A DNA stretch of 59,207 nt, the filler included, from an uncultured virus (IMG/VR IMGVR_UViG_2049941000_000702) (Duplodnaviria > Heunggongvirae > Uroviricota > Caudoviricetes). It is 19 parts of one record of this genome, joined end to end, with 100 filler letters (N's around TTAATTAATTAA, not from the genome) between each part and the next. Parts side by side here need not be neighbours in the genome. Positions count along the whole stretch, not along the records: positions 34,781 to 42,406 come from IMGVR_UViG_2049941000_000702; 18 more parts are not named here. One strand, 5' to 3'. The position numbers and the translations under genes were made by a program. This document shows, piece by piece, positions 1 to 59,207 of this stretch. The notes under the pieces are model-generated. The model was not told where the DNA came from and searched no databases. It worked only from the letters and a program-made list of their open reading frames with translations. How positions within the stretch are numbered: position 1 is the first letter of the stretch; each line of letters opens with the position of its first letter.

Positions 1-131
1 TCCTCCGCCAGCGTTCTGTCACAAAGGTACAGATAGCATAATCGCAGGGTGGACTGCTGCCACCGCGTCATGAGCAGTTCGAACTTCTGTTCACGACTCA
101 GAGCATTGTTTGAGCTCAAAACATTGCTCAC
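1..131 (-). CDS. ECF sigma-70 factor, N-terminal fragment
   Basis: GTG start after AGGAG; translates MSNVLSS...LLMTRWQQSTLRLCYLYLCDRTLAE; the first ~50 nt duplicate ~2850-2899, the start of the larger fragment. Confidence 0.75.
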   Translation of the reverse strand, partial: MSNVLSSNNALSREQKFELLMTRWQQSTLRLCYLYLCDRTLAE

Positions 132-382
132 AGGTCGATCATCTCCTNNNNNNNNNNGGGTGCCGATGATCTTCCCGTTGCCGGAGATGATGCGGATGCT
201 TGTCCGATNNNNNNNNNNCCGTAATGCCTGTGCCTGCGTACCACCTGCCGCCCGCCGCGCCCGTGCCGCCGGTGGAGCCCTGCTTGGCTACTGAGTATAC
301 AGGGTCAGAGGTAGTGTTGTCGGTATAAGTGAATATGAGGCGTGTCCAGAGATACTGGCCCTGGGTCACATTNNNNNNNNNN

Positions 383-508
383 GTGGGCGATGCGCTCACG
401 GAGGCGGACATTGGTGCGAAGCTGGAACATGGCGTGTTGAGCCTGAATATTCCGAAGAAGGAAGAGAAGAAGCTTCCTGAGAAAAAGACCATCATGATCG
501 AAGGATAA
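383..508 (+). CDS. Hsp20/alpha-crystallin family protein, C-terminal fragment
   Basis: VGDALTEADIGAKLEHGVLSLNIPKKEEKKLPEKKTIMIEG*, with the typical A-x-L-x-x-GVL-x-L-x-IPK motif. Confidence 0.85.
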   Translation: MGDALTEADIGAKLEHGVLSLNIPKKEEKKLPEKKTIMIEG

Positions 509-628
509 AACAAAACACGCCCCTGCCGNNNNNNNNNNNNNNNNNNNNNNNNNNNNNNNNNNNNNNNNNNNNTTAATTAATTAANNNNNNNNNNNNNNNN
601 NNNNNNNNNNNNNNNNNNNNNNNNNNNN

Positions 629-1702
629 GAACTTGATGTACCGGGCTTCGACGACGATCGAGAACTGGTAATTGTCCGCCGGCCGGATGCCCGTCGGCAG
701 TGTGCCGATCTGGGTTCTGTTCGTAGCGCCCTGAGCGTAAGATGACAATGTGGCGTTCAGCTTGATCGCACCCTTGACGAAGATCACCTTGTTCCTTCTC
801 CGGACCATGGGTGTCGTAGTGCTGTCGTAGGTCGCGCTGTTCACCAGCGTGATCGCCTGCCAGCCGGTATCGTCCGAAACGTCGATCCGGTTTCCGTCTG
901 CGCCGTATGCACCTGCAAGAAAGTGGGCGGGATAGGCGGATTGGAACAGTGGATTGGCATCCGTGCCGGTGCTCCTCATGCCCACAGCAACGCCCGTTGT
1001 TTCGATATTGAATATGCCGCCTGCCTTCGGCACGCTCACCTGATACGCGATCGTGGTGAAGGCGTCGGATAATTCAACAGTGAAATCAAAGGCGGATGTA
1101 TTCGCGTAGGTGGCGGTCAGCACGCTGCGGTCATGGGTATAGGCCTTCGTTGCAAGGCTNNNNNNNNNNATCTTCAGCGACCATTTGTTTGTGCCGCTGC
1201 CAAGCGAAGCCTGTACTGCGATACTGGCATCAAACCACAGCTTGTCCCCATCGTCGTCAAGCTCATACACGGTCTGCCCCTGCGTGTTCAGGCTGCTTAC
1301 ATACCGGCTTATCGCCACGCCGCTAAGCGTGGGCGGTACGTAGGCCAGCACCGTCACCGTGCCCGTAAGTGTGCCTGTCTGGCCGTAGCTGTCCGTGACA
1401 GTGATCGTGTAGGCGACGCTTCCGCTTGCGCTGACCGCCTGCAGTGTGCCGCTGTTGGCGCTGAGCGTATACGTCTTATCGCCCAGCACAAGCTCCCGGC
1501 TCTCGTAACCGATCCCGCTGTCCGCGGTCGTATCGAGCGTTACGGAAAAGCTGATTGTCGGGATAGTCTTTCCCGCGATCAGATTCCCGTATGTGCTGAT
1601 GTGGGACGTACCGCTTTCGCCCCAGCTTACGCCGCTTATGACCGGCGCGGTTCGACTCTTGGCCAGTTTGAAGCGCTGCCCGCTCGTCGAGTCCCCACAT
1701 TC
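629..1702 (-). CDS. Phage tail fibre / receptor-binding protein, variant 1 (gapped)
   Basis: Ser/Thr-rich beta repeats, conserved PKAGGIFNIE.TGVAVGMRSTGT block, then DTGW...RRRNKVIFVKG...LPTGIRP C-terminal domain. Confidence 0.75.
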
Positions 1703-2268
1703 NNNNNNNNNNNNNNNNNNNNNNNNNNNNNNNNNNNNNNNNNNNNTTAATTAATTAANNNNNNNNNNNNNNNNNNNNNNNNNNNNNNNNNNNNNNNNNN
1801 NNTTCTTGTTTCAACCGCTTCCTTTGCTTCTCTCAGATATTCAGTCAATGGCTTGGAATTCGTATGCAAAGGATTAAAGAAGTATTTCTTCAAGCTATGC
1901 TGTTCCCTGATCGCATGAAGATTTGCCTTCAGGTTCTCATACTTGACTATAAGATTGTTTTCCTTTGCAAAGCGCTTGATCCTGGTTACTATTCTGGCTG
2001 ANNNNNNNNNNNNNNNNNNNNNNNNNNNNNNNNNNNNNNNNNNNNNNNNNNNNNNNNNNNNNNNNNNNNNNNNNNNNNNNNNNNNNNNNNNNNNNNNNNN
2101 NNNNNNNNNNNNNNNNNNNNNNNNNNNNNNNNNNNNNNNNNNNNNNNNNNNNNNNNNNNNNNNNNNNNNNNNNNNNNNNNNNNNNNNNNNNNNNNNNNNN
2201 NNNNNNNNNNNNNNNNNNNNNNNNNNNNNNNNNNNNNNNNNNNNNNNNNNNNNNNNNNNNNNNNNNNN

Positions 2269-2470
2269 CTGCTATCTTCGCCGTGGCAATCGCGGCATCC
2301 TGTATATGCGCTGTCTCTATAGCGGCTACATCAATCTGCGCGCTCTTTACCGCACCGTCCTGCAGCGCACCTGTGCCCACGGAATTGATCGCCAGCTTAC
2401 TCCCAGAGATGATGCCCGTGGGCAGCTGCGCGGCCGTGATCGTATTGCCCGCCAGCGTATCGGCTACGGT
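2269..2470 (-). CDS. Fragment of large tail protein (AKIADAA-repeat region)
   Basis: TVADTLAGNTITAAQLPTGIISGSKLAINSVGTGALQDG is nearly identical to the 27083-29272 ORF. Confidence 0.8.
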
Positions 2471-2480
2471 NNNNNNNNNN

Positions 2481-2899
2481 AACAGAGCCTTCAGTTTTTC
2501 GCGTCCCCGTTTCAGCCTTCCCGATACAGAGGACTGTGCGATTCCCAAGCTCCCGGCTATTTCTTCAACCTTCATACCCTGATAGTAGTATAGGAGAATC
2601 ACTTCCCGCAGTTTGAGCGGCAGCCTGATCAGGGCTGCGATCAACTTATCGTCGTCCTCAGAAGCCGGTTCTGCGCGCTCCGGAAGCATATCCGGCGTCA
2701 CTTTGCGATTGATCAATCGAAACCAATGCGAATGGTTGATGTCATAGCATGTGTTCATTGCTATTCTCATGATCCAGGTTTTTTCAGAACACTCGCCTCT
2801 GAACGAATCCATCGTCTTATATACCTTAAGAAAGGTCTCTTGCAAAGCGTCCTCCGCCAGCGTTCTGTCACAAAGGTACAGATAGCATAATCGCAGGGT
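2481..2899 (-). CDS. ECF sigma-70 factor (partial)
   Basis: AEDALQETFLKVY...EKTWIMRIAMN (region 2) and LPLKLREVILLYYYQGMKVEEIAGSLGIAQSSVSGRLKRGREKL (region 4). Confidence 0.9.
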
Positions 2900-2909
2900 N
2901 NNNNNNNNN

Positions 2910-3632
2910 GCTGGTTATGGCTATTGTTATGGCGTCGGCTCCCGCGTCGCCGGTATCGCCCTTCTGGCCCTTGATGTTGTTCACATACACCCACTTGGCA
3001 GCCGAAGCCGCGCCGGCTACGGTACACCTGTAGGTATTGTATGTGGACGTATTCAGGTACATGTCCCCGACCACTGCCGAGGATACGCCCGAGCCGGAGA
3101 ATACGGTAGCGGTAGTAGATGTTCCCGTTATTCCCGTGCCGGAGTACCATCTTCCGCCCGCTGTGCCCGTACCGCCGGTGGAGCCCTGCTTGGCTACGGA
3201 GTACACGGGATCGGAAGTAGTGTTGTCCGTATAAGTGAATATGAGGCGTGTCCAGAGATACTGGCCCTGGGTCACATTGGGCGGGGAGCTCTGCCATGTG
3301 CCCGTAGGAGCGGTGGTATTGGATGTGCTGCCCTGGTAGGTTATGGCAACCGAGGCTACGCCCTTTCCGGTAGCGCCGGTCTCACCCTGGGGACCCTGGC
3401 CGCCCGTGGCGCCGGTGAACGCTATTGAAACGGAGAAGTCCTTGTTGATGGTTATCTCCCCGTCCACCACTACGGGAATACGTACCACACCGGCGGTAGT
3501 GAACGATGTGCTGGCGGTAATGGTGAGAGTGGGTGATGTGGCGTTACTGTCCTTGGTGACGGTGATGCCGGCAGGTTTGGTGATGGAGTTGAGGTCGACG
3601 GTAGCCGCTACCTGCTCAGAGCCCCTTAGGGC
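2910..3632 (-). CDS. Phage tail fibre protein with collagen-like repeats (partial)
   Basis: GATGGQGPQGETGATGKGV, TAPTGTWQSSPPNVTQGQYLWTR and KGQKGDTGDAG motifs; paralogous fragments at 24406-24824 and 25315-26372. Confidence 0.8.
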
Positions 3633-3642
3633 NNNNNNNNNN

Positions 3643-4088
3643 AGGGCATCCAGGATATAAGGATGTACAAGGAAGTAGTATAACGCACCAAGAGCCGCCC
3701 ATATGAGCGAAAACAAAGGGCAGATCAGTCCTTGCACATTTCCAGGGCGTTTTGAGTAATCCCATAGTCTCAGAGAAAAACACTTCAGCAGTACAATTCC
3801 CGTCAGGTATTCGATCAGTGTCATTGATAGTGCCATCGCAATGAAAAGAATTAAAACGCCAATGTTTGTACTGCCAAATCCGGTTACCTGCCCCACGTAC
3901 GCCAGACTATACAGTATGCAAAGTCCAGATCCATACAGCGGCACATATGGGCCGAGACAAAAACCGGGATTGATCCATTTGTGCTCAGGATTTCCCGGAG
4001 AAAAGAACTTTCTGAAAACGAGTTCGAGAATCCATCCTAATATGGAACCAATGAAAAACAGGTATGCTAAACAAAGTACAAAGCTCAT
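3643..4088 (-). CDS. Multi-TM membrane protein (putative ABC-transporter permease-like / DUF1113-type), cargo gene
   Basis: FFIGSILGWILE...NPGFCLGPYVPLYGSG...IEYLTG...LWDYS...NVQGLICP motif pattern; hydrophobic. Confidence 0.8.
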
Positions 4089-4117
4089 TTCTTACCTCGT
4101 CGAACATTTTTGGTTCT

Positions 4118-4146
4118 ATTATACCATTCTTTTTTCAATAGCTCAA
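4118..4146 (-). promoter_or_regulatory. SigA-type promoter of cargo gene
   Basis: TTGAGC-17 nt-TATAAT with extended -10 (TGG), between the tail gene stop and the cargo start. Confidence 0.7.
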
Positions 4147-4167
4147 TCCCCGGTGATTACGTAATGC

Positions 4168-5117
4168 TTATTCAGTCACAAGCTCACACATAAATGTGAC
4201 TTTAACGTCCACATCCTCCGGCGAAAGCGTAAAACAAAACCCGTCCTGCGACAGACGGGAATCCGATGCGGATATAGTGCCGTAGGTGCTGTCGTTCAGT
4301 CGCTGCCATTTCCACTGGAGGTAGGCAGACGCACCAAATGCCGCGCGAAGGGCAGTGATGTTCGTGATGCGCTGGGAGCCATGGTAAATGACTGCCGAAA
4401 GGACAGTTGCAACAGCGCTGTTCTTGAAAACTGTCCCCCGCGAGGAATCGATCCTAAGCACTGTCGCATCCTGGCCCTTTGCTCCGGTTAGGCAGGTGGG
4501 ATCGCTTTCGTCAGTGCTCCCGTCGGCATATGTGGTGATCGTCTTTTGCCACATATATTTGCCATCTTCCCAGGGAGGCGCGTTGGCGGACCAGCCCTGG
4601 GTGGGTGCAGTCGAAGATGAGGTGCTCAGGGCGTATTGCACAACGACACTGGCCACGCTACTCTCCTGCAGCGCGCTCACATCGTCCTCGATCGCGCCCA
4701 CCCGCAGGTTGATGCCCCTGTTGGACGACAGATCCAGCATCTCGCCAAAATTGGCCGCAACATGGGACGTTGTAATCGTCCCCGCCTTTATATTACTGCC
4801 CTCGATGGTAGCTGCGGCTATCTTGTCGCCGGTGATCGTGCCTGACAGGATTTCGTTAGCCGTTATCGTCGCAGCAGCAATCTGCTCAGCCGTGACAGAC
4901 CTTGCCACAAGCACACTTCCGGACAGCTGCTGCCGGTACTTTGCCTGGCTCAGTTCCTGCGTGGTCAGTGTGCCGCTCTGGGCGTTGATCTCGTATATGA
5001 GGCCGTCCGCCCCGGTGATGATCAGCCGCTCCGTGGCCAGCGTACCGGACTGGATGACATCCGCGTTCAGGGAGACAATCTTGCCTTCGGTGATGCTGGC
5101 GTCAGCGATCTGCGCCG
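4168..5117 (-). CDS. Large tail protein C-terminal part, variant 1
   Basis: Ends KVTFMCELVTE*; homologous to 16483-17915 and 27083-29305. Confidence 0.85.
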
Positions 5118-5748
5118 NNNNNNNNNNNNNNNNNNNNNNNNNNNNNNNNNNNNNNNNNNNNTTAATTAATTAANNNNNNNNNNNNNNNNNNNNNNNNNNN
5201 NNNNNNNNNNNNNNNNNGGCTGTTGCTCTTACTGCCATAACACATCACGACTCCAGCTGCGCTATGTAGGTAGCCTTATTGGTAACATCCCCCGACGAGA
5301 TATTCAGTGTAGAACCTGTAGCAACCGCTGTGCTCCCGCCGTCCTTATACCACTTTATGGTACCTAATGCCGTTAACGCGGAGCCCGTCACTTCGGTGCC
5401 CGCCTTATATACATGAGCGGTAAGCGTAGTCTCAATGGAGCTGTTCTTGAAGATAGTGCCGNNNNNNNNNNNNNNNNNNNNNNNNNNNNNNNNNNNNNNN
5501 NNNNNNNNNNNNNNNNNNNNNNNNNNNNNNNNNNNNNNNNNNNNNNNNNNNNNNNNNNNNNNNNNNNNNNNNNNNNNNNNNNNNNNNNNNNNNNNNNNNN
5601 NNNNNNNNNNNNNNNNNNNNNNNNNNNNNNNNNNNNNNNNNNNNNNNNNNNNNNNNNNNNNNNNNNNNNNNNNNNNNNNNNNNNNNNNNNNNNNNNNNNN
5701 NNNNNNNNNNNNNNNNNNNNNNNNNNNNNNNNNNNNNTTGTCTTACCG

Positions 5749-6369
5749 TCACAGCGCAACCCATCTGGGCGTCACGCTTACGGACGTGACATTTCCGCCT
5801 GTCCAGCTGATGGCTGTATTGCCTGCGCTCAGCACCGGAAACTCGCCTGTCATTTGCGTGTTTTTAAGCTCATTCCCATAATAAGCCTCCTGCAGCTCGC
5901 TGTCAAGNNNNNNNNNNTGTATGCCCGATGGATTCAGCAAAAACGAACCGCTGGTTATCTCCTGCTCATCTTCCCCGCTGTACAAACGCAGGAACGGCTT
6001 GCAGCGGAAGTTCACGGTGAACGTCCGGGGCGCGTTGCCTCTAAGAATCTTGGTAAACGGTATCTGGTTTATGACCCGCGCCTCATAGTACCCGTCCAGT
6101 CTGCTAGGCAGTTCCAGCCTGCCGCTGCCCCGGAAATACGCGGCTACCTCCCCCACCGCCGCCGGTGTCGGATCGGGACAGTAACACTTGACTGCCAGAG
6201 TAATATCCTTGTATACGTCCGTGCCTTCTATCTGCGTCAGCGACCCGCTCAGCCCTGGCACGTCAGTGAACGTCACCCGCTCCTCAGGCAGTACGATCTC
6301 CGGCAGCTCGGTCACCGTTATCCCGACCGTCCGGCTGTTTATCCCTTTCCAGATTATGTAGTCCTTCAT
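5749..6369 (-). CDS. Distal tail protein (Dit)-like, variant 1
   Basis: PEERVTFTDVPGLSGSLT, FTVNFRCKPF, GEFPVL..GNTAISWTG...PRWVAL*; follows the tape-measure end. Confidence 0.85.
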   Translation of the reverse strand: MKDYIIWKGINSRTVGITVTELPEIVLPEERVTFTDVPGLSGSLTQIEGTDVYKDITLAVKCYCPDPTPAAVGEVAAYFRGSGRLELPSRLDGYYEARVINQIPFTKILRGNAPRTFTVNFRCKPFLRLYSGEDEQEITSGSFLLNPSGIXXXXLDSELQEAYYGNELKNTQMTGEFPVLSAGNTAISWTGGNVTSVSVTPRWVAL

Positions 6370-6467
6370 CGTCTAACTCCCACGATACAAGATACTGTCC
6401 GGTCTCCCGTATTAGTTTGGCCCTGAAGACAGCAACGCCGTGGCTCAACAGGTTGTCNNNNNNNNNN

Positions 6468-8166
6468 GGGTAGGCAGCTTAAAAGCATGAGCAAGACCGA
6501 AGGCAGCGACACCGTGACGATGGAGTTTACCTACAACCATGCCGGACTCAGGACAAAGAAGGTTAAGAAGGTAAACGGCATCGTCGCTGAGACTACCGAG
6601 TACATTCTCAACGGCAAGAACGTGGTGGAGCTGATCCATACGAACCATGCGACAAGCGTAACGAACAAGTTGCACTTCTTCTACGACACCCAGGACAAGC
6701 AGGCCATGGTGGAGTTTAACGGAGTCAAGTACAGCTACGCCTACAACCTGCAGGGCGATGTGGTCGGTATCGTTGACAGTACGGGCAATGTGGTGGTAGA
6801 ATACAGCTATGATGCGTGGGGTAAGCCGATAGCTACCACAGCAAACAGTACCTTGACAACTGAATTGGCTGAACTTAATCCCTTTAGGTACAGAGGATAC
6901 ACGTGGGATCAGGAAACGGGATTATACTACCTCAGAAGCAGGTATTATGCTCCGGAAATAGGTAGATTCTTGAATACTGATTATTCCAATGGTGCTATAG
7001 GCAGTGTTCTCACGCATAATCAGTTTACGTACTGCATCAATAATCCCATTTACCTTTCAGACGATAATGGCACTTGGCCGAGTCTTTCTAAGCTGTTAAA
7101 GAAAGCAGCACAGGCGGTTTCCGCAGCTGTGGAAGTAGTAGCAGAAGCATTGCCTGTTGTAGCTGCGGCAGTAGCAGTGGCTGCTGTAGCCGTTGCAGTC
7201 GTTTATGCAGCTCCGTTAGCGGTATGTACTCTTACAACAGGCTTGGCTGTTGCTGGGGTAAGCACTGGCGTAGCAACGGTAGCGGCAAAGATTGGTGTGG
7301 TAACTGCCGCTACATTGACAATTGTTTCAGCTGCTGATACTGCGTGTGTTGCCACAACGGGCGTTAGCCCTGTAAGGGAATATGTATTCCAAGGCAATCA
7401 GGATGCCTATGAAGCTTTCCAAATGGTCAGTGCCACTGCTTCAGCGGGACTCTTCAGCGCTGCTTCAGCATCTCCAGGAGTATGCTTCGTTGCAGGAACA
7501 CCGATATCGACAGAAAACGGTTTGGTTCCAATTGAACAAATTGTTGCTGGACAGCTGGTATGGGCAGAAGACCCGGAAACAGGCGAAAAGGCCTTAAAAC
7601 GAGTCATCAGAACATTTATTAATGAGAATGATGAGCTCATCCATATAGGCATTAATGGTGAGTCAATATCATGTACAACTGAGCACCCATTCTATGTAAT
7701 AAGTCGAGGTTGGGTTGCAGCGAAAAGATTGAGAATAGGAGATAAAATAGAGCAACAGACGGGATCTGGTGTTTATGTTGAGTCAATAGTATATGAAAAA
7801 TTAGAAAAGCCGATACTGGCTTATAACTTCGAAGTTGAGAAGTATCATACTTATTTTGTAGGTCTTAACGCTATGCTCGTTCACAATAAGTGTGGAGATC
7901 CAGGTCATTATGAAATTGAGTATAGCGATGGTAAAAAGTATATTGGAAAAGGAAGTGTTGGAAGGATGAATGTTTCCATTAGAATGCACGCGGCTCCGGG
8001 TAGAGAGTTGGTAAGCGCGACATGGGTAATCTCTGATAATAACAAAATGGCTTTTGTTGATGAATATCTTGCAATGAGAGAGGCAGAATTTCCCGATAAC
8101 CCAAATCTGTTGAATAAAATACAGAGTCCAGGGCTCTTATATTGGCTACAAATGGGAGGGCACTAA
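6468..8166 (+). CDS. RHS-repeat polymorphic toxin with Hint domain and GIY-YIG-like C-terminal toxin (5' partial)
   Basis: RHS core NPFRYRGYTWDQETGLYYLRSRYYAPEIGRFLNTD; hydrophobic segment; Hint CFVAGT...YNFEVEKYHTYFVG...VHNKC; tip GHYEIEYSDGKKYIGKG..RM. Confidence 0.9.
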
Positions 8167-8171
8167 ATCAT

Positions 8172-8776
8172 ATGGATGGAGTCTTAAAAGATGGGTTCGA
8201 ATTCCGCGATTTTTTCGATAAACATACAGGTATAAGTAAAACACTTGTAATAAAGCCTGCTATCATCGCTAATGCCGCCAACTATATAAAAGCTAATAAA
8301 ATTGAATCTGTCTTTATTGATGGTGCAATAAAGAAGGAGGATATGCTTGACATTTCAATTCTGAATAGCTGTGCAACGATTAAAGCACTTTCAGTGCGTG
8401 GTGCCATTTCAGGTTTGCAAGTTTTGCTGCATACCCTTCCATTACAGTGGCTGGCGATAGATAATACGCTTATTGGCGAAAAGATAGATTTCTCAAGTCT
8501 TAGAGAATTACAATATTTATCAATATATAAAATGAGCAACAAGATTTCGGGGCTTTCGAAACTATTAGCACTAAAATACTTACGCGTATGGAGTTTTTCG
8601 TCCCTGACAGGAAATTTGGAGATTCTACACGAATTAAGTCAGCTGAGAGAAATCGAATTAAACTTTCCGAGAATCATTAGCTTAGACGGTATATCTAAGC
8701 TAATAGCTTTACGCAAGCTACATCTTTGCTATTGCCGAAACAGCATCGATATACAAGATGTGTTTAATTCAAGGTC
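8172..8776 (+). CDS. Leucine-rich repeat protein, probable cognate immunity protein (3' partial)
   Basis: LxxLxxLxL repeats; starts 5 nt after the toxin stop; AT-rich like the toxin tip. Confidence 0.7.
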
Positions 8777-8876
8777 NNNNNNNNNNNNNNNNNNNNNNNN
8801 NNNNNNNNNNNNNNNNNNNNTTAATTAATTAANNNNNNNNNNNNNNNNNNNNNNNNNNNNNNNNNNNNNNNNNNNN

Positions 8877-9251
8877 TGCCGAACGCAGGGCAGAGCCGGT
8901 GCCTACCACGTGGGTGTCCAACACATGGCCTACGCCAACAAGCGCAAATATGAGCACCTTGCGGCAGATGCCTTTGAAACCTACGGCACTAGACAGTTCG
9001 TGGTCCGCTATCGCCCGCATTACGCCGGTTACGTAGTCCAGGATCACAAAAACGAGCAGCGCGATCAGCAGTCCGTCCATNNNNNNNNNNAAAGCATCTG
9101 TAGCTGTTTTACCGCCTTTCCCCTACTGCCCTTCTTCACTGTCGTCATCATNNNNNNNNNNACCGCCCAGAAAGTAGCCGAGCCAGCCGCCCAACGCGGT
9201 GATTGCAATCTGGATCTTCGCCCAGATGATATCGATTGAAAAATTTCTCAT
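8877..9251 (-). CDS. Phage holin, variant A (gapped; an endolysin PG-binding N-terminal fragment sits at 9091-9151)
   Basis: MRNFSIDIIWAKIQIA...DGLLIALLVFVILDYVTGVMRAI...LSSAVGFKGICRK. Confidence 0.85.
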
Positions 9252-9257
9252 GGTGCG

Positions 9258-9655
9258 TTACCTCCAAAAACAAAAGAGCGCCTTACGCTCTTTATTGAAA
9301 TCTGTGATTTTCTGTTTTGTCCGTTTCGATGACGCCGGATCGTTGGCGTAGATATAATCGCCATCGTACTTCCAGACGCATATGTAGTGCCCACCCGAGG
9401 TCCAGTAACCTTTGCCCATGGATNNNNNNNNNNGCAGGCTTTAAGCGTTGCTATCGAGGTGGTTTTCACATACTTGGAAAAACCATACTCCTTCGCTATG
9501 TGTGGAAAGAAGCTCCAGTTCGTGCCACTGCTGTAGGACCGGTCGCCCCAGGCCATAGCCTTGTCAGCCAGATCGGGCGGCGTGACCTTGCTGTCGATCA
9601 GTGTTGCCACAATGTCCGCCATCGCCGTCGGTCCGCAGGCTGAGGACTTCATCGT
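9258..9655 (-). CDS. Endolysin, C39-like peptidase domain (gapped); a second C-terminal copy lies at 10058-10162
   Basis: SSACGPTAMA (Cys), WTSGGHYICV (His), YANDP (Asp); ends ALFCFWR* directly before the holin ATG. Confidence 0.8.
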
Positions 9656-9665
9656 NNNNNNNNNN

Positions 9666-10051
9666 ATCTCGCGAAGCTTGTCTGGTATCGGCAACCCCAG
9701 ATGCGCGGCATTCTCAAACAGTGAGATTGCTTCATTACTCAAATAAAAGCATATGACCGCCGAGCGCAGCGCCGAGCCCGTACCCACTACATGGGTATCC
9801 AACACATGGCCAACGCCTACCAGCGCGAAAATAAGCACTTTGCGGCAGATGCCTTTAAAGCCGATGGCACTGGAAAGTTCGTGATCTGCGATTGCCCGCA
9901 TGACACCGGTCAGGTAATCGAGGATCACGAAAACGAGCAGCGCGATCAGCAGCCCGTCCATACCGCCCAGGAAGTAGCCGAGCCAGCCGCCCAGCGCGGT
10001 GAATGCGATCTGGATCTTTGCCCAGATGATGTCGATAGAAAAATTACGCAT
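9666..10051 (-). CDS. Phage holin, variant B
   Basis: LGGWLGYFLGGMDGLL...FYLSNEAISLFENAAHLGLPIPDKL. Confidence 0.9.
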
Positions 10052-10399
10052 AGTTTCTTACCTCCAAAAACAAAAGAGCGCCTTGCGCTCATTCATGAAA
10101 TCCGAAATCTTCTGTTTGGTGCGTTTCGACGAGGCCGGGTCATTCGCGTAGATATAGTCGCCNNNNNNNNNNGTACAGTGACGCGTTTGAGAATACCGGA
10201 ACTAGACAATGCGCTGATGGATATGTACAAATACTACGGCGGTATAGTTCATCCGGACTTGGCAGATGAAATAGAAAAGCTCGAAGGTTTTGACTGTTGT
10301 CTCAAGTATTCTGTTTCTAAAAGGCCCAATTGACATCTTTTATGTATCTGAGAAAGCCCGCAATTCAGTTGCATGGAGCCATCAGGGTGCCGCGCACTT

Positions 10400-11207
10400 G
10401 TCTTGCCCTTGACGGCAGAGGACCAGGCCGTTCGCTATGGACGTCTCCAAAATGGTGTATATGACCGTACTTGCCCGTGCCCTGTTGGGCGTATCGGTGA
10501 TTAACCAGTTCTCTCTCGACCGACGACAATCGTGTGAANNNNNNNNNNATACAGCGCTTTGATCCGATCGGACTTGTTCCCGCAGAAAAGAAAGATCGAT
10601 GTCTCATCAACCTTTTGTCCAAATTGCAGCTCTACTACTGCCACCAACCCGTCGATCTGCTTGCGCATGTCCGTATGTCCGCACGCTATGTAGTAGTTCT
10701 GCACCCTGCTGAAGTCAAGCATGGCGGTTCAGCGCCTTTACCAGTTCAGCTATGCTCTCCGCGTTGACGCCCGCCGGCAGTATAATACTGCTCTCTCCGT
10801 GCCGGATCGTTATGCCCGGCACACCGGTCTCACACTCGTCTCCTGGCAGTTGGTACGGATCGATGCGCGTCAGTGGCCCTCTTTGTCCTGGCCCAGGTAA
10901 AGCATACTGCTTACAGGCTGTTTTTACTATCTGCCTTTCCCAGTTGTAATATGTCTTAAGCGCTATGCCTTGTTCCGCACACCATGCCTTTACTCCGCTG
11001 CCACTGCTCCGGCACTCAGCTACCCGCACCGACCATTCTTGCAGTCTGGCTGCATGCTTCAGCTCCTGCACACTTCCGCCCATCTTAATGTGTCCCTCCA
11101 TTCTTTGTCTTTCTCGTGAATCTTCTCGGGAATTCTCGGGAATTCTTGGGACACTATTATCTCATCTTTCTCTTACATCCGCGAGGTGTGCTTTATTTTG
11201 CGCTTAC
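10400..11207 (-). mobile_element. IS66-family insertion sequence (left end, tnpA, partial tnpB, degenerate tnpC tail)
   Basis: Terminus GTAAGCGCAAAATAAAG at 11207; TnpA 10715-11101 (W...V.ECRSSG..VKAWCAEQGI...YYNW); TnpB 10549-10722 (CGHTDMRKQIDGL...FLFCG); frameshifted TnpC piece GRE/NWLITDTPNRARASTVIYTILETSIANGL at ~10420-10538. Confidence 0.9.
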
Positions 11208-11308
11208 GNNNNNNNNNNNNNNNNNNNNNNNNNNNNNNNNNNNNNNNNNNNNTTAATTAATTAANNNNNNNNNNNNNNNNNNNNNNNNNNNNNNNNNNNN
11301 NNNNNNNN

Positions 11309-11878
11309 GCGTCGGTATAGAGGTTGGTATACGCATTGCGCGAGTAGGTATTCTGCGGATAGGCGTAGCCGAACGAATTGGTATAATTCCAGAAGATGAA
11401 TCCGCGCTGATAGGTTCGCGTCTGTGTACTGACATCCCAATTCGTCAGATCTGCAAGATGAACGACCGTATCCCCGCGCTTAAGTTCCTGAGTTAGAGAA
11501 GTGAGCGTATTCGGCCTGAACATGATGGTTGTGGCAGTGATCTCCCGCTTATCCGCATCAAAGAACATCAGCATGGCGTATAGTGTAGACAGACCGTTCT
11601 GGGTTTTGGCATCGAACTCAAAAAGATAATCTACGCCCCCAGTAACCGATATATATTCGTCCAGGGCTGGAATGGCATAGCCGGTATTTCGCTTAAAGGA
11701 ACNNNNNNNNNNGTCACAAGCTGGACACCTTTGGAGTTGACCTCGTTGCGCAGAATACCCACATTGGTATTGGCAGTAGTTGCAGAGGACTGTGCATTTC
11801 CCGCTGCCGTCTGTGCTGCCTGTGCTTTGTTGTATGCCTCTTTCGCAGCCTCATAGGACGACGAACGGGACACGGAAG
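11309..11878 (-). CDS. Tail-associated protein fragments
   Basis: SSSYEAAKEAYNKAQAAQ motif shared with 13546-14014; aromatic-rich downstream fragment. Confidence 0.55.
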
Positions 11879-11902
11879 NNNNNNNNNNGGAGGAATTAGT
11901 AC

Positions 11903-12159
11903 ATGACTTTGAATTATGTAAGCATCGGTCAGCACATTAAACATGCACGAATCAAGAAGGGTTTGACTCAAGAACAACTTGCTGAGAGGATAAACGCAAG
12001 CCGGGATCATATTGCGCACTCGGAGAGGGGTGAGGGTGGTATGAGTCTTGAATACCTTGTTGCAATATCAAATACACTAGGAATTCCCATCGCTGAACTA
12101 CTATCTGCCGAGCTGATCGATTCTGTGAAGTCCAGCATGGCAGAAATGGAGACTGTAAT
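11903..12159 (+). CDS. XRE-family HTH transcriptional regulator (partial)
   Basis: IGQHIKHARIKKGLTQEQLAERINASRDHIAHSERGE. Confidence 0.9.
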
Positions 12160-12169
12160 NNNNNNNNNN

Positions 12170-13043
12170 CCCGCCGCTGAAATCCCGCTGCCGGATCATG
12201 TCCTGAACCCGGTCGAAGATTTCAGGCTCAATGATGGCATCGTGGTTGTTCTCCACATAGTACTGCGGGACTTCTCCGTGATTGGGCACCTGTTTCTTCG
12301 TCAGGAAATCCGGAGTGTAGGTCTTCTGGAGCAGGGCGCAGCCTTTGTACTTCTCGTTCGTCAGGATACTCCTGACCGTTGTCTGGCTCCATTTGTCCTT
12401 CCCGCGAGGAGTCTTGATGCCCATGCTGGTCAGTTTCTCTGCAATGGCATTGCAGGACAGCCCCGTGAGGAATTCGCCGAAGATCAGCCTGATGATCTTC
12501 GCCTGCTCCTGATTCACGACCAGATTCCCGTCTTCGCCTTTGTCATACCCAATGAAGTTGCTGTAGGCAACACTGACCTTGCCGTCCGCCATCCGTTTCC
12601 TGTGGCCCCATGTCACGTTTTCAGAAATGCTCCGGCTCTCTTCCTGGGCCAGGCTGCTCATGATGGTTATCAGCAGCTCCCCTTTGCTGTCGAATGTCCA
12701 TATATTTTCCTTCTCGAAATATACCTCAGTGCCGTGCTCTTTGAGCATACGGATTGTTGAAAGACTGTCCACCGTGTTCCTAGCGAAACGGCTGACGCTC
12801 TTCGTGATGATCAGGTCGATCTTACCCGCGAGTGCGTCTGCGATCATGGACTGGAAGCCTTCCCGTTTTTTCGTACTGGTACCCGTCACGCCCTCGTCCG
12901 AGTACATGCCCGCGAACTCCCAGTTCTCATTCCCCTGAATAAGATTGGTGTAATAATCCAGCTGTGCCTCATAACTGGTCTGCTGCTCGTCATGATCCGT
13001 CGACACGCGCGCATACCCGGCGACCTTCCGCTTACTCTGGGCG
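12170..13043 (-). CDS. Large serine recombinase / integrase (partial)
   Basis: VAGYARVSTD, ITKSVSRFARN, LAQEESRSISENV and recombinase domain ILTNEKYKG. Confidence 0.95.
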
Positions 13044-13143
13044 NNNNNNNNNNNNNNNNNNNNNNNNNNNNNNNNNNNNNNNNNNNNTTAATTAATTAAN
13101 NNNNNNNNNNNNNNNNNNNNNNNNNNNNNNNNNNNNNNNNNNN

Positions 13144-13535
13144 ATACGCCTTATTTCGCAGTAGCTGTCACGTATATTCACCTTGCTTGTGTCCATGTAC
13201 GACGACAGGCTTACCCAGCCGGTGTCGTAATCCCTGCCGTTCAGCTTGCTTATGGACGCCAGTTCCGTGGGGTACGCCACCTGAAACAGGGGCTGCTCAC
13301 GTGTGCCGGTGGACCGCATGCCTACTGCCACGCCAGTAGCCTCTATGTTGAATATGCCGCCCGCCTTGGGCACGCTTATCACCTGGGTAAGCGTAGTGAA
13401 CACGTCGGTAAGCTGTACGGTGAACTCATATGCCGACAGATTGGAATAAGAGCCGGTTATGACCGTGCGGTCATGCTCGTACTGTACTGAAGCGACTGAC
13501 GAGTCCGTCACCGCCGCTATGGACGTCCCGCCTGT
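13144..13535 (-). CDS. Tail fibre variant 2 (fragment)
   Basis: PKAGGIFNIEATGVAVGMRSTGT followed by a distinct C-terminus. Confidence 0.75.
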
Positions 13536-13545
13536 NNNNNNNNNN

Positions 13546-14275
13546 ACCCGTGCTGGTGCGCCTGCAGATTATATTCCCCAGCTGCAGCTGGTCCATTAGT
13601 CCCTTGCCTTCCGAGAACGAGGCTATCTCCCTGTCGTTCTGGTATATGTGGTAGCCCACGTCGTCTGTGAGCGTGTAGTATATGCTCCCGCTCATCTGTA
13701 CCTTTAACCCTTCAGAGGTAAAGGTCATCGCGGAGAGTATCTCGCTGTGGTCCTCTATGGTGGCCTGAAGACCCCCGGAGAACACGTCCAGCTGCGTGCT
13801 TAATCCGGATACCGCGCTGTCCAGCCGCTGTATGCCAAGGGTGTCCAGGTCAGCCTTGTCGGAAGCGTCGTCGGCGGTGTTCTGCGCTTCGCTCGCCTGC
13901 GCTGCCGCCCCGGTCGCTGTGGACTGCGCCGCCTGGGCCCTGTTGTACGCCTCCTTCGCCGCTTCATAGGATGAAGAAAGGGACACGGAGGAATAGCTCC
14001 ATGTCCCGTCGGAGNNNNNNNNNNACTCTGTTGTATCTCCAGGGTATAAGTGAACGAGGCCATGTTATTCGCGCTTATTGACTTGCTGCTGGTATACGTC
14101 GCACCGTCGCCTAATGAACCGGGTCGTATCTGAGTGGTCACCCTGTTAATGGCTACGCTGGGTCTCGCAGTTATGCCCAGGCTCATGGTCTCACTGTAAG
14201 CCAGTGAGTTGCGGTATATGGAGTACACCGCCGAGCCGGCGTTGCCTACTGTAGCAGTGCCTGTTATGTCTCCCG
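13546..14275 (-). CDS. Tail-associated protein fragments
   Basis: Coiled segment plus MTFTSEGLKVQ...YYTLTDDVGYHIY...IASFS, typical of siphovirus minor tail proteins. Confidence 0.55.
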
Positions 14276-14399
14276 NNNNNNNNNNCCTGTCTTGCCGTGA
14301 TCATAATGGTGCCTCCTGTGTCTGTTAAAATAGTGAAGTGTGTTTATGCGACATACAAAGGTAGTGTGTATGTTTGTGTGACGTTCCATTATATGGGTA

Positions 14400-14964
14400 T
14401 TATACCGGATACATGCCGTCTATCCTCATGTAGTAACCGGTGCCGATCGTGCTGCCGGTGCGGTTCCTGACCTGCGCGATGCCCGTGGTGTTTACCCTCA
14501 GCCACATGCCCGCGCTGTCCGCTGCCAGTGGCANNNNNNNNNNTACGGCGTTGGACGTGTTGATGTAGGATGACATGTCGACCCAGCCCGTGTCNNNNNN
14601 NNNNCTGCACTGCCGGCCTGAACTCTTCTGGCAGCGCCTTCGTCACCGCCAGGTAACTGCTATGGTCCAGTGACGCCTTGGGCTTGAGCGCTCCGCAGAA
14701 GAACACCAGGCTGCCTATGCGCCTTATATACGGCGTCACGTTTATCACGGCGTTGGACGTGTTGATGTAGGATGACATGTCGACCCAGCCCGTGTCGAAT
14801 ACCTTTCCGCCCAGTTTGCTTACGCTGCCTATCGTCACGCTGCCCAGTTCCGTGGGGTACGCCACCTGGAACAGCGGCGTTTCCCGCGTGCCCGTAGAGC
14901 GCATGCCCACAGCTACGCCAGTAGCCTCTATGTTGAATATGCCGCCCGCCTTGGGCACGCTTAT
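14400..14964 (-). CDS. Tail fibre variant 3, C-terminal part (gapped)
   Basis: Conserved block then DTGW...IRRIGSLVFF...LPEEFRP...YMRIDGMYPV*. Confidence 0.75.
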
Positions 14965-15064
14965 NNNNNNNNNNNNNNNNNNNNNNNNNNNNNNNNNNNN
15001 NNNNNNNNTTAATTAATTAANNNNNNNNNNNNNNNNNNNNNNNNNNNNNNNNNNNNNNNNNNNN

Positions 15065-16381
15065 AAGCTACTGCATCTTGCGAATGCGCCCATGCCAATC
15101 CTAACTACCCCATTAGGGATTATTACAGATGTCAATCCTTCACACCATTCAAATGCTCCAGAGCCAATTTCAGTGATACTGTTGGGGATAGTAAACGTAC
15201 TAAATGCATCGCAGTGAGAAAATGCATATGCGCCAATACTTGTAACACTTTTTGGAATCGTTATATTACATAAACTTTTGCAATATGAAAACATGCTATC
15301 GCCTATACTCGCTAATCCATTTTGAATCGTCACAGAGGCGAGGCTCTCACAATGCGAGAAAAGATTCTCTCCCATCCTCGTTATATTGGCCGGAATCGTG
15401 ATATTCGTTATGCTACTGCATTCATAAAACGCTTCTTTGCCTATTTCTTCTATACTTTCTGGCAATGAAATATAGTCCAAACTGCTGCATCCACAAAAGG
15501 CATCTTCGCCAATACTAAGTAAGCCATTTTGTATTATAACACTCTTCAACCCAATACAATGGGCAAAACACCAATCACCTAGTTTCAGTACATTACCAGG
15601 GATTGTAATTGCGGCCAAATTCTCGCATTCCCAAAAAGCATAGTTCCCTATACTCGTTACGCTATTGGGTATTACTATACTGGTTAGGTTCTTACACTCA
15701 TCAAATGTGAATTGTTTAATGTTCTCCACTCCATATGGAATCTCAACTGTCGATAAACTATGACATGCATGGAATAAACCAAAGCCTATGCTTGTTACGC
15801 TCTTAGGGATCTTCACATCAGTCAAACTGTAACAATCTGAAAAAGCCACATCGCCTATACTTATTACACCATATGGTAAATCAACGCTTACTAAGTTCTC
15901 ACACTTGTAGAACGTCCATGAGCCAATATTCGTTACACCATTTGGTATTATAACACTGGTTATACTACAACAATTTGAAAACGCTTTTTCGCCTATACTT
16001 GTTACCCTTTTCCCATCTAGTTGAGCGGGAATCTCAACAATCTTGTCATCACCCTTGTACTGTGTAATCTCAATTGTATCATCAGTTAGCAAAAAGTAAT
16101 CCCATTTCTCATTTGAATAATACGGATATGAATATGCTAGACCATTCGCTTGANNNNNNNNNNTTATAAAATGCTTCCTTACCGATGCTTGTTACTTTTT
16201 TCCCATCCAGTTGGGAAGGTATTTCAACCGTGCCATCTTTTCCAATGTATTGTGTAATCTCGGCAGTGCCGTTGTCAAGCACATGGTATTTAAAGTCGCC
16301 ACTGTGCTTTGTTTCGTCAGCAAGGGCTATAAAAGCTAGCAGGAGCACAAACGCCAGCGTAACTGTAGCAAAACGTTTCAT
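15065..16381 (-). CDS. Secreted BspA-type leucine-rich repeat protein (gapped), cargo
   Basis: Signal peptide MKRFATVTLAFVLLLAFIALA; many 23-aa IPxSVTSIGxxAFxxCxxL repeats. Confidence 0.9.
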
Positions 16382-16420
16382 GAGTATCTCAACCTCCTTA
16401 CTGACCGATTATATAATTAG

Positions 16421-16449
16421 ATTGTAGCATAGATTATGGTACTTGTCAC
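16421..16449 (-). promoter_or_regulatory. SigA-type promoter of LRR cargo gene
   Basis: GTGACA-17 nt-TACAAT with extended TG; AAGGAGG RBS downstream. Confidence 0.6.
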
Positions 16450-16482
16450 CAGTTTTTCATTTAATAAGTGCATCCATCGGTA

Positions 16483-17915
16483 TCAGTCCGTAATCAGCTC
16501 GCACATGAACGTGACTTTCACGTCTACATCGCTTGGCGAGAGCGTCAGGCAGAACCCGTCCTGCGATAACCGGGAATCTGAAGCTGAGATTATCCCGAAC
16601 GTACTGTCGTTCAGCCGCTGCCATTTCCACTGCAGGTAAGCGCCTGCTCCGAGCGCCGAGCGCAGCGCCGTTATATCCGTTATACGCTGTGAGCCGTGGT
16701 ATATGACCGCCGTCAGTACCGTGGCCACGGCGTTGTTTTTGAACACCGTACCTCTCGACGAGTCTATCCTGAGCACCGTGGCGTCCTGCCCGCTGGCACC
16801 GGATAAACAGGTGGGATCGCTCTCGTCCTCGCTCCCGTCTGCGTACGCGGTCAACGTCTTCTGCCACATGTACTTCCCGTCCTCCCATGCCGGAGCGGTG
16901 GCCGACCAGCCGCTTACAGGCGTGGTCGTTGGCGATAAGGATAACGCGTACAGCACAGTCACGGAAGCGACCGAAGTCTGTTTCAGTTCGTCTATGTCGT
17001 CGTTTATTGCCTGGACTCTTAAGTTGATACCCCTGTTGGAGGACAGGTCCAGCTGCTCCCCGAAGTTCGCGGCGACATGGGAAGTGGTTATAGCCCCGGC
17101 CTTTATGCTGCTGCCCTCAATTGTGTTCGCCGCTATCCTGTCGCCGGTTATTGACCCTGCCAAAATCTCATTTGCCGTAATAGTGGCTGCGGCTATCTGC
17201 TCCGCCGTGACCGACCTGGCTACCAGCACAGTGCCTGACAGCTGCTGTTTGTACTTGTCCTGAGTCAGTTCCTGAGCGGTGAGCGTGCCGCTTTGGGCGT
17301 TTATCTCGTATACCAGTCCGTCGTTCCCGGTTATTATGAGCCTTTCGGTAGCTAATGTACCTGACTGTATGACGTCCGCGTTCAGTGAGACTATCTTGCC
17401 TTCTGTTATACTCGCGTCGGCTATCTGCGCCGTGCCTACCGCGCCCTGCTGTATAAGAGCCGAGGTTATGGCTCCCAAAGCGATCTGAGCGGTATCCACG
17501 GCGAGGTTGGCTATCTTCGCGTTCGTGATAGCGCCGTCGGCTATCTTGGCCGCGTTTACCGCCAGGTCGTCTATCTGTCCGGTGCCGACAGCGAGATTCG
17601 CTATCTTCGCCCTCGNNNNNNNNNNTTGCAGCGTCGGCTATTTTGGCAGAGGACACCGCCGCGTCCTTTATCTTCGCGCCTTCGATAGTCGCGTCGACTA
17701 TCTTGGCGTTGTCGATACTTGCATTCTGGATCTTAGCGTTAGTAACAGCTTCATCGGCGATCTTAGCGCTAGTAACTGCGAGGTCGGCTATATGCGCGGT
17801 AGCTATCGCCGCTTCCTGTATATGAGCGGTCTCTATGGCGGCCACGTCTATGTTCGCGCTCTTTACCGCCCCGTCCTGTAACGCACCAGTGCCTACAGAG
17901 TTTATGGCCAGCTTG
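16483..17915 (-). CDS. Large tail protein C-terminal part, variant 2 (gapped)
   Basis: AKIADAA decapeptide repeats; ends KVTFMCELITD*. Confidence 0.85.
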
Positions 17916-17925
17916 NNNNNNNNNN

Positions 17926-18091
17926 GTTAATCCTTCTGGGATAATTAATGAGGACAGGCTACCGCATTGTGAGAATGCCCAACTTCCTATCTTTGCTACA
18001 CCTTCATGTATAATGACGGAAGACAGTTTTCGGCAAACGGAAAAAGCCATGTCTCCAATGATCGTTACACTTCCTGGAATCGTTATAGACG
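17926..18091 (-). CDS. BspA-type LRR fragment
   Basis: IPGSVTIIGDMAFSVCRKLSSVIIHEGV. Confidence 0.75.
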
Positions 18092-18191
18092 NNNNNNNNN
18101 NNNNNNNNNNNNNNNNNNNNNNNNNNNNNNNNNNNTTAATTAATTAANNNNNNNNNNNNNNNNNNNNNNNNNNNNNNNNNNNNNNNNNNNN

Positions 18192-19226
18192 CTCTCCGGT
18201 AGGCATTATACGGGTGACTACATTGGTGGTATCCACGTCGTAGGACACGCTCTTAAGATTCTTGCCCTCGCGTATCTCGATGTCCGTATCCTCTCCGACG
18301 CGCTCCACCACGTATACGTCGTACCAATCCCTTGTAAGCTCGCCGCCGTATACGGATATGAACCCCTCGTCGCCCAGTATGGCGTCAATGGGGTTCTTAT
18401 GCGTTACAGAGAACTCGTCGGACTGAGTGGTTATGTCCGAGTGGAACGAGAACTCGGTATCCGTCCGGCACGCGGCGCCTATTCCGTCCAGGGCTTCGGC
18501 AGCCCTGTCATTCGCACCGGGCTTATATGACTTTATGAAGTTGTCCAGCAGGTCATAAAAGATATGTCTTGCGTATACCGTCACCTTATTCAGCTCGGGC
18601 ACTACCCTGTATATACGAAACAGCTGTTCCCTTAACTGCCTGCTCTCGACCACTTCGCCCACTATGGTCCTTATCTCCGTGGAGTGGTACACGTTGCTGG
18701 CGCACCATGCGGGGATATATCCTGTCACTCCGTCATAAGTCGTGACCTTATACCATGTGGACACGGAGCGTGTGGTGCCCTGGGCGGGTGCGCCTGATGG
18801 ATATGTGGACGTAGAGTAGGAATAGCTTTCCCCGGTAGCGGTGGTAGTTATGGTGACTACATATATCGATCCCAGCACGGCGCAGCGGTGTCCGGAGTAA
18901 TATGTGCCTATTATCTTATAATTGAACCCGGCCTGTATCCTGACCTGGGCGGTCTGGGTTATCCTCCACACGCCACGGGAGGTCTTGTCCAGCTTTATCC
19001 GCTGGTCCGGAAGCTTGACGTACGGCGTCATGGCTTCAGGCACGGGCACCCGCAGTATGCAGCCCACACTGAGCCTGATCCACTTGCCCGCTTCGTCGAT
19101 CGGGTGCTCCAGCGTGACCTCATACCCGCCGTTCAGGGTCTCAGTCACGGTACAGGACGACGGCGTGAGAGTGCCCGCGCCATTGGTGCTGAAGTCCGTA
19201 CAGTCGGGCGGATATATGCAGATCAA
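18192..19226 (-). CDS. Tail spike / Tal-like (prophage endopeptidase tail family) N-terminal part with SH3-like insert
   Basis: MICIYPPDCTDFSTNGAG.L.P..C.V.E.LNG.YE..LEHP, QLFRIYRV, VYARHIFYDL, IREGKNL; GGAGG RBS. Confidence 0.85.
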
Positions 19227-19254
19227 GTCGGTTCACCTCCAATCTTGAGCATAA

Positions 19255-19280
19255 TAAAAGCACCGCTTGATTGCGATGCT
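19255..19280 (-). terminator. Intrinsic terminator closing the cargo slot before Tal
   Basis: AAGCATCGC-AATCAA-GCGGTGCTTTT hairpin plus U tract. Confidence 0.6.
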
Positions 19281-19350
19281 TGAGATCAGGTCCCTGAGCG
19301 GCGGCTTATCTTTGGGCACTACATGCTTGTACATGGTGGAGGAGCGCCGG

Positions 19351-19581
19351 CTATCTCAGATTATGGTAGTAATTCATCGGTTCGACTCCGAACAGATCGA
19401 ACAGAGTCTGGTTCGTATCATGTTTATCGTCACCGTGACTTGGGTCATAGTTGAAGAAGTAGCCGTTTATAAAGAACTGGCAGCAACTGTCAGTCGCGGG
19501 ATAAAGCTCATACCGAACGCCTTCGGAATCATTAATGATCAGNNNNNNNNNNGCTGACAGCAAAACGAAAGCCTTTTTCAT
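19351..19581 (-). CDS. Putative exported cargo protein (gapped)
   Basis: MKKAFVLLS start with GAGGTG RBS; the two halves are separated by a gap. Confidence 0.45.
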   Translation of the reverse strand: MKKAFVLLSXXXXLIINDSEGVRYELYPATDSCCQFFINGYFFNYDPSHGDDKHDTNQTLFDLFGVEPMNYYHNLR

Positions 19582-19620
19582 ATGAAAGCACCTCGCGTCT
19601 TTTCTTAATTCGACGCAGAG

Positions 19621-19839
19621 TCAACGAATATGTTCCGGCTTGCGAACGCATTGGCCGGATGGGGATTTTCGCGGCGGTCTAACACGCCTGAATTTTAAAG
19701 CTCTCTCGGGCGTTGTTTCGGGTCAGTTTTCATCAAATGTGATCGGCATTTTCCTCGCCTTGTCCAGCCGCTCCATTTCCTCTTCGGTAAAGGGTAATTC
19801 CTTCTTTATCGTCTCATGAAGATCAGTCATATTTACCAT
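19621..19839 (-). pseudogene. BrnA-antitoxin-like small protein with internal TGA
   Basis: FTEEEMERLDKARKMPITFDEN*PETTPERALKFRRVRPPR; the recognisable motif continues past TGA at 19723-19725. Confidence 0.55.
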
Positions 19840-19890
19840 AATACAGCCCCATTTCAAAGTTGGTAGCCATGATTCTTTGTCAGGTAGCTC

Positions 19891-19919
19891 TTGCAATTTA
19901 CCCAAAACTGTAATATACT
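19891..19919 (+). promoter_or_regulatory. SigA promoter of candidate sRNA copy 1
   Basis: TTGCAA-17 nt-TATACT. Confidence 0.75.
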
Positions 19920-19926
19920 GATTGAT

Positions 19927-20004
19927 GAGGTGCCAACTCGCCGCGTGACTGCGGGATACAAATCGTCAGCGAAACCGGCTCAGGACAGTCCTCCAGCCGG
20001 TTTT
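19927..20004 (+). ncRNA. Candidate small structured RNA (H-type pseudoknot plus terminator)
   Basis: Starts 8 nt after the -10; first 38 nt identical to 31290-31327; CCGC/GCGG stem, loop UGAC pairs with GUCA; ends in AAACCGGCU...AGCCGGUUUU hairpin. Confidence 0.65.
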
Positions 20005-20013
20005 ATCTTATCA

Positions 20014-20719
20014 TCATAGCGCTACCCATCTGGGCTTTATCATCACAGACGTCACGTTCCCGCCCGTCCAGCTGACGGCCGTGTTGCCCGCGCCCAGCAC
20101 CGGGAACTCGCCAGTCATTTGTGTGTTTTTAAGCTCATTCCCATAATAAGCCTCCTGCAGCTCGCTGTCAAGCGTTATGCCGCTTTCTATACCCGTCAGC
20201 TGTATTATCTTCGTGCCCACGAGCAGGGTTATGTCCCCGCTGCCGGTGATCGTGATCAGTGGTTTAGCCTGTATGCCGGTGGGATTTAGCAGGAACGAAC
20301 CACTCGTTATCTCCTGCTCCTCTTCCCCACTGTACAGCCGCAGGAACGGCTTGCAGCGGAAGCTCACGGTGAACGTACGGGGTGTGTTTCCCCGCAGGAT
20401 CTTAGTGAACGGTATCTGGTTTATCACCCGTGCCTCGTAGTATCCGTCCGGCCTGCTGGGCAGTTCCAGCCTGCCACTGCCCCGGAAATACGCGGCTATC
20501 TCCGCCACCGCCGACGGAGTCGGATCGGGGCAGTAGCACTTGACTGCCAGAGTGATGTCTTTATATACGTCCGTTCCCTCAGTCTGAGTGAGCGAACCGC
20601 TCTGCCCGGGCACGTCAGTGAACGTCACCCGTTCCTCAGGCAGTACTATCTCCGGCAGCTCGGTTACGGTTATATCTATCGTCCGGCTGCTTATCCCTTT
20701 CCAGATTATGTAGTCCTTC
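20014..20719 (-). CDS. Distal tail protein (Dit)-like, variant 2 (complete)
   Basis: MKDYIIWKGISS...PRWVAL*; a third partial copy lies at 33672-33882. Confidence 0.88.
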
Positions 20720-20800
20720 ATCATCCAGCTCCCATGAGACCAGGTACTGTCCGGTCTCCCGTATGAGTTTCGCCCTGAATACCGCAACGCNNNNNNNNNN

Positions 20801-21352
20801 AGATACGAAATTATCACCAGACCGAATGATTTTGGTTTCATCCGCGTCGTTTGAACAAGTTATAAATAGCATATCCCACACCCTCGAGAATGCGAGTTTT
20901 ATGTGTCTATTATTGTTTGTAGCCCTTAACCGCATTACGCCCTCGATCGCGTTATCCAAGAGATTGCTCAGCAGCACGCAAAACTGATCTTCCGGAATTG
21001 GCAGCGGCTTAAGCGGGTATTCCACAAATTCAAATCTGATCCCCGCATTCTCCATCGCTGTTGCTTTGCTCTTAATGATCGCATCAACAGTAATACAACC
21101 CGTAAAGTATAGCCTGTTATCGTGTGGTTGATTAAGCAAAGTAAGAGCCGCATCCTTGGTGTCATTAGTCAAATCACCTGACGATAGCAGTTCTTCAACC
21201 GCAGTGACACGATGCTGGAGATCATGCTGTTGTCTCAGCATCTCCCTGTAAATATTCTCAAGTTCCTCCTGATGCTCATGTGTCATCTGAAGAGTGCGAG
21301 CTTCCAGCTCATCGATTCGTCTTTTTTCAGCTATTGTTGTCAAGTACTCGTA
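20801..21352 (-). CDS. GHKL-domain sensor histidine kinase (fragment)
   Basis: LRQQHDLQH (H box) and LLSNLLDNAIEG (N box). Confidence 0.85.
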
Positions 21353-21452
21353 NNNNNNNNNNNNNNNNNNNNNNNNNNNNNNNNNNNNNNNNNNNNTTAA
21401 TTAATTAANNNNNNNNNNNNNNNNNNNNNNNNNNNNNNNNNNNNNNNNNNNN

Positions 21453-22069
21453 GCTGTCGAGACTGGATACGTACCGGCTTATGGCCACGTTCCTCATTAC
21501 GGGCGGAGTATATGCCAGAGCTGTTATGCTTCCGGTATACGTGCCCGTTATGCCGTAACTGTCGGTAACGGATATCGTATAACTGTTGCTGCCCGCCTGA
21601 GTAAACGCTTCCAAAGTGCCGCTGTTGCCGCCAAGGGTATACGTCTTTCCGTTAACGCTCACCGCACGCGACTCGCAGCCGATGTTGGCGTCGGCATCCG
21701 TGTCGAGCGTTATGCTGAAGCTAATGGTGGGCACCGTCTTTCCGGCTATGACGTTCCCGTACAGGCTTAAATGGTTCGTACCGTTCTCACCCCATGCAAC
21801 TCCGNNNNNNNNNNGGTTTCCCTTGTGCCCGTAGAGCGCATGCCAACCGCCACGCCCGTGGCTTCTATGTTGAATATGCCGCCCGCCTTGGGAACGCTTA
21901 TCACCTGGGTAAGGGTAGTGAACGCGTCGGTAAGCTGTACGGTAAACTCATATGTCGACAGATTGGAGTACGAGCCCGTTATGACCGTACGGTCGTGCTC
22001 ATATACAACTGACGCAACAGACGAGTCCGTCACCGCCGCTATGGCCGTCCCGCCTGTCGGGGTTATCGT
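21453..22069 (-). CDS. Tail fibre fragments (further variant)
   Basis: Homologous to 629-1702 and 13144-13535. Confidence 0.7.
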
Positions 22070-22169
22070 NNNNNNNNNNNNNNNNNNNNNNNNNNNNNNN
22101 NNNNNNNNNNNNNTTAATTAATTAANNNNNNNNNNNNNNNNNNNNNNNNNNNNNNNNNNNNNNNNNNNN

Positions 22170-22815
22170 GAATCCGGCCATACAGTCAGTATCAGTTCAT
22201 TTGAGCAATAATCAAATACTTTTAGTCCAATACTTGTAACTTGTTTTGGAAACGTGACGGACGCCAGATTGCTGCATGAGGAGAATGCACCTTCGCCTAT
22301 ACCAACCACGCTGTCGGCAATTGATACAGTAATTAATGAATCACAACAAGCAAATGCATAATCTCCGATTGTTTGTATGCCAGCTGGTATAGCATATTCT
22401 TGTGTTTGATCAGTACAAAGATATGAAACCAGCCTATAATCCCTTTTACTGATCAAGGCACCATCGATTAGCTCAAGACTCTTATGCTCAATCGAAATAT
22501 TGATGCCTTTCAAACTCTTGCAATAATAGAACGGATTTGCCCCTATATCAGTCACGCTGTCAGGGATTGATACTGAAATCAGGTTGTCGCATACGGAAAA
22601 TGCATAGTCGCCGATTACTCGTATTCCCTTCGGTATTGAATACTCAGTTTTTCCGCTACTGCAAGGATAACACACCAGTCGTTTATCTGGTTTGCTAAAC
22701 AGCACCCCATCTATCGTAGCAAGATATTCATTTTCTGGAGCCACATTAATATCTGTTAATGCATAGCAGTACTCGAAAGGATTGCTCCCCATGCTTTTTA
22801 TACTATTTGGGATCG
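22170..22815 (-). CDS. BspA-type LRR protein (fragment)
   Basis: IDGVLFSK..KRLVCYP and IPxGIxxIGDYAFxxC repeats. Confidence 0.85.
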
Positions 22816-22915
22816 NNNNNNNNNNNNNNNNNNNNNNNNNNNNNNNNNNNNNNNNNNNNTTAATTAATTAANNNNNNNNNNNNNNNNNNNNNNNNNNNNN
22901 NNNNNNNNNNNNNNN

Positions 22916-23603
22916 TTTCGCGTAACCGAACGGGCATCCGGACGGTTCGGATAATTTGGAGCGTCCAACGAGCTTTTGGAGTTTCTCCAGTTCGGCCTGA
23001 TCGCTCAGCACGATGGGCTCATGGGCTTTACCGGAATAGTACGGGCCATCGCACAATTCCGCGCTCACAATAGGTTTTACCTCGGAAGGATCAAACAGTT
23101 CAAACCCGTATCCGGAGAGCAGTTCCATGACCAGATCAACAAGCTCCTTGTCCTGCGCGAACCAGATGCCGAGTCCGTCGATCTCACCACGACGTATCCA
23201 GCCCCCGGTACGGAGGTCGGCGTTGAAACCGTTGTACGATATTGATATGCCTAATGAGACTTCTTTATAGTCAGGGAATGCCCGATCATCATGCGACCAG
23301 TCGATGAAATCAGTATTGGTAAGCAGATCCAGAAGCCGGTTCTGAGTGTCTTCATCGGGAACAAATTCCGCGTACCTGCCGCACGACTCCGGCGGAAAGC
23401 AGCCAATTGTCAAGGCCGCACCCTGNNNNNNNNNNAACTTCTTTATAATCAGGGAATGCCCGATCATCATGCGACCAGTCGATGAAATCAATATTGGTAA
23501 GCAGATTCAGAAGCCGGTTCTGAGTATCTTCATCAGGAACAAATTCCGCGTATCTGCCGCACGACTCCGGCGGAAAGCAGCCAATTGTCAAGGCCGCACC
23601 CTG
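22916..23603 (-). CDS. Hypothetical protein fragment plus SNP-variant duplicate
   Basis: Open frame ending PSGCPFGYAK; 23436-23603 repeats ~23258-23425 with substitutions. Confidence 0.45.
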
Positions 23604-23703
23604 NNNNNNNNNNNNNNNNNNNNNNNNNNNNNNNNNNNNNNNNNNNNTTAATTAATTAANNNNNNNNNNNNNNNNNNNNNNNNNNNNNNNNNNNNNNNNN
23701 NNN

Positions 23704-24046
23704 AGGCTTTCTTCGCTCCGTCCATGTCCAGGTCGGTGGCGATCTTCAGCACTTCCTCGGATAACGCGTCCCCGAACATGCTCCGTATTGGTTCCAGGTT
23801 CTTGTCCGTGTTCATGGACGAGAGCAGCGTGTTTATCTGCTCCAGCTGGGCGTACGCGGTCTCCAGGAATGATATATCCACTCCGGTAAGGCTGCTTATC
23901 TCACTATACCCGAGCCCCTGGTCCCTTAACGACTGTATCTGGGTGACCAGGCCGTAGAACTCGGTTATACTGCTCTCGTCCAGTCCGGATATGAAATCGT
24001 TCAGGTCTACCACGCTCTTCTGTCCGCCGGAGTACTGGGTGAGCAG
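23704..24046 (-). CDS. Tape measure protein fragment
   Basis: Continues the LLSDYSKGKTDVVD-type sequence seen at 35914-36425. Confidence 0.6.
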
Positions 24047-24056
24047 NNNNNNNNNN

Positions 24057-24278
24057 GGAGAGAGGAGCCCGCGGCGCTTAAGAAGCATTACCGCCGACGC
24101 AGTGAACTGCTTGGTGACGGAGGCAAGGTCGAATACCATGTCCTCGCTTATCGGCGTCCCCTTTTCAAGGTCGTTTATACCTATCGCGCCNNNNNNNNNN
24201 CGCAAGGTTCGGAACCTCAATACCGTCTTTTCTGCGGTGGCAGACCTTCGTTGCGGTCATGCCCGCGGGGATGAATAT
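24057..24278 (-). CDS. Serine hydrolase (beta-lactamase/PBP-like) fragments, variant B
   Basis: FDLASVTKQFTA (SxxK) and IFIPAGMTATKV. Confidence 0.75.
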
Positions 24279-24405
24279 NNNNNNNNNNCTTGAACGTAGC
24301 GAAGTACTCGCTGTAATCTACAGCGATCTTCACCCCGGCATCGACGGTGCCGATGATCTTCCCGTTGCCGGAGATGATGCGGATGCTTGTCCGATNNNNN
24401 NNNNN

Positions 24406-24824
24406 GACGCCACGCCCTTGCCGGTATCCCCGGTATCGCCCTTGTCACCTTTGCCGCCCGTAGCGCCGGTAAACGCGATGCCCACCGCAAACTTCTTCGT
24501 GATGGTGATGTCGCCGTCCACTACGACGGGAATCGTGACAAAGCCCGCCGTGGTAAAGCTCGTACTGGCCGTAATGGTCAGCGTGGGGGACGTGGCGTTG
24601 CTGTCCTTTGTAACCGTTATGCCGGTTGGTTTGGTGATGGAATTCAGGTCAACGGTCGCCGCGACCTGTTCGCTGCCGCACATGGCGATGATCTGCGTAG
24701 TGCAGCTGCCCGCCTTGGCGGCTGTGGTCGTGCCGGGGAACGTGTACCCGTCCGAGGTGAGTATGACGGAATAACCGTCGGTAAGGTCGACGATTGAGAT
24801 CTGGTCTGCCGATTTGATTGCCAT
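24406..24824 (-). CDS. Tail fibre protein N-terminus with collagen-like repeat
   Basis: MAIKSADQISIVDLTDGYSV...GATGGKGDKGDTGDTGKG; GGAGG RBS. Confidence 0.8.
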
Positions 24825-24915
24825 AGTATTTCCTCCACTTATTTGATTGCATAAAAAGACCACTGACAGATGAGTGTCAGCGGTCTGAGTATGGTTTTGT
24901 GTCTATTTGCTGTGG

Positions 24916-25148
24916 TTATCTGATACCGTCCGCCAGCAGCGCGGCGTCCCTGTACAAATCCATCAGTAGTTCTTGCGTCATCGCCGGGTCATCGGCGTAG
25001 AACAGCGCGTAGAACTCTTCGTCGGCGTCGCACACCATGGTCAGGGACATGCGCCAGTTGCCGATAAGTGCCCTGGTGGCCTTGTCCGAAACCTTGTAGG
25101 CCTGGTTAGCCGTGTCATCCAGAACGGTCTTCCATCTGTCCAAAGCCT
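24916..25148 (-). CDS. Cargo protein C-terminus, homolog of 26462-26752
   Basis: WKTVLDDT.N..YK...TRALI..W.MSL...LMDLYRDA aligns with WKSALDET.N..YK...TRTLI..W.MSL...IMDLYKDA. Confidence 0.6.
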
Positions 25149-25158
25149 NNNNNNNNNN

Positions 25159-26372
25159 CGGCTCGGTATCGTTCCATGAGCCTGCAGGCGGTTTTGTTGT
25201 AGGTTTCGATGGCGGCGACAGAGTGGATGATTGCAGCAGGTAATACCGCGTGCAGCTGGCAACATCCACCACCGCTGACAGCGTGATACTTGTGGATGCT
25301 TTTACTGCCACGGATCATCCCTCCAGTTGTGCGATGTAGGTGGCTTTGTTCGTCACATCACCGGCAGTTATATTCAACGTGGCCCCAGTCGCAACAGCCG
25401 TACTGCCGCCGTCCTTATACCACTTGANNNNNNNNNNTACTACACCCGCTGTAGTGAACGAGGTGCTGGCCGTTATCGTCAGTGTGGGTGATGTGGCGTT
25501 GCTGTCTTTGGTGACTGTGATGCCTGTCGGTTTGGTTATGGAGTTGAGGTCAACGGTCGCCGCGACCTGTTCGCTGCCGCACATGGCGATGATCTGNNNN
25601 NNNNNNNNNNNNNNNNNNNNNNNNNNNNNNNNNNNNNNNNNNNNNNNNNNNNNNNNNNNNNNNNNNNNNNNNNNNNNNNNNNNNNNNNNNNNNNNNNNNN
25701 NNNNNNNNNNNNNNNNNNNNNNNNNNNNNNNNNNNNNNNNNNNNNNNNNNNNNNNNNNNNNNNNNNNNNNNNNNNNNNNNNNNNNNNNNNNNNNNNNNNN
25801 NNNNNNNNNNNNNNNNNNNNNNNNNNNNNNNNNNNNNNNNNNNNNNNNNNNNNNNNNNNNNNNNNNNNNNNNNNNNNNNNNNNNNNNNNNNNNNNNNNNN
25901 NNNNNNNNNNNNNNNNNNNNNNNNNNNNNNNNNNNNNNNNNNNNNNNNNNNNNNNNNNNNNNNNNNNNNNNNNNNNNNNNNNNNNNNNNNNNNNNNNNNN
26001 NNNNNNNNNNNNNNNNNNNNNNNNNNNNNNNNNNNNNNNNNNNNNNNNNNNNNNNNNNNNNNNNNNNNNNNNNNNNNNNNNNNNNNNNNNNNNNNNNNNN
26101 NNNNNNNNNNNNNNNNNNNNNGATCGTCAGCGTAGGCGACGTGGCGTTGCTGTCTTTGGTGACCGAGATGCCGGTAGGTTTGGTGATGGAGTTGAGGTCG
26201 ACGGTCGCCGCAACCTGCTCGCTGCCCCTGAGGGCGATGATCTGTGTGGTGCAGCTGCCCGCTTTGGCCGCGCTGACTGTGCCGGGGAAAGTGTATCCGT
26301 CCGAGGTGAGTGTGACGGAATAACCGTCGGTAAGGTCGACTATACTGATCTGGTCTGCCGATTTGATTGCCA
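25159..26372 (-). CDS. Tail fibre protein pieces and start of the next tail gene (MAVKASTSITL)
   Basis: MAIKSADQ start at 26372; ends KATYIAQLEG* near 25315; next gene starts at 25311. Confidence 0.7.
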
Positions 26373-26461
26373 TAGTTATATCCTCCAATTGTTTGATTGC
26401 ATAAAAAGACCACTGACCAATTGATCAGTGGCCTAAGTATAGGTTTGTCCCTGTGCTGTGA

Positions 26462-26975
26462 TTATCCGATGCTGTCTATTAGTAACGTTGCGTCCTTGTA
26501 CAGGTCCATTATATGCTCCTGAACCGCTTCGGACTTCGCTGAATAGAAAAGGGAATACAGCCGTTCATCCGTTTCGCACAGATAGTCGAGCGACATGTTC
26601 CAGGCGGCTATGAGCGTCCTTGTATCCCTGCCCGCGGCTTTGTAAACGGTGTTCACAGTCTCATCCAGCGCGGACTTCCAGCATACCGCGGCTTGGGCGA
26701 ACACGCCGTCCGTCTGAGCTGCTTCGGCCGCATCCAGCAGCGCCCTCGTATCNNNNNNNNNNGCAGTACCTGCATCGGTAAGTATAGCCGCCTGGAGTGG
26801 TGCACCAGGGTTCTTTATAGTTACCTCCACCCCAGACATGCTTGCCATCCGGGGCCAATGAACTTGTACAGCCGTCCGTGGACGGTGTTGCCAGCGCCGC
26901 GGGGAGTATCGCCGGCAGCGCGCCCAGCAACAGCAATAACGCCAGCGTGACGGCGATGAATCGTTTGAATGTCAT
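26462..26975 (-). CDS. Secreted Cys-rich cargo protein (gapped)
   Basis: Signal peptide MTFKRFIAVTLALLLLLGALPA; H.W...EPWCTTPG.YTYRCRYC repeat; own promoter ATGACA-17-TATAAT at ~27026-27054. Confidence 0.65.
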
Positions 26976-27082
26976 AGCGTTGTCCTCCAGTTCAAAGTAT
27001 GTTTTAGCCCATCTATTGTGCATAGATTATAACACATACACATAGAATTGTCATGCCCTGTTTATTTGCGAATACACTGCCT

Positions 27083-29523
27083 TTAGTCTGTAATGAGCTC
27101 GCACATGAACGTGACCTTGACGTCCACGTCCTCAGGCGAAAGAGTAAAACAAAACCCGTCCTGTGACAGACGGTTATCGGATGCGGAAATCGTACCGAAA
27201 GCGTTATCGTTCAGCCGCTGCCATTTCCACTGTAGGTAGGCCGTCGCGCCGAAAGCGGAACGCAAGGCAGTTATGTCCGTTATGCGTTGGGAGCCGTGGT
27301 AGATTACGGCGGAGAGCACGGTGGCTACAGCATTGTTTTTGAACACTGTCCCACGCGACGAATCGATTCTGAGAACTGTTGCGTCCTGGCCCTTCGCTCC
27401 GGAAAGGCAGGTGGCCGTGCTTTCGTCCATACTCCCATCGGCATAAGTGGTGATCGTTTTCTGCCACATAAACTTTCCGTCTTCCCAAGGAGGAGCGTTG
27501 GCTGACCATCCCTGCGAGGGAGCGGTCGATGCGGATGTACTCAACGCGTACTGCACAACGACAGACGCCACAGAACTTTCTCTCAGATCATCGATGTCGT
27601 CGTTAATTGCCTGTACGCGTAGATTGATGCCTGTGTTGGAGGACAGATCGAGCTGCTCCCCGAAATTGGCAGCAACGTGGGAAGTCGTGATCGTCCCCGC
27701 TTTGATGTTGCTGCCTTCAATAGTGGCCGCAGCAATTTTGTCGCCGGTGATCGTCCCTGACAGAATTTCGTTTGCTGTGATCGTAGCCGCGGCAATCTGC
27801 TCTGCTGTGACAGAGCGTGCCACAAGCACACTTCCAGACAACTGCTGACGATACTTGCTTTCACTCAACTCCTGAGTGGTTAGTGTTCCACTCTGGGCGT
27901 TGATCTCGTAGATCAGGCCGTCTACTCCGGTGATAATCAGCCGTTCTGTGGCCAGTGTGCCGGACTGGATTACATCAGCGTTCAGGGAGACGATCTTGCC
28001 TTCTGTGATACTCGCGTCGGCGATCTGCGCCGTGCCCACAGCACCTTGTTGGATGAGGGCTGCCGTTATAGCGCCCAATGCGATCTGAGCCGTATCGACC
28101 GCCGCATTGGCAATCTTCGCGTTCGTAATGGCGGCATCCGCAATTTTGGCAGCGGTAACAGCAAGATTGTCGATCTGTCCTTCGCCGACTACGAGGTTGG
28201 CTATCTTCGCCCGGGTGATCGCAGCATCGTCAATCTTTGCTGTAGTGATTGCTGCGTCCTTGATCTTCGCCCCTTCGATGGTGGCGTCTGCTATTTTGGC
28301 GTTATCTATGGCAGCGTTTTCAATCTTGGCATTTGTGACTGCTTCATCTGCTATCTTGGCGCTTGTAACAGCGAGGTCAGCAATATGCGCCGTAGCGATT
28401 GCGGCATCCTGTATATGTGCCGTTCCTATCGCCGCAACATCGATGTTTGCACTTTTTACTGCTCCATCCTGAAGCGCACCGGTACCCACAGAATTGATTG
28501 CAAGCTTGCTCCCGGAGATGATGCCTGTCGGCAGCTGTGCCGCGGTAATCGTATTGCCCGCCAGCGTATCAGCCGCGGTGCCCAGCGTCATGCTCGTATA
28601 CTGCTTTTTCAGGCAATCGTATACATACTGCGTCATGCGCATAGACACAGACAAACCCATCCGTTTGCTTATGACCCTTACGGCATCCCCGAGGAAGATG
28701 TTCTGCAGGAAGGCATAATCCTTATAGTCCTCAGTATCGAACAGGTTTATAAAGTCGACGGTGACCGTCACCGTCGGCTGATCGCAGCCCTTGTCGAACT
28801 CCGCCTGGGCGGCTTCACGCAGCTTCGTGTAGCAGGCAGCCAGATTCATCTTGCTGCTTTCCTTGACCTCGGAGGTAGATAGATGTGTCCATTTGGGGTG
28901 AACATATTGTCCTATGTTCGGACTGTCAACATACAGTTCCGGAAGATATAGCGTTTTGCCTTTCGACGTTTCTCCTGTCGGCACGATGCGGGTGATGACG
29001 TTGGTAGTGTCGACATCATAGGAAACGCTCTTCAGGTTTTTGCCTTCCCGGATCTGTATGTCAGTATCTTCACCCACACGCTGGACGATATACACGTCAT
29101 ACCAGTCCCGGGCAAGTTCCCCACCAAACGTGGCGATCACGCCTTCGTCACCGAGATAAGCGTCTATGGGATTGGTGTTCCCTACTGAGAATTCATCGAC
29201 CGTGCTTGTCAGGTCAGAATAGAAAGTGAAGTCCGTCGGCGTCTCCATTGCCTCTCCGATGCCCTTTATCACCTCCGCGCCACGGTCATCCGGCCCCTGG
29301 GCGTANNNNNNNNNNGGTGATCTTATTCAGCTCCGGCACGACCCTGTATATCCGAAACGGCTGCTCTCGAAGTTGTTTGCTCTCGACCACTTCGTGCACG
29401 ATGGTCTCTATCTCTTCAGAGTGATATACGTTTGAGCAGGAGTATCCGGGCACCCATCCTGCTAAACCAGTCGGCGGGATGATATGGTGCCAGATGGCGA
29501 CGGTGCGCGTATAGTTTTCCGGA
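27083..29523 (-). CDS. Large tail spike/Tal-like protein, variant 3 (longest piece)
   Basis: Endopeptidase-tail domain, AKIADAA repeats and C-terminal domain in one 729-aa frame; shows that the 18192-19226 type and 16483-type pieces belong to one gene. Confidence 0.88.
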
Positions 29524-30464
29524 NNNNNNNNNNNNNNNNNNNNNNNNNNNNNNNNNNNNNNNNNNNNNNNNNNNNNNNNNNNNNNNNNNNNNNNNNNNNN
29601 NNNNNNNNNNNNNNNNNNNNNNNNNNNNNNNNNNNNNNNNNNNNNNNNNNNNNNNNNNNNNNNNNNNNNNNNNNNNNNNNNNNNNNNNNNNNNNNNNNNN
29701 NNNNNNNNNNNNNNNNNNNNNNNNNNNNNNNNNNNNNNNNNNNNNNNNNNNNNNNNNNNNNNNNNNNNNNNNNNNNNNNNNNNNNNNNNNNNNNNNNNNN
29801 NNNNNNNNNNNNNNNNNNNNNNNNNNNNNNNNNNNNNNNNNNNNNNNNNNNNNNNNNNNNNNNNNNNNNNNNNNNNNNNNNNNNNNNNNNNNNNNNNNNN
29901 NNNNNNNNNNNNNNNNNNNNNNNNNNNNNNNNNNNNNNNNNNNNNNNNNNNNNNNNNNNNNNNNNNNNNNNNNNNNNNNNNNNNNNNNNNNNNNNNNNNN
30001 NNNNNNNNNNNNNNNNNNNNNNNNNNNNNNNNNNNNNNNNNNNNNNNNNNNNNNNNNNNNNNNNNNNNNNNNNNNNNNNNNNNNNNNNNNNNNNNNNNNN
30101 NNNNNNNNNNNNNNNNNNNNNNNNNNNNNNNNNNNNNNNNNNNNNNNNNNNNNNNNNNNNNNNNNNNNNNNNNNNNNNNNNNNNNNNNNNNNNNNNNNNN
30201 NNNNNNNNNNNNNNNNNNNNNNNNNNNNNNNNNNNNNNNNNNNNNNNNNNNNNNNNNNNNNNNNNNNNNNNNNNNNNNNNNNNNNNNNNNNNNNNNNNNN
30301 NNNNNNNNNNNNNNNNNNNNNNNNNNNNNNNNNNNNNNNNNNNNNNNNNNNNNNNNNNNNNNNNNNNNNNNNNNNNNNNNNNNNNNNNNNNNNNNNNNNN
30401 NNNNNNNNNNNNNNNNNNNNNNNNNNNNNNNNNNNNNNNNNNNNNNNNNNNNNNNNNNNNNNNN

Positions 30465-31160
30465 GGTACGCGCCGTCCTTGAGCACAAGACCACGAGCAA
30501 AATTCTCAAACGGAATTCCGTCGATGCGGATGTGACAGACACGGGTATCGTTCATTCCGCACGGCTCGAAGATCTCTTTTTGCATAAAATCCTCGAATGG
30601 CATACCGGATACTTTTTCGACGATCTCCGCAAGCAGGCAGTAGGCCGTGTTGGAGTATTCGAACTTTTCACCCGGTGCAAACAGCGGTTCCTGTCCGCAT
30701 TCTTTCAGAAAACGCACACAAAGGCTGTTGTCGGGCGTACCGTCCTCGTCCTTGAGCGTTTCCATCGCCCACTCCTCATGATCGGGAAGGCCACAGGTGT
30801 GGGTCAGCATATGTCGGATCGTGATCCCGTTATACGGGTTTTCAGGGAAAAACTTGCTTAACTCGTCCTCCAAAGAAATCAGCCCTCTCTTGCGCAGCAG
30901 CATGACCGCCGCAGCGGTAAACTGNNNNNNNNNNNNNNNNNNNNNNNNNNNNNNNNNNNNNNNNNNNNNNNNNNNNTGCTGACGGAAGCAAGTTCAAAGA
31001 TGCTCTCCTCCACAACGGGCAGCTTGTCCTCCGGATCACGAAAACCGACCGCACCCTTGCCAACTATCTCGCCATTCTCGGCGTATAGCCACGTGCCGGT
31101 GAAAACGTCCTTTTCATGCGCCTCGCGGACAAGGTTTTCGAACATGGTTTTCTTATCCAT
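30465..31160 (-). CDS. Serine hydrolase (beta-lactamase class C/PBP-like), variant A (gapped)
   Basis: FELASVS(K)QFTAAA, ITIRHMLTHTCGL, FAPGEKFEYSNTAY (YxN). Confidence 0.9.
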
Positions 31161-31254
31161 GCAGATCGCCTCCACAGGTTCCGATTTGTACAGTTATTCT
31201 ATCACAATGTCTCGTTCTAAGATAGCATATGAACATGAAATTTCAGAACTTACC

Positions 31255-31327
31255 TTGCCAAAATGCGTTCTAGGGCATATAATAATACCGAGGTGCCAAC
31301 TCGCCGCGTGACTGCGGGATACAAATC
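31255..31327 (+). ncRNA. Candidate sRNA copy 2 with promoter (truncated by gap)
   Basis: TTGCCA-17 nt-TATAAT, then the same 38 nt as 19927-19964 starting 7 nt after the -10. Confidence 0.65.
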
Positions 31328-32075
31328 NNNNNNNNNNNNNNNNNNNNNNNNNNNNNNNNNNNNNNNNNNNNNNNNNNNNNNNNNNNNNNNNNNNNNNNNN
31401 NNNNNNNNNNNNNNNNNNNNNNNNNNNNNNNNNNNNNNNNNNNNNNNNNNNNNNNNNNNNNNNNNNNNNNNNNNNNNNNNNNNNNNNNNNNNNNNNNNNN
31501 NNNNNNNNNNNNNNNNNNNNNNNNNNNNNNNNNNNNNNNNNNNNNNNNNNNNNNNNNNNNNNNNNNNNNNNNNNNNNNNNNNNNNNNNNNNNNNNNNNNN
31601 NNNNNNNNNNNNNNNNNNNNNNNNNNNNNNNNNNNNNNNNNNNNNNNNNNNNNNNNNNNNNNNNNNNNNNNNNNNNNNNNNNNNNNNNNNNNNNNNNNNN
31701 NNNNNNNNNNNNNNNNNNNNNNNNNNNNNNNNNNNNNNNNNNNNNNNNNNNNNNNNNNNNNNNNNNNNNNNNNNNNNNNNNNNNNNNNNNNNNNNNNNNN
31801 NNNNNNNNNNNNNNNNNNNNNNNNNNNNNNNNNNNNNNNNNNNNNNNNNNNNNNNNNNNNNNNNNNNNNNNNNNNNNNNNNNNNNNNNNNNNNNNNNNNN
31901 NNNNNNNNNNNNNNNNNNNNNNNNNNNNNNNNNNNNNNNNNNNNNNNNNNNNNNNNNNNNNNNNNNNNNNNNNNNNNNNNNNNNNNNNNNNNNNNNNNNN
32001 NNNNNNNNNNNNNNNNNNNNNNNNNNNNNNNNNNNNNNNNNNNNNNNNNNNNNNNNNNNNNNNNNNNNNNNNNNN

Positions 32076-32624
32076 CACATCATAATCAAAAATGTGCGAT
32101 CTCCTCAGGTGAAATCTGTCATTGAAGCTCTTTTCCGGTCTCCCGTATTCTACAGCAAGGTATTTTGCCGCCCTGCGCGCTGTCGGGAAATAAATGCGTT
32201 TCCCGTTACCCATGAGCGTCACAGGATTGATATGACCGCCGTTCCCGACCGCGAGATTGGCGAGCAGTTTATCCACGAAACAACCGTAATCTCTGTTGAG
32301 CATCTGCTCACTTTTGGTCACATATCTGAGATTGTGCCAGTCATTGTTCAGGCTGTTTCGGTCTATATGATCTACCTGCATGCCTTCCGGTCTTGGACCG
32401 TGCCAGCATTCAGCCACGACCCTGTGAACGAACACTTTCCTTATGTGCTTCTTTATGTTTACCTGCGTGCACCAGTACTGCGTATTGCTGTTATGGGATT
32501 TCTTGAAGAGCTTAAGGTGTCTTTTCGATTTCACGTTCCTGATGACGGTCCCGTTGCTGGTGACCTCATACAGAAATTGCAATGATGGAATCTTCCGAAA
32601 CTCAAGGTTTAAGCTTTCGCTCAT
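32076..32624 (-). CDS. HNH homing endonuclease (NUMOD4/I-HmuI-like), intron-encoded
   Basis: YEVTSNG.IRNVKS, VHRVVAECW...QVDHIDRNSLNNDWHNLRYVT.SEQ..N; GGAGG RBS. Confidence 0.9.
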
Positions 32625-32742
32625 CTCTTGATACCTCCATAGTCATTATTTGATTTCTGAAAGCTGTTGCTTTCCAACTATGAAAACACCCACTGCTCAT
32701 CACAGTGGGTACAGCGGCATTTACGGGCTAATTGTAGGCTCA
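32076..32742 (-). mobile_element. Group I intron, 5' part (catalytic core presumably in the gap)
   Basis: P1: exon ACGGGU pairs with intron GCCCGU with U-G at the splice site; in-frame UGA at intron +1; HNH ORF inside. Confidence 0.75.
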
Positions 32743-32929
32743 ACCCGTGATCCTGCGGATGCGCTCAAACGGCACTTTATGCGTGTGGTAGCACACATCC
32801 GCGTATTCGCTGTCAATCTTTACTTCAACACTTATAAGTGCACGGCCGTATTTCTCCCGGCCGCGCTGCACATAAGCGAGGAGCTCCTTGTCGGGGAGCT
32901 CCTCTTCCGTCTTTACCGGGCTATCTTCG
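32743..32929 (-). CDS. Small NrdD-like glycyl-radical-domain protein, exon 1 (5' partial)
   Basis: ELPDKELLAYVQRGREKYG...KVPFERIRRITG|; RIRRITG(YL) is the NrdD glycyl radical loop. Confidence 0.8.
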
Positions 32930-33029
32930 NNNNNNNNNNNNNNNNNNNNNNNNNNNNNNNNNNNNNNNNNNNNTTAATTAATTAANNNNNNNNNNNNNNN
33001 NNNNNNNNNNNNNNNNNNNNNNNNNNNNN

Positions 33030-36000
33030 AGAATCTGCCGAAAGCGGTGAATACCTTTCCCAGCGCGCCGGTGATATATCCCAGGTTCTTTATGAGGGTA
33101 CCGGATATGAGGATGACCGGACCTATGGCCGCCGCTATGCCCGCCCACTTGACGATGCTCTCCCTCTGGCCGGCATCCAGCCCCATGAAGGCCGAGATCA
33201 GCCCGTTCGCTTTATCCATAAGGGATTCCAGTGCGGGCGTCAGGTCCCTCGCGATCTGCCTGCCGGCGACGAGGGCACGGTTCTTAAGATTCGTAAGCTT
33301 GGCCGAGAGCGTATCATACTTTACCGCGGCGGATTCCGCAAGCTTCGTATTCTCGTTCCATGCTTCTATGGCAGTCTTCTGTGTTTCGGCGAACAGCTCC
33401 GTAGCGTTGGTGGCTCTTAAGAGAGTATCCCTCAGCCTGATCTCGCTTATGCCTATATCCTGCAGGGTAGCGATGGCGCTGACGCCTTCGTCACCCAATC
33501 GTGCCAGACCCACGATGAACTTCTGGAACACATCCGAAGGGTCTGCTTCCCACATGCGCACGAACTCTTCTTCCGTGAGCCCGCACACATTCGCAAAGTC
33601 CGTAAGCGCGTCCCCGCCGGTCGCAGCCGCCACTTCCATTTTGACCAGGGCTTTGGAAAAGNNNNNNNNNNCCGCCGGCGTTGGATCAGGACAGTAACAT
33701 TTCACCGCCAGGGTTATGTCCTTGTACACATCCACGCCCTCGGTCTGTGCTAAGGAGCCGCTCAGCCCCGGGATGTCGGTAAACGTCACCCGCTCCTCAG
33801 GCAGGATGATCTCCGGCAGCTCGTTCACCGTGATGCCGACTGTCCGGCTGTTGATTCCTTTCCAGGTTATATAGTCCTTCATTCTCCGTCTCCCATGAAA
33901 CGCGGTACTGTCCGGTTTCCCGAACCAGTACCGCCTTGAATACGCTCACACCGTGGCCAAGCAGGTTGTCCGCCATGGCCGCGGCCGCGTGGATATCGTC
34001 AACGATCGTCGTTCGCATTGTTTTCCATCNNNNNNNNNNTCGCCTACGCGCTGAACAATATACACGTCGTACCAGTCCCGGGCCAGCTCCCCGCCGAAAG
34101 TAGCGATGACGCCCTCGTCGCCCAGATAAGCGTCGATGGGATTGGTATGTTCGACAGAGAATTCATCCACGGTGGAGGTCAGGTCGGAATAGAACCTGAA
34201 ATCCGTCTCCGTTTCACAAGCTGCGCCGATACCCTTGACCACTTCCGCGCCGCGATCATTCTGTCCCTGCGTATAGGTCTTTATGAAGTTGTCCAAAAGG
34301 TCATAAAAGATATGTCGGGCATAAACGGTGATCTTGTTTAATTCCGGCACGACCCTGTATATACGAAAAGGCTGATCCCGCAGTTGTTTGCTCTCGACCA
34401 CATCGTGCACGATGGTCTCGATGCTCTCGGAATGATAAACGTTCGAGCAGGAATATCCCGGAACCCAGCCGCTCAGACCGCTCGGTGCAACGATGTGGTA
34501 CCAAATGGCGACGGTGCGCGTATAGTTTTCCGGGACGCTGTCTGTCGGGTATGAGCTATACCTTTTGACGTAATCCTTTGTCGCATCCGTTTTGTGTTTG
34601 AAGGTGGCGAAGTACTCGCTGTGATCGACAGCGATCTTCACGCCGGCGTCGACTGTGCCGATGATTTTACCGTTGCCGGANNNNNNNNNNNNNNNNNNNN
34701 NNNNNNNNNNNNNNNNNNNNNNNNTTAATTAATTAANNNNNNNNNNNNNNNNNNNNNNNNNNNNNNNNNNNNNNNNNNNNCGTGATCACGCCTTCGCCGA
34801 AACCGGCCATCGCCATCGCGCCGATCTCGTCACGGAATACATGGGACGGGGAGTGTATCTGCAGCGCTTCCTTTGCTGCCGCTACTGCCGCATTTGCCAG
34901 CGCTGTGATCGCAGCGGTGACTGTTGCCGTCCCGCTTGTAATGCCTGCCGCCAGTCCTTCTGCGATCGACGCGCCTATGGGCATGAACCGCCTGGCCGGT
35001 GAATTGATTCCGGCCGCCGCGCGCATGGCTTCGTCCGCTTCGTCCACCTTGTCTTTCGCCGGACCGGTTACGTCTGTCTGGCCCATGCCTGCGTTCACGC
35101 CTTCTCCGTATGCCGCACCGACTTCGCTTCCCGCATCCGCAGCCTGGTCCTTTATGGGGTCATACTTCGCGAACAGCTCGGTGAAACGCTGCATCTCCCC
35201 TTCCGTCAGCTTATCCAGGCCTCCCAGCTGCTTTAAGTACAGTCCCGCGAATTCCGCCTGCTCCCCGGGATTGCTGATCCTGCTCAGATCGATCATCCCG
35301 GAGAACAGCTCATCTTGCATGGCTTTGGCTATGGTGTAATCCTGTATGATCCTTTCCAGGGCTTCGTCTATCGTGGTATCCGTTGCGTCTATACCCTCCA
35401 GCATCAGCCCGTTGCGTATGGTGCTCACCAGATCGTAGTTCTCCGGATCTTCGCCCAGCTCCCGTACCGTATCCATGACGGAGAACAGCTCCTGGGCATC
35501 CCGGACAAAGGAAAGCATCTCATCATCCAGGTCCATTCCGTTCCGCATGGCGTCCACGATGGTCAGCAGAGCATTGGAATAGGACTCAACCTGCCCGCTG
35601 TTTATATACGCACTTGTCATCCGGGATCTGGATAATCCCAGAGGTCCGAAGATGTTCCTGCCCAGCCATCCCGTCGCGGCGTATACGGCGTTGTCGCCTC
35701 TAAGGCTGGCTGCCGTGCTCCTGTAGTGCCCGGTCATGGCCTGTATCATTTCGGAAAGCGTTTCACTGTCCGCTATGCCCCAGCCCAGGCCGTGTGTCTC
35801 CTGCCCGGCCTCTTTCAGCGCTTCCGCCGCTGCCCGGGCATCCTCCTGGGTCGCTTCCGCCCACTGAGGCTTGACCGTCACATGATATACGCCGTCCTGA
35901 TCCNNNNNNNNNNAGATCGACGACATCCGTTTTGCCCTTGCTGTAATCCGACAGCAGCGTGACCAGCTCGGACATCTGTCCGTAGGTCCTTTGGATGCCC

Positions 36001-37861
36001 TCGCTGTTCAGCACAGGCGTGATCGCCCTGCCCATGACCCGGGCGTACTCCCGTCCCGCCTCAAGCCGCTCGGCGTTATACCACTCGTTCAGCTGGGCAA
36101 GGGCCGCTTCCTTTTCCGTCTCGTCGGTCATCAGCTGCACGAGGGCGTAGCGGCTGTCGTACTGTTCGTCCAGTGCTTTGTTGACCGCCTGCATGCCTTC
36201 GGCCCCGGCAAGCAGGGCGTCTTTGTATACATCGATTCCGACGTCCTTGCCCTGAGCCTCAGCGCGGGCGACGGCAGCGTCGATACCGGCCTCCAGCTGG
36301 GAAAAGCCGTCCGTGTCCGCTTCGGAGATCCGGTATTTGATCTCGATCTCCTCACGCTTGAGCAGCAGGGCATTGAGTTCGGCTATATCCTCATCCGTAA
36401 GGAAATATTCCTGCCGTTTGGTGAGNNNNNNNNNNNNNNNNNNNNNNNNNNNNNNNNNNNNNNNNNNNNNNNNNNNNNNNNNNNNNNNNNNNNNNNNNNN
36501 NNNNNNNNNNNNNNNNNNNNNNNNNNNNNNNNNNNNNNNNNNNNNNNNNNNNNNNNNNNNNNNNNNNNNNNNNNNNNNNNNNNNNNNNNNNNNNNNNNNN
36601 NNNNNNNNNNNNNNNNNNNNNNNNNNNNNNNNNNNNNNNNNNNNNNNNNNNNNNNNNNNNNNNNNNNNNNNNNNNNNNTGAACGGGTCGACTGCGTCATC
36701 GTTTTAAACGAGGATACATAGCTTTCTATGGTATCCTTCGTCTCGATCGTATCGTCGGCCCATTCGGACTGCAGGGAGCTCATCCAGTTCCGGGTGCTCC
36801 TGATACCCTTGGTGAAGTCCTCAGCGGTCAGCCCAAAAGTCTCGAGCCCTTTTGAAGCGGAGTAGAAGGTATCCGCCGAGTTGTTTTTCCAGTCTTCAGC
36901 GGTCTCGTTCAGTTGCTTCAGGGCCTCGCGTGCCGCTTTTGCCCCGCTGGCGTAGTCATACAGGGTAACGGCTCCGTACACCGCTGCTGCAGTGAGCGCC
37001 AGCATGGCGATCTTAGAATGCCCTATGACCGAGAGCAGGCCTTTGACGCCGCCGCCCGCCATCGTCACCGCAGCGGAGAGCTTTCCGAAAGCCGTAAACA
37101 GTTTCCCGACTGCGCCGGCAATANNNNNNNNNNAGCCGACAGCGTGTCGTATTTGACCGCTGCCGACTCCGTCAGCTTTGTGTTTTCGTTCCAGGCCTCA
37201 ATGGCCGTTTTCTGTGTGCTCGCAAAAAGCTCTGTGGCGTTGGTCGCCCTCAAAAGTGTGTCTCTCAGCCTTATTTCGCTGATACCGATCTCCTGCAGTG
37301 TAGCGATGGCGGACGCGCCTTCATCGCCTAGCTGGGCCAGACCCACGATAAAGCGCTGGAACACCTCGGCGGGGTCGGCTTCCCACAGGCGCACAAACTC
37401 GTCCTCGGTCATGCCGCATACACTGGCGAAGTCGGTGAGCGCCTGTCCGCCTGTCGCAGCGGCTACTTCCATTTTGACGAGCGCCTTGGAGAAGGTTGAG
37501 CCGCCCATCTGGGCTTCCAGGCCGACGGAAGACAGCGCCGCGGCAAAGCCCACGATCTGCGCTTCGCTCAGACCGACCTGCTTACCGGCGGCTGCGAGGC
37601 GCTTGCTCATTTCGACGATCTCGCTCTCGGTCGTAGCGTAATTGACGCCCAGGGCGACAATAGCCGACGACAGGTTTGTGAACTGATCATGGCTCATGCC
37701 GGTGATATTGGCAAACTTGGCCAGCTGGGTTGCGGCCTCGTTCGCCTCAAGGTCGGTGGACGCCTTGCTCAGGTCGATCATGGCGCGGGTGAATTCCATG
37801 ATGTTTTCCGTATGGATACCCAGCTGACCGGCGGTAGCGACAACCTCCGCAATTTCATCCG
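33030..37861 (-). CDS. Tape measure protein fragments (several variants; Dit fragment 33672-33882 and Tal fragment 34040-34680 interleaved)
   Basis: TP901-type motifs LAKFANITGM, ATTESEIVEM, GLEAQMGGSTFSK; C-terminal GINSPAR / IHSPSHVFRDEIG. Confidence 0.85.
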
Positions 37862-37871
37862 NNNNNNNNNN

Positions 37872-38305
37872 GTCGTAGGATGGCTGGTTGTAACCCTTGT
37901 CCGATTCCTCCAGTATACTGAACCCATAGGCGTACATGGCCTGACGTATGGTTTCCGCCATATCCGTAGGGTCTATGTCGCTCCACAGGTTCATGTACAC
38001 ATAAGTCCTGAACGAAGTGACGTGGTCGTCCTGGTGCGATGCCTCAGTAGTAGTGGACGAGTAGACCACGTACTGCACTGGCGGGTTCTGGTTCGGAGAT
38101 GTAGCTCTCCATACTCCGGCGTACACCGGTATCCCGATATCCTTAAGCGCCTGCTGTACCTGCCTCATCCGCTCACTCCCTTCGCCACGGACGCTTTAAG
38201 CCCCAGGTATGTGCGCTTGAAGCTGTACTCGCCGAGAGTTGAGATATGCCACTTATCTCCCTGAAAGCGCACCCACATCCCGGGCTTGATATCCGCCCTG
38301 TAGCG
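37872..38305 (-). CDS. Head-tail adaptor C-terminus (38165-38305) and tail completion protein (37872-38168)
   Basis: RYRADIKPGMWVRF; MRQVQQALKDIGIPVYAG...YVVY. Confidence 0.7.
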
Positions 38306-38450
38306 NNNNNNNNNNGCCCAGGCCTGAGCCTGAACCGGTAATGGAATCCGAACCGGCACCAAAACCCGAACCCGAACACGACGACCGGGTGAAAGCGGCG
38401 GACCTCGAGAAGAGGCTGCTGCTTCTGAAATAATACGAGGAGAATCACAT

Positions 38451-38691
38451 ATGACCAGAATACTTGAACTGCGCGAAAAGCGCGCGAAACTCTGGAACGA
38501 CACCAAAGCGTTCCTTGACAGCCACCGCGGCGAGGACGGCATGGTCTCTGCCGAGGATAACGCCACCTATGAAAAGATGGAATCCGACGTGGTCGCGCTC
38601 GGTAAGGAGATCGAGCGCCTGGAACGCCAGGCAGCCATCGACCGGGAAATGGACCAGCCCACCGCGGCGCCCCTGGTCTCCCGTCCCGCGA
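38451..38691 (+). CDS. HK97-like major capsid protein N-terminus (contig inverted relative to neighbours)
   Basis: MTRILELREKRAKLWNDTKAFLD...YEKMESDV..LGKEIERLERQ; preceded by a probable Clp-protease tail ...LEKRLLLLK*. Confidence 0.85.
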
Positions 38692-38701
38692 NNNNNNNNN
38701 N

Positions 38702-39153
38702 CCCGGCTGCCGCGCTCATCCAGCGTGATCGTATGATGAGCGCCTTCCGCCTTTCTGGCTTCGATTGGTTCCACGACGACATATGTCCCCAACGGCAGCA
38801 CCCTCGCCAGGAGGGCGGGCACCTTGATTTCGGTACCCTTACGCTTACGAGCTTTTATGTCGGATATTCGTCGACTGGCAGGTTTNNNNNNNNNNGGTAT
38901 CCTAGGCATGGCTGTACTGACCTCCCGCGGTATTGCGCCCCATCTCAGGAGCCTTTCCCGCTCTTTACCGAGCTTCATACGGCGGAATAAACGCATTCGG
39001 TCGCATGTCGGAGTATCAGAGTCTTTGTAACCCCTCACGCGGGGTCAGACAGGAATTTCACCTATCAAATCAGCGCAAAGTTCAATTTCCAATTTAGAAA
39101 TTGGCCTGTTTTATTGCGCGTTTCTGCGCAGATTGTCAGGCAACAGAGCGCAC
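38702..39153 (-). mobile_element. Group II intron, 5' part (domain I), inserted in the major tail protein gene
   Basis: GUGCG start at the point where tail-protein homology breaks; GGUGAAAUUCC motif; EBS1 GUCGUC (38775-38780) pairs with exon GAUGAC; EBS2 CGAAU (38866-38870) in a hairpin loop pairs with exon AUUCG. Confidence 0.75.
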
Positions 39154-39345
39154 GTCATCAGCGAATTGGACCTCTGGGTCCGCGTTGTCAGGGGTGACAC
39201 TGGCCTCTATGGCGCCGGCCACCAGCTGCAGGTCGCCGTAGGTATGCGCTTCGTCCGTATCTGTGAGCAGCGGCGCCAGCACCACGTTCTTGAGGCCGAT
39301 GGTGGACGCCACTTTAGGGGAAGCGGCAGGTGTGTTGTTAGGCAT
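39154..39345 (-). CDS. Major tail protein (phi13-like), exon 1
   Basis: STIGLKNVVLAPL...GAIEASVTP...QFADD| then abrupt loss of frame. Confidence 0.8.
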
Positions 39346-39380
39346 GATAGTATCTCCTTGTTATTCTATTGTGTGTATGG

Positions 39381-39794
39381 TTACGGTTTCAGCGCGTCAC
39401 GCAACACGCGCTTCATTTCCTCGCAGGCGTCCGGATAGCGGACGTCGAATGCGGGCCTGACAAAGGGATGGGGCGGCGCAGGCGCTGGTCCGGCATGGCC
39501 GTATTCGAGCGGATTTGAGTAAAATGCGCCTTTCTCTGAGTGCTTGACACCAATGGTTATCCGCTTGCCCTGTCCGCCGCGCTTCTGTCTTACCCCGTGG
39601 GTGTGTATGGAAGAGTAAAGGTCTCCGGATATTATCTTCGGATCGCTGGACGCGTTCGCTTTCATCTGCTCCTCTATGGGCACCGCGCCAGCCTTGAGTG
39701 CCTCGTCTATTACGTGGCCCTCATTGCCGACAGCGCCGGCCATTTTGAGCAGGCCGTTTGCGAGCTCGTCAAAGCCCTCAGTCTGTATAGGCAT
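39381..39794 (-). CDS. HK97 gp10-like tail component
   Basis: EGFDEL...ALKAGA..SGDLYSSI...LEYGH...PHPFVRPAFD. Confidence 0.85.
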   Translation of the reverse strand: MPIQTEGFDELANGLLKMAGAVGNEGHVIDEALKAGAVPIEEQMKANASSDPKIISGDLYSSIHTHGVRQKRGGQGKRITIGVKHSEKGAFYSNPLEYGHAGPAPAPPHPFVRPAFDVRYPDACEEMKRVLRDALKP

Positions 39795-39828
39795 AGCTTT
39801 TCTCCTCGTATAACACCCNNNNNNNNNN

Positions 39829-42380
39829 GACGTAGCGACGACCGTGCTCATCTGCTCAATCTGCTCATAGAATTCTGTGAACTGTTCTTCCGTGGCGCTG
39901 ACCGTTCGGCGTACATTGGCGAAAGCCTGGTCATAGCTGATCAGTGCTTTTACCGATGCTGTGGCAAGACCGAGAATAGGGGTCGTCAGATACCTGAGCA
40001 TCATACGGCCGGAACGCTGCATGGTACGGCCAAGGGAAACACATTTCTGGGAAAACGCCGTCAGCGCAGCGCACGCCTGTGNNNNNNNNNNGCCGTTTGG
40101 TGAGCAGCTCTTCCACACGGGCATCCAGGGCATCGAGCTCGGCCATGTCCTTTTTGATCTGGGAGTTCATGCCCGTAAAGCCCGCTTCAGACGCGGTATC
40201 TGCCATTTCGCTGAGCGCACTGCGGGTTGAATCTGTCAGTGTCTTGAACGAAGATACATAGCTCTCTATGGTATCCTTCGTTTCGATGGTTTCGTCCGCC
40301 CACTCCGTCGTCAGGGAGGACATCCATTTCCCCGTGGAGGTGATGCCCTTGGTGAAGTCATCGGCAGCGAGCCCAAAAGCCTCCAGACCCTTGGACTCCG
40401 AATAGAATGTCTTTGCCTGGTTATTCTTCCAGTCCTCAGCGGTATCGTTCAGGCTCTGCAGCGCTTCCCGCGCGGCCTTGGCTCCGCTGGCATAATCATA
40501 GAGCTGTACGGCTCCGTACACCGCGGCCGCCGTGAGCGCGAGCATGGCGATCCTTGAGTGCCCGATGACCGATAGCAGGCCTCTAAAACCGCCGCCTGCC
40601 ATCGTCACGGCGGCGGACAGTTTACCGAAAAGCGTGAACAGCTTTCCAAGCGCGCCGGTGATGTAACCAAGGTTCCTTATAAGGGTTCCCGTAATCAGGA
40701 TGACAGGTCCGATCGCTGCTGCGATCCCAGCCCATTTGATGATATTTTCCCGCTGGCTCTTATCCAGCCCCATAAAAGACGCGATCAGGCTGTTGGCCTT
40801 TTCCATCAGGCTTTCTATGGTTGGCGTGAGATCGCGGGCGATCTGCCTGCCCGCCACCAGCGCTTTATTCTTTAGGTTGGTCAGCNNNNNNNNNNCGTTT
40901 GGTGAGCAGCTCTTCCACCCTGGCATCCAAAGCATCGAGCTCGGCCATGTCGGCCTTGATCTGGGTATTCAGTTTTCCGAATCCCGCCTCGGACGCGGTG
41001 TCAGCCATTTCGGACAGCGCCGAACGGGTCGACTGCGTCATTGTCTTAAACGAAGATACGTAGCTTTCGATCGTATCCTTCGTCTCGATCGTATCGTCAG
41101 CCCATTCGGACCGCAGGGAGCTCATCCAGCTCCGTGTGCTCTTTATACCTTTAGTGAAGTCCTCGGCGGTCAGTCCAAAACTCTCGAGTCCTTTTGACGC
41201 GGAATAGAAGGTATCCGCGGCGTTGCTTTTCCAGTCTTCAGCGGTCTCATTCAGTTGCTTCAGGGCCTCACGTGCCGCTTTTGCTCCGCTGGCGTAGTCA
41301 TACAGAGTAACGGCTCCGTACACCGCTGCTGCAGTGAGCGCCAGCATGGCGATCTTCGAGTGCCCAATGACTGAAAGCAGGCCTTTTACGCCGCCTCCCG
41401 CCATGGTCACGGCAGCGGACAGTTTGCCAAAAGCTGTGAACAGTTTCCCGACCGCGCCGGCGATGTAGCCTATGTTCTTTATAAGGGTTCCTGTAATCAG
41501 GATAACTGGCCCGATAGCGGCTGCTATCGCCGCCCATTTGATGATGTGCAATACCGCTCGTNNNNNNNNNNCAGGGTGGCGATGGCGCTGACTCCCTCGT
41601 CGCCCAGCTTAGACAGGCCCACTATGAACTTCTGGAACACGTCGGAGGGGTCGGCCGCCCACATGCGTCTGAACTCTTCTTCCGACAGACCGCATACCTT
41701 GGCAAAGTCTGTAAGCGCCTGTCCGCCCGTAGCGGCGGCGACTTCCATCTTGACTAAAGCCTTGGAGAAAGTGGAACCGCCCATCTGGGCTTCCAGGCCT
41801 ACCGAGGACAGCGCCGCGGCGAAGCCCACTATCTGCGCCTCTGATAGACCTACCTGTTTGCCCGCTGCTGCCAGGCGTTTGCTCATCTCTACTATCTCGC
41901 TCTCGGTAGTGGCGTAGTTGACGCCCAGCGCTACCACAGCGGAGGACAGATTGGTGAACTCATCATGGCTCATGCCGGTTATATTGGCGAACTTGGCCAG
42001 TTCCGTAGCGGCCTGGTTGGCCTCCAGGTCGGTGGACGCCATGCCCAGGTCTATCATCGCCCGGGTGAAGTCCATTATGTTCTCTGAATGNNNNNNNNNN
42101 GGGAGACCATGGACTGCTTAAGGGAATTGATGGAGTTTATGTTCTGCCGGTACGCGGCATCCACGGAAGCATAGACAGCAGTGGTGCGTTCCACCTCGGC
42201 GTGCTGACGGGCGATCTCCGCGTTGAGCGGAGCCATCTGTGCTTTGGCTTCAGCCAGCCGCGCGGAGTACTTGGCCAGGTACCCTTCCGTCGCCAGCATC
42301 TTGTTATTGGCTTCGGATAGATGAGCGGAGTACTGCCTGACCGCTGCGTTTTGGAGCATTACGGTCTGTTCCAGCATCTG
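39829..42380 (-). CDS. Tape measure protein fragments (additional variants)
   Basis: Repeated homologous blocks (KWAGIAAAIGPVIL, YDYASGAKAAREAL) present three times in the window. Confidence 0.85.
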
Positions 42381-42506
42381 CTTCTGCGATCGACGCGCCT
42401 ATGGGCNNNNNNNNNNNNNNNNNNNNNNNNNNNNNNNNNNNNNNNNNNNNTTAATTAATTAANNNNNNNNNNNNNNNNNNNNNNNNNNNNNNNNNNNNNN
42501 NNNNNN

Positions 42507-43355
42507 TTCCCTGAGCGCCCTGGGGTTCTTTACCGTGTTCGGGTGCGTCAGTATGCCGGAAGGCCGCGCGCCGTTTGAAAAAAACTTGCTGCCGTACTCC
42601 TCGGAAGCGATGCCCAAGCCTATGGCGTTCTTTTCCAGCGCTATGGGGCTGTAGCCCATTACGCCGTNNNNNNNNNNCTCCCTGAGCGCCTTGGGGTTCT
42701 TTACCGTGTTCGGATGCGTCAGTATACCTGAAGGCCGCGCACCGTTGGAGAAGAACTTGCTGCCGTACTCCTCCGACGCGATGCCCAGGCCTATGGCGTT
42801 CTTTTCCAGCGCTATGGGGCTGTAGCCCATTACGCCGTCGAAACCAAGGCCCGGTATGTGCAGCACGTCCTCAGGCGGTAGGATGACGGTCTGACCTGTC
42901 GCCGTGGAATAGGTATAGGTCAGCGCGCCGTTCTTGTCCCTGTCCACGGTCATCTTGTCCGGCAGCAATGGATATACTCCCGAGATCTTATTCCGCCCGT
43001 TGCGGATGATCTGGCTGTAGCTGTTGCCCCACAGAAGCAGGTGTCCCAGCATGACCTCCCTTAATACGAAAGACGTCATCTCGCTGTTGGGCTCGTCGTG
43101 GAGCAGGCGGTACAGCGGATGCTCCGTAGCCTTACGGTTGCCTTCGTTCGTGGCCTCGTACACGCCCAGCGGCAGGCTGGCCACCGTCTCCGAGATCACG
43201 CGGACGCAGGCGTAGACTGTGGAAAGCTGGATCGCAGTTGTGGCGTTGACCGCTTTCCCCGAGCCGCTGGTGCCGAAGTAGAAGGTCGGCGCGGCGCTGA
43301 CTGAATCCTGGGGCTTGTCCCGGGCGCGGAATAATGCGGTGAATGGATTCTTCAT
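42507..43355 (-). CDS. HK97-family portal protein (partial, two variants)
   Basis: STVYACVRVISETVASLPL, LLHDEPNSEMT, LLLWGNSY, VLHIPGLGFDGVMGYSPI. Confidence 0.95.
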
Positions 43356-43368
43356 GCGCGTTATCTCC

Positions 43369-43849
43369 TTACATTCCTGATCCTGTCTTCTGGTTGTGGT
43401 GTCTTTCACATAAACTCTGCCAGTTGTTTTCGTCCCAGAACAGCATCTTGTCACCTCTATGCGGTATGATGTGATCGACAACCGTCGCCGGGGTTATTTC
43501 TCCATTTTTCAGGCACTCGATGCACAGCGGATGTCGGTTTAGATAGCGTTTCCGGGCCGTGCGCCAGCGGGCGTCGTAACCCCTCGCGTCAGCGCCGCCG
43601 CGCATCCTGTCGCCGCTCNNNNNNNNNNGTCCCGGTCACCCCGATGCGGTATAATGTGGTCGACAACCGTCGCCGGCGTTATGTCTCCCTTTTTCAGGCA
43701 CTCGATGCACAGCGGATGTCGGTTTAGATAGCGTTTCCTGGCCGTGCGCCACCGGGAATCGTATCCCCGTGTGTCCGCTCCACCCCGCAGCCGGTCGCTG
43801 CTCCACGCCATATGATCCCTGCAGAATACCTCGCCCTGCACGCAGAAAC
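43369..43849 (-). CDS. Phage packaging-associated HNH endonuclease (two variant fragments)
   Basis: RGYDARW...HPLCIECL...ATVVDHIIPHRGD...NWQSLCERHHNQKT. Confidence 0.9.
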
Positions 43850-43949
43850 NNNNNNNNNNNNNNNNNNNNNNNNNNNNNNNNNNNNNNNNNNNNTTAATTA
43901 ATTAANNNNNNNNNNNNNNNNNNNNNNNNNNNNNNNNNNNNNNNNNNNN

Positions 43950-44287
43950 CCGCGCCGACCTTGAAGCCCGCGTCCTCATATGCGTCGTGGAATACCCGCG
44001 CTTTGGCCGTGGCGTAAAACACATATATACTGGCGTCCGGGGCCATAAAGTCATGAAAGCAATTGAATGCTTTCAGCAGGAACTCGTACCCGTCCCTGTC
44101 GTTCAGGTCGTCGTTGGCTATTTTCCCTACCGAGCTTTCCAGCTTGACCAGGTAAGGCGGGTCGGTGCAGACCAGGTTGACCCTGGTATCGCCGAGCAGG
44201 CGTTCGTATGTTTCAGGCATAGTTGAATCACCGCAGGTCACGGTATGCCTGCCCAGATGCCATATGTCTCCCGGGCGGGAGAAGCAC
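43950..44287 (-). CDS. N6A/N4C DNA methyltransferase (fragment)
   Basis: GDIWHLGRH...CGDST...VCTDPPY. Confidence 0.9.
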
Positions 44288-44414
44288 NNNNNNNNNNGGG
44301 CTGATCCAGTGGATAGATATCCTTCAGATAATGAAAACAGGAACGCGTCTCACATATGCGTTCCCGTTTGCGCTCGGATTTCCGTTTCAACCGCGATACG
44401 TCCTNNNNNNNNNN

Positions 44415-45655
44415 GGACTCAACGATCTTGATGCGGTCCTTAAGGACGGGCGACTGCACGACCATGTCCCGNNNNNNNNNNCGACTCTACGATCTTGATG
44501 CGGTCCTTAAGGACGGGCGACTGCACGACCATGTCCCGCGCCACGTCGAATACTATGCTTGCCTGCTGCCGGTCGTTCGCGCAGCCGTAGATCTCCGCGC
44601 CTTCCTCGTGGTCAGCGCAGAGCATGTACAGCGCGACCGCCGCGGCGAGCTCGCTGTTGTGCGTAGGCACGAAGGAGCGCCCCGCCAGGTAGCAGCGGCT
44701 GGGGCTGTCGACCTGGATACAGCGCATTTTCACNNNNNNNNNNGACCAGCACCAACGCGGTAAGGTCGCTGGTAGATGACAGGTCAAGCCCCGCGTAGCA
44801 GGCCCGGCCCTCGAGATCATCCGCTGTATACATATCGCCGCAGGCGTCCCACTTGTNNNNNNNNNNGGTCCTCGAACGCGGTGAAGCGTATAGTGTACAG
44901 GGTCTCTCCCGTCGGTATCCCGTACCGGGCGGACGGTTCATCCGTCATGGCGTTCTTTATGCCCAGGCTCCACAGCAGCTCACGCACATCCTCCGCCAGC
45001 TGCTTTACGGTACTCACGTAGGTGCTCTGGGACTTCACCGTGCTTACGCTGCCGTCGGAATCCATCAGCCCCTGCAGCAGCGCCCACCGCTGCGCCGCGG
45101 AGGCGCACAGGTATTCGTTCGGTATGTGTTTCTCCCTGAAGCAGCGCAGNNNNNNNNNNCCATGGGCATCCATCGCACGGACGTGTTCGTCCACTGGCAG
45201 AGATGGAACTGCCTGAACTGTATCTCCTCCGCGGGATTCTCCCTTGCCGACTGGCAGCGCTGCCTGTAGTACTCCATATCCACCGTCCTGCCCAGTGACG
45301 GGTTCGCCGCCTTCCAAACGCCTGGATCGGTCCAGTCGGCCGTGTCCGGAGCGCTGTACACCACGGGATAGAACGTGGGATCGTACTTCCTGCCCTCGAG
45401 CTGGTCTATCGCCTTCCGGTGCACTTCGTAGCATATGCTGTGCCGGTCGGAGCCCGCAGTGGTTATTACGAAGTTCAGCGGCTGTTTTCTCGCAGCGCCG
45501 GAGCCCTGAGTCATCGTCTCGTACAGGCGGCGGTTGCTTTGGCCGAGCAGCTCGTCGAAAATGCAGGCGTGCACGTTGTACCCGTACTTGCTGGCGACTT
45601 CGCTGGACAACGCCTGGTATATGCTCCGGGTGGGCATGTATACGAGCCGCTTCTG
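44415..45655 (-). CDS. Terminase large subunit type B with LAGLIDADG intein (fragments)
   Basis: Intein end CIQVDSPSRCYLAGRSFVPTHN|SELAAAV (junction 44656/44655); endonuclease QRWALLQGLMDSDG (44867-45149); Walker B CIFDEL and ITTAG (45160-45655). Confidence 0.88.
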
Positions 45656-45665
45656 NNNNNNNNNN

Positions 45666-46444
45666 GGCGTTCCAGCGGTCGTAGGCGATCTCCCGGATAT
45701 TGAACCTCTCGCCCAGTTTCAGTATGTACTGTTCTATGAACCCATAGTGCACCACATTGCCTTCGGTTGTATGCAGGTAACCCTGCTTTTCCCATTTGTC
45801 GTACATGACGTGGTCCCTGCGCACCCTGAGTTTCAGCGTGTCTTCCGGCAGCCAGAAGTGGGGGATGACTATGTAATTCTCATCCTCGTCCCTCGGCGGG
45901 AACACCAGCACCATTGCGGTCAGGTCGCTGGTAGAAGACAAGTCCAGCCCGGCATAGCATTCCCTGCCCTCCAGTTCGGATTCATCCACAGCTCCTCCGC
46001 ATTCGTCCCACTTGTCCATGGGCATCCAGCGCACCGACTGCTTGACCCACTGGTTCAGACGCAGCTGTCGGAACATGTTCTCGTCAGCAGGCGTTTCCTG
46101 GGCTTTCCTGAACGCGTCGCGTACCTTGTCTATGCCTATGGTCTTGTCCAGCGAGGGATTCGCCTTATACCAGTTCTTTTCGTCCGTCCAGTCCGCCTCG
46201 TCCGGCAGTCCGTACAGCACGGGATAAAAGCGCGGGTCGTCTTTCCTGCCCTCTATGATGTCCAGCGCCTTCTGGTGCACTTCCCAGCATATGGACTCCC
46301 TGTCGGTGCCGGCGGTGGTAAGCAGGAACCACAGCGGCTGTCTCCTCGCGTCGCCCGAGCCCTGGGTCATAACGTCGTACAGCGCCCTGGTCGGCTGCGT
46401 GTGCAGCTCGTCGAATATACTGTACGCGTCGCTGGCGATGCCCC
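45666..46444 (-). CDS. Terminase large subunit type A (partial)
   Basis: IFDELH, LTTAG, KANPSL, FRQLRLNQW, YAGLDLSSTSDLTA, IAYDRWNA. Confidence 0.95.
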
Positions 46445-46637
46445 NNNNNNNNNNNNNNNNNNNNNNNNNNNNNNNNNNNNNNNNNNNNNNNNNNNNNNNN
46501 NNNNNNNNNNNNNNNNNNNNNNNNNNNNNNNNNNNNNNNNNNNNNNNNNNNNNNNNNNNNNNNNNNNNNNNNNNNNNNNNNNNNNNNNNNNNNNNNNNNN
46601 NNNNNNNNNNNNNNNNNNNNNNNNNNNNNNNNATCCG

Positions 46638-47247
46638 TTATTTCAGATAATCGGCGAAATTGATGGGATCCAGCGCGATCAGCAGGTAGTTCGGATACTC
46701 GTTGCCTTCCGCGTCCACGTAGGGAGTGAACTCGATATCGCTGCCGGTGGCCTCGTTGTAGCACTGGTTGAGTACGGCGATGTCCAGCTTGCCGTCGGTC
46801 TTGCCTTCGGCGTACAGGCGCGCATAGGCAAATCCGGCGTTGATCATGGACATGTTAACAGGCAGTGCCCAGGTGGAGAACCGGTCGATGGCGTTGTTGT
46901 CGTTCAGGTAATTGGCCAGATTGATGATGGCGCCTTCGATATCGTCGTAAGCGGCGGTCAGACCGAACGCTTCCTGGAAGCCATGATACGGGCTGGGGCA
47001 GCAGGGCAGGGCGTAGTAGGCGTNNNNNNNNNNTGCAGTAGAAGCAAACTTTCTTGCCTTCATACTCCTGCATGACCTTCGGGATATCTTCCAGAACGGC
47101 AGCCTGCGCACCGCTCATGCCTGCGTCACCGGTAGGATCGGGACAGTCGCGCTCTACGAAGGTAATGCCATAGGTCTCGGCAGTGTCCTTCATGGCGTCG
47201 CGCTTGGCAACAATGGTCTCATAGGAGAGGTGACGGGCGAAGGAGTA
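46638..47247 (-). CDS. DUF3798-like extracytoplasmic protein (gapped, host-like)
   Basis: YSFARHLSYETI..RDAM...PDPTGDAG.SGAQ..VLEDIP; PCCPSPYHGF. Confidence 0.65.
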
Positions 47248-47756
47248 NNNNNNNNNNCTTCATGGGGTATAACGATAAAATGGCTAGGACTAATACGGTC
47301 TTGCGATTAGTCTTGTGAATGTAATGTGACATATAAAGAACATACGTATACAAACGCATAGAACTTTATTTGAAACATGAATGGTTGACTTATGTATCAG
47401 ACAAGTTATCTATTTGTGTGATTGTATGATTCCGTTTTAACCAATTCCTTTTTGCACATTTCAAACAGCACTTCGAGGCGATCGGCCGGAGTGCCATATC
47501 TGGATGCAGGTGATCCTTTGTATTCTTCGTTGCGCAGCTTGAAATCATCAATATACGGTTCATAATAATCATCATAATTGACGCAGAAAACATGGGCCGA
47601 CTCCTTTGCCCCCCGCGGGGTCTCCCACATCATGATACCTTTGGCTATGGCCATATAATAACTGATTTTATCGAGTGCCTCNNNNNNNNNNNNNNNNNNN
47701 NNNNNNNNNNNNNNNNNNNNNNNNNNNNNNNNNNNNNNNNNNNNNNNNNNNNNNNN

Positions 47757-48117
47757 TAAATACTGAAACCAGTCTGTGCAAGGTCGTTTTCTCGTCCGGC
47801 ATAATGATGTACACGACCGTTTTTTCCATGCCGACATCTGAGAAATCGATATCATTGACCGATAGCATATCCTGCAGCGCTTTACGGCTGTACAGGAACT
47901 GCACGCCGGCTTTATAGCTGACTATAATATTACTTGTTGTCCTTTCCGCACCGCAAAGCACGGATTCGAGGTTTATCCTGGCCAGTGAGTCTGGACTGTA
48001 ATGCTTGATCATCTCCCGCGCGCACGATTTCCTGTCCACGCAGGACACATCTTCCGCATCCAGGTTCTCGCTCAGCTTCTGTACGGCGCGCAGGCTTATC
48101 TCTGGATATCCTTGGTT
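47757..48117 (-). CDS. VirD4/TraG-like coupling-protein family fragment
   Basis: DIDFSDVGMEKTVVYIIMPDEKTTLHRLVSVF. Confidence 0.65.
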
Positions 48118-48127
48118 NNNNNNNNNN

Positions 48128-48381
48128 GCTGTCGCCGACATTGCACCCTACGGATCCATTCTTGTCCAATACTAGCATCGCCGCAGTAGTTCCGCAAGCA
48201 GTCAGCTTATTCTCCTCCGAATAGCCGCAGATCCGACGATTGATCCTTAAACATAATTCGTTTAGCGCCTGTCGATCCAATCTCTGTTGCCATTCTGATG
48301 CGTTTCTGGCTGCAATATATGAGGCCATTTCACCGTCCTGTTCGCCCCCCATACCGTCAAACACACCAAGACTTATCGAAG
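48128..48381 (-). CDS. PP2C-family phosphatase fragment
   Basis: GVFDGMGG...GEMAS...CGTT...NVGDS. Confidence 0.85.
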
Positions 48382-48530
48382 NNNNNNNNNNNNNNNNNNN
48401 NNNNNNNNNNNNNNNNNNNNNNNNNTTAATTAATTAANNNNNNNNNNNNNNNNNNNNNNNNNNNNNNNNNNNNNNNNNNNNTTTATCTGATCTTCAATGA
48501 ATTGAAAAAACTCTTTTGAGGTTTACCTAA

Positions 48531-48802
48531 ATGATTTATGTAACTTCTGATCTGCATGGTTATCCTATGCCGGATTTCATGCGTTTGTTGGACAAAGCGA
48601 AGTTTTCTGATACTGATGACCTTATCGTTCTTGGAGACGTGATCGATCGCAACGGCGATGGAGGTGTTTCTATCCTGCGCTGGTTGCTTCAGCAGGTGAA
48701 TGTCCGAATGATAATGGGAAATCATGAAGCAATGCTATTAGCATGCCGGTTCTTATTTGATAATATAACCGATGAAAGCCTCAGCCGGTTGAATGAATAC
48801 AA
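48531..48802 (+). CDS. Metallophosphoesterase (Ser/Thr phosphatase-like), partial
   Basis: SDLHG, LGDVIDRN and MGNHE motifs. Confidence 0.9.
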
Positions 48803-49009
48803 NNNNNNNNNNCACTTTGCTTAGCACATCTTTCGCAGCTCGTCATTTGTCGGCATGACAGTCTCAACATGCAGAAGCAGCTGATAACAAGCATACCAAT
48901 AATACGGATGATGATCTCCGCAACCATCAGCATTCTTATTAGAGGGCTGATCTGATACATTTAGGATAGCATAATACTTGTTTAGCAGTATCACTTATCA
49001 GATTACTCT

Positions 49010-50113
49010 CTAGTGCATCTTAACCCAGATACAAGGACGGACACAGCCCCTCGAACCAGTAACAGGATCACCTGAAGGCCCTAAACGACCCGTACTGTTA
49101 ACCATAGTGCCGTCGGACTGTGTCCTTCCGGGGGTACGCAGCCACCACCAACCATTTCCGTCTTCGTTGGCGAAAGCGTTATGACTTCTTGCGTACTGGG
49201 TCGGAGCGCAAAGACGATCATCTTGATCGGGAAAGTATTTAAATACTTCATTGACACTCAACAGAAACACATTGTCAAGGGTATCGTTTCCTGGGTCTGT
49301 CTCCCAATCCGGATTCTCATCCGCGCTGACATCAGCGGTAATTATGAATGGCTTTTCGTACTTGCGGAATGCCATGTTATAGAATTCGTCGTTAAGCCAC
49401 TGACGCAGATCGCACTCTTCCCAGGTCATGTCGATTTCTTCTTCGTGATAGCATTTACAATCAAGACCGTCCTTGCTTAGGAGCAACGCGTTCTCGCCTT
49501 GTATGTCCAGCACGATCCATTCAATATCCATATCATAGTATTTGCCATATTGCTGCCTCTCCTGAGGATAAACACCGAATTCTACGATTGCGCCGATATA
49601 GTAATCCGGATAGAGGTCAGAAGCACTTTCGCTTAGCGGTTCAGACTCCGGGGTGTCGGATTGTGTTTCTTCAGATACGCCCAAGTAGAAACCTTTATTG
49701 CAGGTGTTGCCATTTGCATCAATGTCGCGCCAGTAGATAGTTTCACCTGGTTGCACATCAGGTATGGTGAACATCAGATTTTCAGAATCAACTTGCTCTG
49801 ACTGAGATTTCTGAATTTGCCCATCCTGGTTTTCACGCCAAACCTCTATGGTAAAGCTATCGGAAGATGACATCAGCTCAATCGTGAATATGAGATCACA
49901 GTATTCATTTGCAGTCAGGCAGAATGTCCCGTCAGGAACATCGCACACGATGACCATGGTGTCGTCTGAGATATGACTTAAATCTGTGCTGTCGAGCCAT
50001 TCTCTTGCACCGTGTGAGGAGATGACGACTTCCTCAGCATATACGGATGCCAAGAAAGGCATAACGATACATAAAAGAGATAGAATTAGTACAAATACAA
50101 GGTAGCGTTTCAT
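49010..50113 (-). CDS. Secreted DUF6273-domain protein
   Basis: Signal peptide MKRYLVFVLILSLL; IEWIVLD...ALLLS...TWEECDLRQWLN...VFLLS..E...WWWLRTPG...VRPCIW. Confidence 0.8.
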   Translation of the reverse strand: MKRYLVFVLILSLLCIVMPFLASVYAEEVVISSHGAREWLDSTDLSHISDDTMVIVCDVPDGTFCLTANEYCDLIFTIELMSSSDSFTIEVWRENQDGQIQKSQSEQVDSENLMFTIPDVQPGETIYWRDIDANGNTCNKGFYLGVSEETQSDTPESEPLSESASDLYPDYYIGAIVEFGVYPQERQQYGKYYDMDIEWIVLDIQGENALLLSKDGLDCKCYHEEEIDMTWEECDLRQWLNDEFYNMAFRKYEKPFIITADVSADENPDWETDPGNDTLDNVFLLSVNEVFKYFPDQDDRLCAPTQYARSHNAFANEDGNGWWWLRTPGRTQSDGTMVNSTGRLGPSGDPVTGSRGCVRPCIWVKMH

Positions 50114-50534
50114 AATGGTTTCCTCCAGCTTAGTCGTTATCAATGGTCTACCAGTTGCCATAAGATGATTATTGATTAGGAAGTNNNNNNNNNNNNNNNN
50201 NNNNNNNNNNNNNNNNNNNNNNNNNNNNNNNNNNNNNNNNNNNNNNNNNNNNNNNNNNNNNNNNNNNNNNNNNNNNNNNNNNNNNNNNNNNNNNNNNNNN
50301 NNNNNNNNNNNNNNNNNNNNNNNNNNNNNNNNNNNNNNNNACAGGATTTCAGGACGGAGCTCTTCGAGATACTAATGGCCACCGTAAACGGAAGGAACGA
50401 CCTTGAAGTCATCGGCCTCACGCACAGGGAGACCGACAGACTCATCCGCCGCCTTCGCGCACAGCTTCTGAATCAGGTGAACTGAGGATCGAACACACTG
50501 AATTATCTTTCAAATCAAGGAGGACACTAAACAC

Positions 50535-50657
50535 ATGTGCATTATCTGCGTATCACCCCAGGGCGTTCGCCAGCCCGACACACAAACCATCAGGACCATG
50601 TTCCTACGGAATCCGCACGGAGCGGGATACATGTACGCACGCAACGGCAGGGTACAC
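50535..50657 (+). CDS. Class II glutamine amidotransferase, N-terminus
   Basis: MCII (Ntn Cys) ... NPHGAGYMY. Confidence 0.8.
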
Positions 50658-50820
50658 NNNNNNNNNNNNNNNNNNNNNNNNNNNNNNNNNNNNNNNNNNN
50701 NNNNNNNNNNNNNNNNNNNNNNNNNNNNNNNNNNNNNNNNNNNNNNNNNNNNNNNNNNNNNNNNNNNNNNNNNNNNNNNNNNNNNNNNNNNNNAGCGAGG
50801 TGACCGAATGGAACACACTG

Positions 50821-50886
50821 CCCGCCTGACGAGCGCCGGACGGCGACCGGCCGAAACCGGGCACGCTACCCGGTCGCGGGAAGCCG
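50821..50886 (+). ncRNA. Type I hammerhead ribozyme with loop II pseudoknot
   Basis: Stem I CCCGC/GCGGG, CUGACGA, stem II, GAAA, stem III CCGGG/CCCGG, GUC cleavage triplet; loop II CGGC pairs with 3' GCCG. Confidence 0.92.
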
Positions 50887-51288
50887 CAGAAAAACACAGG
50901 GCGAAAGCCCGGAAANNNNNNNNNNNNNNNNNNNNNNNNNNNNNNNNNNNNNNNNNNNNNNNNNNNNNNNNNNNNNNNNNNNNNNNNNNNNNNNNNNNNN
51001 NNNNNNNNNNNNNNNNNNNNNNNNNNNNNNNNNNNNNNNNNNNNNNNNNNNNNNNNNNNNNNNNNNNNNNNNNNNNNNNNNNNNNNNNNNNNNNNNNNNN
51101 NNNNNNNNNNNNNNNNNNNNNNNNNNNNNNNNNNNNNNNNNNNNNNNNNNNNNNNNNNNNNNNNNNNNNNNNNNNNNNNNNNNNNNNNNNNNNNNNNNNN
51201 NNNNNNNNNNNNNNNNNNNNNNNNNNNNNNNNNNNNNNNNNNNNNNNNNNNNNNNNNNNNNNNNNNNNNNNNNNNNNNNNNNNNNNNC

Positions 51289-52057
51289 TGACCCAAGCCC
51301 TGCAGATAAGCCCGGAACGCCGGGAACGCTGGTGCCAAGAGGTAGACCCATACTTCCTGCAGGTACTCAACAGGAGAAGGCCGACCACATCCGAACAGCT
51401 GGCCCAACTTTGGTACGACGACCGGGACTGGGAGTACCACGCACACGACCACTACGACCGGAGCCGGTACCACCTTTTGAACCTCCATGCGGTGTGGCAG
51501 AAAGGCACTATCGAGTTCCGGGCCTTCAACAGCACGCTCCATGCCGGTGAGATAAAAGCCTACATACAGCTTTGCATGGCCATAAGCCACCAAGCCCTCA
51601 CGGTAAGCACAGCCAGCCCCGCAAGGCCGGTCACGGACAACCCCGCCTACACCTTCCGGTGCTGGCTCCTCAGACTGGGCCTGAACGGCGAGGAATTCAA
51701 GACCGCCCGGACGCACCTGCTCAAGCACCTGCCCGGCAACGCCGCNNNNNNNNNNGAGCCCCACGAGGCCGGTGACGGACAACCCCGCATACACCTTCCG
51801 GTGCTGGCTCCTCAGGCTGGGGCTGAACGGCGAGGAATTCAAGACCGCCCGGACACACCTTTTAAAGCACCTGCCCGGCAACGCNNNNNNNNNNAAGGCC
51901 GGTCACGGACAACCCCGCATACACCTTCCGGTGCTGGCTCCTGAGACTGGGGCTGAACGGCGAAGAATTCAAGACCGCCCGGACACACCTTTTAAAGCAC
52001 CTGCCCGGCAACGCCGCATGGCGCAACGGGGCCGAGACACAGCGCCGGGCCGGCTGA
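51289..52057 (+). CDS. Putative amidoligase (COOH-NH2 ligase), C-terminal fragments of three variants
   Basis: [53 protein letters not shown]...EFKTARTHL. Confidence 0.88.
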
Positions 52058-52258
52058 AGGAGACGCACATAAAACACAGGGCGAAAGCCCGGAAAGGAAC
52101 ATACCCCATGAAGAAGTACATCGCCGTCATCACCGAGGATGACATCCGCTCCGGTNNNNNNNNNNCGGCTGAGGGCTCACAAATCAAGAGGAGCCTTCAC
52201 CCGGAGCCACAGGCTCACAAATCAAGCAGGGTATTATGCCCGGAAAGGAACACATACC

Positions 52259-52501
52259 ATGAAGTTTATGGACCTGAACGACCGCAGGACCTACACACTC
52301 TCTGAAATCAGGAAGGAGTGGGAACTGCTCCGGAATCAGGAACCGGAGAACCACGCACAGGATTTCAGGACGGAGATCTTTGAGATCCTGATGGCCACCG
52401 TAAACGGAAGGAACGACCTTGAGGTCATCGGTCTCACGCACAGGGAGACCGACAGGCTAATCCGCCGCCTTCGAGCACAGCTTCTGAATCAGGTGAACTG
52501 A
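52259..52501 (+). CDS. Hypothetical phage protein (second copy at 50341-50484)
   Basis: GAAAGGA RBS; the two copies differ mostly at synonymous sites. Confidence 0.7.
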   Translation: MKFMDLNDRRTYTLSEIRKEWELLRNQEPENHAQDFRTEIFEILMATVNGRNDLEVIGLTHRETDRLIRRLRAQLLNQVN

Positions 52502-52550
52502 AAACCGAACACACTGAATTATCTTTCAAATCAAGGAGGACACTAAACAC

Positions 52551-53251
52551 ATGTGNNNNNNNNNNNNNNNNNNNNNNNNNNNNNNNNNNNNNNNNNNNNN
52601 NNNNNNNNNNNNNNNNNNNNNNNNNNNNNNNNNNNNNNNNNNNNNNNNNNNNNNNNNNNNNNNNNNNNNNNNNNNNNNNNNNNNNNNNNNNNNNNNNNNN
52701 NNNNNNNNNNNNNNNNNNNNNNNNNNNNNNNNNNNNNNNNNNNNNNNNNNNNNNNNNNNNNNNNNNNNNNNNNNNNNNNNNNNNNNNNNNNNNNNNNNNN
52801 NNNNNNNNNNNNNNNNNNNNNNNNNNNNNNNNNNNNNNNNNNNNNNNNNNNNNNNNNNNNNNNNNNNNNNNNNNNNNNNNNNNNNNNNNNNNNNNNNNNN
52901 NNNNNNNNNNNNNNNNNNNNNNNNNNNCCCGGGCACATGAAAGCGCTGGACGTGGACTGCAGGTGCGGGATAGCACACAACGGCATCATCGACATCACCA
53001 CCGACCCGCGCAACAGGGAATACAGCGACACGGCCATATTCATTACGGACTACCTGACGCGGATCATCCGGAGACCGTCCGACCTTAAGGATGAACGGAG
53101 ACTGGAGCTTATATATAAACTGGCACAATCCAAGTTCGCCATCATGGATGGCAAAGGCTACATTGCCACAGTCGGCAGGTTCGTAAATGAAGACGGACTT
53201 CTCTACAGCAACCTGAGTTACATACCAGCGTACACGGACCTGCCGTTCTGA
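52551..53251 (+). CDS. Class II glutamine amidotransferase (gapped)
   Basis: ATGTG start as at 50535; GIAHNGII...SDTAIF motifs. Confidence 0.8.
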
Positions 53252-53282
53252 CAGGGCTTCCAAATCGAGAAGCGCATCATAT

Positions 53283-53304
53283 GCCGCCTGCGGGCGGCTT
53301 TCTT
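53283..53304 (+). terminator. Intrinsic terminator
   Basis: GCCGCC-TGCG-GGCGGC-TTTCTT. Confidence 0.75.
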
Positions 53305-53658
53305 ATTTGCCTTGACTTAGTATGTACACAACAAGAATCAACTGTTTATTATTGAAATTGCAAGAATCAACTGTTTTTTATTGAATCTGCTATGCCTTGT
53401 CTTCAATGTGAGTATGAANNNNNNNNNNGGCGTCCAATGCCCGGCAGTCGGTTCCCTTACTCCGACTCGTTGCCCTTAAAAAGCCGCGCCGTTTAAGGGC
53501 TTTGGAATCGGGCAGGGGTATTTCCCCTGGCAGGCCGCAAAAAGCGAACGTAGGCAAACGTGCGGGCTCACGCGGGCAAAGGAAAAGCGGTGGCGCTTTG
53601 CACCGGCGCCGCCGCTCCTGAATCAGGATTGTAGTCTTTTCTGTACCTTTAGGTAGAG

Positions 53659-54237
53659 TTACTTCGCGAACCTCAATATGTCCCTACTGATTCTTACGCC
53701 TTTGGATGTGCTTTTGAACCTGAGCACCAGCTCGCCCTCGGCAACCTTGTACACCGCGGAGAACGGCCGCTCCATCATGAAAGACAGCCCCGGGCAGCGG
53801 CGCAGCGCTTCCTTACGATAGGGTTTGAAATTCGCGCCGGTTTTCTCAGCCAGCCAGCGCACATACAGTTCCTCAAGGGTGTGCGTCTGCNNNNNNNNNN
53901 CAAGGGTGTGCGTCTGCTCTTTCTGTATCTGTTCCCAGGCCTGCTCGCCGGGAGTGTCTTTGAAATCATCCCGGTGGCTTCTGTCGTTGAATACCGCCCA
54001 CTCTTCGATTGGCAGGGGGCTGTTCATGAACTGAAGCACACTTTCTGCGTTCACACAATCCGGGCACACGAAAATTCCATCGGCGTGTCTGCTTAGGGCG
54101 TTAGCGTAAAGCTTGGGCAGCATGGTATCCCTGCCGCATCTGGGGCAGGGCATGTGCTCGCCCGATTCCTGTCTGGCTCGTAAATCAGCCAGGGCTTGTT
54201 TCAGATCATCATTTATGGGTTTTGGTTCGTTGTTCAT
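53659..54237 (-). CDS. Hypothetical Zn-finger phage protein
   Basis: CPRCG...NALSR...CPDC; GGAGG RBS; hairpin plus U tract downstream. Confidence 0.7.
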   Translation of the reverse strand: MNNEPKPINDDLKQALADLRARQESGEHMPCPRCGRDTMLPKLYANALSRHADGIFVCPDCVNAESVLQFMNSPLPIEEWAVFNDRSHRDDFKDTPGEQAWEQIQKEQTHTLXXXXQTHTLEELYVRWLAEKTGANFKPYRKEALRRCPGLSFMMERPFSAVYKVAEGELVLRFKSTSKGVRISRDILRFAK

Positions 54238-54603
54238 GTTTATACCTCCAAAAATATCGTTTGCTATATACATCACTCGTTTGGGCATATAAGTCAAGTC
54301 AGTTATCAGAGAATTATCACATGGGAAATTGAAATAACGGTTCATTTTCAGCACCCATATTTCAAAAAGCAGCGANNNNNNNNNNTATGCAGGCGGTACA
54401 GGTTCGTTTTCCCCGTATACATGATCGCGCTGATCTCGTTCCATGACTTCATATTCAGGTACCTGAGCTCGAGCACGGTCTGCAGTTTGCACTCATCTAT
54501 CCTGCCGATCGCGTCCAGTATGATTGTGTNNNNNNNNNNTCCGCGGAAAAGCCGGAGATGCTTTATGTATACATCTCCAGCCAAAGCTTATTTTATTCTG
54601 GGA

Positions 54604-54999
54604 TCATGTCACCGCGTATTCCGGGTCTGTCCATATGTTCCCGTCCATGTGCTTCAGCGCGTACGCGAACTGCTTCTGAATGTCGGCCGGGAGTTTCACC
54701 TGTATGTTCCTGAGCTTCGAGGCCGCCTTGTATGAATACACTTCCTCCAGTATGTGGTACCTGGTCATATATACATACCTGACTTCACTGCTTTCATACA
54801 GCCTGTACGCTACGTAATACCTGTCTACCCATATCGTGCCGTTTCCGTTCTTTCGCACTATGGGCGGGAAATACTTGCCGCGCATGGTCTGCAGCATTTC
54901 CAGATGGCAGGGGCAGCCCAGGTGATGCTTTCCGGCAATGTCCCTGGCGATAAAGAATATCTCACGGACATTGAGCGCCGCTCTGCCATTTGAGCTCAA
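54604..54999 (-). CDS. Hypothetical phage protein
   Basis: 131-aa ORF with GAGGTG RBS. Confidence 0.5.
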   Translation of the reverse strand: MSSNGRAALNVREIFFIARDIAGKHHLGCPCHLEMLQTMRGKYFPPIVRKNGNGTIWVDRYYVAYRLYESSEVRYVYMTRYHILEEVYSYKAASKLRNIQVKLPADIQKQFAYALKHMDGNIWTDPEYAVT

Positions 55000-55044
55000 C
55001 CGTTACCACCCTCGTTATGATCCAATATTTCCTGNNNNNNNNNN

Positions 55045-55218
55045 CCTTGCCACAAGATCAGCCATGCGGTCAGTGTGCCGTGAGTGGGATACTCCCTCAC
55101 GGCCGTACACGGCAGTCGTGTTCTGTGTGAGCGCCCTTAAATGCTTTAGCTGTTCCGTCTTACTGTCGATCCGCGCTTCCAGCATATAAGCGCGGCCCAG
55201 GAATTCCCTCGCGTTCAT
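55045..55218 (-). CDS. ArpU/DUF1492-like late transcriptional regulator, N-terminus (C-terminus at 54386-54529)
   Basis: MNAREFLGRAYMLEARIDSKTEQL; VLELRYL..KSWNEI...LYRLH. Confidence 0.75.
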
Positions 55219-55538
55219 TAAACATCCTCCTCCCGTTTGGTCCAGGGCTTCCTGCCCGAATAATACTTCACTGATATGAGCGCCTGCTCCCGATAAGGTT
55301 TCCGCCTGATCAGCTCAAACGCCTTTTCCCTGTCTTCCCTGTGCCTAGCTTCGCTCTTGTAAAACCGGCACTTATCGAAACCGGGACACATACCGGTGAG
55401 CGCCATGCAGTCGGGATATCCGTCGCCGCCGCAGCTGCNNNNNNNNNNNNNNNNNNNNNNNNNNNNNNNNNNNNNNNNNNNNTTAATTAATTAANNNNNN
55501 NNNNNNNNNNNNNNNNNNNNNNNNNNNNNNNNNNNNNN

Positions 55539-56036
55539 GTCGAAATACAGGCTGAGGCTCTTCTTGTCCGCCCTGTCAGCCGTAGCGGTCACGCCCAGCA
55601 CATTCGCTGTATTAAAGTGCCTGAGTATCCGCTGATAGGAATCCGACAGGCAGTGGTGCGCCTCGTCAACTACTATGGTGGAGAAGTAGTCTTTGGGGAA
55701 ACGTTCCAGCCTGCTCTCCCTGCACAGGGACTGCACGGAGCCTACGGTGACCGGGAGCGGACTGTCCAGGGAAGACCTGTCCGCTATCTCGTAAGCGCAG
55801 TCGATGCCTGTGACCTGCTTTATCTTGTCCGCCGCCTGGTCAAGCAGCTCGCCCCTGTGCGCCATCACCAGCGCCCTGCCGCCGTCGGCTAAGTGTTCCT
55901 TTATGACGGCGGCGAAGCACACCGTCTTCCCGCAGCCGGTCGGAAGCACCAGCAGCGTGCGCTTCCGGCCCTCCGACCACTCCTTGAGTATCGCGTCCCG
56001 GGCTTCGGCCTGGTATGGCCTAAGCTCTATGGCCAT
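55539..56036 (-). CDS. SF2 DEAD/DEAH helicase N-terminus (C-terminus at 58950-59180)
   Basis: LRPYQ, PTGCGKT, DEAHH, GVTAT; C-terminal STPKQIRCLERYGF. Confidence 0.92.
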
Positions 56037-56409
56037 CAGNNNNNNNNNNTTTTCACCTTCTCCTCATGTATGACAGTTGACAACGCTTCCCCCGCCGTGG
56101 GATCGAAATAGCCTTCGCCGTTTTTCCATATCACTTAGCACCACCTGCCATATCCNNNNNNNNNNNNNNNNNNNNNNNNNNNNNNNNNNNNNNNNNNNNN
56201 NNNNNNNNNNNCTTTTGTTTTCGATGTACACTATGAGCGCGAGCCCGAGCTTCTTAGCTAATGGATGGTTGTCCCATTTCTTACCCACCATATCCACCAG
56301 ATCCTGGCCAGCCTTGAACCAGAACTCCTCGCAGCCGTCCGTGTTTATGGGCGGGGGATCGCCGTGGTCCCTGAGAAAGAAATATATGTCCTTCATGATC
56401 TCGTTTTCT

Positions 56410-56808
56410 TCATTCGTCATCCAGACTCACCACCTTTATTCCAATGCCCGGTTTACGCCTTGCCCAGCGTTTGGATATCAACTCCACGCACACCTGTGAA
56501 TCGTCTTTCCAGAATCCCACGCGCGTCATGCAGTCCTTGAGCAGTTTCTGCAGGTTATCCGTATCGGGCCGTGTGACACGCCATTCACCATCCTTATGCG
56601 AGCCGGAAAAGAAGAACCAGTCCACCGTCAGCGCCACCGGGCCCTCCATGGGCCGCCTTGGCCTGTAGCGCATCAGCAGGCTCTCAAATACGGCCTGGGC
56701 CTGCTTGAGCCTTGCGGTGTTATAAAACATGGGCCTGCCCCTGTTTACCCTTACTTTATGTTCCTGCGCCGTTACCGTCGGCGGGTTCATGTCAAGATAA
56801 AACTCCAT
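56410..56808 (-). CDS. rusA: RusA-family Holliday junction resolvase
   Basis: TRPDTDNLQKLLKDCMT..GFWKDDSQV. Confidence 0.88.
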   Translation of the reverse strand: MEFYLDMNPPTVTAQEHKVRVNRGRPMFYNTARLKQAQAVFESLLMRYRPRRPMEGPVALTVDWFFFSGSHKDGEWRVTRPDTDNLQKLLKDCMTRVGFWKDDSQVCVELISKRWARRKPGIGIKVVSLDDE

Positions 56809-56991
56809 ATCAAATCTCCTTTCATTGCATTGGCGGCGGAGGTCTTTTTTGTTTTAAGAAGCGGACTGGGAAGTCATTTGACATCCCGTAAGGGGGAGGG
56901 GGATTTATTCCCTCCCCCTACTGGAGGGATGTCTATCCATCCATGTATATGGATACATATACATACCGCCGCCGCCATCAAATAACGCGGG

Positions 56992-58828
56992 CTATTGGAC
57001 CCGTCTTATCATGCCGTCATCCAGCACGAACTCGCCGTCCATTTTCTTTACCCTGTCGCGCACTGTCCGCTCAGCCAGATCCATATGCGCGGCCATGTCC
57101 TTTACTGATACGCCGTCGCCGTCCAGGTTCTCACTGTCATAGGCAAGGCGGAATTCATCCGCGCATTCTTTCGCGGTCTTTGACTTTTTGTTGCGCAGCC
57201 TGCCCGCGGAAGCAGTCCCGATCGCGGGCAGCTCCGCCAGCTCCCCCGTAGTATCCAGGCTGTGTATGGGATAGCGGAACCAGAAGTCCACGGGCTTGAA
57301 CGGTTTGAATTCCCTTAAACTGGCCTCGAGCCTCCACGCGCTTGCCCCCTGTTCTGCCAGCAGATTGCGCGTGGCGTCGGACATCTCCAGTTCGATCATA
57401 TCCAGCTGAGCGTCGGGGTCTCTTGCGAACACACCGGAGCCGCTCGCCCTGTCCATGGCGCGCTTCATGCCCTGGGCGCCCTTGCTGTGGTGATGGCAGT
57501 AGATGGTTGAACATCCGGTCTCATTGCATATGCGGTCGAACTGGTTGCAGAACATAGCCATGTCCGAAGCACTGTTCTCATCGCCGGTTATGACCTTGTA
57601 TATGGGGTCGATCACAATGGCGTCCAGATGCTGGTCGCGCACTCGGCGGATGAGTTTCGGCACCAGCTGGTCCAGCGGCACCGCGTGGCCCCTCAGGTTC
57701 CAGATGATGATGTCTTTGCTGTGTGTATGATCGTATCCCAATGCCTTGTATATCTTCATAAATCTGTTTATGCACGATGCGGGATCGATCTCCAGGTTGA
57801 CGTACAGTACCCTGCTCTTTTTGCACGGGAATCCCAGCCAGGGTTTCCCTTCCGCCAGTGCTATGCACAGTTCCATAAGCAGGAACGACTTGCCCGCTTT
57901 GCTGCTCCCGGATATGAGCATCTTATGTCCGCGCCTGAGCACACCCTGTATGAGCTCCTCGGGCAGGGGCAGCGGATGCTCCATTGCCTCGGCCAGTGTG
58001 GAGAAGCCCGGGAGTTCATCCGTTACGCCTTCCACGAAGTCCATCCAGTCCACCCAGGATTTTCGGCCCATGTTAATCCCCAGCAGTTTCTGTACCTGTC
58101 CGTTGNNNNNNNNNNCCTACGTGATCATCGGTAACGAACAGCGTTTCCAGATACAGTATGAGATCCTCAGTTGGTGTGCTTATGTATTCTGTCTCATAAT
58201 CGCTGCCGCTGCCGTCATACGCGATGACGTCGTTCCAGTCCATGATCCCGGCGTCGCCCTGATACAGCGACCAGCCCCGGTCCCTGGCCAGCTTGATTAT
58301 GGTAGCGCCTGTCACGGGAGCGTCGCTGCCGTGNNNNNNNNNNACCTTTACGCCGTGGGACGCGAGGAAATCGTAGAGGAAGGTCACTCGCTTCCTGTAT
58401 TCCTGTATGTCCTGGGCATCGATATGTACTATAGCGTGCACGCTCTTTCCGGCGCTTGATACCAGTGCTGCAATGGGCAGCTCCAGTTTCCGGTACATGG
58501 CGATCTGTTCATTGAGCGGCATGGAATCCGATTCGACCAGGGCGTAGCGGAACTTGGTCACGTTTTCGTTCTTGACTCCGTTGCCGTCTAATGGGTTAAA
58601 ACGTATCCATGCGCCTGCCTCGGGCTTCCAGTCGCCCACANNNNNNNNNNTGTCCCAGCGCCTCGCGCACTCTCCCGGGTGATAGCGCTTACTGTCCGTG
58701 CGGCTCCACTCGTCCCATATGCTCACGTCCATGCCCTCGGCCTTTAGCGCCATGCCTATCTGTACCCAGGTGCTGTAGTCCACTTCGGCACAGCTAATGC
58801 TGTTTAACGCGGATAGTATATTGTCCAA
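56992..58828 (-). CDS. Primase-helicase (PriCT-2 N-terminus plus RecA-like AAA_25), gapped
   Basis: DYSTWVQIGMALK...WDEWS; FRYALVESD; GSSKAGKS Walker A; IVIDP; YCHHHSKG. Confidence 0.9.
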
Positions 58829-59207
58829 ATCAGTGTCCTCCTGTTTTCAGTCCTATCTTATTTCGTGTTCGTGTATATGTTGTGTTTATGGTCCTTGTCT
58901 GGTATTATGGTTGTGATCATTGTACATAGCCTTTCCTTACCGTATGGGCTTACGGTCTGTAATTGGCGGCGCTGAATCCCTGCGGTAAGCGCCAGTTGTT
59001 GTGCTGGAGTCGGGTGAGCATATCTCCCGCCTGCCTGAACGTCCATGTGCCTACCTGCTTAAAACCGTAGCGCTCCAGGCAGCGGATCTGTTTGGGAGTA
59101 GACAGTCCGGCCTGCTGCCGGCGTATGAGCCGGTCGATGAGTATGCGCGCCTTGCCCGCGTTATCCACAGAGGCAGCGAGTATTCGTTTTCTTCATTCGT
59201 CATCCAG

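Follow-up and report, generated by a model that had tools for sequence, protein, structure and literature searches.

A conserved putative pseudoknot RNA unit in rumen prophage cargo islands: a predicted small RNA gene and candidate orphan CptI-like antitoxin

We describe a compact unit that is very probably a stand-alone, expressed small RNA gene, to judge from its sequence signals. It was found in a 59,207-nt stretch of DNA from an uncultured virus (IMG/VR IMGVR_UViG_2049941000_000702), which we call the window. A 38-nt block that occurs twice in the window would represent the 5′ two-thirds of this self-contained gene, which would consist of a sigma-A promoter, a 14-nt leader, a 28-nt H-type pseudoknot and an intrinsic terminator, and would produce an RNA of about 80 nt from the + strand. 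This anatomy is conserved across unrelated flanking sequences. We propose that the product may be a single-unit, toxin-less (‘orphan’) RNA resembling a type III antitoxin, that it would be made constitutively, and that it would sequester a CptN-type endoribonuclease encoded elsewhere, by the host, a rival phage or a plasmid. The carrier would then be shielded from the toxin, which would give the RNA an anti-abortive-infection or anti-addiction function. For this explanation as a whole, a small RNA gene that acts as an orphan CptI-like antitoxin, we estimate a probability of about 0.35. The neutralization of a CptN-type toxin, taken as the job of the RNA, is a tentative proposal that draws on analogy with CptI.

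An earlier note on this DNA had reported that the block is identical at 19927 and 31290 and that the DNA upstream of the two copies is unrelated. Both observations were borne out by comparison. The 38 nt match exactly at 19927-19964 and 31290-31327, both on the + strand, these are the only two occurrences in the window, and 0 of 100 shuffles gave a match. Since copy 2 is interrupted at 31328 by a run of 748 Ns, ‘38 nt’ tells us where the sequence breaks off, which is not the end of the repeat. The window itself is strung together from short contigs, with linkers of the form N44-TTAATTAATTAA-N44 as well as 10-N and longer gaps, so the two copies may come from different genomes; the unbroken stretch around copy 1 spans 19553-20790. 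For the same reason, the tail-operon setting claimed in the note stands for copy 1 and could not be extended to copy 2. An overlap at a de Bruijn graph branch may well be the cause of copy 2 stopping at the gap. We rejected the idea that the duplicate is merely such an overlap, as the element is intact on unbroken MAG contigs. Our model of the RNA (R1) scored 77.8 bits on copy 1 and 53.9 bits on copy 2, despite the truncation of the latter by the N run.

Table 1. Features of the RNA unit and its surroundings in the window.
Feature	Position	Strand	Detail or basis
Tal-like tail protein, N-terminal part	18192..19226	-	Prophage_tail + SH3_3
Small divergent ORF	19723..19905	-	39-60 aa; past the RNA unit, leads the cargo genes on the strand of the tail genes
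Copy 1 promoter, sigma-A-type	19891..19919	+	TTGCAA 19891-19896, 17-nt spacer, TATACT 19914-19919
Predicted small RNA, copy 1, ~80 nt	19927..20006	+	Ends inferred from promoter and U-run
Single-stranded leader, 14 nt, GAGGUGCCAACUCG	19927..19940	+	Shine-Dalgarno-like 5′ end
Predicted H-type pseudoknot core, 28 nt	19941..19968	+	Direct sequence reading
S1	19941-19944 paired with 19951-19954	+	CCGC/GCGG
L1; junction	G19945; U19950	+	Direct sequence reading
S2	19946-19949 paired with 19965-19968	+	UGAC/GUCA
A-rich loop	19955-19964	+	Direct sequence reading
Intrinsic terminator hairpin, into UUUU	19971..20004	+	-18.3 kcal/mol; TTTT 20001-20004; faces Dit 3′ end
Dit, distal tail protein, convergent with RNA	20017..20721	-	phrog_33, E 4e-29; stop 20014-20016
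Copy 2 promoter	31255..31283	+	TTGCCA 31255-31260, 17-nt spacer, TATAAT 31278-31283; 11/12 consensus positions
Copy 2 of RNA, leader + most of pseudoknot	31290..31327	+	Cut by N run at 31328

The claim that promoters of the SigA type with 17-nt spacing precede both copies was confirmed; the hexamers are of the sigma-70 type, and the -10 element ends 7 nt before the predicted RNA start in copy 1 and 6 nt upstream of the block in copy 2. The region upstream of copy 2 is homologous to that of a chromosomal copy (L017, see below). A terminator directed at the convergent Dit gene was likewise found behind copy 1, as a hairpin that runs into TTTT and ends 10 nt short of the Dit stop codon. A simple terminator scan missed this hairpin because the scan accepts loops of 3-8 nt only and the loop exceeds that limit. 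Lambda OOP is another short phage RNA that runs from promoter to terminator; unlike OOP, the window RNA stops short of the coding sequence of its convergent neighbour. The assertion that the RNA contains no ORF has to be qualified: a mechanical frame of 42 aa exists at 19891-20019, and it is not conserved.

We examined ten copies of the unit, two in the window and the others in four MAGs of rumen Clostridia (three in G001, two in G002, two in G377 and one in G276). When the window is compared with the MAG copies, the 42-nt core is 93-100% identical, whereas nucleotide identity is 79-86% for the adjoining Dit gene and about 50% for the 100 nt upstream. Eight of the ten copies have a -35 element, a spacer of 17-18 nt and a TATAAT or TATACT that ends 6-8 nt before GAGG/GAUG, and the promoters of these eight belong to six unrelated upstream sequence families. 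One of the two promoterless copies is decayed: its promoter spacer measures 9 nt, S1 contains a mismatch and the terminator is missing. The other (L013) is a 3′-UTR copy. In 8/9 copies with downstream sequence, a hairpin of -15 to -36 kcal/mol leads into a U-run, and the terminators found at this same place are of at least four unrelated sequences. On direct reading, the U-runs and the terminator G-U pairs of two copies (L012 and L017) fit the + strand only. The unit that the note had described, with a promoter, a core able to form a pseudoknot and a terminator, is read from the + strand and is conserved across contexts in the copies examined. Its folding energy does not stand out (z -1.69 on the + strand, z -2.03 on the - strand). 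Two poly-A RNA libraries from gut metagenomes (X19 and X20) gave contigs over 19920-20004, 19926-20002 and 19876-20026; DNA may be present in such libraries, and these contigs extend into promoter DNA and past the terminator and reveal neither strand nor ends.

The pseudoknot layout that had been proposed, with S1, S2 and an A-rich loop, agrees with our direct reading at the same positions. Both stems are unchanged in 8/8 intact copies. Five of the 28 knot positions vary among these copies, and all five fall among the 12 unpaired positions and none among the 16 paired ones. A loss of 3 nt from the loop of L017 leaves GUCA still available to pair with UGAC. Invariant stems with variation only at unpaired positions fit a pseudoknot. 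Because the stems never vary, covariation in S1 and S2, which the earlier note had named as a check, is absent in the eight intact copies, and the fold rests on complementarity and on the placement of the variation. The leader is identical in five of seven intact leader-bearing copies with full sequence, the exceptions being L004 (one additional C) and L017 (GAUG), and it is missing from the 3′-UTR copy. From its start to the GCGA directly before the terminator, the unit measures 46 nt. A putative GA/A processing site (cleavage at the slash) lies 3′ of the knot in 5/8 copies.

The likeness to CptI that the note had suggested held up in a by-eye comparison with printed sequences. CptI of E. rectale folds into an H-type pseudoknot of 45 nt, in which L1 is one base (G13) and L2 is an A-rich stretch of 9 nt, AUAUAAAUG; this L2 requires both A29 and U30, a kink that faces outward. 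One CptI repeat alone is fully antitoxic (Rao 2015). The printed E. rectale repeat contains S1 as CCAC/GUGG and a loop with UGAC, followed by GUGGU, AUAUAAAUG and GUCGG, and the Abiotrophia repeat has S1 as CCGC/GCGG followed by UAUAAAUGA (Blower 2012 NAR Supp. Table 1). The order in the window core is CCGC, G, UGAC, U, GCGG, G-AUAYAAAY-C and GUCA. On this reading, the GC-rich S1, the single-G L1, the AUAYAAAY loop and S2 agree with the published repeats, and in the by-eye alignment the variable Y of the window loop takes the kink position of CptI. Like the CptI RNAs of cptIN loci in E. rectale, C. catus and R. torques, the window RNA is predicted to be transcribed from a promoter as far as an intrinsic terminator and to fold into a compact H-type pseudoknot. 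In this predicted fold, S1 is GC-rich and has 4-5 bp, L1 is a single G, the A-rich loop of 9-10 nt has a pyrimidine at the kink position, and S2 arises when the hairpin loop pairs with the letters directly after the A-rich loop. The unit lengths are also similar, 46 nt here and 40-48 nt in CptI, and in both cases the hosts are gut and rumen Clostridia. A terminator follows the RNA in 8/9 copies with downstream sequence, and -35 and -10 elements are placed for a start at the RNA in 8/10 copies, as expected of a cptIN antitoxin.

There are also differences from CptI. The 33 published cptIN loci are all chromosomal, and cptIN loci have 1.9-3.4 tandem repeats of 40-48 nt (Blower 2012 NAR). In contrast, the window RNA is a single unit that resides in prophage cargo islands. 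All matches of model R1 are single: no tandem matches occurred in nine genomes of the genus of G001 (E up to 5), in 151 family genomes or in 17 genomes of the genus of G377, and Tandem Repeats Finder reported nothing at the locus. The S2-bearing loop has 6 nt, compared with 10-11 nt in CptI, and a conserved leader of 14 nt stands where CptI has a 6-nt tail; the CptI model does not account for this leader. Finally, no toxin gene lies past the terminator. The next gene is convergent in 8/8 intact copies (Dit three times, GDPD, GNAT, a 204-aa ORF, a 447-aa ORF and an SH3 protein), so that none of them has a toxin gene directly downstream on the same strand, which upholds the note on this point. 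The NCBIfam names of the 64 window ORFs include no type III toxin. A search of three MAGs for the Pfam ToxN family had no match, a result that says little because the control itself was positive in 0/14 genomes.

CptI is excised by its own toxin after an adenine, which leaves a 2′,3′-cyclic phosphate, and then neutralizes that toxin. The specificity of CptI antitoxins is high, and a non-cognate CptN is not inhibited by them. Because of this specificity, a distant look-alike of CptI would neutralize nothing without a cognate toxin. The suggestion in the earlier note of a decoy against abortive infection goes one step past the evidence, because no abortion of phage infection by cptIN loci has been demonstrated (Blower 2012 NAR). 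We infer that the RNA may act as a protein-binding knot of the CptI kind.

If the antitoxin reading is true, no orphan antitoxin gene of type III would have been described before these. To our knowledge, type III RNA antitoxins are known only beside their toxins. The sole known phage mimic, pseudo-ToxI of Pectobacterium phage PhiTE, is protective only after laboratory selection: the wild type, with 1.5 pseudo-ToxI repeats, is sensitive and can evolve into an antitoxin mimic, and protection is seen only in laboratory escapes that have 4.5-5.5 repeats or a captured ToxI, in which pseudo-ToxI neutralizes the toxin in trans and the phage escapes abortive infection (Blower 2012 PLoS Genet). Like pseudo-ToxI as described there, the window RNA comes from a toxin-less, phage-borne stretch in an intergenic gap that resembles a type III antitoxin repeat. 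Pseudo-ToxI mimics ToxI and not CptI, whereas the window RNA resembles CptI, has its own promoter and terminator, and is conserved in many contexts, also outside phages. Further differences would be its recurrence in prophage cargo islands, its over-representation in metagenomes from cattle rumen and its apparently natural origin. It would then be a natural RNA counter-defence or anti-addiction gene, and the poorly understood cptIN family would gain an ecological role that is testable. Should the antitoxin reading fail, the unit would still define a small RNA family that is new, compact, well preserved between copies and clean in its gene anatomy.

The strongest alternative, which we consider possible but doubtful, is that the unit encodes an ordinary trans-acting base-pairing regulatory RNA of the Firmicute type. 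The knot would then stabilize the RNA or bind a chaperone, and either the 5′ end, which is Shine-Dalgarno-like, or the C-rich loop of the terminator would provide the seed that pairs with the ribosome-binding sites of target mRNAs. C-rich loops do serve as seeds in Firmicute small RNAs. The promoter-to-terminator anatomy and the occurrence outside prophages suit such a regulator, and so do the terminator loops, which are unrelated in sequence and yet all C-rich: CCUC or CACC is present in 7/7 leader-bearing copies with a terminator and in two further loose-end terminators, and is missing from the loop of the leaderless copy L013. However, the best-conserved part of the unit is the knot with its leader and not the loop, and a short seed would need less than the near-invariance of 42 nt across contexts. 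Pairing between the leader and the terminator loop was not consistent across minimum-free-energy folds.

The distribution of the copies bears on a further alternative. Most copies lie in islands of cargo or defence genes that split prophage tail modules between Dit and Tal, and the cargo differs from site to site; the Dit-Tal junction of these prophages is a cargo hot spot. In two contigs (G001:C27 and G377:C163) copies form direct repeats around cargo blocks of 2-3 kb, and the closest pair is 2.1 kb apart. The element is not phage-only, since the chromosomal copy L017 lies between purF and a glycosidase-like gene and L013 is a 3′ UTR. Sequencing runs, by contrast, speak for the small RNA gene. 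In a bovine-gut DNA run (X1), the summed contig depth over 19931-19972 was 1252.8, compared with 155.3 and 121.3 in neighbouring bins, and in a bovine-gut DNA run from a different study (X5) it was 152.9, compared with 13 and 68.2. Contigs from the runs diverge from the block into other promoters before 19927 and into other terminator hairpins behind 19967-19980.

The further alternative is that the core acts mainly as DNA, as a recombination junction or crossover site where related prophages would swap cargo modules, and that the RNA signals are incidental. The sharp breaks in homology at the core edges (19927 and 19967-19980), the direct repeats around cargo that differs per site and the partial dyad symmetry of the core all point in this direction. 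We nevertheless consider it improbable. A crossover site needs neither a correctly spaced promoter at one edge nor a terminator at the other, and here these are rebuilt from unrelated sequences in 8/10 and 8/9 copies, respectively. Moreover, no recombinase is constantly associated with the element, and the decayed copy has lost its promoter spacing, S1 pairing and terminator together. The RNA-gene and DNA-level readings can be compatible, with a conserved RNA gene that doubles as a homology patch. Combining this with the antitoxin reading, one may speculate that rumen prophages spread a natural family of stand-alone, single-unit CptI-type antitoxin RNAs, transcribed constitutively, which disarm the CptN-type ribonucleases used by hosts and rival elements for defence or addiction, and that the core is also a homology patch for the exchange of cargo islands in tail modules; we think this combined scenario rather unlikely.

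It is quite improbable, in our judgement, that the RNA is an anti-CRISPR or solitary repeat unit, in which the hairpin, together with a GGGAUAUAAACCG tail, would pass for a CRISPR repeat and so occupy Cas proteins. Racr have been described as small RNAs that imitate the RNA partner of a host defence protein (Camara-Wilpert 2023 Nature). In that description, the Racr layout is a phage-borne promoter followed by one repeat-like unit and a terminator, which corresponds to what is seen here, and the window RNA is likewise a single-unit non-coding RNA with a hairpin on a mobile element. Additionally, model R1 aligns every type I-E repeat of E. coli K-12 to its positions 19-43, CCGCG..GCGGG-GAUAAACCG. 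Unlike Racr as described there, however, the window core is only weakly like a CRISPR repeat: the alignment is worth about 2.1 bits per I-E repeat, the best score of 8.0 bits is due to spacer letters, and the I-E repeat lacks both the UGAC/GUCA pairing and the leader that are invariant in the window RNA. No arrays of the core were found in 401 family genomes, nine genus genomes and three MAGs (shorter pattern), and Cas1 was found in none of three MAGs, which are incomplete, whereas the control was positive in 7/14 genomes. The genomes searched, with the MAGs being incomplete, contained no host CRISPR array with a repeat closely similar to the core.

A short or leader peptide read from GTG 19945 (V/M-T-A-G-Y-K-S/P-S...), with GAGGUG as its ribosome-binding site, is hardly credible: the strong Shine-Dalgarno-like hexamer at the 5′ end, the change of GTG to ATG in L010, the in-frame silent changes of ACT to ACC (L006) and TAC to TAT and the frame-preserving 3-nt loss in L017 speak for it, but GTG follows GAGGUG at a distance of 12 nt, a spacer that is conserved as strongly as the ‘codons’, the four-fold degenerate sites of GCG, GGA, TCG and TCA do not vary, within the terminator the reading frame is shifted by a 1-nt indel between the first window copy (W1) and L005, the frames stop after 22 to 98 codons with unrelated tails, and L013 keeps the core without a Shine-Dalgarno sequence or promoter.

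The RNA family is uncatalogued and is so far found only in rumen Clostridia. No Rfam 15 family reached its gathering threshold at the locus, the best match being SBRMV1_UPD-PKf, which scored 20.1 bits (E 0.12) where 39 would have been needed, and Proteo-phage-1 (RF03044) and every other Rfam model had no match there even at E up to 10. A match to a known riboswitch, which the note had named as a refutation, did not appear. We found no match in a viral contig collection with two DNA patterns or the Dit protein, none in JGI metagenome contigs with the two patterns and none to the element in GenBank phages, and plasmids gave only chance-level pieces (E about 9). As these public collections yielded nothing, the family is known only from the four MAGs, the window and the sequencing runs. 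In the family scan, model R1 matched one of 151 genomes, the centre genome G001, which is itself a carrier, and in the genus of G377 it matched one of 17, G377 itself. A match in G002:C339 was discarded as a further copy; it is an unrelated terminator that adjoins a tRNA gene. The only window match at an Rfam gathering threshold is a piece of a group II intron at 38914-39061.

The window Dit shares 84-89% identity with its counterparts at three MAG loci. The small divergent ORF had no match in Pfam and PHROG searches, and the 90-aa protein encoded upstream of the UTR-type copy L013 has six unnamed relatives and belongs to no family. In the window, the Tal-like gene is linked to the RNA segment solely across a 10-N gap. 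In L012, which is one unbroken contig, the gene order is Dit, RNA, cargo and Tal.

The element is real, has the anatomy of a gene whose RNA would read along the + strand, and is best described as a member of a family, absent from Rfam, of stand-alone small RNA genes in rumen Clostridia and in prophages of these bacteria. Pattern and model searches gave ten copies: two in the window and eight in rumen Clostridia MAGs (three in G001, two in G002, two in G377 and one in G276). A promoter (a -35 box, a spacer of 17-18 nt and TATAAT or TATACT) is present in eight of the ten, its box ending 6-8 nt before a conserved GAGG/GAUG, and these eight promoters lie in upstream sequences of six unrelated kinds. 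Of the nine copies with downstream sequence, eight carry a strong hairpin with a U-run behind it, and the hairpins stem from at least four unrelated sequences. The U-runs, together with the G-U pairs of the terminators at loci L012 (in G001) and L017 (in G276), are consistent with the + strand only. Between window and MAG copies, identity is 93-100% over the 42-nt core, 79-86% (nucleotide) in the adjacent Dit genes and about 50% in the upstream 100 nt. Over the full 80 nt, folding energy is unremarkable (+ strand, z -1.69; - strand, z -2.03).

Two copies depart from this plan. The copy G001:C27:5749 (L012 5733-5786, +; 45.4 bits with R1, our model of the RNA) is decayed: it has a 9-nt promoter spacer, a mismatch in S1 and no terminator, all three lost together, and can serve as a natural pseudogene control. 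The G002:C272 copy (L013 725-1050, -) lacks leader and promoter, keeps knot and terminator, and comes after a 90-aa zinc-ribbon-like ORF, behind its stop codon. Thus, it is a 3'-UTR form, and the ORF and knot may make up a protein-RNA pair whose order is reversed. The ORF has only six relatives in the protein collection, all unnamed.

The earlier note had reported a 38-nt block identical at 19927 and 31290, a promoter with a 17-nt spacer before each copy, and a terminator of copy 1 facing a convergent Dit gene. All three features were recovered. The block has two exact copies (19927-19964 and 31290-31327), and 0/100 shuffles gave a match. The promoter of copy 2 consists of TTGCCA, a 17-nt spacer and TATAAT, which ends 6 nt before the block. 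In copy 1, 10 nt separate the terminator end from the Dit stop codon, and the hairpin was absent from a simple terminator scan because its loop is longer than the scan allows. Copy 2 is truncated at 31328 by a run of 748 N; thus, 38 nt marks the end of the data, not the end of the repeat. The window is not one genome stretch: short contigs have been chained artificially, with 31 pairs of 44-N runs flanking a TTAATTAATTAA linker, besides longer N gaps and many joins of 10 N. The unbroken stretch that holds copy 1 is 19553-20790; that of copy 2 has only 351 bases (30977-31327). Neighbouring pieces are often unrelated: a Dit N-terminus abuts tape-measure sequence over a 10-N join (about 33662-33671), and the Dit contig is linked by N's at 20791-20800 to a histidine-kinase-like fragment. 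Gene order is not to be trusted wherever an N run intervenes.

Features of the RNA gene and of other pieces in the window
Feature	Position	Strand	Remarks
-35 TTGCAA, copy 1	19891-19896	+	followed by 17-nt spacer
-10 TATACT, copy 1	19914-19919	+	ends 7 nt before block
S1 CCGC/GCGG	19941-44 / 19951-54	+	
L1, single base	G19945	+	
S2 UGAC/GUCA	19946-49 / 19965-68	+	
Junction, copy 1 knot	U19950	+	
A-rich loop GAUACAAAUC	19955-64	+	
Terminator hairpin, copy 1	19971-20004	+	-18.3 kcal/mol, UUUU at end
Distal tail protein Dit	20017-20721	-	convergent with RNA; phrog_33, E 4e-29
HNH_3 homing-endonuclease-like ORF	32076-32624	-	E 1e-16; across N gap from copy 2, C-terminal end hidden by gap
RHS repeat-associated core domain protein	6469-8163	+	among phage pieces
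IS66 TnpA-like fragment	10718-11101	-	among phage pieces
Large serine recombinase fragment	12170-13042	-	among phage pieces
Group II intron piece	38914-39061	-	Rfam group-II-D1D4-5, 39.3 bits vs gathering 34.5; among phage structural gene fragments

The RNA element is rare and patchy among the genomes searched. The block had no match in IMG/VR, JGI metagenome contigs or GenBank phages, and plasmids held only chance-level pieces of it. A Dit protein search led to three contigs in two rumen MAGs, a Clostridiales bacterium and a Clostridia bacterium from water-buffalo reticulum. The pattern matched in three of the 401 genomes of the family of G001 and in three of the nine of its genus. Model R1 matched in one of 151 genomes sampled from the family, namely G001, the centre genome and itself a carrier, and in one of 17 from the genus of G377, which was G377 itself.

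Contigs of four metagenome runs, two bovine-gut DNA runs from different studies (X1 and X5) and two RNA libraries, were placed on 19553-20790. In both DNA runs, summed contig depth over 19931-19972 greatly exceeded that of the neighbouring bins: it was 1252.8 in X1, which is probably the source sample (neighbours 155.3 and 121.3), and 152.9 in X5 (13 and 68.2). The contigs diverge from the block at 19927, where they carry other promoters, and at 19967-19980, where they carry other terminator hairpins. One alternative terminator type is that of the chromosomal copy L017, whose upstream 110 nt share homology with the DNA before window copy 2. Judging from this homology, the N gap after copy 2 probably hides an L017-type terminator. 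The contigs of the two RNA libraries cover the unit with promoter DNA included, and are thus not counted as transcript evidence.

The RNA can form the H-type pseudoknot that had been proposed for it, with both stems and the A-rich loop. Covariation, the suggested check, has no stem variation to act on, because neither S1 nor S2 varies among the eight intact copies. Five of the 28 knot positions vary (L1 G/A, junction U/C and three in the loop); by hand count all fall among the 12 unpaired positions and none among the 16 paired, for which the chance with random positions is about 0.008. The loop of L017 is shorter by a loss of 3 nt, and a GUCA is still present to pair with UGAC.

No family in Rfam 15, riboswitch or other, matches the RNA unit at gathering thresholds, and at E up to 10 the best sub-threshold match is a plant-virus pseudoknot (20.1 bits vs a threshold of 39). 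The likeness to CptI that the earlier note pointed out does hold, by eye, against the printed repeats. E. rectale CptI is a 45-nt H-type pseudoknot with a single-base L1 (G13) and a 9-nt A-rich loop (A27-G35) in which A29 is required and the kink U30 faces outward, and one repeat alone is fully antitoxic (Rao 2015). Consistent with that numbering, its repeat has S1 CCAC/GUGG with UGAC in the loop, then GUGGU, AUAUAAAUG and GUCGG; the Abiotrophia repeat has S1 CCGC/GCGG, then UAUAAAUGA (Blower 2012 Supplementary Table 1). The rumen RNA reads CCGC, G, UGAC, U, GCGG, G-AUAYAAAY-C, GUCA. Judged by eye, element order, the single-G L1 and the loop core are alike, and the variable Y of the rumen RNA falls at the CptI kink. 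From its 5' end to GCGA the rumen RNA measures 46 nt, within the CptI repeat range of 40-48 nt. Tests for the two defining features of a type III locus, an adjacent toxin gene and a tandem array, found neither. Thus, the unit is not a cptIN locus, and is at most a stand-alone RNA of CptI-like form.

A role as an orphan CptI-type antitoxin is the most specific interpretation that the data permit for this RNA, and we propose it tentatively, at a probability of about 0.3. The pseudo-ToxI of phage PhiTE is a precedent for a toxin-less antitoxin-like RNA (Blower 2012 PLoS Genet), and our literature search, which covered its sources in part, found no published description of toxin-less CptI-like RNAs. 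Three points argue against an orphan antitoxin. A CptI antitoxin does not cross-inhibit CptN toxins other than its cognate one, and cptIN is not known to abort phages (Blower 2012). No cognate toxin was found (ToxN family in three MAGs, with the control silent; 64 window ORFs), nor any tandem R1 matches in nine genomes of the genus of G001. As had been noticed at first reading, no toxin gene lies beside the unit: the gene behind the terminator is convergent in 8/8 intact copies, and no neighbour protein is constant across copies.

A base-pairing small RNA is a serious rival to the orphan antitoxin. The 5' end is Shine-Dalgarno-like, and the terminator loops (19971-20004 and those of other copies) are all C-rich and mutually unrelated in sequence. 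CCUC/CACC, which is complementary to part of the GAGGUG at the 5' end, occurs in the terminator loop of every leader-bearing copy; the loop of the leaderless copy is without it. We regard a pure DNA crossover site as improbable, as it leaves unexplained why unrelated DNA has been rebuilt into promoters and terminators; the conserved core of the RNA gene may double as a homology patch. That the RNA mimics a CRISPR repeat is very doubtful. The hairpin and the tail GGGAUAUAAACCG recall the E. coli I-E repeat, and every repeat of the E. coli I-E array aligns to R1, but scores are only about 2.1 bits and the I-E repeat has no S2 partner. Moreover, no arrays with the core were found in the 401 family genomes, the genus of G001 or the three carrier MAGs, and cas1 was found in 0/3 carrier MAGs, all of them incomplete. 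Translation of a short peptide from GTG 19945 is scarcely credible: some silent-looking changes are compatible with it, but an indel shifts the frame, tails run 22-98 codons, four-fold sites are invariant and one copy has no Shine-Dalgarno sequence.

On unbroken MAG contigs, cargo genes stand in groups on either side of the small RNA gene and break up the tail module between Dit and a Tal-like protein. Among the cargo are GNAT acetyltransferases, DUF218, an AbiEii and DUF6577 pair, a weak BrnT-like protein, MerR, LytR-CpsA-Psr, a GDPD phosphodiesterase, a transglutaminase-like protein, DUF4153, and DUF2975 with an HTH protein. In these rumen prophages, the tail modules look like a cargo and defence hot spot within a structural operon. 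In the window, a beta-lactamase-family fragment and an HNH endonuclease lie beside copy 2. In G276 no prophage is visible around the unit, which has purC/purF on one side and a 447-aa glycosidase-like ORF on the other. Same-strand cargo spans about 6.9 kb from Dit to Tal in L012 (G001:C27 1-8646), and in L001 cargo also precedes Dit. Across L012, L011 (G377:C163), L014 (G002:C23) and L001 taken together, the cargo also includes a HipA-like protein.

Follow-up and report, generated by a model that had tools for sequence, protein, structure and literature searches.

The major tail protein gene of the uncultured virus IMGVR_UViG_2049941000_000702 is interrupted directly after codon 64, in phase 0, by what is very probably the 5' end of a mobile bacterial group II intron encoding a reverse transcriptase (RT)/maturase, an intron that we take, with high confidence, to be genuine and probably full length. 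With the same confidence, which covers both statements jointly, we regard the host phage as a temperate siphovirus of the group annotated as Christensenellales phages (Ca. Heliusvirales).

The window, by which we mean the whole 59,207-base stretch of DNA analyzed here, contains 126 runs of N and is no contiguous stretch of genome. Eighteen of these runs are 100-base spacers of the form N44-TTAATTAATTAA-N44 (for example, 529-628, 34681-34780, and 42407-42506). The window was built by stringing contigs together with a six-frame stop linker, which makes it a pseudo-molecule, and gene order across the spacers is therefore meaningless. The N runs other than the spacers are mostly 10-N scaffold gaps. 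When compared to related phage genomes, the pieces near the tail gene are out of order and in mixed orientations. The start of a major capsid gene lies on the other strand just beyond the gap at which the intron is lost, which indicates that the scaffold is mis-ordered there. A tape-measure segment is present in the one scaffold in three divergent versions (36391-37068, 39931-40935, and 40865-41551, all on the minus strand), and the segment adjoining it is present in two (37065-38168 and 41524-42075, both minus). Several related phages or strain variants seem to have been co-assembled and mis-scaffolded around the tail gene. Because of this disorder and the duplicate tape-measure versions, linkage across the N gaps needs outside support.

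The interrupted gene and its intron lie on the minus strand throughout, and small corrections were made to the coordinates given earlier (Table 1). A gap-free piece of 923 nt (38896..39818) carries the 3' part of an HK97 gp10-like gene, a ribosome-binding site, and then the open reading frame that begins at 39345. The gp10-like gene scored 43.7 bits with TIGR01725 (cut-off 30.8), and its position just upstream of a major tail gene is the expected siphovirus context. The exon 1 product matched the phrog_88 "major tail protein" profile with an E value of 2.9e-8. In the annotated major tail protein of the Christensenellales phage PV036454 (203 aa), residues 1-64 are 75% identical to it, and the identity to the major tail protein of PV036419 is 69%. 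Against the phi13-type profile TIGR01603 the exon 1 product reached 20.1 bits, under the cut-off of 35.2, since 64 of about 200 residues are present. Profile match, orthology, and tail-module synteny together identify the gene as a phage major tail (tube) protein gene. The homology stops exactly at the Asp-Asp pair (codon 64, base 39154), and intron-less tail proteins run on past this pair with N/I-EFD.. for some 139 further residues.

The initial annotation had described tail homology ending at QFADD, followed by GUGCG and about 450 nt of structured intron sequence, with the remainder of the intron and any RT reading frame missing at a gap; it had also proposed the Rfam group-II-D1D4 models as a check. 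All of this was borne out. The junction falls at 39154/39153 on the minus strand, where the GTGCG that directly follows exon 1 fits the 5' boundary consensus GUGYG. The visible intron amounts to about 442 nt in two pieces, both of which fold more stably than dinucleotide shuffles (z -2.88 for the 5' piece and z -2.30 for the 3' piece). Rfam model RF02004 (group-II-D1D4-5) matched 39061..38914 on the minus strand with 39.3 bits, above its gathering score of 34.5 (E 5e-5), and the window yielded no second Rfam match when the threshold was relaxed to E<=1. At the same threshold the window gave no match to RF00029 for domain V/VI and no tblastn match to the intron-encoded protein (IEP) of the related locus L003, and tail exon 2 is absent anywhere in the 59 kb. 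The two domain I pieces are collinear in relatives, with 19 nt between the aligned ends in L003 and L005, and hence the 10-N gap between them hides about 8-10 real bases. Our joining of the two intron pieces is provisional in that it rests on this collinearity with relatives; L003 and L047 are collinear with the window from 39692 to 38702.

Table 1 Features of the interrupted tail gene and its surroundings, in window positions
Feature	Position	Strand	Basis or remark
HK97 gp10-like tail-completion gene, 3' part	39381..39818	-	Upstream neighbour; TIGR01725, PF04883, phrog_5
Exon 1 of major tail protein gene, 64 codons (MPNN..QFADD)	39345..39154	-	phrog_88
IBS2 (AUUCG)	39166..39162	-	In exon 1
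IBS1 (GAUGAC)	39159..39154	-	Last six exon bases
5' splice site (GUGCG), first five intron bases	39153..39149	-	Follows codon 64 immediately
Group II intron domain I, 5' part, 258 nt	39153..38896	-	RF02004, fold, family alignment
Gap inside domain I, 10 N	38886..38895	.	Flanks collinear in L003/L005
Group II intron domain I, 3' part, 184 nt	38885..38702	-	Holds EBS1 and EBS2 loops
EBS2 (CGAAU)	38870..38866	-	Loop of GUCG/CGAC hairpin
EBS1 (GUCGUC)	38780..38775	-	Hairpin loop
N gap where intron sequence is lost	38692..38701	.	Unrelated piece beyond
Unrelated piece past the intron gap	38316..38691		Major capsid gene start, on the strand opposite to the intron
Major capsid protein N-terminus	38451..38691	+	phrog_10, E 2.8e-12

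Group II introns of the Ll.LtrB family recognize their target by means of EBS1 and EBS2. Pairing of a GUCGUC EBS1 with exon GAUGAC, and of a CGAAU EBS2 in a GUCG/CGAC hairpin loop with exon AUUCG, had been proposed for the window at the outset, and both were recovered. EBS1/IBS1 forms 6/6 pairs, one of which is G.U, EBS2/IBS2 forms 5/5 pairs, and both EBS hairpins are part of the minimum-free-energy fold of the 3' piece. The EBS1 and EBS2 loops are both complementary to sequence within the last 13 exon bases. We extended the analysis to a family alignment (A3) of 21 distinct sequences reaching from exon position -20 to intron position +450. RNAalifold predicted 114 pairs in this alignment, 32 of them with compensatory changes, and paired the EBS1 loop, unprompted, with the final six bases of the exon. 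The IBS1/EBS1 pairing holds in 126/126 cells of the family alignment. Within IBS1, variation is confined to the third base of each Asp codon, and each of these lies opposite a G with which it can form G-C or G.U. With both helices in register, 89.2% of 231 cells were paired, compared to at most 55% when the partner was slid by 1-3 columns.

For EBS2/IBS2, 76.2% of the family cells were paired, and five of the 21 sequences form 5/5 pairs with different spellings (those named being the window, L179, L180, and L196). Covariation support for EBS2 had been expected from these four, and a shuffle control failed to bear it out: the paired percentage was reached by 286 of 500 shuffles and the covariation score by 193 of 500, so that EBS2/IBS2 covaries no better than shuffled sequence. 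On the alignment and the fold, EBS1 can be considered established; EBS2 appears correct in its position and in the window, and is unproven by covariation. Recent invasion of alleles with a mismatched IBS2 would explain the poor covariation of EBS2. EBS1 is preceded on its 5' side by a U that does not vary, and the first base of the 3' exon is G, A, or C depending on the allele.

Related loci were sought with two kinds of scan. A two-part domain I pattern identified 4 loci in viral contigs and 90 stretches in genome contigs across Firmicutes, and an internal 20-mer identified 5 loci in viral contigs and 17 in metagenome contigs. Most of the 90 genome stretches hold the class-level motif only, and two of them, in the MAGs L047 (Ca. 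Limiplasma) and L052 (a Clostridia MAG), hold the same intron as the window. These two and the 22 loci from the 20-mer scans make up the 24 intron loci considered below. The phages that host the intron come from human, sheep, and bovine gut samples. A blastn search of both intron pieces against 50,697 GenBank phage records gave no match.

Examination of the 24 loci revealed the same 5' junction, ..Q[Y/F/H][A/F]DD or ..GAYGAY followed by GTGCG in the orthologous tail gene, in 23. This count includes L192 and L195, which lack a tblastn match to the tail protein and have the same 30-nt exon context. Fourteen introns are complete, with lengths of 2725-2746 nt, a GTGCG start, and an end in ..AT. 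In all 14, exon 2 takes up the reading frame again at residue 65, in phase 0, and when exon 1 of the relatives (residues 1-64) is put together with exon 2, the two match intron-less proteins of 199-203 aa. RF00029 (Intron_gpII, domain V/VI) was found in 5/5 scanned relatives with 54.7-55.4 bits, ending on the last intron base, and RF02004 was found in the same five with 40.3-46.2 bits.

The initial annotation had called for extension to an RT/maturase, domain V, and exon 2, and had named as grounds for abandoning the intron the lack of domain V/VI, the lack of a resumed tail frame downstream, and a chimeric junction. The relatives speak to each of these points. The 14 complete copies supply the missing parts and an in-phase exon 2, domain V/VI is present in all five of the relatives scanned for it, and the same junction recurs at 23 of the 24 loci on independent contigs from other samples.

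Several of these loci have peculiarities of their own. Domain V in this intron family (L003, 6481-6516) reads CGC at the place of the AGC catalytic triad of the Rfam consensus. At L181 and L183, the tblastn match to tail exon 2 ends at residue 135 of about 203, possibly by reason of a frameshift, a divergent C-terminus, or recombination. One uncultured Clostridia MAG holds the class-level domain I pattern in at least 11 places on 7 contigs, some about 1-3 kb apart (L009, L022, L029, L044, L059, L062, L075, and L080), which suggests that a related group II intron has multiplied there in a burst. The one related locus that counts against our interpretation is L187 (300-420 and 3101-3307), which has another 5' exon and whose intron starts with GCGCG instead of GUGCG. 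Its upstream reading frame is not that of a tail protein (..SLYAED; ..PEWFGKVDLAPNVYSLYAED) and has no informative Pfam match, and tail exon 2 is still found downstream. Two explanations offer themselves for this locus: ectopic insertion of the intron at a site of similar sequence (..GAGGAT), or chimeric assembly of the metagenome through the common intron.

Each of the 14 complete introns contains an open frame of 633-637 codons for the IEP. The L003 IEP scored 317 bits with the NCBIfam group II RT/maturase equivalog TIGR04416 (cut-off 300) and 112 bits with Pfam RVT_1. Its best match among solved structures was LtrA (1e-52), through the RT and X domains, and this alignment ends at residue 410 of 624. 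The last 225 IEP residues matched no Pfam family, HNH and GIIM included, even at E<=10. The LtrA-like (IIA/ML) subclass with an En domain is defined by a C-terminal DNA-binding and HNH region, and no such region was found in the IEP.

Comparison with intron-less alleles, likewise proposed in the initial annotation, was made with tail-gene relatives in IMG/VR that were found from the exon-2 alignment. There were 266, and we examined the best 80. The gene is uninterrupted in 80/80 of these best relatives, and GAYGAY is present at the homing site in 80/80. Only 5 IMG/VR contigs carry the intron by the 20-mer scan, and together with the empty sites in the best 80 relatives this makes the intron sporadic. 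For the ten loci having both exons complete, we compared intron and exon identity, and the intron was more alike than the exons in 44 of the 45 pairs. In five distinct phage lineages (L177, L178, L180, L184, and L190), the introns are 99.3-99.6% identical over 2.74 kb and the exons are 70.2-87.2% identical, with exon divergence beginning right at both junctions. The five introns have one common EBS2 sequence, and the IBS2 sequences opposite it differ. Near-identical introns in diverged tail genes point to probable recent retrohoming that would be RNA-mediated and without co-conversion of the flanks.

These same observations bear on the possibility that the intron is full length and no longer mobile, being inherited vertically with the phage lineage and kept only since it splices. 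The single site in 23 of the 24 loci is in keeping with such an intron, as is the undetectable endonuclease domain of the IEP. Against this stand the near identity of the introns in tail genes only 70-87% identical, with exons diverging from both junctions; the EBS2 held in common by the group despite its differing IBS2 sequences; and the empty sites in all of the best 80 of 266 alleles. The contrast between intron and exon identity, the common EBS2, and the empty sites fit recent horizontal invasion better than co-descent, and we consider an immobile intron unlikely.

A further reading is one that we advance tentatively, as possible: that the intron is actively retrohoming and is specialized on the invariant Asp-Asp pair of the tail tube gene in a widespread lineage of gut phages, reading all four GAY-GAY spellings. 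Were this so, the phage would have no escape by silent mutation, because a G of EBS1 lies opposite both synonymous third positions. The near identity of introns in diverged tail genes suggests spread in co-infection or between a prophage and a superinfecting phage.

The window itself holds only the first 450 nt or so of the intron, and domain V, the IEP, and exon 2 are absent from its 59 kb. This would also be expected of a truncated or decayed remnant in a defective prophage, the tail gene then being a pseudogene and splicing having ceased. The intron sequence stops, however, at N gaps of a scaffold with 126 of them and not at a recognizable deletion junction. The visible part is 97.6% (5' piece) and 92.4% (3' piece) identical to the intact 2741-nt copy of L188, which is the closest relative and has an exon 1 88.5% identical to that of the window; the 3' piece is 92-93% identical to those of L188, L196, and L177. 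GUGCG is kept, EBS1 and EBS2 are perfectly matched to their own exon, and the complete relatives are intact in 14/14 cases. We regard a remnant as quite improbable, and the window copy as probably full length with the rest lost at assembly gaps. That the exon 1/intron junction is an assembly chimera of the tail gene and an unrelated intron copy is scarcely credible: the scaffold is jumbled, with its capsid start on the other strand and three tape-measure versions, and L187 may be a similar case, but the junction lies within the gap-free 923-nt piece, recurs on 23 contigs from other assemblies, is bridged on L188 by a sheep-gut DNA contig, and joins to this very exon an intron whose EBS1 and EBS2 are complementary to it.

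For the genuine, mobile intron that we favor, the following course of events can be proposed. Transcription of the tail gene or late operon would run through the ~2.74-kb intron, the IEP would be translated from domain IV, and the maturase would aid folding of the ribozyme. The intron would then leave as a lariat, and ligation of the exons would give the mRNA for the ~200-aa tail tube protein. As the tail mRNA would be made by splicing, assembly of the virion tail would be splicing-dependent. The excised intron-IEP particle could reverse-splice into intron-less GAYGAY alleles, recognized via EBS1/IBS1, where the G of EBS1 opposite both Asp third positions would allow GAC and GAU both to be read. 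Copying of the reverse-spliced intron to cDNA would complete retrohoming. Since the IEP is without a detectable HNH/En domain, priming might, speculatively, take place from replication-fork DNA.

Public sequencing runs were searched with positions 964-4310 of L188, which gave 20 rows, from 13 studies, that contain part of the stretch. Contigs of the RNA-library runs X15, X16, and X17 and of the sheep-gut DNA run X1 were compared to the L188 stretch at a likeness of at least 90%. The RNA-library contigs cover parts of the intron, and one from X16 (record 24, 3779-3966) runs unspliced from the intron into exon 2, which could reflect precursor RNA or carried-over DNA. Contigs of X1 extend across the whole L188 stretch, with record 1 (964-1281) bridging the exon 1/intron junction. 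No exon 1-exon 2 joint occurs in the contigs of X1, X15, X16, or X17, a result compatible with splicing and with its absence alike, as contigs drop rare forms. A further X16 contig (record 23, L188 positions 3772-3825) has a variant intron 3' end, ..ACCTATCACTAT, and then letters other than those of tail exon 2; it may derive from a related intron at another insertion site. The single listed joint, from 3825 to 4114 with 38 other letters between (side 23), looks like the intron 3' end of a relative with different downstream letters.

The element most readily compared to the tail-gene intron is Ll.LtrB, the group II intron that encodes LtrA and is located in a relaxase gene carried by a conjugative element of Lactococcus. 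Both are RT/maturase-encoding bacterial group II introns within an essential gene of a mobile element. Ll.LtrB has the same GUGCG 5' end, and LtrA is the best solved-structure match of the tail-gene IEP. They differ in that the intron described here resides in a structural gene of a phage virion, that the C-terminal ~210 residues of its IEP are unaligned with LtrA and have no detectable HNH/En domain, and that its domain V reads CGC in place of the AGC of the Rfam consensus.

Group II introns in phages have been reported far less often than group I introns. The latter are well documented in phage capsid, tail, tape-measure, and terminase genes, examples being the capsid gene of LittleE, the tail gene of BAKA, the capsid gene of Tuc2009, and tape-measure, terminase, and tube genes of B. 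cereus-group prophages (PMC3706429; PMC2504315). Their likeness to the tail-gene intron lies in the interruption of a highly expressed virion gene, splicing-dependent assembly, and a sporadic distribution (PMC3706429; PMC2504315). Those elements are, however, group I ribozymes spread by homing endonucleases with co-conversion of the flanks, whereas the tail-gene intron is a group II retroelement with an RT. Flank co-conversion, a group I trait, is invisible at the tail-gene intron, the exons differing up to both junctions.

Another parallel is found in the prophages of Clostridium clostridioforme LM41, for which group II RT/maturase insertions are described, including one in the helicase gene of LM41phi6 (PMC11318856). 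There too, the host is a gut member of the Clostridia, and a prophage gene is interrupted by a group II intron. The LM41phi6 insertion differs in affecting a replication gene and in being read by the authors as probably inactivating, and it is there ascribed to a host-wide intron family of 29 copies (PMC11318856). Unlike these, the tail-gene intron is a site-specific resident of one phage lineage found in many samples. Among the open-access papers and preprints searched, none was found that describes a phage major tail gene with a group II intron, and the word "intron" occurs 0 times in the main text of the Ca. Heliusvirales paper (PMC11283538). As a mobile bacterial group II intron the element is ordinary for its class, and the kind of gene that hosts it is unusual but not unprecedented.

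What sets the case apart is that a group II retroelement, complete and intact, recurs at a single site of the tail protein needed in greatest abundance, and that its population signature, as read from the alleles compared here, points to probable ongoing homing. For annotation, such tail genes will appear as two fragments around an "RT" gene. If the intron is actively retrohoming as tentatively proposed, it would be a selfish element carried along with the expression of late structural genes and possibly gating it. Should splicing be confirmed, production of tails would hinge on a ribozyme and its maturase, and the empty and occupied alleles would constitute a natural system for intron homing between viruses.

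Follow-up and report, generated by a model that had tools for sequence, protein, structure and literature searches.

A short readable island of DNA in front of a phage amidoligase gene raises the question of whether the RNA transcribed from it could cut itself, and of what such a cut would do to the message of the gene that follows. The whole stretch of DNA analysed here, referred to below as the window, is 59,207 nucleotides long, filler included, and it belongs to a gut phage; a nuclease domain of the terminase large subunit and a protein of the Amidoligase_2 family mark it as phage DNA. The island covers 122 readable bases (50794-50915), and both of its flanks are N-masked (50658-50793 and 50916-51287). 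We consider it probable that positions 50821-50886 encode a type I hammerhead ribozyme that would cut the amidoligase operon transcript upstream of the amidoligase RBS. The element is intergenic and co-directional with the phage genes, and one copy of it is visible, about 11% of the window being N mask. Its parts, together with two neighbouring features of the island, are the following.

50797-50810, + strand: GAGGTG (50797-50802) and ATG (50808-50810), read directly
50821-50886, + strand: hammerhead element, type I, from the sequence reading of the 122-base island
50821-50825, + strand: 5' strand of stem I, CCCGC, pairing with 50876-50880
50826-50832, + strand: catalytic core C3-A9, CUGACGA, read directly
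50833-50852, + strand: stem II hairpin with a G50833-C50852 pair, bulged C50834, a 5-bp helix (GCCGG 50835-50839 with CCGGC 50847-50851) and the loop ACGGCGA (50840-50846)
50853-50856, + strand: core G12 A13 A14 and A15.1, GAAA, read directly
50856-50874, + strand: stem III hairpin, A50856-U50874 and CCGGG 50857-50861 with CCCGG 50869-50873, loop CACGCUA
50875-50876, + strand: C17 and predicted cleavage site, from the hammerhead consensus (GUC 50873-50875, then the cut)
50876-50880, + strand: 3' strand of stem I, GCGGG, pairing with 50821-50825
50883-50886, + strand: 3' strand of the pseudoknot, GCCG, complementary to CGGC 50841-50844 in loop II
50899-50910, + strand: hairpin GGGC-GAAA-GCCC, directly before a purine-rich RBS (GGAAA...) that is interrupted by the mask

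The first-pass annotation of this island had read a complete hammerhead core there, and all of its segments (CUGACGA, GAAA and GUC) are indeed present. The three stems that it described are present as well and covary in relatives, and the proposed pseudoknot between loop II and the sequence 3' of stem I was borne out both by complementarity and by the finding, presented below, that cognate partners pair better than shuffled ones. The topology is that of type I, with stem I open and loops closing stems II and III. The nucleotide at the cleavage site, where H17 (not G) is the rule, is C50875, and the cut is predicted between C50875 and G50876. Core position N7 varies in relatives (C, U, A), as this position predicts; the invariance of GAAA across siblings is no independent observation, as CGAAA was fixed in the pattern scans. 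A coaxial extension of stem I over the tail, formed by CUG 50818-50820 with CAG 50887-50889, was considered and rejected, as it is not kept in the siblings inspected. Judged by its sequence, the element is a true type I hammerhead, pseudoknot included.

A type I descriptor that asked for the core and for three stems, each of 4 bp or more, and that permitted small insertions at the stem II base, gave a single match in the whole window, at the site of the element; a stricter version of the descriptor, without the stem II bulge, misses it. Comparison with the Rfam hammerhead models, which the first-pass annotation had named as a check, gave a different outcome: no model reached threshold on the window. 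At the gathering score no hammerhead was found over the window (RF00163, RF02276 and the other hammerhead models alike), and at E<=10 none was found over 50500-51200 (701 nt). When the island alone was searched at E<=10, a partial Hammerhead_II match was obtained (13.5 bits, gathering 37, E 1.9), in which the CUGANGA box was missed. Eight sibling copies from three phage records gave a single Hammerhead_1 match (21.8 bits, gathering 34), which was misaligned. Because every Rfam model misses this class, it is invisible to standard annotation.

Relatives of the element were recognised by direct comparison. In a blastn search of the island against a phage collection, the same element was found in three phages, namely PV036454 and PV036419 (both Christensenellales phages, Ca. 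Heliusvirales), with three and two copies, respectively, and Salisaeta icosahedral phage 1, with two copies. Neither megablast nor blastn of the neighbouring stretches against that collection gave a match or a close annotated relative. A pattern scan that constrained nothing but the core, CGAAA and the base of stem I returned at least 125 viral-contig loci. Two loci (L005 and L022) with a stem II unlike that of hammerheads were removed before alignment and counts; 127 unique copies were aligned once duplicates had been taken out, and a covariance model, R1, was built from this alignment. R1 scores the window copy, which belongs to its seed, at 63.2 bits, within the sibling range of 39.5-81.3 bits. 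With filters on or off, R1 found no second copy in the visible part of the window; relatives carry 2-4 hammerhead copies each. Among the matches listed, the form of stem II present in the window (a G-C pair, a 1-nt bulge and the helix) occurs in 14 of 125, and the commonest form, with an unpaired U after A9, in 89 of 125. A decayed copy was also encountered (L274 4903-4980, 28.7 bits), which has kept stems II and III, GAAAC and GUCGCGGGA and has lost the CUGANGA box.

All helices of the proposed fold covary. In the 114 model-aligned copies of the pattern-scan set, 95.7% of the stem II and III cells are standard pairs. Both sides differ in 289 cells, and such two-sided changes affect 8 pairs (five of the six in stem II and three of the five in stem III). 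The covariation score of these 114 copies was reached by none of 500 shuffles, and when the 3' partners were slid by 1-3 columns, pairing fell to 31-42%. Because the first pattern had fixed stem I, a second scan was run with the stem II base fixed and stem I left free. It yielded 123 unique copies, and at least 4 contiguous stem I pairs were formed in 110 of them (exactly five in 91), with the compensatory variants CCCAC/GUGGG, CCCGU/ACGGG, CCUGU/ACAGG and CCAUAG/CUAUG. A third set was gathered through amidoligase protein homology, independently of the RNA; its 26 matches in 22 loci were 95.8% paired, and 0 of 500 shuffles reached their score. For the pseudoknot, the longest Watson-Crick run between loop II and the tail averaged 3.61 with the cognate partner versus 3.07 (sd 0.07) with shuffled ones, none of 500 being as high, and the alternative pairings GGUC/GACC, GGGA/UCCC, GCGG/CCGC, GCUCA/UGAGC and UGACC/GGUCA were found. 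By these comparisons, the window element belongs to a large phage hammerhead class.

What such a ribozyme would act upon can be seen from the surrounding genes, those flanking the island being all on the + strand:

50535 onward, + strand: fragment starting like the N-terminal-nucleophile amidotransferase of related phages, from gene order
51288-51944, + strand: visible part of the amidoligase (Pfam Amidoligase_2, E 8.7e-23), its start lying in the mask 50916-51287
52108-52305, + strand: small ORF after the amidoligase
52259-52501, + strand: small ORF after the amidoligase
52551-53251, + strand: full amidotransferase-like gene, from gene order
53283-53298, + strand: terminator-like hairpin at the end of the gene series

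The amidoligase shares 82-87% identity with 13 viral-contig relatives. In relatives, the protein starts 5 residues before the conserved FGIE motif. In PV036419 the CDS annotated as 'amidoligase enzyme' (L003 2402-3958) is 518 aa long and begins at a GTG, with an Arg/Gly-rich N-terminal extension of about 224 aa; this annotation looks over-extended, the conserved protein starting with MKTQTFGIELE, and it shows how easily amidoligases gain spurious N-terminal extensions. Of 20 evaluable relatives, 14 carry the hammerhead immediately after the amidoligase; in the window it precedes the gene, and the site just downstream holds none. Since this arrangement differs from that of most evaluable relatives and the region carries repeats, the window copy may sit at a rearranged junction. 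A direct repeat of 199 nt (50341-50539 and 52357-52555, 94% identity, 2016 nt apart) spans the 3' end of a small ORF, an RBS and the first codons (MC...) of the amidotransferase-like gene, and its upstream copy looks like a truncated amidotransferase duplicate that ends at or before the hammerhead.

Several further peculiarities of the window may be recorded here. At 51615-52024 there are three tandem copies of the terminal ~138 nt of the amidoligase gene, the second and third copies being 91% and 83% identical to the first, at spacings of 142 and 130 nt. From copy to copy the frame moves by +1, so that only the third copy reads into the natural C-terminus (stop at 52055-52057), and the junctions are hidden by 10-nt masks. 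This triplication could be either an assembly artefact or a real rearrangement; a diversity-generating retroelement was considered as its source and rejected, the differences between copies, compared by eye, not being confined to adenines. On the - strand, Rfam recognises group-II-D1D4-5 at 38914-39061 (39.3 bits, gathering 34.5, E 5e-5), that is, a group II intron in a phage, and a terminase large-subunit ORF with a TerL nuclease domain (E 5.5e-28) occupies 44817-46370. In the translation of the latter, the stretch LLQGLMDSDGSVS resembles, by eye, a LAGLIDADG homing-endonuclease/intein motif. Bovine and other gut metagenome runs contain parts of the amidoligase stretch, covering at most 0.44 of the sampled words. 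Two contigs from RNA libraries map to 51325-51487 and 51459-51650; as the island lies outside both and contigs cannot show RNA ends, they say nothing on cleavage.

The position of the element is consistent with a role in RNA processing, as the first-pass annotation had proposed: the hammerhead stands within a + strand operon, just before a module composed of a hairpin and an RBS, and its cleavage would therefore separate the amidoligase message from upstream RNA. The 25 bases at 50891-50915, comprising the hairpin and GGAAA, are repeated exactly at 52071-52095, where GGAACAUACCCC and then AUG 52108 come next, the repeated segment ending 13 bases before this AUG. By analogy with this copy, the amidoligase would start near 50928, in the masked stretch about 52 nt past the cut. 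An SD-like motif and a start codon follow the cut in 109 of the 125 listed siblings, the median distance being 42 nt. A G+C-rich hairpin ends no more than 5 nt from the SD in 11 of the 91 siblings that could be evaluated, compared with 2.9 expected from shuffles, and the stems of these hairpins covary (GGGC/GCCC, GCGGC/GCCGC, CGGC/GCCG, GCGC/GCGC). The same hairpin is also present without a hammerhead, at 52079-52090 and at L001 ~4327-4345, which makes it an intergenic module of its own in this phage group. The hairpin that, according to the first-pass annotation, elsewhere precedes an RBS does so in a subset of siblings, without being tied to hammerheads. A hairpin before an GGAAAGGAAC-type RBS was seen at the gene starts 52079-52108, 52238-52261 and L001 ~4327-4364. 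The small G+C-rich hairpin may by itself constitute a leader element.

The mechanism that we propose is as follows. The hammerhead would be transcribed within the + strand amidoligase/amidotransferase operon of the tailed phage, and the 4-bp pseudoknot that joins loop II to the tail immediately past stem I would hold its active fold. After transcription, the RNA is predicted to cleave itself between C50875 and G50876. Of the two products, the upstream RNA would have the stem II and III hairpins at its end and a 2',3'-cyclic phosphate as its terminal group, and the downstream RNA, which would keep the small hairpin and the RBS, would start with a 5'-OH some 50 nt ahead of the amidoligase start. 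As a result, the stability and translation of the amidoligase message would be uncoupled from the upstream sequence. Self-cleavage of the window copy and all consequences for expression are deduced here from sequence.

Other explanations of the island have to be weighed against this one. A chance likeness to the hammerhead consensus in G+C-rich DNA might be suspected, as Rfam is silent on the window and the MFE z-scores (-0.68 and -0.89) are unremarkable. However, when 500 sequences matching the window in length and dinucleotide make-up were simulated with an order-1 Markov model, only one contained any match to the descriptor, and the existence of more than a hundred homologous copies with covariation in all helices already contradicts such an origin, the probability of which we regard as negligible. 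Alternatively, the copy could be a relic, decaying or misfolding, that stands at a rearranged junction between genes and has lost efficient cleavage. According to the nearest-neighbour model, the hammerhead fold of the 60-nt element has an energy of -25.3 kcal/mol and the MFE structure -28.4, so that a competing fold is more stable by 3.1 kcal/mol, and for the entire 122-nt island the respective values are -34.5 and -44.8 kcal/mol. Among the 125 listed siblings the hammerhead fold is the MFE structure in 78, the median gap is 0, and 4.8% are as unfavourable as the window copy, which places the latter in the worst 5%. The 199-nt repeat, the triplicated amidoligase 3' end, the position of the hammerhead on the side of the gene opposite to that in most evaluable relatives, and the existence of the decayed L274 copy would all fit with this idea. 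On the other hand, every invariant core nucleotide, the three stems and the pseudoknot are intact in the window, and the R1 score is inside the sibling range. Moreover, the nearest-neighbour model ignores the core tertiary contacts and the pseudoknot with its four G-C pairs; the energy gap is for this reason a warning and no refutation. We thus consider it improbable that the window copy is a relic, and an intact, cleaving hammerhead is the reading that we prefer.

Two alternatives concern translation rather than the ribozyme itself. The first-pass annotation had proposed that a short ORF opened by ATG 50808 is translated through the ribozyme, which would make cleavage sensitive to translation. 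The GAGGTG motif and, 5 nt after it, the ATG are indeed there, and the frame is free of stops up to the mask at 50916, but a conserved separate short ORF did not emerge. Among the 125 listed siblings an ATG within 30 nt upstream, in a frame open through the ribozyme, was found in 8, and in 34 when GTG and TTG were also counted. In the two frames that lack the core UGA, 110 and 113 of these 125 show no stop across the ribozyme, so an open frame there is the compositional norm and is no evidence of coding. Moreover, ATG 50808 shares frame 0 with the amidoligase and would therefore give an N-terminal extension of that protein and no separate short ORF; 160 residues would then precede the LTQAL motif, compared with 127-132 in relatives. 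Ribosomes on a cleaved message would, in addition, run off its stop-less end. Translation from this ATG is accordingly a very improbable basis for control of the ribozyme. A different link to translation, which has some support though it is unlikely, would run through the upstream gene: the core UGA (50827-50829) would serve as the stop codon of that gene and so tie the ribozyme to its translation. A terminating ribosome would then cover stem I and the core, and cleavage would occur only when the upstream gene is untranslated or before the first ribosome arrives. In the window, this UGA could end a frame-1 ORF (...SEVTEWNTLPA*) that is open back to the mask; frame 0 is also open to the mask, and with the upstream region 50658-50793 masked the choice of frame is undecided, the similarity between the 5' part of the island and 52488-52512 being too weak to fix it. 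The UGA frame is stop-free to the locus start (about 48 codons) in 65 of the 125 listed siblings, versus 29 and 28 for the other frames, and, of the 8 copies in the three phage records, 3 have an annotated CDS that ends at the core UGA (L001 3704-4009, L001 4365-4577 and L003 4109-4420). However, at loci with long flanks at least 50 open codons were found in the UGA frame in 6 of 32 copies, the counts for the other two frames being 12 and 16. Where a copy follows the amidoligase, it lies about 40 nt past the amidoligase stop, and an overlap of UGA and stop codon could simply reflect tight gene packing. The excerpts of Perreault et al. (2011; PMC3088659) contain no mention of stop codons, and a literature search combining hammerhead, prophage and stop codon returned nothing relevant. 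Rather doubtful is the wider proposal that in a large share of class copies the UGA of the CUGA box doubles as an upstream stop, so that a ribosome, whether terminating or queued, would physically obstruct stem I and the core, and the ribozyme would read upstream translation and cut only in its absence, releasing an insulated downstream mRNA led by the hairpin.

For the window alone, a hammerhead that cuts the operon transcript in front of the amidoligase would be an ordinary result. The class to which it belongs is abundant in phages, with the window as a clean example, and the covariance model R1 would enable its annotation. The overlap of the core UGA with a stop codon and the hairpin-RBS module after the cut provide two concrete, testable hypotheses on ribozymes of phage operons. 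No paper linking a hammerhead with an amidoligase was found in the literature search.

Among described systems, the Hammerhead_1 family of Rfam (RF00163) has the type I topology and the core in common with the window element. Its 45-position model fails to recognise the phage class, giving no match on the window, and the phage class differs from it by the pseudoknot, by an insertion that follows A9 and by the greater length of stems II and III. The arrangement of the locus is also reminiscent of synthetic insulators of the RiboJ type, which consist of a hammerhead followed by a small hairpin directly before the RBS and give the downstream message a defined 5' end; RiboJ was engineered from a satellite-RNA hammerhead. 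In the window, too, a hammerhead is followed by a small hairpin just before an RBS. The phage hairpin, in contrast to that of RiboJ, also occurs without a hammerhead, and only in 11 of the 91 siblings evaluated does it stand before the SD.

The closest natural counterparts are the hammerheads of phages and prophages described by Perreault et al. (2011; PMC3088659), to which, as far as excerpts of that paper go, the window element is similar in its core and three-way junction. Members of both groups lie between phage genes, often in several copies per operon, as exemplified by the three in PV036454, and pseudoknots were reported in all three hammerhead types. The subclass seen in the window is distinguished by a stem I of 5 bp (CCCGC/GCGGG), by a bulge or additional U following A9 and by pairing of the tail with loop II; its string GUCGCGGGA was not found in ten supplementary files of that paper, one further file being unsearchable as text. 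According to a 2019 review (PMC6765202), the role of bacterial and phage hammerheads was still undefined. Perreault et al. observed that clusters of hammerheads flank prophage genes and that polycistronic constructs of about 2 kb were cleaved in vitro, and they proposed that long phage transcripts are processed in this way into gene-length messages (PMC3088659). Phage hammerheads of this kind have thus been known since 2011 and the window copy is a further member, for which, by analogy, the operon-cutting role that these authors proposed is likely.
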